DNA of 24,597 nucleotides from Thermodesulfobacteriota bacterium (GTDB lineage Bacteria > Desulfobacterota > Desulfobacteria > Desulfobacterales > SURF-7). The notes under the pieces are model-generated. The model saw only the letters and a list, made by a program, of their open reading frames with translations, did no database searches and was not told where the DNA came from. Position numbers and translations under genes: made by a program. The stretch spans positions 1 to 24,597 of the forward strand of contig JBMORA010000016.1 in assembly GCA_049320885.1 (NCBI GenBank), read 5' to 3'. Of this stretch, positions 1-24,597 are shown in pieces (positions within the stretch are counted from its first letter, which is position 1; every line of letters begins with the position of its first letter).

Positions 1-50
1 CCGCGGACGCGGCCGGCCCCCCAGTGCTGGCAATTACATTTGTACGGCGA

Positions 51-2060
51 TTACATCAAGAAAGGAACCATCAGCAAGGCAACGACGTTCAGAATCTTGA
101 TCATGGGGTTGACCGCCGGACCGGCCGTATCCTTGTAGGGATCGCCGACAGTGTCGCCGGTGACCGCGGCTTTGTGGGCATCGCTGCCCTTGCCGCCCAG
201 ATGACCGTCTTCGATGTATTTCTTGGCGTTATCCCAGGCGGCGCCACCGGTGGTCATGGAAATGGCCACGAAAAGACCGGTAACGATGCTGCCGATCAAC
301 AGACCGCCCAGAGCCACCTTGCCGAGGAGCAAACCGATAACCAGGGGGGCGACAACCGGCAGAATGGCCGGAACGATCATTTCCTTGAGGGCGAACTTGG
401 TGACGATGTCAACACAGGCGCCGTAATCCGGTTTGCTGATACCTTCCATGATGCCCGGAATTTCACGGAACTGACGGCGGACTTCATCCACAACGGCCCC
501 GCCGGCGTTTCCAACCGCCCGCATGGCAATGGAGGCGAACAAATAGGGCAACAGTCCGCCGATGAACAGACCGATGATGACATCCACGTCGGATAGATCG
601 AAACGGATGGTCTGACCTTTTGCACCGTGCAAGTTGAATTCCAGAACGTAGCAGGCGAACAGAACCAGAGCGGCCAGACCGGCGGAGCCGATGGCATAAC
701 CCTTGGTGACGGCCTTGGTGGTGTTGCCGACCGCATCCAGGGGATCGGTGACGGCGCGGACGCTTTCATCCATATTGGCCATCTCGGCGATACCGCCGGC
801 ATTGTCGGTGATGGGGCCATAGGCGTCGATGGCGATGACCATACCGGTCATGGACAACATGGAAATCGCGGCCATGGCGATTCCGTACAGACCGGCAAAA
901 TGGAAAGCCAGGTAGATGGAAATACAGATGGCGATAACCGGAGCTGCGGTGGCCTGCATGCTGACGGCCAGACCGGCGATGATGTTGGTGCCGTGACCCG
1001 TGGTAGACGCTTCGGCAATGTCCTTGACCGGTTTGTATTTACCGGTGTAGTACTCGGTGATGATGACGATGACCACCGTCAGGACCAGGCCGATCAGGGT
1101 GCAGTAATAAATGTTCATGGTTCCGGAAGGAATTTCCGCCATGAATTTTACGGTGGCATAGTAGAACGCCACGCCGGCGATGATGGCTGCGCCGAACATG
1201 CCTTTGTACAGAGCGCCCATGATGTATTCGCTGCGGCCCAAGCGGACGAAGAAAGTGGCGATCATGGAAGCGACGATGGAAATGGCGCCGAGCACCAGCG
1301 GGAACAGGGTGGCCATTTCATATTTCGGGAACAGCAAATGACCGATCAGCATGGCGGCAACCATGGTGACCGCATAGGTTTCGAACAGGTCGGCAGCCAT
1401 ACCGGCGCAGTCACCGACGTTGTCACCGACGTTGTCGGCGATGGTGGCGGGGTTGCGGGGGTCGTCTTCCGGAATGCCGGCTTCGACTTTACCGACCAGG
1501 TCGGCACCCACGTCGGCACCCTTGGTAAAGATACCGCCGCCCAAACGTGCGAAAATGGAAATCAAGCTGCCGCCGAAACCAAGGGCGACCAGGGCGATGA
1601 CATCTTTTGTGTAGGTGTAATAACCGGCAACAGCGGTCAACGCCAGGCCGGCGACGATCATACCGGTTACCGTGCCGCCCCGGAAAGCCATGGAAAGGCC
1701 TGCCGCCAGGCCGTTTTTGGCGGCTTCCGCGGTACGAACGTTGGCAATAACCGAAACGCGCATCCCGATATAACCGGCACAGAAAGAAGCAATTGCGCCA
1801 ATGGCGAATCCGATGGCTGTTTTGGAGCCGAGGGTCCAAAAAATAATGGCAAAAATGACAACACCGGCAGCGGACATGCTTTTCAGCTGACGGTTCAAAT
1901 AAGCGATCGATCCTTCCTGAATGGCGCCTGAAATCTGCTGCATCTTTTCATTCCCTGCCGGAGCGCTTTTTACAAGTCCGGCCAGCACCAGAGAAAACAG
2001 AATACCCACAACGCCTGTGAGGGTACATACCAATGGAAGGTTTCCCAAAATAAAATCCAT
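51..2060 (-). CDS. hppA: Membrane-bound H+-translocating pyrophosphatase, K+-independent type
   Basis: Multi-TM protein with mPPase motifs [44 protein letters not shown] and [19 protein letters not shown] has the Lys diagnostic of K+-independent enzymes. Start set at ATG 2060 (GGAGG 5 nt upstream); alternative ATG 2072. Confidence 0.95.
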
Positions 2061-2092
2061 ACGTTCCTCCATTTGATCCTGAACATCAAGTT

Positions 2093-2671
2093 CTATTGGT
2101 TAAATAGGTTCATCCCTTTTTCTACACCGTTACCAAGAATCTCTACAACCGCCGCCCCGGCCCGGCTGATGACCTGTCCGAGCAGTTCGCGCTCCGCCGC
2201 CATGAAGCGGCTCAGAACGTGATCGACCATCTGCTCCCGAGCCTCAGGTCGGCCGATGCCCATGCGCAACCGGATGAAGTCCCGGCTGCCGAAGGCATCG
2301 ATTATCGATTTAACGCCATTATGTCCCCCATGCCCTCCTTTCTTTTTTATTTTCAATTTAGTAAAAGCAAGATCAATATCATCGTGAGCGATCAGCATTT
2401 CTTCGCCCGAAATCCCAAAATAATCGGCCAGCCGACGGATCGGCGGACCGCTTCTGTTCATATACGCCATCGGTTTGGCCAGCAGGACCTCGTTGTCCGC
2501 AACCCGTCCCCTGCCGAAAGCGACATCGAATTTCTCCCGGTTGATCGCAACGGAAAAGCGGGCCGCCAAATGATCAATCAACATGAATCCCATATTATGG
2601 CGGGTCTCCGCATACGCACCACCGGGATTTCCCAACCCGACCAGCAGGCGGATACGAATCTGCGGCATCAT
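2093..2671 (-). CDS. pth: Peptidyl-tRNA hydrolase
   Basis: Motifs [48 protein letters not shown]; usual position after rplY. Confidence 0.97.
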
Positions 2672-2709
2672 CTCTTTGCTAACCCGGCATCCTGGAATTC
2701 AATCGCCCA

Positions 2710-3348
2710 TCAGGCGCCTGCATTCCCCGCTGCAGCCTGTTCGGAATCCTCGGCGCCCTCCGATTCTTCCCCGCCTTCCTTCTCTTTCTTCGCCTGGCTC
2801 AGAACCGTCAGAATGGTGAAATTGACCTCATGGGGGATCTCAATCCCGCCCTTGGTGGGAATATCTTCCACATGAACGGAATCACCGATGTTCAGTTCGC
2901 TGATGTCGATTTCGATCATCTCCGGAATCTCGAGCGGCAGGCACAGAATCTCCAATTCGCGTCGAATGATCTGCAGCATACCGCCGAATTCGATGCCTTT
3001 GGCTTTTCCGATTGTCCGAACAGGAACCTTCACCCGGATCTTTCTGTCCATGGAGACTTCATAGAAATCGGCGTGCAGCATCCGCCGAGAAAGGGGTTCC
3101 TGCTGCAATTCCTTGATCATGGTCGTCCGCTCTGACTGACCTTCACCCAGGCTCAGCTGGATCAGCTGCTTGCCGATGGATATCTTCTTCAGCATCATCT
3201 CCAGTTCATGCCCGTCGACGGAAAGGAGGGTCGGTTCGCTGCCCGGTCCGTACAGAACCGCCGGTATGCGGCCATTTCGCCGAAGTTCCCTCGAGGCGCC
3301 CTTGCCTGCCTTGGCTCTTGTAAAAGCTCGTAATTTTTGTACCTCCAA
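2710..3348 (-). CDS. rplY: 50S ribosomal protein L25 / general stress protein Ctc (long form)
   Basis: GKGASRELRRNGRIPAVLYG, HADFY, GIEFGGMLQ, LNIGDSVHV and an acidic tail. Likely start is TTG at 3348 after AAGGAGG; the ORF-track extension to 3618 overlaps prs. Confidence 0.95.
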   Translation of the reverse strand: MEVQKLRAFTRAKAGKGASRELRRNGRIPAVLYGPGSEPTLLSVDGHELEMMLKKISIGKQLIQLSLGEGQSERTTMIKELQQEPLSRRMLHADFYEVSMDRKIRVKVPVRTIGKAKGIEFGGMLQIIRRELEILCLPLEIPEMIEIDISELNIGDSVHVEDIPTKGGIEIPHEVNFTILTVLSQAKKEKEGGEESEGAEDSEQAAAGNAGA

Positions 3349-3385
3349 CAGATGTTCCTCCTTGCCTATCCCCGAATTTTTCAAA

Positions 3386-4342
3386 TTATACAAACAGAGA
3401 GGTGACCGAATCTCCTCTATGACTCCGTATGATGGCCTCCCCGACCAGCTTTGCAATGGATAAAACCCTGATTTTATCGCAGGCCAGCCGCTTCTCCCCA
3501 AGGGGAATCGTATCCGTGACCACCAGCGTCTGCAATTCGGAATTATTGATTCGATCAATGGCCGGACCGGACAGAACCGCATGGGAGCAACAGGCATGCA
3601 CTTCCATGGCACCTTCATTCCTGATGGCGCTGGCCGCTTCTGTCAGCGTACCGGCCGTATCCACCATATCATCCAATATAATCGCGACCTTGTTTTTTAC
3701 ATCACCGATAACCGCCATGGCCTTGGCCTTATTCGGCGCTTCGCGTCGCTTGTCCACTATGGCCAGATCCGCCTTCATCCTTTTTGCGAAAGCCCGGGCT
3801 CGCTCCACGCCGCCCGCATCCGGCGAGATGATGACGACATTGCTGGGAAAGCGTTCCCGCAGGTGCTCCAGCAACACCGGCGCGGCGAACAAATTGTCCA
3901 CCGGGATATCAAAAAATCCCTGGATTTGTCCGGCATGCAAATCCATTGTTATCAATCGGTTGGCACCGGCGATGGTCAACAGGTTGGCCACCAGTTTCGC
4001 ACTGATGGGAACCCGCGGCGCCACTTTTTTGTCCTGCCGGGCATATCCGTAATAAGGCATGACCGCCGTAATCCGTTTCGCCGAGGAACGTTTCAAGGCA
4101 TCAATCATCAGCAGCAGTTCCACGAGATTATCGTTAACCGGTGCGCAGGTTGACTGAATCACGAAGATGTCCTTCGCCCGGACATTTTCATCGATTTCGA
4201 TCTGGATTTCACCATCGCTGAAATTCTTTAGCTTGGCGCCGCCCAGCGGCAGCCCCAGGTAAGCGCAAATCTCTTGCGCCAATAATTTATTGGAATTACC
4301 AGAAAAAATGATAAGATCGTTGTTCATTGGGGTTTTAGGCAC
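3386..4342 (-). CDS. prs: Ribose-phosphate pyrophosphokinase
   Basis: [47 protein letters not shown]. Start GTG 4342 or ATG 4327. Confidence 0.97.
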
Positions 4343-4406
4343 CCTCCTCGTTATAATCCACGGGAAACCCTGTCCATCCGGGAAATAGCCGCTGCATCAA
4401 AAGAGC

Positions 4407-4482
4407 TGGCTGGGGCGGGAGGATTCGAACCTCCGAATGCAGGAATCAAAATCCTGTGTCTTAGCCGCTTGACGACGCCCCA
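4407..4482 (-). tRNA. tRNA-Gln (anticodon UUG)
   Basis: Minus strand reads TGGGGCG...CAGGA-TTTTGAT-TCCTG...GGAGGTTCGAATCCTCC CGCCCCA GCCA: 76 nt with T-loop and encoded CCA; conserved ispE-tRNA-Gln-prs context. Confidence 0.97.
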
Positions 4483-4517
4483 ATACTGTCGCCATGTATC
4501 TTCCCTCTTATCCGGCG

Positions 4518-5378
4518 CTACTGTAACATTTCCACCACAAATGTATGCTTCCATCCACATGACGGCAAATTCCGGGATGCCTGTTCAGCCTCACGGGTAT
4601 TGCTGAAGAGCCCGAATACAGTAGGCCCGCTCCCGGACATCAGCGCTCCCCTCGCTCCAAGATCCAGGAGCGATCTCTTGATGCCGTCGATTTCAGGAAA
4701 CATGGATGCAGTAACGGTTTCCAGATCGTTGCACAAGTACTCCCGCACATCCAGGAAATCTTCCTTAAAAGGTAGGTTACTAATTTTTTTTTTGCATTTT
4801 GTCAATCTTAAATTCAGATTTTTAAAAACCAGGGCCGTGGATACGGGGAATCCTGGATTCACCAGCAGCATCGTATACGGTACCAATTTACCACAGGGTG
4901 ACAGTCGCTCACCGATGCCGGTTGCAAGGGCGGGCCGCGCCAAAATGAAAAACGGCACATCCGCCCCGATACGCGCGCCCATCGATATTAATTTGTCATT
5001 TGATAATAAATAGTTGTAATATTTATTGAGCCCCAGCAACACGGCTGCCGCATTGCTGCTGCCGCCGCCTAGTCCCGCCCCCACCGGTATCTTTTTTTCG
5101 ATGGTAATCACAACTGGCTGCTCTATACCGATTTCATGGAAAAACAGGACAGCGGCGCGATGGACCAAATTGCTGGAATCCGCGGGCACCTCTGGATGGT
5201 CGCAGATGACAAGAGTTCTGTCGGTTTCAAAATTCAGGCGGATGGTGTCGAATAGCCCGACTGGACACATCAATGTCCGCAGGTTGTGATATCCGTCCGC
5301 CCGTTTTCCGGTAACCTCCAGGAAAAAATTGACCTTGGCGGGCGACAACAGCTCAATCGTATTGATTTTATTCGGCAT
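4518..5378 (-). CDS. ispE: 4-diphosphocytidyl-2-C-methyl-D-erythritol kinase
   Basis: PAKVNFFLEV, DGYH, KKIPVGAGLGGGSSNAA, GADVPFF, NDLE, MSGSGPTVFG. First ATG at 5378, no clear RBS. Confidence 0.95.
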   Translation of the reverse strand: MPNKINTIELLSPAKVNFFLEVTGKRADGYHNLRTLMCPVGLFDTIRLNFETDRTLVICDHPEVPADSSNLVHRAAVLFFHEIGIEQPVVITIEKKIPVGAGLGGGSSNAAAVLLGLNKYYNYLLSNDKLISMGARIGADVPFFILARPALATGIGERLSPCGKLVPYTMLLVNPGFPVSTALVFKNLNLRLTKCKKKISNLPFKEDFLDVREYLCNDLETVTASMFPEIDGIKRSLLDLGARGALMSGSGPTVFGLFSNTREAEQASRNLPSCGWKHTFVVEMLQ

Positions 5379-5384
5379 AAGTAT

Positions 5385-5433
5385 AAAAAACAAAACGGAT
5401 CCCTCAAACTGCTGATTTGACGAATCCGTTTTT
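5385..5433 (-). terminator. Intrinsic terminator-like hairpin after the DUF1844-like gene
   Basis: Minus strand AAAACGGATTCGTCAAA-tcagcag-TTTGAGGGATCCGTTTT followed by GTTTTTT. Confidence 0.65.
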
Positions 5434-5451
5434 CGACGACAAGCCTTCGAT

Positions 5452-5841
5452 TCAGCAGACTTTCACATACATGATCCGGAGGTCGTGCAGAATATTTTTC
5501 AGAAGCTGCTCCTCTTCGTTGGATAGATTCCCTTTGGTCTTTTTTTCCAACATCCCCAGGATGTCGATGGTCTGCCTGGCGAGCAGCAGGTTCTTTTCCT
5601 TCTTACCGGTGGTGGGCTCCTCGACCAGGCCCAGATTTACCAAGGCGGACGAATTCAAGGAAAATACAAAGGTGGCGAAGGTAATCTCCGGCATGTGGAT
5701 ATCATGACAGACTTTTTCCCCAGGCTCCTTCCCGGATCCGCCTGGCTCTCCTGCCGGCGAAGCATCCCGTTTCGTTTTCGCATCGGCCCCGGGCGCGTCT
5801 TGGCCTTCCTGGATGGTGAATTGTTTCTCCTCGGTTGTCAT
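5452..5841 (-). CDS. DUF1844-family protein
   Basis: ITFATFVFSLNSSALVNLG...NLLLARQTIDILGMLEKKTKGNLSNEEEQLL..LHDLR is recognisable as this family; RBS GGAG upstream. Confidence 0.85.
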   Translation of the reverse strand: MTTEEKQFTIQEGQDAPGADAKTKRDASPAGEPGGSGKEPGEKVCHDIHMPEITFATFVFSLNSSALVNLGLVEEPTTGKKEKNLLLARQTIDILGMLEKKTKGNLSNEEEQLLKNILHDLRIMYVKVC

Positions 5842-5868
5842 TCTCCGCCTCCTTGTCGCAAAATATCG

Positions 5869-7449
5869 CTACAATTCCAATGGGATGACTGTTTTTACCA
5901 ACGGCAAGGCCTTCAGCTGGTCCACCACGTTTCCAGGCAACGATGTATCTGTGCTTAACAGTATGATGTTGCGTTCGCCTTCCGCTTCCTGCCCAACCTG
6001 CATCCTTCCGATATTAATACTGTTTTTTCCCAATGTCGTGCCGATGCTGCCAATGGCGCCCGGTTTGTCCATATTGTGGATCAGCACCAGATGCCCCTTG
6101 GGAATCATCTCCAGACGGAACGTATTCAGCTGAACCACCCGGGCATCGCTTTTACCGAAAATGGTGCCGGCAATCCGGTTGGACATCTCGGTAGTGATCA
6201 CCGTTACGGTGATCAAATTGGTGTAATCGACGGCTTCCGCACTGGTGGTTTCGGTTATTTTAATACCCATTTCCTGGGCGATAAGGGGTGCGTTGACGGC
6301 ATTGACATCATCCTTGACCAGCGGTGTCAACAATCCGTTAATCAATGCAGTGGTCACGGGTGACAAATCCATGCCTTGAAAATCGCCGGCATATTCCACC
6401 GCCACTTCCTTGATCGGACCGCAAATCAGCTGCGCCTGCAGGCATCCGATCCGATCGGCCAAGGACAAATAGGGCCCCAATTTTTTCAGAAGCTCGCCGG
6501 TTACGGAGGGCACATTAACCGCATTGATCACTGTATTGTGCTTGAGAAAAGCGATGATCTGTTCGGCCACCGCTACCGCCACATTGGTCTGGGCTTCAAG
6601 GGTTGAAGCGCCCAGATGAGGAGTAGCGATGACGTTGTCCAGTTCGAACAGCGGCGACTGCCCCGGCGGCTCCGTGGCGAATACATCCAGCGCCGCACCG
6701 GCCACCTTTCCGGATTTGACGGCATCATACAGGTCAGCCTCTTCCACAATGCCGCCTCTGGCGCAGTTGATGATCATGACCCCCGTTTTCATCTGCTTGA
6801 ACGCATTTTTGTTCAACAATCCCAATGTGCTTTTCAGTTTCGGGACATGCACGGTGATATAGTCGGCCTGCTGATAAATGGTTTCCAGGCTGGCGTATTC
6901 ATATCCCGCTTTTTCGATTCTCTCGGCCGTCACATTCGGATCGTAAACGAGAACACGCATTTTAAGACCGCGGGCCCTGTCGGCCACAATCGATCCAATG
7001 TTTCCGAAACCCAGAACGCCCAATACCTTATTGTACACTTCCCTGCCCTGCAGCCTTTTCTTGTCCCAAATTCCGGCCTTGAGCGAGGCGGTTCCCTGGG
7101 GGATATTGCGGGTCAAGGCCATCATCATGGCAATGGCATGTTCGGCGGTGGTGACCACATTTCCACCCGGCGTGTTCATGACGGCGATGCCCCTCTTGGT
7201 GGCGGCCGGAATATCCACGTTGTCCAGTCCGATGCCGGCCCTGCCGACTACCTTTAATTTTTTGGCCGCCTTCAGCAGTTCTTCCGTAACCTTCGTGGCG
7301 CTGCGGATCGCCAGGGCATCGTATTCACCGATGATCGCCTTCAGTTCATCGGCGGACAGACCGGTTTTCACATCGACTTCGATTCCTTCTTCGTTCCGAA
7401 AAATTTGGATGCCGACTTCGCCTAAATTATCGCTCACCAATACCTTCAT
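5869..7449 (-). CDS. serA: D-3-phosphoglycerate dehydrogenase, type I (with ASB and ACT domains)
   Basis: IRSATKVT, GRAGIGLDNVD, GFGNIG, NCARGG, ALDVF..EP, TPHLGAST; C-terminal ACT (DKPGAIGSIG..LG..SINIGRMQ). Confidence 0.96.
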   Translation of the reverse strand: MKVLVSDNLGEVGIQIFRNEEGIEVDVKTGLSADELKAIIGEYDALAIRSATKVTEELLKAAKKLKVVGRAGIGLDNVDIPAATKRGIAVMNTPGGNVVTTAEHAIAMMMALTRNIPQGTASLKAGIWDKKRLQGREVYNKVLGVLGFGNIGSIVADRARGLKMRVLVYDPNVTAERIEKAGYEYASLETIYQQADYITVHVPKLKSTLGLLNKNAFKQMKTGVMIINCARGGIVEEADLYDAVKSGKVAGAALDVFATEPPGQSPLFELDNVIATPHLGASTLEAQTNVAVAVAEQIIAFLKHNTVINAVNVPSVTGELLKKLGPYLSLADRIGCLQAQLICGPIKEVAVEYAGDFQGMDLSPVTTALINGLLTPLVKDDVNAVNAPLIAQEMGIKITETTSAEAVDYTNLITVTVITTEMSNRIAGTIFGKSDARVVQLNTFRLEMIPKGHLVLIHNMDKPGAIGSIGTTLGKNSINIGRMQVGQEAEGERNIILLSTDTSLPGNVVDQLKALPLVKTVIPLEL

Positions 7450-7698
7450 GTTCCCCCCAGATATGAGACCCTCGTTTTCTTCAGATTCCCGCCTAACATT
7501 CAGTAATTATTATAAATAAAAACATCTCGGCAGGGTTGGCGCTCTTGTTCTGGCACTATATAGTAAAACTGGTGGGAATACACAAGCGAAAATCCGAAAA
7601 GGAGATCACCCGGCTGGAAAACGGCCCACTGACAAAGGATGCCCCCCCCTCTTTCCCCCGTTCGCGCCCGTGGGCATGCGGAAGGTTTGAAGCGGCTT

Positions 7699-9186
7699 CT
7701 ATTTCCTGGGAAGAATGACGGTAAAGGCCGTGCCCTTGCCGGACTCACTCTCCACATCAATATAGCCTCCCATGGAGTCGACAATTCCTTTCACAATGGG
7801 CAGGCCGAGTCCGGTACCGGTCACATAACGCGTCTTTTCGTTTTTGACCCTGTAAAATCGTTCAAATATTTTGTCGACATACTTGGCCGGAATACCAATG
7901 CCGTTGTCTTTTACGATCACCCGGAAATTCATACCGGCCATATCCACCAGAACTTGGATTTTTCCCCCTTCCTGGGTATAATTGATGGCATTGGTGATCA
8001 GATTGCCGAAAACGCTTTCCAGCGCCAAGGGATCCGCCATCATGGCCGGCAACGGTTCTTTCGGTGCTTCCAGGGTGAGGGTCTGGCCTTTGGCCTTGGC
8101 CTTTACTCCCAAAAAGTCCACCACATTTCTCAGCAACACCTCCAGTTGAATGGGCGTCGACTCCTTGGCGGCGATCCCGGCCTCAATCCGTGACAGATCC
8201 AGCAGGTCGCCAATGGTCGATATCAAGCCCTGGGTCTTTTCCTTGGCCCGGGACAGAATATTCACGTCATCCTGGGAGGAACCGCCGACCATGTCGCTCA
8301 GGACCAGGGCCAGTTGTTCATGAATCGTGGAAAGCGGTGATCTCAGTTCATGGGAAACCTTGGCCACGAATTCCGATTTCATTTTATCCAGGGCCTTCAT
8401 GGCGGAAATATCCACTATATTTACCACAGCCCCCAGGCATTCACGCCGTTCACCCAAAACCGGACGCCCTCTGGCCAACAAAAATTTGTCTCCAGGCAGC
8501 TCCAGTTCATAAGTCGGGATATCGTCGAAATCAATATGCTTACCCTGGGATATCTCTTTGATCATCTTGCATAGCCCCGGATCCGACAGATAGGTGTCAA
8601 TCATTTTTCCCGGCCCCAGGGATTTGGGCAGTCCCAACAGTTCGTATAAGGCCTGATTGATCAAAACGACATGGCCCGTGGCGTCCGTTACGATGACCCC
8701 GTTGGGCAGATATTCGATGATTGTGTGAATGCGGCTTTTTTCCGTATGCAAATCCAGCAGGGTTCTTTTCCGCTCCTGGGCCATCCGTTCGGCCTCCCGC
8801 TGCAATTGCAGTTTCTCCCGGGCGCGGTTGACGACTATCCGTAACTGGTCCGGCTCATAGGGCTTGGGAATGAAATCATAGGCGCCGCGTTTCATGGCCT
8901 CGATCGCGGTTTCAACAGTGGCATAACCGGTGATGACGATCACCAGGATACCGCGCTCCATCTCGACAATGCGCTTCAAAACCTCCATTCCATCGATGCC
9001 CGGCATTTTCATGTCCAACAGAACGATGGCGACCGGTTCTTTTTGCAGGATCTCCAGGCCTTCTTCGCCTCGAGTGGCCTTCAGTACCTGACAATCCATT
9101 TTTGACAGGATTCTTTCCGCTCCATCCCGTAATACTTTTTCATCATCAACGACCAGCACGACGGTCCGATCCAGATTAAGCTCCAC
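7699..9186 (-). CDS. Hybrid sensor kinase: REC-PAS-HisKA-HATPase
   Basis: REC (VVDD, LLDMKMPG, ITGY, PKP), PAS (NGVIVTDATG), H-box SHELRSPL, N-box NLITNAINY, G1 DNGIGI, G2 GTGLGL. GTG start overlaps the upstream gene. Confidence 0.93.
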   Translation of the reverse strand: MELNLDRTVVLVVDDEKVLRDGAERILSKMDCQVLKATRGEEGLEILQKEPVAIVLLDMKMPGIDGMEVLKRIVEMERGILVIVITGYATVETAIEAMKRGAYDFIPKPYEPDQLRIVVNRAREKLQLQREAERMAQERKRTLLDLHTEKSRIHTIIEYLPNGVIVTDATGHVVLINQALYELLGLPKSLGPGKMIDTYLSDPGLCKMIKEISQGKHIDFDDIPTYELELPGDKFLLARGRPVLGERRECLGAVVNIVDISAMKALDKMKSEFVAKVSHELRSPLSTIHEQLALVLSDMVGGSSQDDVNILSRAKEKTQGLISTIGDLLDLSRIEAGIAAKESTPIQLEVLLRNVVDFLGVKAKAKGQTLTLEAPKEPLPAMMADPLALESVFGNLITNAINYTQEGGKIQVLVDMAGMNFRVIVKDNGIGIPAKYVDKIFERFYRVKNEKTRYVTGTGLGLPIVKGIVDSMGGYIDVESESGKGTAFTVILPRK

Positions 9187-10663
9187 ACCCTTCTCCTTCT
9201 TTTTCTTTCCGTTTCAGGGGGAGTTCGATCGAAAATGTCGCCCCTTCCCCCGGTCGGCTCTCAACAGAAATCTTGCCGCCGTGATCCTCGACAATACCAT
9301 ATACCATGCTCAGCCCCAGTCCGGTTCCCTTGCCCTCTTCCTTGGTGGTGAAGAACGGCTCGAAAATATGCTGCATCACATCCTCGGGGATGCCCGGTCC
9401 CGTATCGGTGATTTCAAGCAACACCCGTTCCCTGTCCGTCGTCAAACCGGTCTTCAGGAAAAGTCGGCCCTTGCCTTCCATGGCCTGGGCCGCATTCAGG
9501 ATGATGTTCATGAACACATGGTTCATTTGTTGAATGTCCACGGGTATTTCCGGTAGGGTTTCATCGAATTTTCTTATAATTTCTATATTTTGAAACAAAC
9601 TCTGATTTTCCAGCAAAAACAGGGTCCGGGAAATTGCCTTATTGATGTCCTGGTTTCTCATCAGGTGACTTGTCTGGCGGGCAAATTCCAGCAATTCTTT
9701 CACGGTATCCCGGCAACGCTGGGCTTCATGCAGAATCCGGTCCATATCCTCCCGGGCGGATTGAGGCAAATCATATTCCTCCAGGATCAGTTTGGCGTAC
9801 AGGGTGATGCCGCCCAACGGATTGTTCAGCTGGTGGGCGACCCCGGCGCTCAATTTGCCGAGGGAGGACATTTTTTCCGCTTGAAGCAGTTGGACCTGGG
9901 TTTTTTGAAGTTGGGACTTGATCCGCATTTCCTCGCGCATATCGTGGAAAAACCCGATGGAGGCCACCTCACGCTCCCCCTCGTAAACAATCGCCGCGTT
10001 CAACCGGATGGGAATGATTTCACCGTCCTTGCGCAAGACGTCCACTTTATATGACTTCAGTTTCCCTTTGCCGCCATATTCCTCACTGCGCAGTTTGCGC
10101 ATAATGTCCCGGGCGCCTTCGCCGGGATACACATCCCGGATGTTCAGACTGCCGAGGGCCTCCACAACGGTATATCCGCTGATTTCCACAGCCGCTTCGT
10201 TGAATACGATGATTTTCCCGGTTCTGTCCGCTGCGATGACGCCATCCACGGAGCTGAGGATCAGGTTGCGCAGAAAGGCATTGGAACGTTGCAGTTCCTC
10301 CTCCATCTCCTCCCGGGAAGGATTTTCGAATTCCAGGATGGCGACGGTGTCCAGACGGCCATCCGCCAGAATCGGATAGGCATAACGGCAGGATATCAGC
10401 TGTTCTTCCGTAAGATCGATATGCTTGCTGCGTAAAAACGGTCTGCCGGTTCGCATGACATGAGCTGCGGGACACTCCAGACATGGCTTGGGCAACCCAT
10501 AAAACAGCTGATGGCATTTCCGGCCGATAAAATCCGGAGGTAATATCTTTTCCGTATGTTCATTGGAAGCAACAAATTCATAGTCGGATGTGACAATAAA
10601 GAATTTTCGTCTTGTGGAATCCAGGGCCTTGATGAGATATTCTTTTTCTCTTTCAGTCCGCAT
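9176..10663 (-). CDS. Cytoplasmic PAS-PAS sensor histidine kinase (NtrB-like)
   Basis: Cys-containing PAS, second PAS (DGVIAADRTG), QAEKMSSLGKLSAGVAHQLNNP, NAAQA, DTGPGI, FFTTK, GTGLGL; no TM segments. Confidence 0.92.
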   Translation of the reverse strand: MRTEREKEYLIKALDSTRRKFFIVTSDYEFVASNEHTEKILPPDFIGRKCHQLFYGLPKPCLECPAAHVMRTGRPFLRSKHIDLTEEQLISCRYAYPILADGRLDTVAILEFENPSREEMEEELQRSNAFLRNLILSSVDGVIAADRTGKIIVFNEAAVEISGYTVVEALGSLNIRDVYPGEGARDIMRKLRSEEYGGKGKLKSYKVDVLRKDGEIIPIRLNAAIVYEGEREVASIGFFHDMREEMRIKSQLQKTQVQLLQAEKMSSLGKLSAGVAHQLNNPLGGITLYAKLILEEYDLPQSAREDMDRILHEAQRCRDTVKELLEFARQTSHLMRNQDINKAISRTLFLLENQSLFQNIEIIRKFDETLPEIPVDIQQMNHVFMNIILNAAQAMEGKGRLFLKTGLTTDRERVLLEITDTGPGIPEDVMQHIFEPFFTTKEEGKGTGLGLSMVYGIVEDHGGKISVESRPGEGATFSIELPLKRKEKEGEGCGA

Positions 10664-10733
10664 CTTCCCGTATCGCTCCGTGGAAAGGATGGAAACCAGG
10701 TCGCGGCCCGACGGGCGCTCTCCTTATCACCGC

Positions 10734-11552
10734 CTACAACTCCGCTTCCAGCGCTTTTTTAAATTCCGAAGGCTCGACATCGATCCTCGTCCATAAAGAG
10801 AAACAACGCCGCGACTGATGCGCCAGGGTGGACAGTCCGTCAAGAAACCTTATTTTGCGGTCATTGGCCATGTCCTGCCAGAAATTATCGCGCCGACCGT
10901 AATTCAAATCCACTGCCAGCTCACAGTTGCGGATGTCGAGTTTTTTCACCACCGCCGCCAGCTCGGGTGATTCATCCCGGCTGGACACCGATGTCGCGTT
11001 GATGACGATGTCCGCCGATATCGGACGTCCATTGAGAGATTGAAAGGTTCTGCTTTCCCCGCCGATTCGCTGGACGATGGTACGACTGGTTTCCTCATTT
11101 CGGCCGACAATCATGACGGATTTGGCCCGCAGCCAATTCAAAATAAACACCACGGCCTTGGCCACTCCGCCATTGCCGAAAACCAGGGCCGTCTTGTCGG
11201 GAACTTCAAAACCGACCTCCTCCAATGCATCCATGAAACCGATGGCATTGGTATTATAGCCTTTCAAGGTATCACCGCTGCGTACGATGGTGTTGATGGC
11301 GCCGACGATATTGGCGCCTTCCGAAAGAATATCCAGGTGGGGAATGACGACTTCCTTATACGGCACGGCGATGTTGGCGCCGTCGATATTCAAAACCCGC
11401 AGGCTATGAAGGGCTGGGGCGATTTGCCCCGGATCCACCTTCAGCGGAACATAGGCGCCCCGGATACCGACTTTTTTCAATATGGTTGTATAGATGGCCG
11501 GGGCCTTCGAACGAAAAACGCGCTCATCGCCTAGGATGCAAAAGATCTTCAA
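10734..11552 (-). CDS. Shikimate dehydrogenase (AroE)-family protein with atypical active site
   Basis: GANIAVPYKE, GAINTI, GYNTN, GNGGVAKA, INATS, DLNY, DGL..L.HQ match the AroE fold. TTG start, bounded by an in-frame TAA upstream. Confidence 0.85.
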   Translation of the reverse strand: MKIFCILGDERVFRSKAPAIYTTILKKVGIRGAYVPLKVDPGQIAPALHSLRVLNIDGANIAVPYKEVVIPHLDILSEGANIVGAINTIVRSGDTLKGYNTNAIGFMDALEEVGFEVPDKTALVFGNGGVAKAVVFILNWLRAKSVMIVGRNEETSRTIVQRIGGESRTFQSLNGRPISADIVINATSVSSRDESPELAAVVKKLDIRNCELAVDLNYGRRDNFWQDMANDRKIRFLDGLSTLAHQSRRCFSLWTRIDVEPSEFKKALEAEL

Positions 11553-11577
11553 GCCCGGTCTCGCTTAGCTGACGCAG

Positions 11578-11601
11578 CGGCGCCGCTGGAAAGCGGCGCC
11601 G
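11578..11601. other. Perfect GC-rich intergenic hairpin
   Basis: CGGCGCCGCT-GGAA-AGCGGCGCCG, 10-bp stem; no U-tail on either strand. Confidence 0.7.
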
Positions 11602-11712
11602 GTTGTCGGATATTCAGCACAGGTTGCTCTCCCGCATGAGAAGATCGGCCTCCATATCTATATAAATTCAGGTGAGGAGAGGATTTCGATTGCGCACAGT
11701 GGAAAAACGACT

Positions 11713-12099
11713 TCATTCCAAAAGTCTTTTAACACTCTGCAATATCTCGTCCGCCGAAGCGGGTTTTGGCAGATAGTCGTCGGCTTCCATGCTCATCCCA
11801 TGATGATGGGAATATTTTGTCGAACCCACATGATCCGCCACCGCTGTTAGCATGACGATGGGGATATCCCGATATTTTTCACTTTTCTTCAGCTCGGCAC
11901 AGACCTCATAGCCGTCTTTTTCCGGCATCATGACATCCAGGACGATCGCATCCGGCGGATTGGCCTTTACTTTTTCGAGCGCTTCCACTCCGTCATAGGC
12001 GACTTCCACGGCAAAACCACTTTTTTTCAGGTTGTTTTGAACAATCGCGGCAAAATCCGGTTCATCATCCACCACAAGAATTCTCTTTTTTTCGCTCAT
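11713..12099 (-). CDS. Single-domain response regulator (REC)
   Basis: ILVVDDE, VLDVMMPEKDG, MLTA, YLPKP; RBS AAGGAG. Confidence 0.93.
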   Translation of the reverse strand: MSEKKRILVVDDEPDFAAIVQNNLKKSGFAVEVAYDGVEALEKVKANPPDAIVLDVMMPEKDGYEVCAELKKSEKYRDIPIVMLTAVADHVGSTKYSHHHGMSMEADDYLPKPASADEILQSVKRLLE

Positions 12100-12140
12100 A
12101 TCTTTCTCCTTCGGTTAACAAGCTTTGTCCACACAAGGAT

Positions 12141-12169
12141 TTTATAGCCGCCCCCCCGTGGGATGTCAA
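12141..12169 (-). promoter_or_regulatory. Near-consensus sigma70 promoter for the REC / aroE-like / kinase genes
   Basis: TTGACA-17 nt-TATAAA on the minus strand, about 40 nt before the REC ATG. Confidence 0.75.
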
Positions 12170-12184
12170 GAGCTCTTGATGGCG

Positions 12185-13117
12185 TCAAGCCAGCGAGGGC
12201 CTGGGAAAAAGACCGGCCTGTTCCACAATTTCCGGCACCTTCTCCTCCCATTCGATGGCCATGATATGAAATCCTTTGATTCCTTTGAGTTCCTTCAGGC
12301 GCTGAATGGATTCGATGCAAATCTTGACCCCTTCTTCCGCCTGTTTCTCCTTGGGGGTTCCGGACATGCGCTTGACGACTTCATCCGGCACATCCATCCC
12401 GGGAACACGATTTTTCATGTACTTCGCCATACCGGCTGATTTAAGCGGCGTCACCCCGGCTAAAATGGAGACTTTTTCCAGGAGGCCGCGATCACCCGCC
12501 TGTTTCATCCAGGTATCAAATTTATCGAGATTATAAATACACTGGGTTTGAATAAACTCAGCCCCGGCCGCGATTTTCTTGGCCAGACGGGGGACCCTGA
12601 TTTCAAAAGGATCCGCAAAGGGATTGGCGGCAGCACCTACAAACATCTGCGGCGGACGCTTGATCTCGTCCCCGCCCAAAAACTTGCCTTCGTCACGCAT
12701 CAGCCGGACCGTTTGAATCAATTGCATGGAATCCAGATCATGCACATTCTGCCCCTTGGCGCAATCCCCGAAACTCTGATGGTCACCGGACAGACATAAA
12801 ATATTATGGATGTCGAAAGATGCGGCGCCAAGGATATCGCTCTGAATCGCAATGCGATTGCGGTCGCGGGTCACCATTTGGAGAACCGGCTCCAATCCCA
12901 GCAGTTTCAGCCGGATACAAGCTGCCAGACTGCACATTCTGGTGACGGAAGTCTGGTTGTCGGTAATGTTGATGGCGTCCACATGATTCTTGATCAGATT
13001 CGCCTTTTCAATAATCACTTCCGGATCACTGCCCCGCGGCGGTCCGCACTCGGATGTCACGGCCAAATGACCGGCGGCAAGGATTTTCTCCAATTTACTG
13101 GGTGTTTTCACGTTCAT
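12185..13117 (-). CDS. metF: Methylenetetrahydrofolate reductase catalytic subunit (MetV-associated type)
   Basis: TSECGPPRG, DAINITDNQ, RDRNRIAIQSD, LCLSGDH, GAAANP, KKIAAGAEFIQTQ, GFHIM; ATGA overlap with metV. Confidence 0.93.
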   Translation of the reverse strand: MNVKTPSKLEKILAAGHLAVTSECGPPRGSDPEVIIEKANLIKNHVDAINITDNQTSVTRMCSLAACIRLKLLGLEPVLQMVTRDRNRIAIQSDILGAASFDIHNILCLSGDHQSFGDCAKGQNVHDLDSMQLIQTVRLMRDEGKFLGGDEIKRPPQMFVGAAANPFADPFEIRVPRLAKKIAAGAEFIQTQCIYNLDKFDTWMKQAGDRGLLEKVSILAGVTPLKSAGMAKYMKNRVPGMDVPDEVVKRMSGTPKEKQAEEGVKICIESIQRLKELKGIKGFHIMAIEWEEKVPEIVEQAGLFPRPSLA

Positions 13118-13782
13118 TCCTGCACATCCTCCCTTACCACTTTTCGCGGACCACCCGCCCTGTCGGTGGACCAGTCTTTGATCGTAAATAATTTCTCATA
13201 ATCCTCGATCCGGCCTAATGCTTTCAGGCGATCGACGATCAGCTGCCAGGCGCAGTCGATATCCTTGCTGATTTCACATTTGCCTTTGGTCGAACCGCCG
13301 CATGGACCGTTCATGATCCGTTTGGCACATCTGGATATGGGACAAATCCCGCCGGTAAACGCCAATATGCATTGACCGCAGGCCTGGCAGCGTTCGGTCC
13401 ATAGTCCGCGCTTTTCCGTAGCCCCCAAAAAGCAGGTATTCACACCCGGGAAAACCGGAGTGTTTTGATATTTCTCCGCCATGAACTGAACGCCGACGCC
13501 GCAGGCAAGGGAAACCACCGCTTCGTACAGGTCGATCCGGTCACGGATTTCCTCCAGGTATTCATGATCGCATTGCCTTTCCAGGGTGATTTCGTCAATG
13601 GTGACGGATTTTCCCTGGTTCATGAAATACATTCGTAAGGCCGAAGCCAGAACCCCGACTTCTTTTTTCCCGCCTGCCTCACACACGGTCACGCATTCGT
13701 TGCAACCCAGAATGAGAATTTTCGTATAGTCTTTAACTTCGCTGATGATTTCCTCGATCGGTTTCTTATCGGCAACAATCAT
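13114..13782 (-). CDS. metV: Methylenetetrahydrofolate reductase Cys-rich subunit MetV
   Basis: GCNECVTVC, RQCD, ACGVGVQ, ERCQACGQC..GGICP..RCAK..NGPCGG...CE....CAW; ATG 13782 after AAGGAAAGG. Confidence 0.9.
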   Translation of the reverse strand: MIVADKKPIEEIISEVKDYTKILILGCNECVTVCEAGGKKEVGVLASALRMYFMNQGKSVTIDEITLERQCDHEYLEEIRDRIDLYEAVVSLACGVGVQFMAEKYQNTPVFPGVNTCFLGATEKRGLWTERCQACGQCILAFTGGICPISRCAKRIMNGPCGGSTKGKCEISKDIDCAWQLIVDRLKALGRIEDYEKLFTIKDWSTDRAGGPRKVVREDVQE

Positions 13783-13840
13783 AGATACCAACCTTTCCTT
13801 TCACGAATTGAAATTTCAAATTTGACATTTGAAATTATTT

Positions 13841-14275
13841 CTACGCCGCCCTGGTTGACTTGGCCAGCTTGATCGGGTTGGGGCCCAATTCTCGAATCCG
13901 CTGATCCATTTCCTTGGCATATTCCACAAAACGGGGGGCCTCGCTGGAGGAGAGATTGTACATCGCCACCCTCCCGCCGCCGATGCCGATGGCATCGAGT
14001 ATCCCTTTGGCCTGCTCAACCCGTTTGCGTGCCCGGAAATTTCCTTTGTTGAAATGGCAATCACCCTCCATGCAGCCGACCACGTAAACACCATCCGCGC
14101 CTTTTTCAAACGCACGCAGGATATGCAATACATCGACTTTCCCAGTGCAGGGCACGCGCACGATCTTGATATCGGTCGTATATTGGATTCGCATCGAACC
14201 TGCCAGGTCCGCGGCCGTGTACCCTCAATAATTACAGCAGAAGGAAATAATGATGGGCTTGAAATCCTGCGTCAT
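13841..14275 (-). CDS. mvhD: MvhD/FlpD [2Fe-2S] subunit, selenoprotein (U17)
   Basis: ATG 14275 (ATGA overlap with the hdrA-like stop) gives [19 protein letters not shown](14227-14225)-GYTAADLAGSMRIQY, continuing in frame to VPCTGKVD, GADGV..GCMEGDCHF; 144 aa. Confidence 0.93.
14195..14211 (-). promoter_or_regulatory. Bacterial SECIS-like hairpin of mvhD
   Basis: CGGACCT-GGC-AGGTTCG; G-containing apical loop 20 nt downstream of the UGA. Confidence 0.7.
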
Positions 14276-17200
14276 AGAACCCCTTCCAGCAAGGCGTCAA
14301 TCTTGCTTATAATTTGATTATCTTCATACCAGCTGAGTTCAATCGCCTTGGCCGGACACTCGGCCGCGCAAACGCCGCAGCCCTGGCATAAGGCCTCATC
14401 GATCATGCTGACACCCTCTTCATTGATTCTGGGAACGCCGTACGGGCAGGAACGAACACAGACAAGACAGGAGGCGCACAGTTCCTGCTTCACCTTGGCC
14501 GTCACGGCTGACAGGGTCAGGTATTCCTGGGAGAGATAGGTGATCGCACGGGATGCCGCTGCGTATGCCTGGGAAATGGATTCTCCGATCAGTTTGGGAC
14601 TGTGGGCCGTTCCGCAGACGAAAATACCTTCCGTGGCCATATCCACCGGCCGCAACTTGACATGCGCCTCCATGAAAAAGCCCTCGGCATTTCTGGCGAG
14701 CTTCATGATGGACGACAATTCTTCCGTGTCTTCAGCGCGCATGCCGGCACTCAACGCCAAAAGATCGGCGCTAACAATCACACTCCTGCCCAGCACATGA
14801 TCCCGGAAGCGCACCTGAATTCCATCCGGACCGGCCTCCGCCGTGGGCGGATTGTCCTTGTCGAAACGGCTGAATATCACTCCCTGCTTGCGGGCCTCGG
14901 TGTAGTATTCCTCCAAAAATCCGTAAGTCCTCATATCCCGGTAGAGAATGAACACATTGGCGTCCGGATTCAGTTTTTTAATGTGCAGCGCGTTTTTCAC
15001 CGCTGCCTGGCAGCAGATCCGGGAACAATTCGGATTGTCATCGTTGCGGGAACCGACACACTGAATCATCACCACTTGGTTCAGGTCCTCGGCGCCGGCT
15101 TCCTCCAAGCGCTGGGACAGTTCCACCTGGGTCAGGACCCGGGCATCTTTTCCATAGTGATATTCCGTCGGCTGATATTCACTCGCTCCGGTTGCCAGGA
15201 TGGCGACACCATGGCTGATTTTCCTTTCATACATGCCGGGACCCACCAGGACTTCCGTAACGAAATTCCCCTTGAACCCCTCGAAACCGACGATCAGCGA
15301 CTGGGTCAGAACCTGGATTTTGCCATGCGACCGGACCCGGGCGCTGAGCTCTCGGATGTAATCCTTGACGGATGAGCCGTCAATGGTTTCCGTAAGCCGG
15401 TTGGCCATGCCGCCCAGTTCGGTTTCCTTTTCAACGAGAACCGTCTCAAACCCCTGGTCCGCCATGGTCAGGGCGGCATTCATTCCGGCCACGCCACCGC
15501 CTACCACCAGGGCGCGTTGTTTGACCGGTATCTTTTTCTCGTGCAGCGGGTTGAGCGTCACGGCCCGGGCAACCGCCATGCGCACCAAGTCCCTGGCCTT
15601 CTCCGTGGCGGCTTCCGGATCGTTCGAATGGGACCAGGAATTCTGATTGCGGATGTTGGCCATCTCGAACAGATATTTGTTCAGTCCGCAGGCGGCAAGC
15701 GTGTCCATGAAAATGCCTTCATGGGTCTTGGGCGTGCAGGCCGCCACCACTATCCGGTTCAGATTGTTTTCCCGGATGATCGCCTTCATATGGTCCTGGG
15801 CGTCCTGGGAACAAGTAAACAGATTCTGGGTGCTGAAAACCACTCCCGGCAGGGTTTTGGCGTATTCTTCCACCTGGGCGACGTTGACCACGCTGGATAT
15901 ATTGATCCCGCAGTTGCAGACAAAAACGCCCACCCGCGGTTCCTGGCCCTCCACATTGATTTCCGCGGGGACCTCGACTGTCTTCGTGTTGGTCCAGCGG
16001 GCAGCGCTCAGGAAAGCCCCGGCCGCTCCCGCCGCGGCACTCGCTTCAGTGACCGAACTTGGAATATCCTTCGGCTCCTGAAAAACGCCGCAGGCATAGA
16101 CACCGGGACGGGAAGTTTCAATGGGTGTAAACGGTCTGGTTTGGGCAAAACGGTATTTGTCGGTCTTGACTCCAAGCCGCTCTGCCAGGTCCCTGGTGGC
16201 TTCGGGTATTTGCAGGCCCACGGAAAGAACGACCATGTCAAAAATCTCTTCCCGAATTTCGCCGGAATCATTGGCGTATCGAATCCGCAAATCACCTTCA
16301 GCCTTCATTTCGTCGATGGTATGCACCCGCGCCTTGATGAACCTGACGCCCGCGCCCTCCCTGGCGCGCAGATAATATTTTTCATAATCCTTGCCGTAGG
16401 TCCGGATGTCCATGTTGAAGATGGCACAATCCAGTTCGCCGTGGGCGTGCTCCTTGGCGATCATGGCATCTTTTATGGCGTACATGCAACAAACCGAGGA
16501 ACAGTATCCATTACCGCAGTTATTGGTATCCCGGGAACCGACGCACTGAAGCCAGGCGATCTTTTTCGGTTCTTTCCCGTCGGAAGGTCTCGTCAGATGC
16601 CCCATGGTGGGGCCCGAGGCGCTTAAAATCCTTTCGAATTCCAGACTGGTCAATACGTTCGGGTTGGTCTTGTAATGGAAAAATTGATCGAGTTTGCTGG
16701 GATTATAGGGTTCGCTGCCCAGGCACAACAATACCGCGCCGACATCGACTTCCCGGATCAGGGCCTGCTGCTCGTGATCGATGGCCTTGGCCAGACAAGC
16801 ATCCACGCACTGATAGCATTCCGAGCAATACCCGCAGTTTAGGCAACGAGACGCTTCCTGCCGGCCGGTCTCCTCGGGAAAACCAAGTTCTACTTCCAGG
16901 AAATTGCCCTTCCGGGATTCCGGCGGCAGCTCCGGCATTCTCGCCCGCGCCCGTTTGGGCTCGCCTTCGGGTATGGGACGGTAAATCGGATTTTCAACTG
17001 CCGGTTTTTCGCGGCCGGCCGCCATGTCGCGATGATCCAGATACCTTTCAATGGACTCGGCCGCTTCGCGACCGGCCGCAATGGCGCCGATGGCGATCCA
17101 CGGACCGGTTTGCAGATCGCCGCCGGCAAAAACGCCCTCGCGTTCCGTGGCATAGGTAACAGCATTGACTTCGGTTGTTCCCCAGCGGGTGAAGGTCAGA

Positions 17201-18705
17201 CCGGCGATATCCTCCAATGCCGACAAATCCGGGCGCTGTCCGATGGCGGGTATCACCTGATCAACTTCAACGTCATATTCACTTCCCGGCACGGGGATGG
17301 GGCGTTTTCTGCCCGATGAATCCGGCTCGCTCAACTCCATGCGGATGCAGCGGAGGCTTCTAACTTTTCCGTCCTGAAGCAGCACCTCCTGGGGTGCCGC
17401 CAGATAAACGATCTTGACCCCCTCCGCTTCCGCCGCCTTGATCTCCTCCTCCCAAGCCGGCATCTCCTTCCGGGTGCGCCGATAAATGATGGTGACCTCC
17501 TCGGCGCCCAGACGAACTGCCGAGCGGGACACGTCAATGGCGACATTGCCGCCGCCGATAATGGCCACGCGCCTGCCGACCGTCGCCTTGCCGGTAAGAT
17601 TCGATTCGCGAAGGAAGTCAACCCCCTGGCGAACGCCCTCGGCCTTTTCGCCCGGAATCCCCATTTCAATCCCCTTATGGGCGCCGAGGGCAAGGTAAAC
17701 AGCCTGATAGCCATCGTTCATCAGGCTATCGACGGTCATGTTCGGTCCAAGGGGTGAATTGGTTTTGATTTCCACACCCAGATTGGTGATCACCTCGATT
17801 TCCTGATCCAGAACTTCCCGCGGCAATCGGTGGGCAGGGATACCGACCCGCAGCATTCCACCCGGTTTGGGCAATGCTTCGAAAATCGTGGAACCGATGC
17901 CTTTCCGCGCCAAATGATAGGCGGCGGACAGACCGGCCGGACCGGAACCGATAATCGCCACCCTCTCCGGCCGCCGGGGCTTGCATCCGATCTTGATCTC
18001 ACGCGGATCGAATTTATCGGCCGCCAGCCTTTTCAAGTCCCGTATGGCGACGGGCTGCTCGACTTCGCAACGCCGACAGGCTTCCTCGCAACCATGCGGG
18101 CAAATCCGCCCCAAGACGCCCGGCAAGGGCAGCTCTTCCATGATGATTTTCAGTGCTTCGGCATATTTCCCCTGTTTCACCATCTGAACATATCCCTGGA
18201 CATTCAAACCCGCCGGGCAGGCCAGACGGCAGGGAGCCTTGTCAGTCTTTTGAATGGCGAAAGCGCCGGGAATTGCCTGGGCATATTTCTTGTAGGTGGC
18301 CCGTTTTCTGGAAAGCCCCTCATCATATTCGTTGGGAAGTTCTACCGGGCATACCTTGGCGCACTCCCCACAGCTGGTGCATTTGGAGGGATCGATATAT
18401 CTAGCTTCCTGCCTGATCAACGCCTTGAATCTACCCGGCTCTCCGGTAAGATTCGACAATTCGGCGTTCGTCAACAATTCGATATTCAGATGCCGGCCGA
18501 CCTCGACCAGTTTTGGAGAAATAATTCACATGGCGCAGTCGTTTGTGGGGAACGTCTTGTCCAGCTGACTCATCAGGCCGCCGATGGCCGATGATTTTTC
18601 CAGGAGATAGACATAATAACCGGAGTTAGCGAGATCCAGGGCGGACTGCATTCCTGCGATGCCGCCTCCTACCACCATCACGGAACCGACTGCTTTTGTG
18701 GTCAT
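14272..18705 (-). CDS. hdrA: Large HdrA-like (HdrL-type) Fe-S flavoprotein, selenoprotein (U60): HdrA module with GltD/NfnB-like insert plus second HdrA module
   Basis: ORFs 18526..18732 and 14272..18477 share a frame and join through TGA 18528-18526: [38 protein letters not shown] motifs GGGIAG, GSGPAG and GGGVAG; two QCVGSR...CS..CC motifs; several ferredoxin motifs; 1477 aa. Confidence 0.93.
18493..18510 (-). promoter_or_regulatory. Bacterial SECIS-like hairpin of the hdrA-like gene
   Basis: CTGGTCG-AGGT-CGGCCGG; loop 22 nt downstream of the UGA with G at loop position 2. Confidence 0.72.
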
Positions 18706-18784
18706 ATACACCCCATGTTGCATTATAGACAAAGATAAGAAGTTTGATCTGTAAAAAGGACGCCGTTCTGAACTCGTGACATGG

Positions 18785-18814
18785 TTTTTACCCTTGCTTC
18801 ACGGTTTTTGTCAA
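18785..18814 (-). promoter_or_regulatory. Candidate sigma70 promoter for the hdrA-like/mvhD/metV/metF operon
   Basis: TTGACA-18 nt-TAAAAA. A separate perfect TATAAT without a -35 lies at 18727-18722. Confidence 0.4.
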
Positions 18815-18895
18815 CCCCAATTTCCGGCGCCATGCGGTATCCGGCCCCATGGAAAATTGCTAAATTTTCGGCACAATCCTCCCACAAAAATAACC

Positions 18896-18925
18896 TTGAA
18901 TCCCATCCCGGCCTCGTGCTACTGT
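18896..18925 (+). promoter_or_regulatory. Candidate sigma70 (extended -10) promoter for the divergent kinase operon
   Basis: TTGAAT-18 nt-TACTGT with TG at the extended -10 position. Confidence 0.5.
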
Positions 18926-19024
18926 TGTGAGCGTTGATTTCCCCAGGCGAATCGTTTCATCCGGTATCGATTTTTTCAAACCAACTAACAGGCGCTCCAG
19001 CTTCTGGGCGCCAGGCGCTGCTCC

Positions 19025-20599
19025 ATGACGAAAAAAACACTCCGGATCATCAATATTGCCCTTGTCGGAGGTGGCTCCTTCTGCGGGGAGTTCCTGAAAA
19101 AGTCCACCCTTGATTATCGCCGGGAAATCTCCGCCCGCATCGTCGCCGTCTCCGATCCGGACGAAAACGCACCCGGAATTTTACTGGCCGGGGAACTGGG
19201 CATCAAAACCGAAACGGACTATACTACCTTCTACGATCCGGCTTACCGTATCGACCTCATTATTCTCATGACCCCGGATCCGGAAATTCTCGAAGATATC
19301 CTGGCCAACAAACCCGGCAATATCCGGTTGCTGTCCTTTCAGACCTTCGAGATATTATGGACGGCCATCGGTCTAGAGGAAAAAAAGCTGAGAGAGCGGA
19401 CCAAGGAAATTGAAACCATCATAGACGGGATTCAAGACTTCATTATGGTGATGAAACCGACCATGGAAGTAATCGAAGTGAATCAGTCGTTTCTCTCCAA
19501 AATGGGCTACAGTCGTGAAGAAGTCATTGGTTGCAAATGCTACGAAATCTATCATAAGATAGATAAGCCCTGCGAATCCAGCCAGATGGATTGCCCCCTG
19601 CAGGACGTCATCCGCAATAAAAGACAGTGCCGCCAAGTTCAAACCCGTCTCATGCCCAACGGCGAAACCCGGTATTATGAAGTCAACATCTACCCCATCT
19701 GGGAAAAAGACGGCAAAATTTCAAAATTCATTCATATCAGCCGCGATATCACTCAGCACAAGCAAGAAGAAGCGGAGATCACCCGAAGGCTTGAAGAAAT
19801 GGTGGAAGAGCGAACCAGCCAGTTGCGTGAAACCCATGCGAAACTCCTTCACCAGGACAAAATGGCTTCACTGGGGAAACTTTCCGCTTCGGTCGTGCAC
19901 GAAATCAATAACCCCATTGCCGGGATCCTGAATCTCATCGTTTTGATGAAACGGATGATCACGGAAGGAGCCTTGGAGAAAGCCGATATCGACCGTTTCA
20001 ATCAATACCTCATTCTTATGGAAACGGAAACCCGCCGCACCAGCCGGATCGTTTCCAACCTGCTGGCCTTTTCCCGTCAATCCAAGATGGAAAGGAAACA
20101 GGTCGATATCAATCAACTGATTGAAAAAACCCTGTTCCTGAACTCAAACCTGCTGAAAATCGACGGCGCGAAAATCGTCACCTCCCTCGACCCGGGCCTG
20201 CCGGAAGTCCTGGGTTCGGAGGATCAACTCCTGCAGGTGTTCATGAATGTAATCTCCAACGCCGCCGAGGCCATCGAAACGGCGGGTGGGGGCGTTCTGA
20301 CAATTTCAACAACAACCGATCGCAGGGAAGGCGCGGTCATTGCCGAGTTCACGGATACCGGTATTGGCATTCCCCGGGAGAATCTGCCGAATATTTTCGA
20401 ACCGTTTTTCACCACCAAAAAAAAAGGCAAGGGGGTGGGACTGGGCTTATCCGTGGCCTATGGAATCATTGAAGAACATGATGGGACGATTTCCGTTGAT
20501 TCAGAAGCCGGCAGAGGGACCACCTTTCTGATTCAGTTACCCCTCAAGCCCTCGGAAAAGAGAAGCAGCGGTTATAGAGGTATCTATGAGCAACACTAA
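19025..20599 (+). CDS. Sensor histidine kinase: Rossmann-like N-domain, PAS, HisKA, HATPase
   Basis: [15 protein letters not shown] (Rossmann-like), PAS with [19 protein letters not shown]...VHEINNP, NAAEA, DTGIGI, FFTTK, GVGLGL. Confidence 0.92.
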
Positions 20600-21926
20600 A
20601 ATCCTGATAGTGGATGACGAACTGATCATGCGGGAATCGCTGGCCGGCTGGCTGGAACGTGACGGCCACGACATCGACAAGGCCAGCAGCGGAGAAGAAG
20701 CGTTGGCGAAAACCCGGACCACCCGCTATGATATCCTGCTCGTGGACATCAAAATGGAAGGCATCAGCGGCCTGGACGTCCTCAAACAGGTCAAGGAAAA
20801 CGATTCGGATATAGCCGTCGTCATGATCACCGCCTATGGCTCCATCCAGACGGCGATCGAGGCGATTAAAAACGGCGCCTATGATTATCTGCTGAAGCCC
20901 TTCGATCCGAATGAACTGGGGATGCTGATCCATAGAATTATACGGGATCAGGCCCAGGCCAGGGAAAACCTGTTTTTACGCGAGGAGTACAAGGAACGCA
21001 CGCGCTTCGAAAGCATGATCGGCCAGTCTCCAGCCATGCAAAAGATTTTCGACCTTATCAAGGATGTCGCGCCGGTCGACTCGACGGTGCTGATTACCGG
21101 CGAAACGGGAACCGGCAAGGGACTTGCGGCCAAAGCCATTCATACCAACAGCCCCCATTGTGAAGGACCGTTCGTTGTCGTCAATTGCGGTGCCATTCCC
21201 GAGCACCTGATGGAGAGCGAACTCTTCGGTCATCAAAAAGGCGCCTTCACGGACGCTCATGAAACCAAAAAGGGGCGACTGGAACTGGCCCACGGCGGGA
21301 CTATTTTCCTGGACGAAATTGGTGAAATCAGCATGCGCATGCAAATAGACTTGCTGAGGGTTCTGGAAGACCATGTGTTTTATCGGGTCGGCGGCACCCA
21401 GCCCATGACAGTCGATTTCCGCATCATCGCCGCCACCAACCGGAATCTGGAGGAAGCCATCCGCAAGGGTATTTTCAGGGAAGATCTGTACTACCGTCTC
21501 AACGTGGTTTCCTTTGAAATGCCTCCGCTGAGAAAAAGAAAAGAGGACATACCGCTGCTGGCGGAACATTTTCTCCACCGCTTCGCCCAGGAAACCAAAA
21601 AAACCATCGACAAAATCAGCCGGCCGGCCATGGATGAAATCATGCTGTACGAATGGCCGGGGAATGTCCGTGAGCTTGAAAACGCCATCGAACGAGCCGT
21701 CGTCGTCGCCAAGGGGCGCAACCTTCAACCGGAGGATCTGCCGCTTTTCCGCTCGGAAATCTGTGTGCCGGCGACCGCATCCCTGAAGGATGTGGAAAGG
21801 GCCCATATCGCCAAGGTTCTGGAAGACAACGGTTGGAATGTATCCAAAAGCGCAAAAATACTCGATATCGACAGAACCACCCTGTATAATAAGATCCGAC
21901 TATACGACATCAAGAAACCCCATTGA
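20586..21926 (+). CDS. Sigma54-dependent response regulator (NtrC/AtoC family: REC-AAA+-HTH)
   Basis: REC; Walker A GETGTGKG; ESELFGH; GAFTDA; Walker B FLDEI; FREDLYYRL; WPGNVRELEN; Fis-type HTH. Confidence 0.95.
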   Translation: MSNTKILIVDDELIMRESLAGWLERDGHDIDKASSGEEALAKTRTTRYDILLVDIKMEGISGLDVLKQVKENDSDIAVVMITAYGSIQTAIEAIKNGAYDYLLKPFDPNELGMLIHRIIRDQAQARENLFLREEYKERTRFESMIGQSPAMQKIFDLIKDVAPVDSTVLITGETGTGKGLAAKAIHTNSPHCEGPFVVVNCGAIPEHLMESELFGHQKGAFTDAHETKKGRLELAHGGTIFLDEIGEISMRMQIDLLRVLEDHVFYRVGGTQPMTVDFRIIAATNRNLEEAIRKGIFREDLYYRLNVVSFEMPPLRKRKEDIPLLAEHFLHRFAQETKKTIDKISRPAMDEIMLYEWPGNVRELENAIERAVVVAKGRNLQPEDLPLFRSEICVPATASLKDVERAHIAKVLEDNGWNVSKSAKILDIDRTTLYNKIRLYDIKKPH

Positions 21927-22489
21927 TCTCCGCTCCCGGCCATATCGTAGTCATCACGCCCATCGGAAATTTCAGCTCCGCGATGCTGTCTGCCGTTTCG
22001 CTGGAGATCCAGCGTATTTTCGGTTTTTCCGTCCGGATTCAATCATTGCTTCCGAATGTGTCTTTCGCCTATGATCTGGATCGCGATCAATACAATTCCA
22101 CCATGATTCTGCAAAAACTGGACGCGGCTGCCCCGCCCGAAGCCGCCAAAGTTCTGGGTATCACGGAAGTGGATTTGTTCATCCCAATCCTCACTTATGT
22201 CTACGGGGAAGCGCAGCTTGGTGGGAAGGCCTGTATCGTTTCCATCCACCGCCTCAGCGAGGGGATTTCACCCGTCAACACCGAGGCGAAATTCGTGGAA
22301 CGGATCACCAAGGAGGCGATCCATGAGCTTGGGCATACGTTCAATCTGCGGCATTGCCCGGATCACGCCTGCAGCATGCATTATTGCCGCTGCATTGCCG
22401 ACGTGGACAACAAATCGGACCAGCTCTGCCGGTACTGCAAAATCCTGCTGGAAGACGCCATCAAAAAAATTCATCCGCCGAATCCGTAA
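21923..22489 (+). CDS. Archaemetzincin-family (M54) Zn-dependent metalloprotease
   Basis: RDQYNS, DLFIPILTYVYGEAQLGG, KEAIHELGHTFNLRHC....CSM...VD.K...LC..C; TTGA overlap with the regulator stop. Confidence 0.88.
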   Translation: MISAPGHIVVITPIGNFSSAMLSAVSLEIQRIFGFSVRIQSLLPNVSFAYDLDRDQYNSTMILQKLDAAAPPEAAKVLGITEVDLFIPILTYVYGEAQLGGKACIVSIHRLSEGISPVNTEAKFVERITKEAIHELGHTFNLRHCPDHACSMHYCRCIADVDNKSDQLCRYCKILLEDAIKKIHPPNP

Positions 22490-22544
22490 TATACCGCGTC
22501 CGAAACCGATCCCCCCGCATAACCCGAGCCCCCTTCTCCCGCTC
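22478..22544 (-). pseudogene. Short degenerate relic of the transposase-like gene at 24213-24597
   Basis: Manual alignment to 24353-24425: 58/67 identities plus one 6-nt gap. Translates EREKGARVMRGDRF--RTRYITDS versus ERKKGYRVTRVDRFRFRTRYFTDS. Confidence 0.85.
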
Positions 22545-22608
22545 GCTGACCGCCACGTGTGCTTTCTATTTATATTTTTACTTACGGGGGCGACCCTCGA
22601 CCTGTGCT

Positions 22609-22914
22609 TCACGCTACGAGTCTTACGGGAACCTCGCGCTGAATTTTAGAGCCTATTTCCCGCTCAGCGACCTTCAGGTCGTAACTTGTCTGCAGGTTCA
22701 GCCAGAACTGGGGCGTTGTGCCGAAATACCGGGCAAGCCGAAGGGCTGTATCGGGAGTGATCGAACGGCGCTCACGCACGATCTCATTGATGCGCGGAGC
22801 CGGAACTTTGAGTTCCATCGCCAATGCATGGGCGCTGAGTCCAAATGGGACAAGAAACTCTTCCCGTAACACTTCACCGGGATGAACCGGCCGCATTTGG
22901 TTTGTCGGATTCAT
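22609..22914 (-). CDS. higA: HigA-family antitoxin (HTH XRE)
   Basis: RPVHPGEVLREEFL, RINEIVRERRSITPDTALRLARYFGTTPQFWLNLQ..YDL; ATG 22914 after GAGGAG. Confidence 0.93.
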   Translation of the reverse strand: MNPTNQMRPVHPGEVLREEFLVPFGLSAHALAMELKVPAPRINEIVRERRSITPDTALRLARYFGTTPQFWLNLQTSYDLKVAEREIGSKIQREVPVRLVA

Positions 22915-22927
22915 AATCGGTATCTCC

Positions 22928-23206
22928 TCAATGGTAATCGATGATCTCGACATCGAAGGCATTGCCTTCCTCGAAGCGAAAACAGATCCGCCAACGTTCA
23001 TTGATGCGAATACTCCACTGACCTTTGCGGTCACCGCGCAAAGCCTCCAGCCTGTTACCCGGCGGGACACGAAGGTCCTCAATTGCATACGCATCGTCCA
23101 GCATTTGCAGTTTACGCTCAGCAACAGTTGCAAATGCCTTGAACTTGCGTGGACATCTGCCTTCGAACAATGCCTGAGCGTGCTTGCATCGGAATGTCTT
23201 GATCAT
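22928..23206 (-). CDS. higB: HigB-family toxin (RelE/ParE superfamily)
   Basis: MIKTF, DLRVPPGNRLEALRGDRKGQWSIRINERWRICF, VEIIDYH; toxin-before-antitoxin order. Confidence 0.93.
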   Translation of the reverse strand: MIKTFRCKHAQALFEGRCPRKFKAFATVAERKLQMLDDAYAIEDLRVPPGNRLEALRGDRKGQWSIRINERWRICFRFEEGNAFDVEIIDYH

Positions 23207-23214
23207 GAACAACT

Positions 23215-23241
23215 ATTATATCGTTGCACGTTTAACGTCAA
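23215..23241 (-). promoter_or_regulatory. higBA promoter with candidate operator in the spacer
   Basis: TTGACG-15 nt-TATAAT, then 8 nt to ATG; imperfect palindrome CGTTgcACGTttAACG at 23222-23237. Confidence 0.6.
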
Positions 23242-23394
23242 GCGCTAAATTGACGGAAATCGACCTGTTTGGAAGCTTTCCTTTTGGAATTGTTCCGGAA
23301 AAATTTGGATGGTCCGCTCTTGACGAAAACCGAGAAGGAATATTATTCACGAACCGTCAAAAAAAAGGTCGCGGCCGCCCCCAGATATCTTCTG

Positions 23395-23440
23395 ACATCA
23401 TGATGTATCTTCTTGACATTTTGATGCATCATTATATATA
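23395..23440 (+). promoter_or_regulatory. vapBC promoter/operator
   Basis: TTGACA (23413-23418)-16 nt-TATATA; palindromes ACATCATGATGT (23395-23406) and TGATGCATCA (23422-23431). Confidence 0.65.
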
Positions 23441-23448
23441 CGTTGATT

Positions 23449-23688
23449 ATGAGAACAACGATTCGAATAGATGACCATTTATTGCATGAAGCCAAAAAAA
23501 TGGCGATGGCGACCAATACTACCCTGTCCGCCCTTGTTGAAACGGCCGTCAAGGAAATGTTGTCAAAGCGCCAAAAAAAAACTCACCGAAAGCCTTTCGC
23601 ATTGCTGACTTATAAAGGTCACGGTCTCAAATATGGCGTTGATCTTGATGACTCCGCCGCACTGCTCGATTTGATGGAAAAAAAATAA
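23449..23688 (+). CDS. vapB: VapB-family (ribbon-helix-helix) antitoxin
   Basis: MRTTIRIDDHLL.EAK..A.....TLSALVE.A...GVDLDDSAALLDLME; TAATG overlap with the PIN toxin. Confidence 0.85.
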   Translation: MRTTIRIDDHLLHEAKKMAMATNTTLSALVETAVKEMLSKRQKKTHRKPFALLTYKGHGLKYGVDLDDSAALLDLMEKK

Positions 23689-24122
23689 TGCTTCTGCCGG
23701 ATGTGAACATTTGGGTTTACGCGCATCGGGAAGACAGCCCGAATCATAAAAAGATCAAGGCGTTTGTTACTAATATGATCGGAAATGACAGCGCTTTCGG
23801 CGTGTCCTCCTTGGTTATGAGCGGATTCCTACGGGTAGTCACGCATCCGAAGATTTTCGACCCGCCGACACCACTTGAGCTTGCAGTACAATTTGCAGAA
23901 GAAATTACCGGTCATCCCGAGGCGGTTCTCGTTTCACCGGGAAATCGCCACTGGGAAATTTTTACTACCCTCTGCAAGCGCACCGAAGCCAGAGGGAATC
24001 TCATTCCAGATGCATATTTTGCCGCTTTGGCAATTGAGTCCGGCAATACCTGGGTCACTACGGACAGAGACTTCAGTCGGTTCCCGGGCCTTGATTGGAA
24101 ACACCCCTTATCTGATTTTTAA
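23688..24122 (+). CDS. vapC: VapC-family PIN-domain ribonuclease toxin
   Basis: LPDVNIWVYA, FLRVVTHP, GNLIPDAYFAALAIE, TTDRDFSRFPGL. Confidence 0.92.
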   Translation: MLLPDVNIWVYAHREDSPNHKKIKAFVTNMIGNDSAFGVSSLVMSGFLRVVTHPKIFDPPTPLELAVQFAEEITGHPEAVLVSPGNRHWEIFTTLCKRTEARGNLIPDAYFAALAIESGNTWVTTDRDFSRFPGLDWKHPLSDF

Positions 24123-24212
24123 TTCATCCGGTTTGTCCTGTTCCCGTTTTCTTTTACGGGACGCCATATGCCCCATCGAATATGTAATCCGCGGAATCCG
24201 CGCCAAAAAATT

Positions 24213-24597
24213 CTACCCCTCCGATAACCGCTTCAAAGAATACATCCCCGCCAATCCCGCAACGGGTTTCGGTTTCTTCTCGTTTTCATAACCGAACAAC
24301 TCCTTCACCCGCTCATACTGCAACCGCACGAACTCCCTGGACCCGATAATCCCCGAATCCGTAAAATACCGCGTCCGGAACCGGAACCGGTCCACCCGCG
24401 TGACCCGATACCCCTTCTTCCGCTCCCGTTCGATGACTTCCTGTTTTATTCCCCTTTCCCCCGTCACCCTTCCAACTTCCCCCTTCTTTATCCCTCCGGC
24501 TTCATACAAAAACCGCCGATACAGCCGCACCCTCTCCGTTGCCTCCGCCACGCCGAATTCCCGCAAGCCGAAATCCATGGACAAAAATCCATCTTTA
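24213..24597 (-). mobile_element. C-terminal part of a probable Y1 (IS200-like / RAYT-type) transposase, truncated by the window edge
   Basis: Frame open to the window end (KDGFLSMDFGL...). RTRYFTDSGIIGSREFV and GMYSLKRL resemble C-termini I recall from deltaproteobacterial Y1 transposases. The catalytic HUH region is not in the window. Confidence 0.65.

Follow-up and report, generated by a model that had tools for sequence, protein, structure and literature searches.

A selenocysteine-encoding hdrA-mvhD-metV-metF operon of Desulfobacterales as a candidate variant of the Hdr-type methylene-THF reductase

The hdrA-like, mvhD, metV and metF genes described here form a real operon, found in a sulfate-reducing bacterium and serving the energetically difficult folate step in the Wood-Ljungdahl pathway. 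With a probability of roughly 0.55, they encode a variant, found in Desulfobacterales, of the Hdr-type (type IV) methylene-THF reductase, which would bifurcate the electrons of methyl-THF to NADP+ and to a high-potential acceptor. The operon design itself is not new; it is a variant of a known, still unsolved enzyme type.

Results

All four genes are located on the minus strand of the window, the whole analysed stretch of 24,597 nucleotides. The hdrA-like gene (hdrA/hdrL, 18705-14272) encodes 1477 aa, with TGA 18528-18526 translated as Sec60, and is followed by mvhD (14275-13841; [2Fe-2S] adaptor of 144 aa with Sec17 at TGA 14227-14225), metV (13782-13114; Fe-S subunit of 222 aa) and metF (13117-12185; methylene-THF reductase flavoprotein of 310 aa). 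ATGA overlaps connect hdrA with mvhD (14275-14272) and metV with metF (13117-13114), and 58 nt separate mvhD from metV. Pfam assigned the large protein to the HdrA and GltD families and the other products to FlpD (MvhD, E 7.7e-49), DUF5981/MTHFR_C (MetV, E 1.1e-36) and MTHFR (MetF, E 3.7e-37); in 57 aligned MetV sequences, 11 cysteines are invariant. Neither HdrB, HdrC nor a hydrogenase was found among the 21 window ORFs scanned, and the hydrogenase genes of the genome lie on other contigs only. The co-orientation, both overlaps and the lack of hdrB, hdrC and hydrogenase genes in the window, as described in an earlier note on this DNA, were all confirmed.

Directly after metF, a stand-alone receiver-domain protein is encoded (11713-12099, minus strand), as is the case in 56 of the 64 loci whose downstream sequence covers 3 kb or more. 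By eye, TTGACA-17-TATAAA precedes this gene, which is therefore possibly separately promoted. A promoter scan returned 4 sites (4.5 expected) and a search for the sigma-54 motif 2 matches (2.07 expected), none of them upstream of hdrA. Visual inspection alone revealed a TTGACA at 18814-18809.

The gene order is kept in Desulfobacterales, with mvhD in place at 80 of 80 loci, metF at 79 and hdrA at 75, and it is strict at all 74 loci with enough upstream DNA. An orthologous operon with a MetV identity of 77-93% occurs in 24 of 40 relatives. The absence of hdrBC from the cluster was borne out by this survey, since separate hdrB or hdrC genes were found at none of the 57 informative related loci. 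An hdrD gene follows the operon in 20 of the relatives' 64 loci, each time with an in-frame UGA (20/20), and no hdrB, hdrC or hdrD was detected nearby in 31 of the 49 loci with both flanks. At least six loci, read gene by gene, have MvhD-like genes beside metV-metF without hdrA.

Both in-frame UGA codons encode selenocysteine and are not stops. The UGA of hdrA (18526..18528, minus strand) corresponds to Cys197 in the HdrA of methanogens, which serves the partner module as a ligand of its N-terminal cluster; this position is UGA in 59 of 59 intact orthologous HdrA. At the mvhD site, UGA is found in 79 of 80 loci, the remaining one being cut by a contig end. SECIS-like hairpins are located on the minus strand at 18493..18510 (hdrA) and at about 14211-14195 (mvhD). 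A G-loop hairpin 3' of the UGA is present in 61 of 69 hdrA and 77 of 79 mvhD copies, with fixed third codon positions; of the Cys-type mvhD copies used as a control, 6 of 11 have the hairpin as well, and this set held no Cys-type hdrA. The folding energy of the window's own hairpins is not unusual (z 0.32 to -0.71). That the two UGAs mark broken genes was rejected because of their conservation across orthologs, the downstream hairpins and the codon pattern. The proposal of selenocysteine in HdrL and MvhD thus held, given also the alignment of UGA to Cys and the selA and tRNA-Sec genes in the genome.

Compared with solved HdrA, the hdrA product consists of two fused, complementary HdrA modules and a GltD-like insert, and is predicted to contain about 8-9 [4Fe-4S] clusters besides three FAD sites. 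Module 1 contains Glu691...Lys745 (16471..16635, minus strand), the equivalent of the Glu356/Lys409 bifurcation signature, and this pair is invariant in 59 of 59 orthologs, as are the 19 scored cysteine/Sec columns common to insert-bearing and insert-less forms. Module 2 (14275..15945, minus strand; residues 921-1477) comprises an N-terminal cluster domain, a FAD domain and a C-terminal ferredoxin domain, and has neither the Cys197 motif nor the inserted ferredoxin. At its second FAD site (Ser1197/Lys1237), Ser1197 replaces Glu356, and a Glu is found there in a single one of 59 orthologs.

The GltD/StnC-like insert (FAD and 2[4Fe-4S]; 16846..18246, minus strand; residues 154-620) is seated inside the inserted-ferredoxin domain. 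It matches StnC/NfnA-type domains (384-432 bits) better than NfnB/NfnL (284-307 bits), and no NfnA-like gene was detected among the 21 window ORFs scanned. Its Tyr-Arg-Arg (408-410) is a fingerprint of the NADP(H) type, and it belongs to type I of the three deeply split types found in related species, two NADPH-like (Arg-Arg) and one NADH-like (Leu-Glu). The insert is absent from 12 of 59 HdrA orthologs, and both HdrA copies lack it at five loci (L078, L084, L090, L116 and L152). It has been exchanged repeatedly between lineages of related species; no earlier account of this typing and exchange was found in the literature searched.

For the MetV-MvhD complex, the natural Cys-type paralog L064 was modelled as a stand-in. 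The score was 0.59, against 0.01 for the best of three controls. Of 157 solved complexes 116 reached the mark, as did 2 of 215 mismatches, but in the range up to 0.60 there were only 18 of these solved complexes together with both mismatches. The runs agreed in 100% of contacts with a partner pLDDT of at least 81, and no interface was obtained. This model weakly suggests that MetV may dock on MvhD. The model of MetV itself (pLDDT 80.5) matched generic Rossmann-like folds only (best Z 8.8, rmsd 3.3 over 113 residues), with no specific relative among the matches listed, and no solved MetV relative was found.

HdrBC and a Sec-HdrD are encoded elsewhere in this genome, and close homologs of the relatives' neighbouring hdrD lie on its contigs C14 and C18 (67-80%). 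A paralog on C48 has an HdrA with the same GltD insert and HdrBC alongside. Among the 24 ortholog-bearing relatives, 23 encode HdrBC or HdrD, the exception being a 66% complete genome; five of the 24, three of them at least 90% complete, yielded no HdrD. Given these genomes and the loci without a nearby hdrB, hdrC or hdrD, the HdrD/HdrBC partner is not fixed. Reliance on the Moorella-like hdrBC of the C48 type is unlikely, as HdrB of that type occurs in only 4 of the 24 ortholog-bearing genomes. The genome's other hdrA-mvhD pairs have many different neighbours. An oxidative role in a reverse Wood-Ljungdahl pathway, as the earlier note suggested, is plausible, because dsrA, acsB, fhs and folD are found in the same genome. 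The genome also has four metV-metF pairs, none inside the acs cluster region read, so that the pair of the window need not be the catabolic one.

Discussion

The same gene order is known from the type IV (Hdr-type, '6S') MetFV-HdrABC-MvhD of Moorella thermoacetica and Sporomusa ovata (PMC9430772, PMC13391211, PMC13040438). HdrA of Moorella, with 1487 aa against 1477 aa here, is likewise doubled, with the GltD insert in its first module and a Glu/Lys spacing of 54 in module 1. As in type IV, MetF and MetV are adjacent, MvhD and a doubled HdrA lie directly upstream, and at least one FAD site carries the Glu356/Lys409 signature; unlike there, the hdrB and hdrC genes for a hexamer are missing from the cluster, and Sec is present in HdrA and MvhD. 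The Arg-Arg fingerprint of NADP type differs from the NADH-oxidising Moorella HdrA. By alignment with HdrA of methanogens, a Glu356 equivalent is missing from the second FAD site here, whereas both sites of Moorella are intact by the description of Kremp et al.

Thermacetogenium phaeum, a user of the oxidative pathway, likewise has hdrA and an MvhD-like gene beside metVF and hdrB/hdrC elsewhere, and its metFV was tied to menaquinone and periplasmic formate dehydrogenase (PMC6895022). It differs in being a Firmicute, its HdrA was reported to be only 31% identical to that of Moorella, and the likeness is one of gene content. It is a published precedent for the composition. On the Desulfobacterales enzyme, we found no biochemistry in the literature searched. 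An HdrA fused to a GltD-like NAD(P)H domain with mvhD next is also the arrangement of HdrL in Desulfobacterium autotrophicum HRM2, there described as an HdrA/glutamate-synthase-small-subunit fusion with Sec in some copies (PMC2702500), and the HdrL likeness proposed earlier stands. In the available part of that paper, the HRM2 copies adjoin dsr-like or fdh genes instead of metVF, and no biochemistry is given. Fused, NfnB-inserted HdrA of ANME archaea share the Cys197/N-terminal-domain complementation in one chain and an NfnB-like insertion of about 500 aa in the ferredoxin domain, and MetFV-HdrA-MvhD clusters occur in Ca. Syntrophoarchaeum; these systems are archaeal, the module order of ANME HdrA3/4 is reversed, and the available part of the source does not describe an exchange of insert types (PMC9012536). 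The canonical HdrABC-MvhAGD (single 650-aa HdrA in a symmetric dimer, MvhA/G, HdrB/C) does not match the fused, asymmetric HdrA found here. The NfnAB-type bifurcating transhydrogenase differs too, as NfnA, the high-potential arm of the NfnB flavin, is absent from the window ORFs scanned and the insert is nearer to the StnC type.

Domain anatomy and gene content support the reading of the cluster as an Hdr-linked MetVF reductase with its own pyridine-nucleotide module. The further idea that this module replaces a separate subunit is not supported, and its reading as a novelty in place of HdrBC was rejected: insert and HdrBC coexist in Moorella (PMC9430772) and in the C48 paralog, and the insert-less orthologs lack the module altogether.

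In canonical HdrA, electrons enter from MvhD and leave via HA4 for HdrBC and via the inserted ferredoxin domain for ferredoxin, and the FAD of each protomer is served by the other protomer's arm (PMC9012536, PMC12350162). By comparison, the large protein would be a single-chain pseudo-dimer. Module 2 may act as mobile arm, contributing the C-terminal ferredoxin, the docking site for MvhD and an N-terminal cluster domain that module 1 completes with its Sec60, and module 1 would hold the sole FAD with a full bifurcation signature. MetF/MetV would dock on MvhD, the mid-potential port used in methanogens by hydrogenase or formate dehydrogenase, so that methyl-THF electrons enter via MetV-MvhD; for S. 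ovata, Kremp et al. propose the opposite docking, of MetVF on HdrCB (PMC9430772). The StnC domain is a non-bifurcating NADPH port (PMC10482914), and the insert could be such an NADP(H) port at the low-potential exit; being seated in the normally ferredoxin-reducing domain, it is more likely to stand in for ferredoxin than to supply it with electrons. The high-potential exit would need an HdrC/HdrB-like partner, most likely Sec-HdrD or else HdrBC, delivering electrons to DsrC or menaquinone. During acetyl-CoA oxidation the reaction would be 2 methyl-THF + NADP+ + X(ox) -> 2 methylene-THF + NADPH + X(red), and it could run backwards in CO2 fixation; the same type of reaction was already proposed for Moorella (PMC13391211). 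Direct transfer was calculated at +23.2 kJ per methyl-THF, and the bifurcated reaction, per two methyl-THF, at -1.2 kJ with menaquinone and +11.6 kJ with a -140 mV acceptor. With NADP at -370 mV it is uphill for every acceptor tried (+5.8 to +21.2 kJ), which counts against the model. The available parts of the Moorella, S. ovata and T. phaeum literature contain no demonstration of bifurcation by type IV enzymes (PMC9430772, PMC6895022).

The earlier note favoured a self-contained enzyme of four subunits that bifurcates NAD(P)H electrons to methylene-THF and ferredoxin. This is thermodynamically feasible, above all with NADPH at -370 mV (-7.7 to -23.2 kJ), has been assumed by analogy in papers on sulfate reducers (PMC10553843), and agrees with the 57 of 57 informative loci without hdrBC and with the homology of the insert to NfnB, itself capable of bifurcation. 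We nevertheless judge it very improbable: the insert occupies the ferredoxin exit, its closest relatives among solved structures belong to the non-bifurcating StnC type and no NfnA-like gene lies in the window, ferredoxin was not used by preparations from Moorella, S. ovata and T. phaeum (PMC9430772, PMC6895022), and at five loci neither of the two HdrA copies bears an insert. A minimal complex is further opposed by the HdrBC or HdrD genes of nearly all ortholog-bearing relatives.

HdrA-MvhD might also be a plain wire between NADPH and MetVF, comparable to RnfC2 in the type III enzyme, with low methylene-THF pulling methyl-THF oxidation. Type III enzymes operate in this way (PMC13391211), one T. 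phaeum fraction showed NADH-dependent methylene-THF reduction without ferredoxin coupling (PMC6895022), and the operon contains no fixed third partner. Such a wire is unlikely, because all 59 orthologs, including the 12 without NAD(P)H module, keep Glu691/Lys745, the Sec ligand and both HA4-type clusters unchanged, and Moorella was not observed to pass electrons from NADH on to methylene-THF. Very unlikely, in our view, is a mere co-regulation of loosely associated parts, in which MetVF would deliver its electrons to ferredoxin or the quinone pool of the membrane, and several partners would be served by HdrA(L)-MvhD. MetVF of S. ovata indeed purifies alone, without Hdr or MvhD, and accepts reduced ferredoxin (PMC9430772), the T. 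phaeum activity is membrane-associated and linked to a quinone analogue (PMC6895022), and the varied surroundings of the genome's hdrA-mvhD pairs would fit. Against this stand translational coupling with strict gene order (74/74), S. ovata pull-downs linking MvhD, HdrA and MetF (PMC9430772) and, weakly, the MetV-MvhD paralog model.

Oxidation of methyl-THF (-200 mV) by NAD(P)+ requires about 23 kJ/mol, and the literature consulted does not settle by what means sulfate reducers that oxidise acetyl-CoA to CO2 cover this expense. Papers of 2026 still list the third electron carrier of Hdr-type reductases as unknown (PMC13391211). The operon is a widespread, highly conserved candidate for methyl-THF oxidation in Desulfobacterales, and the forms in which it occurs naturally (insert of NADPH type, of NADH type or missing; HdrD adjacent or not) lend themselves to comparing what each arm does. 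We put forward, as a speculative and rather doubtful extension, that the operon together with Sec-HdrD may form a soluble bifurcating enzyme in complete-oxidising Desulfobacterales, coupling methyl-THF oxidation directly to DsrC (sulfite) and NAD(P)+ reduction, and that lineages may switch the low-potential arm between NADPH, NADH and ferredoxin by swapping or dropping the GltD cassette in HdrA. If true, this would identify the third carrier that is missing for Hdr-type methylene-THF reductases and reveal, on a bifurcating flavoprotein, an output module that is swappable in nature.

Operon structure and conservation

Family scans of 21 ORFs of the window confirmed the co-oriented minus-strand genes named in the earlier note: hdrA-like (18705-14272), mvhD (14275-13841), metV (13782-13114) and metF (13117-12185). 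The ATGA overlaps claimed for hdrA/mvhD and metV/metF are both present, mvhD and metV are spaced by 58 nt, and hdrB, hdrC and hydrogenase genes are absent among these ORFs, as had been stated. Directly 3′ of metF lies a stand-alone receiver-domain gene (11713-12099, minus strand). Divergent from hdrA are genes for a PAS histidine kinase bearing a Rossmann-like motif at its N-terminus, a sigma-54 activator and an archaemetzincin (19025-22489, plus strand), and genes for a HigA-like antitoxin and a VapC-like PIN toxin (22609-24122) are located close to the contig end.

The synteny survey suggested earlier was run on named loci ranked by MetV similarity, taking the best 80 of at least 510 confirmed; among the matches listed, the closest are almost all from Desulfobacterales, Desulfobacteraceae or Deltaproteobacteria. 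Within these best 80, mvhD precedes metV in all 80, metF follows it in 79 (the exception has 111 nt downstream) and hdrA is found upstream in 75 (the other five have less than 1 kb upstream). None of the 57 loci of this set that extend 2 kb or more beyond hdrA on its upstream side has a separate hdrB or hdrC, and the single match, in the incomplete locus L087, lies where hdrD starts elsewhere. Of its 64 loci that extend 3 kb or more downstream, 20 have a fused hdrD after metF and the receiver gene; no hdrB, hdrC or hdrD is present in 31 of the 49 having both flanks. The receiver gene is kept in 56 of the same 64 loci (48-93% identity across 67 matches), often with hdrD or aroE next. Upstream of hdrA, 43 of the 57 loci carry a divergent second metF; one such product (locus L082, 4034-4957) is about 30% identical to the operon's MetF, and its closest match in the source genome (59%) is on another contig (G000:C25:751-1704). 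A further 24 unnamed loci showed the same pattern; since the two sets may share loci and related loci are not independent, they were not summed. Orthologs occur in 24 of 40 relatives, of which 20 encode HdrB, 19 HdrD and one, 66% complete, neither.

Selenocysteine

Both in-frame UGA codons, in hdrA and mvhD, encode selenocysteine. All 59 intact HdrA orthologs have UGA at one cysteine-equivalent position, and 79 of 80 MvhD likewise have it at theirs (both from the best 80 of at least 510 loci); paralogs carry Cys at these positions, and the matching site of one solved MvhD holds a non-standard residue. A hairpin with G-rich loop follows the UGA in 61 of 69 hdrA and 77 of 79 mvhD copies, with third codon positions fixed; the folding of the window's own two hairpins is no more stable than that of shuffled sequences. 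The genome encodes selA and tRNA-Sec. A paralogous MvhD in locus L063 (about 4750-5170, minus strand) has UGA at the third cysteine site rather than the second; in the solved MvhD 9SFI_K both sites hold non-standard residues.

HdrA anatomy and insert exchange

HdrA was mapped against the solved methanogen HdrA, with residue numbering hand-counted from the 5ODC alignment. Module 1 (residues 1-153 and 620-905) comprises an FAD domain and an inserted ferredoxin domain, with Sec60 at the position of Cys197 and Glu691 and Lys745 at those of Glu356 and Lys409. Module 2 (residues 921-1477) consists of an N-terminal cluster domain, an FAD domain and a C-terminal ferredoxin; it lacks the Cys197 motif and the inserted ferredoxin, and has Ser1197 at the Glu356 position. 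In the 59 intact orthologs (from the best 80 of at least 510 loci), Glu691, Lys745 and Lys1237 are invariant and position 1197 is Glu in one. The family appears to have one bifurcation site. The two modules complement each other, as do the halves of the fused HdrA described in PMC9012536.

The inserted ferredoxin domain is split by a GltD-like insert (residues 154-620), whose best-matching solved relatives are StnC/NfnA-type domains; the StnC domain is described as a non-bifurcating NADPH port (PMC10482914). The 59 intact HdrA, which remain of 61 full-length ones after exclusion of L134 and L153 (frameshifts; 19 further loci are truncated), carry a type I insert, as in the window (16), type II (11), type III (20) or none (12). 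Types I and II have Tyr-Arg-Arg after the second Rossmann strand, type III Cys-Leu-Glu. By the usual rule for Rossmann folds, Arg-Arg would be NADP-type and the acidic residue NAD-type, in agreement with the NADPH enzymes among the insert's solved relatives. Identity of inserts is 60-99% within and 40-53% between types, each type being one branch of the insert tree; outside the insert, HdrA of the three types are 63-91% identical. On the backbone tree (FastTree only) the four states require 6 changes (minimum 3; shuffled mean 32). Loci L099 and L104 are 90.9% identical outside the insert vs. 45.7% inside, and the distant Cys paralogs L065 and L066 have inserts 71-72% identical to the window's on a 53% identical backbone. 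Five loci have two HdrA copies that both lack an insert. These comparisons argue that the insert is exchangeable among HdrA lineages; a literature search (main texts, mostly non-subscription) found no account of such exchange.

Proposed mechanism

In methanogen complexes, MvhD passes electrons to the partner protomer's FAD; the route to HdrBC runs through HA4, and the inserted ferredoxin domain provides the exit at low potential (PMC12350162). Mapped onto the window's HdrA, the arm of module 2 would serve the FAD of module 1, and NADP(H) would react at the low-potential exit. MetVF would most likely dock at the MvhD port. MvhD-like genes accompany metV-metF elsewhere without hdrA. A natural Cys-type paralog served for modelling the MetV-MvhD pair, and support was weak, at 0.59 (best control 0.01; runs agree 100%, partner pLDDT at least 81); the mark was reached by 116 of 157 solved vs. 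2 of 215 mismatched pairs, but those that did so at or below 0.60 were just 18 of the solved pairs and the two mismatched ones. With MetVF at the MvhD port and NADP(H) at the low-potential exit, the high-potential exit would need another partner; candidates are HdrD or HdrBC, whose genes lie elsewhere in the genome. By calculation, the free-energy change is -1.2 kJ, close to equilibrium, when methyl-THF electrons are divided between NAD(P)+ and menaquinone, vs. +23.2 kJ per methyl-THF if they are transferred directly; the split to NADP and menaquinone is still uphill with NADP at -370 mV. The ferredoxin coupling of the earlier note, with electrons passing from NAD(P)H to ferredoxin, is possible energetically by the same kind of calculation but agrees poorly with the HdrA anatomy.

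The host genome

The genome (5.6 Mb, 98% complete) encodes dsrA, acsB with an acs cluster, fhs, folD and rnfC, and four metV-metF pairs (the window, C48, C63 and C28). Contig C48 has a complete Moorella-like hdrC-hdrB-hdrA-mvhD-metV-mvhD'-metF cluster, whose HdrA is also insert-bearing. The MvhD-like gene between its metV and metF (G000:C48:68290-68690) has an altered N-terminal cysteine motif; such genes adjoin metV-metF without hdrA in L052, L053, L057, L059, L061 and L062, four of which have glutamate-synthase-like genes next, resembling the ones that follow metF on C48. The C63 pair is NuoEFG-linked: NuoG/Fdh-like, NuoE, a NuoF-GltD fusion, metV and metF (G000:C63:98843-106842) form the 'X type' arrangement, described as uncharacterised (PMC8515935). 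CCG-domain matches number 24, including Sec-HdrD genes on C14 and C18 and a Cys-HdrD on C1. The latter precedes hdrA (1010 aa)-mvhD-hdrA(L)-mvhD (G000:C1:305238-315124), a series resembling the tandem arrangement upstream of metVF in some relatives; its large HdrA is 60% identical to the window's. On C18, an Rnf-like cluster (G000:C18:4721-12670), whose last product is a 696-aa RnfB-like protein carrying a GltD-like domain, converges on a Sec-HdrD gene.

Relation to known systems

The 1487-aa Moorella HdrA is described as having the same GltD insert; in the same source, S. ovata MetVF did not co-purify with Hdr, though pull-downs showed contact, and coupling to NAD(P) or ferredoxin was not found (PMC9430772). 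According to PMC6895022, T. phaeum has hdrA-mvhD-metVF with hdrBC elsewhere and shows no NADH/ferredoxin bifurcation. Neither the novelty of the insert nor ferredoxin coupling is well supported. MetFV-HdrA-MvhD clusters occur in Ca. Syntrophoarchaeum (PMC9012536), and related clusters, one with fused hdrC-hdrB, in PMC5736913, PMC10553843, PMC7325909 and PMC5109826. A split of methyl-THF oxidation to NAD+ and menaquinone was proposed in PMC13391211 and PMC13040438, where the third carrier is called unknown. The window's HdrA agrees with the definition of HdrL (PMC2702500). Biochemical work on the Desulfobacterales operon did not come up in our literature search (main texts, mostly non-subscription).

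From its sequence, the operon is predicted to work like a type IV methylene-THF reductase. In contrast to the type IV hexamer, its cluster lacks hdrBC, and we thus regard it as a variant outside the hexameric type. The interest that remains is that of a conserved, testable family with a single apparent bifurcation site, whose pyridine-nucleotide cassette is exchangeable and for which a third partner can be proposed.
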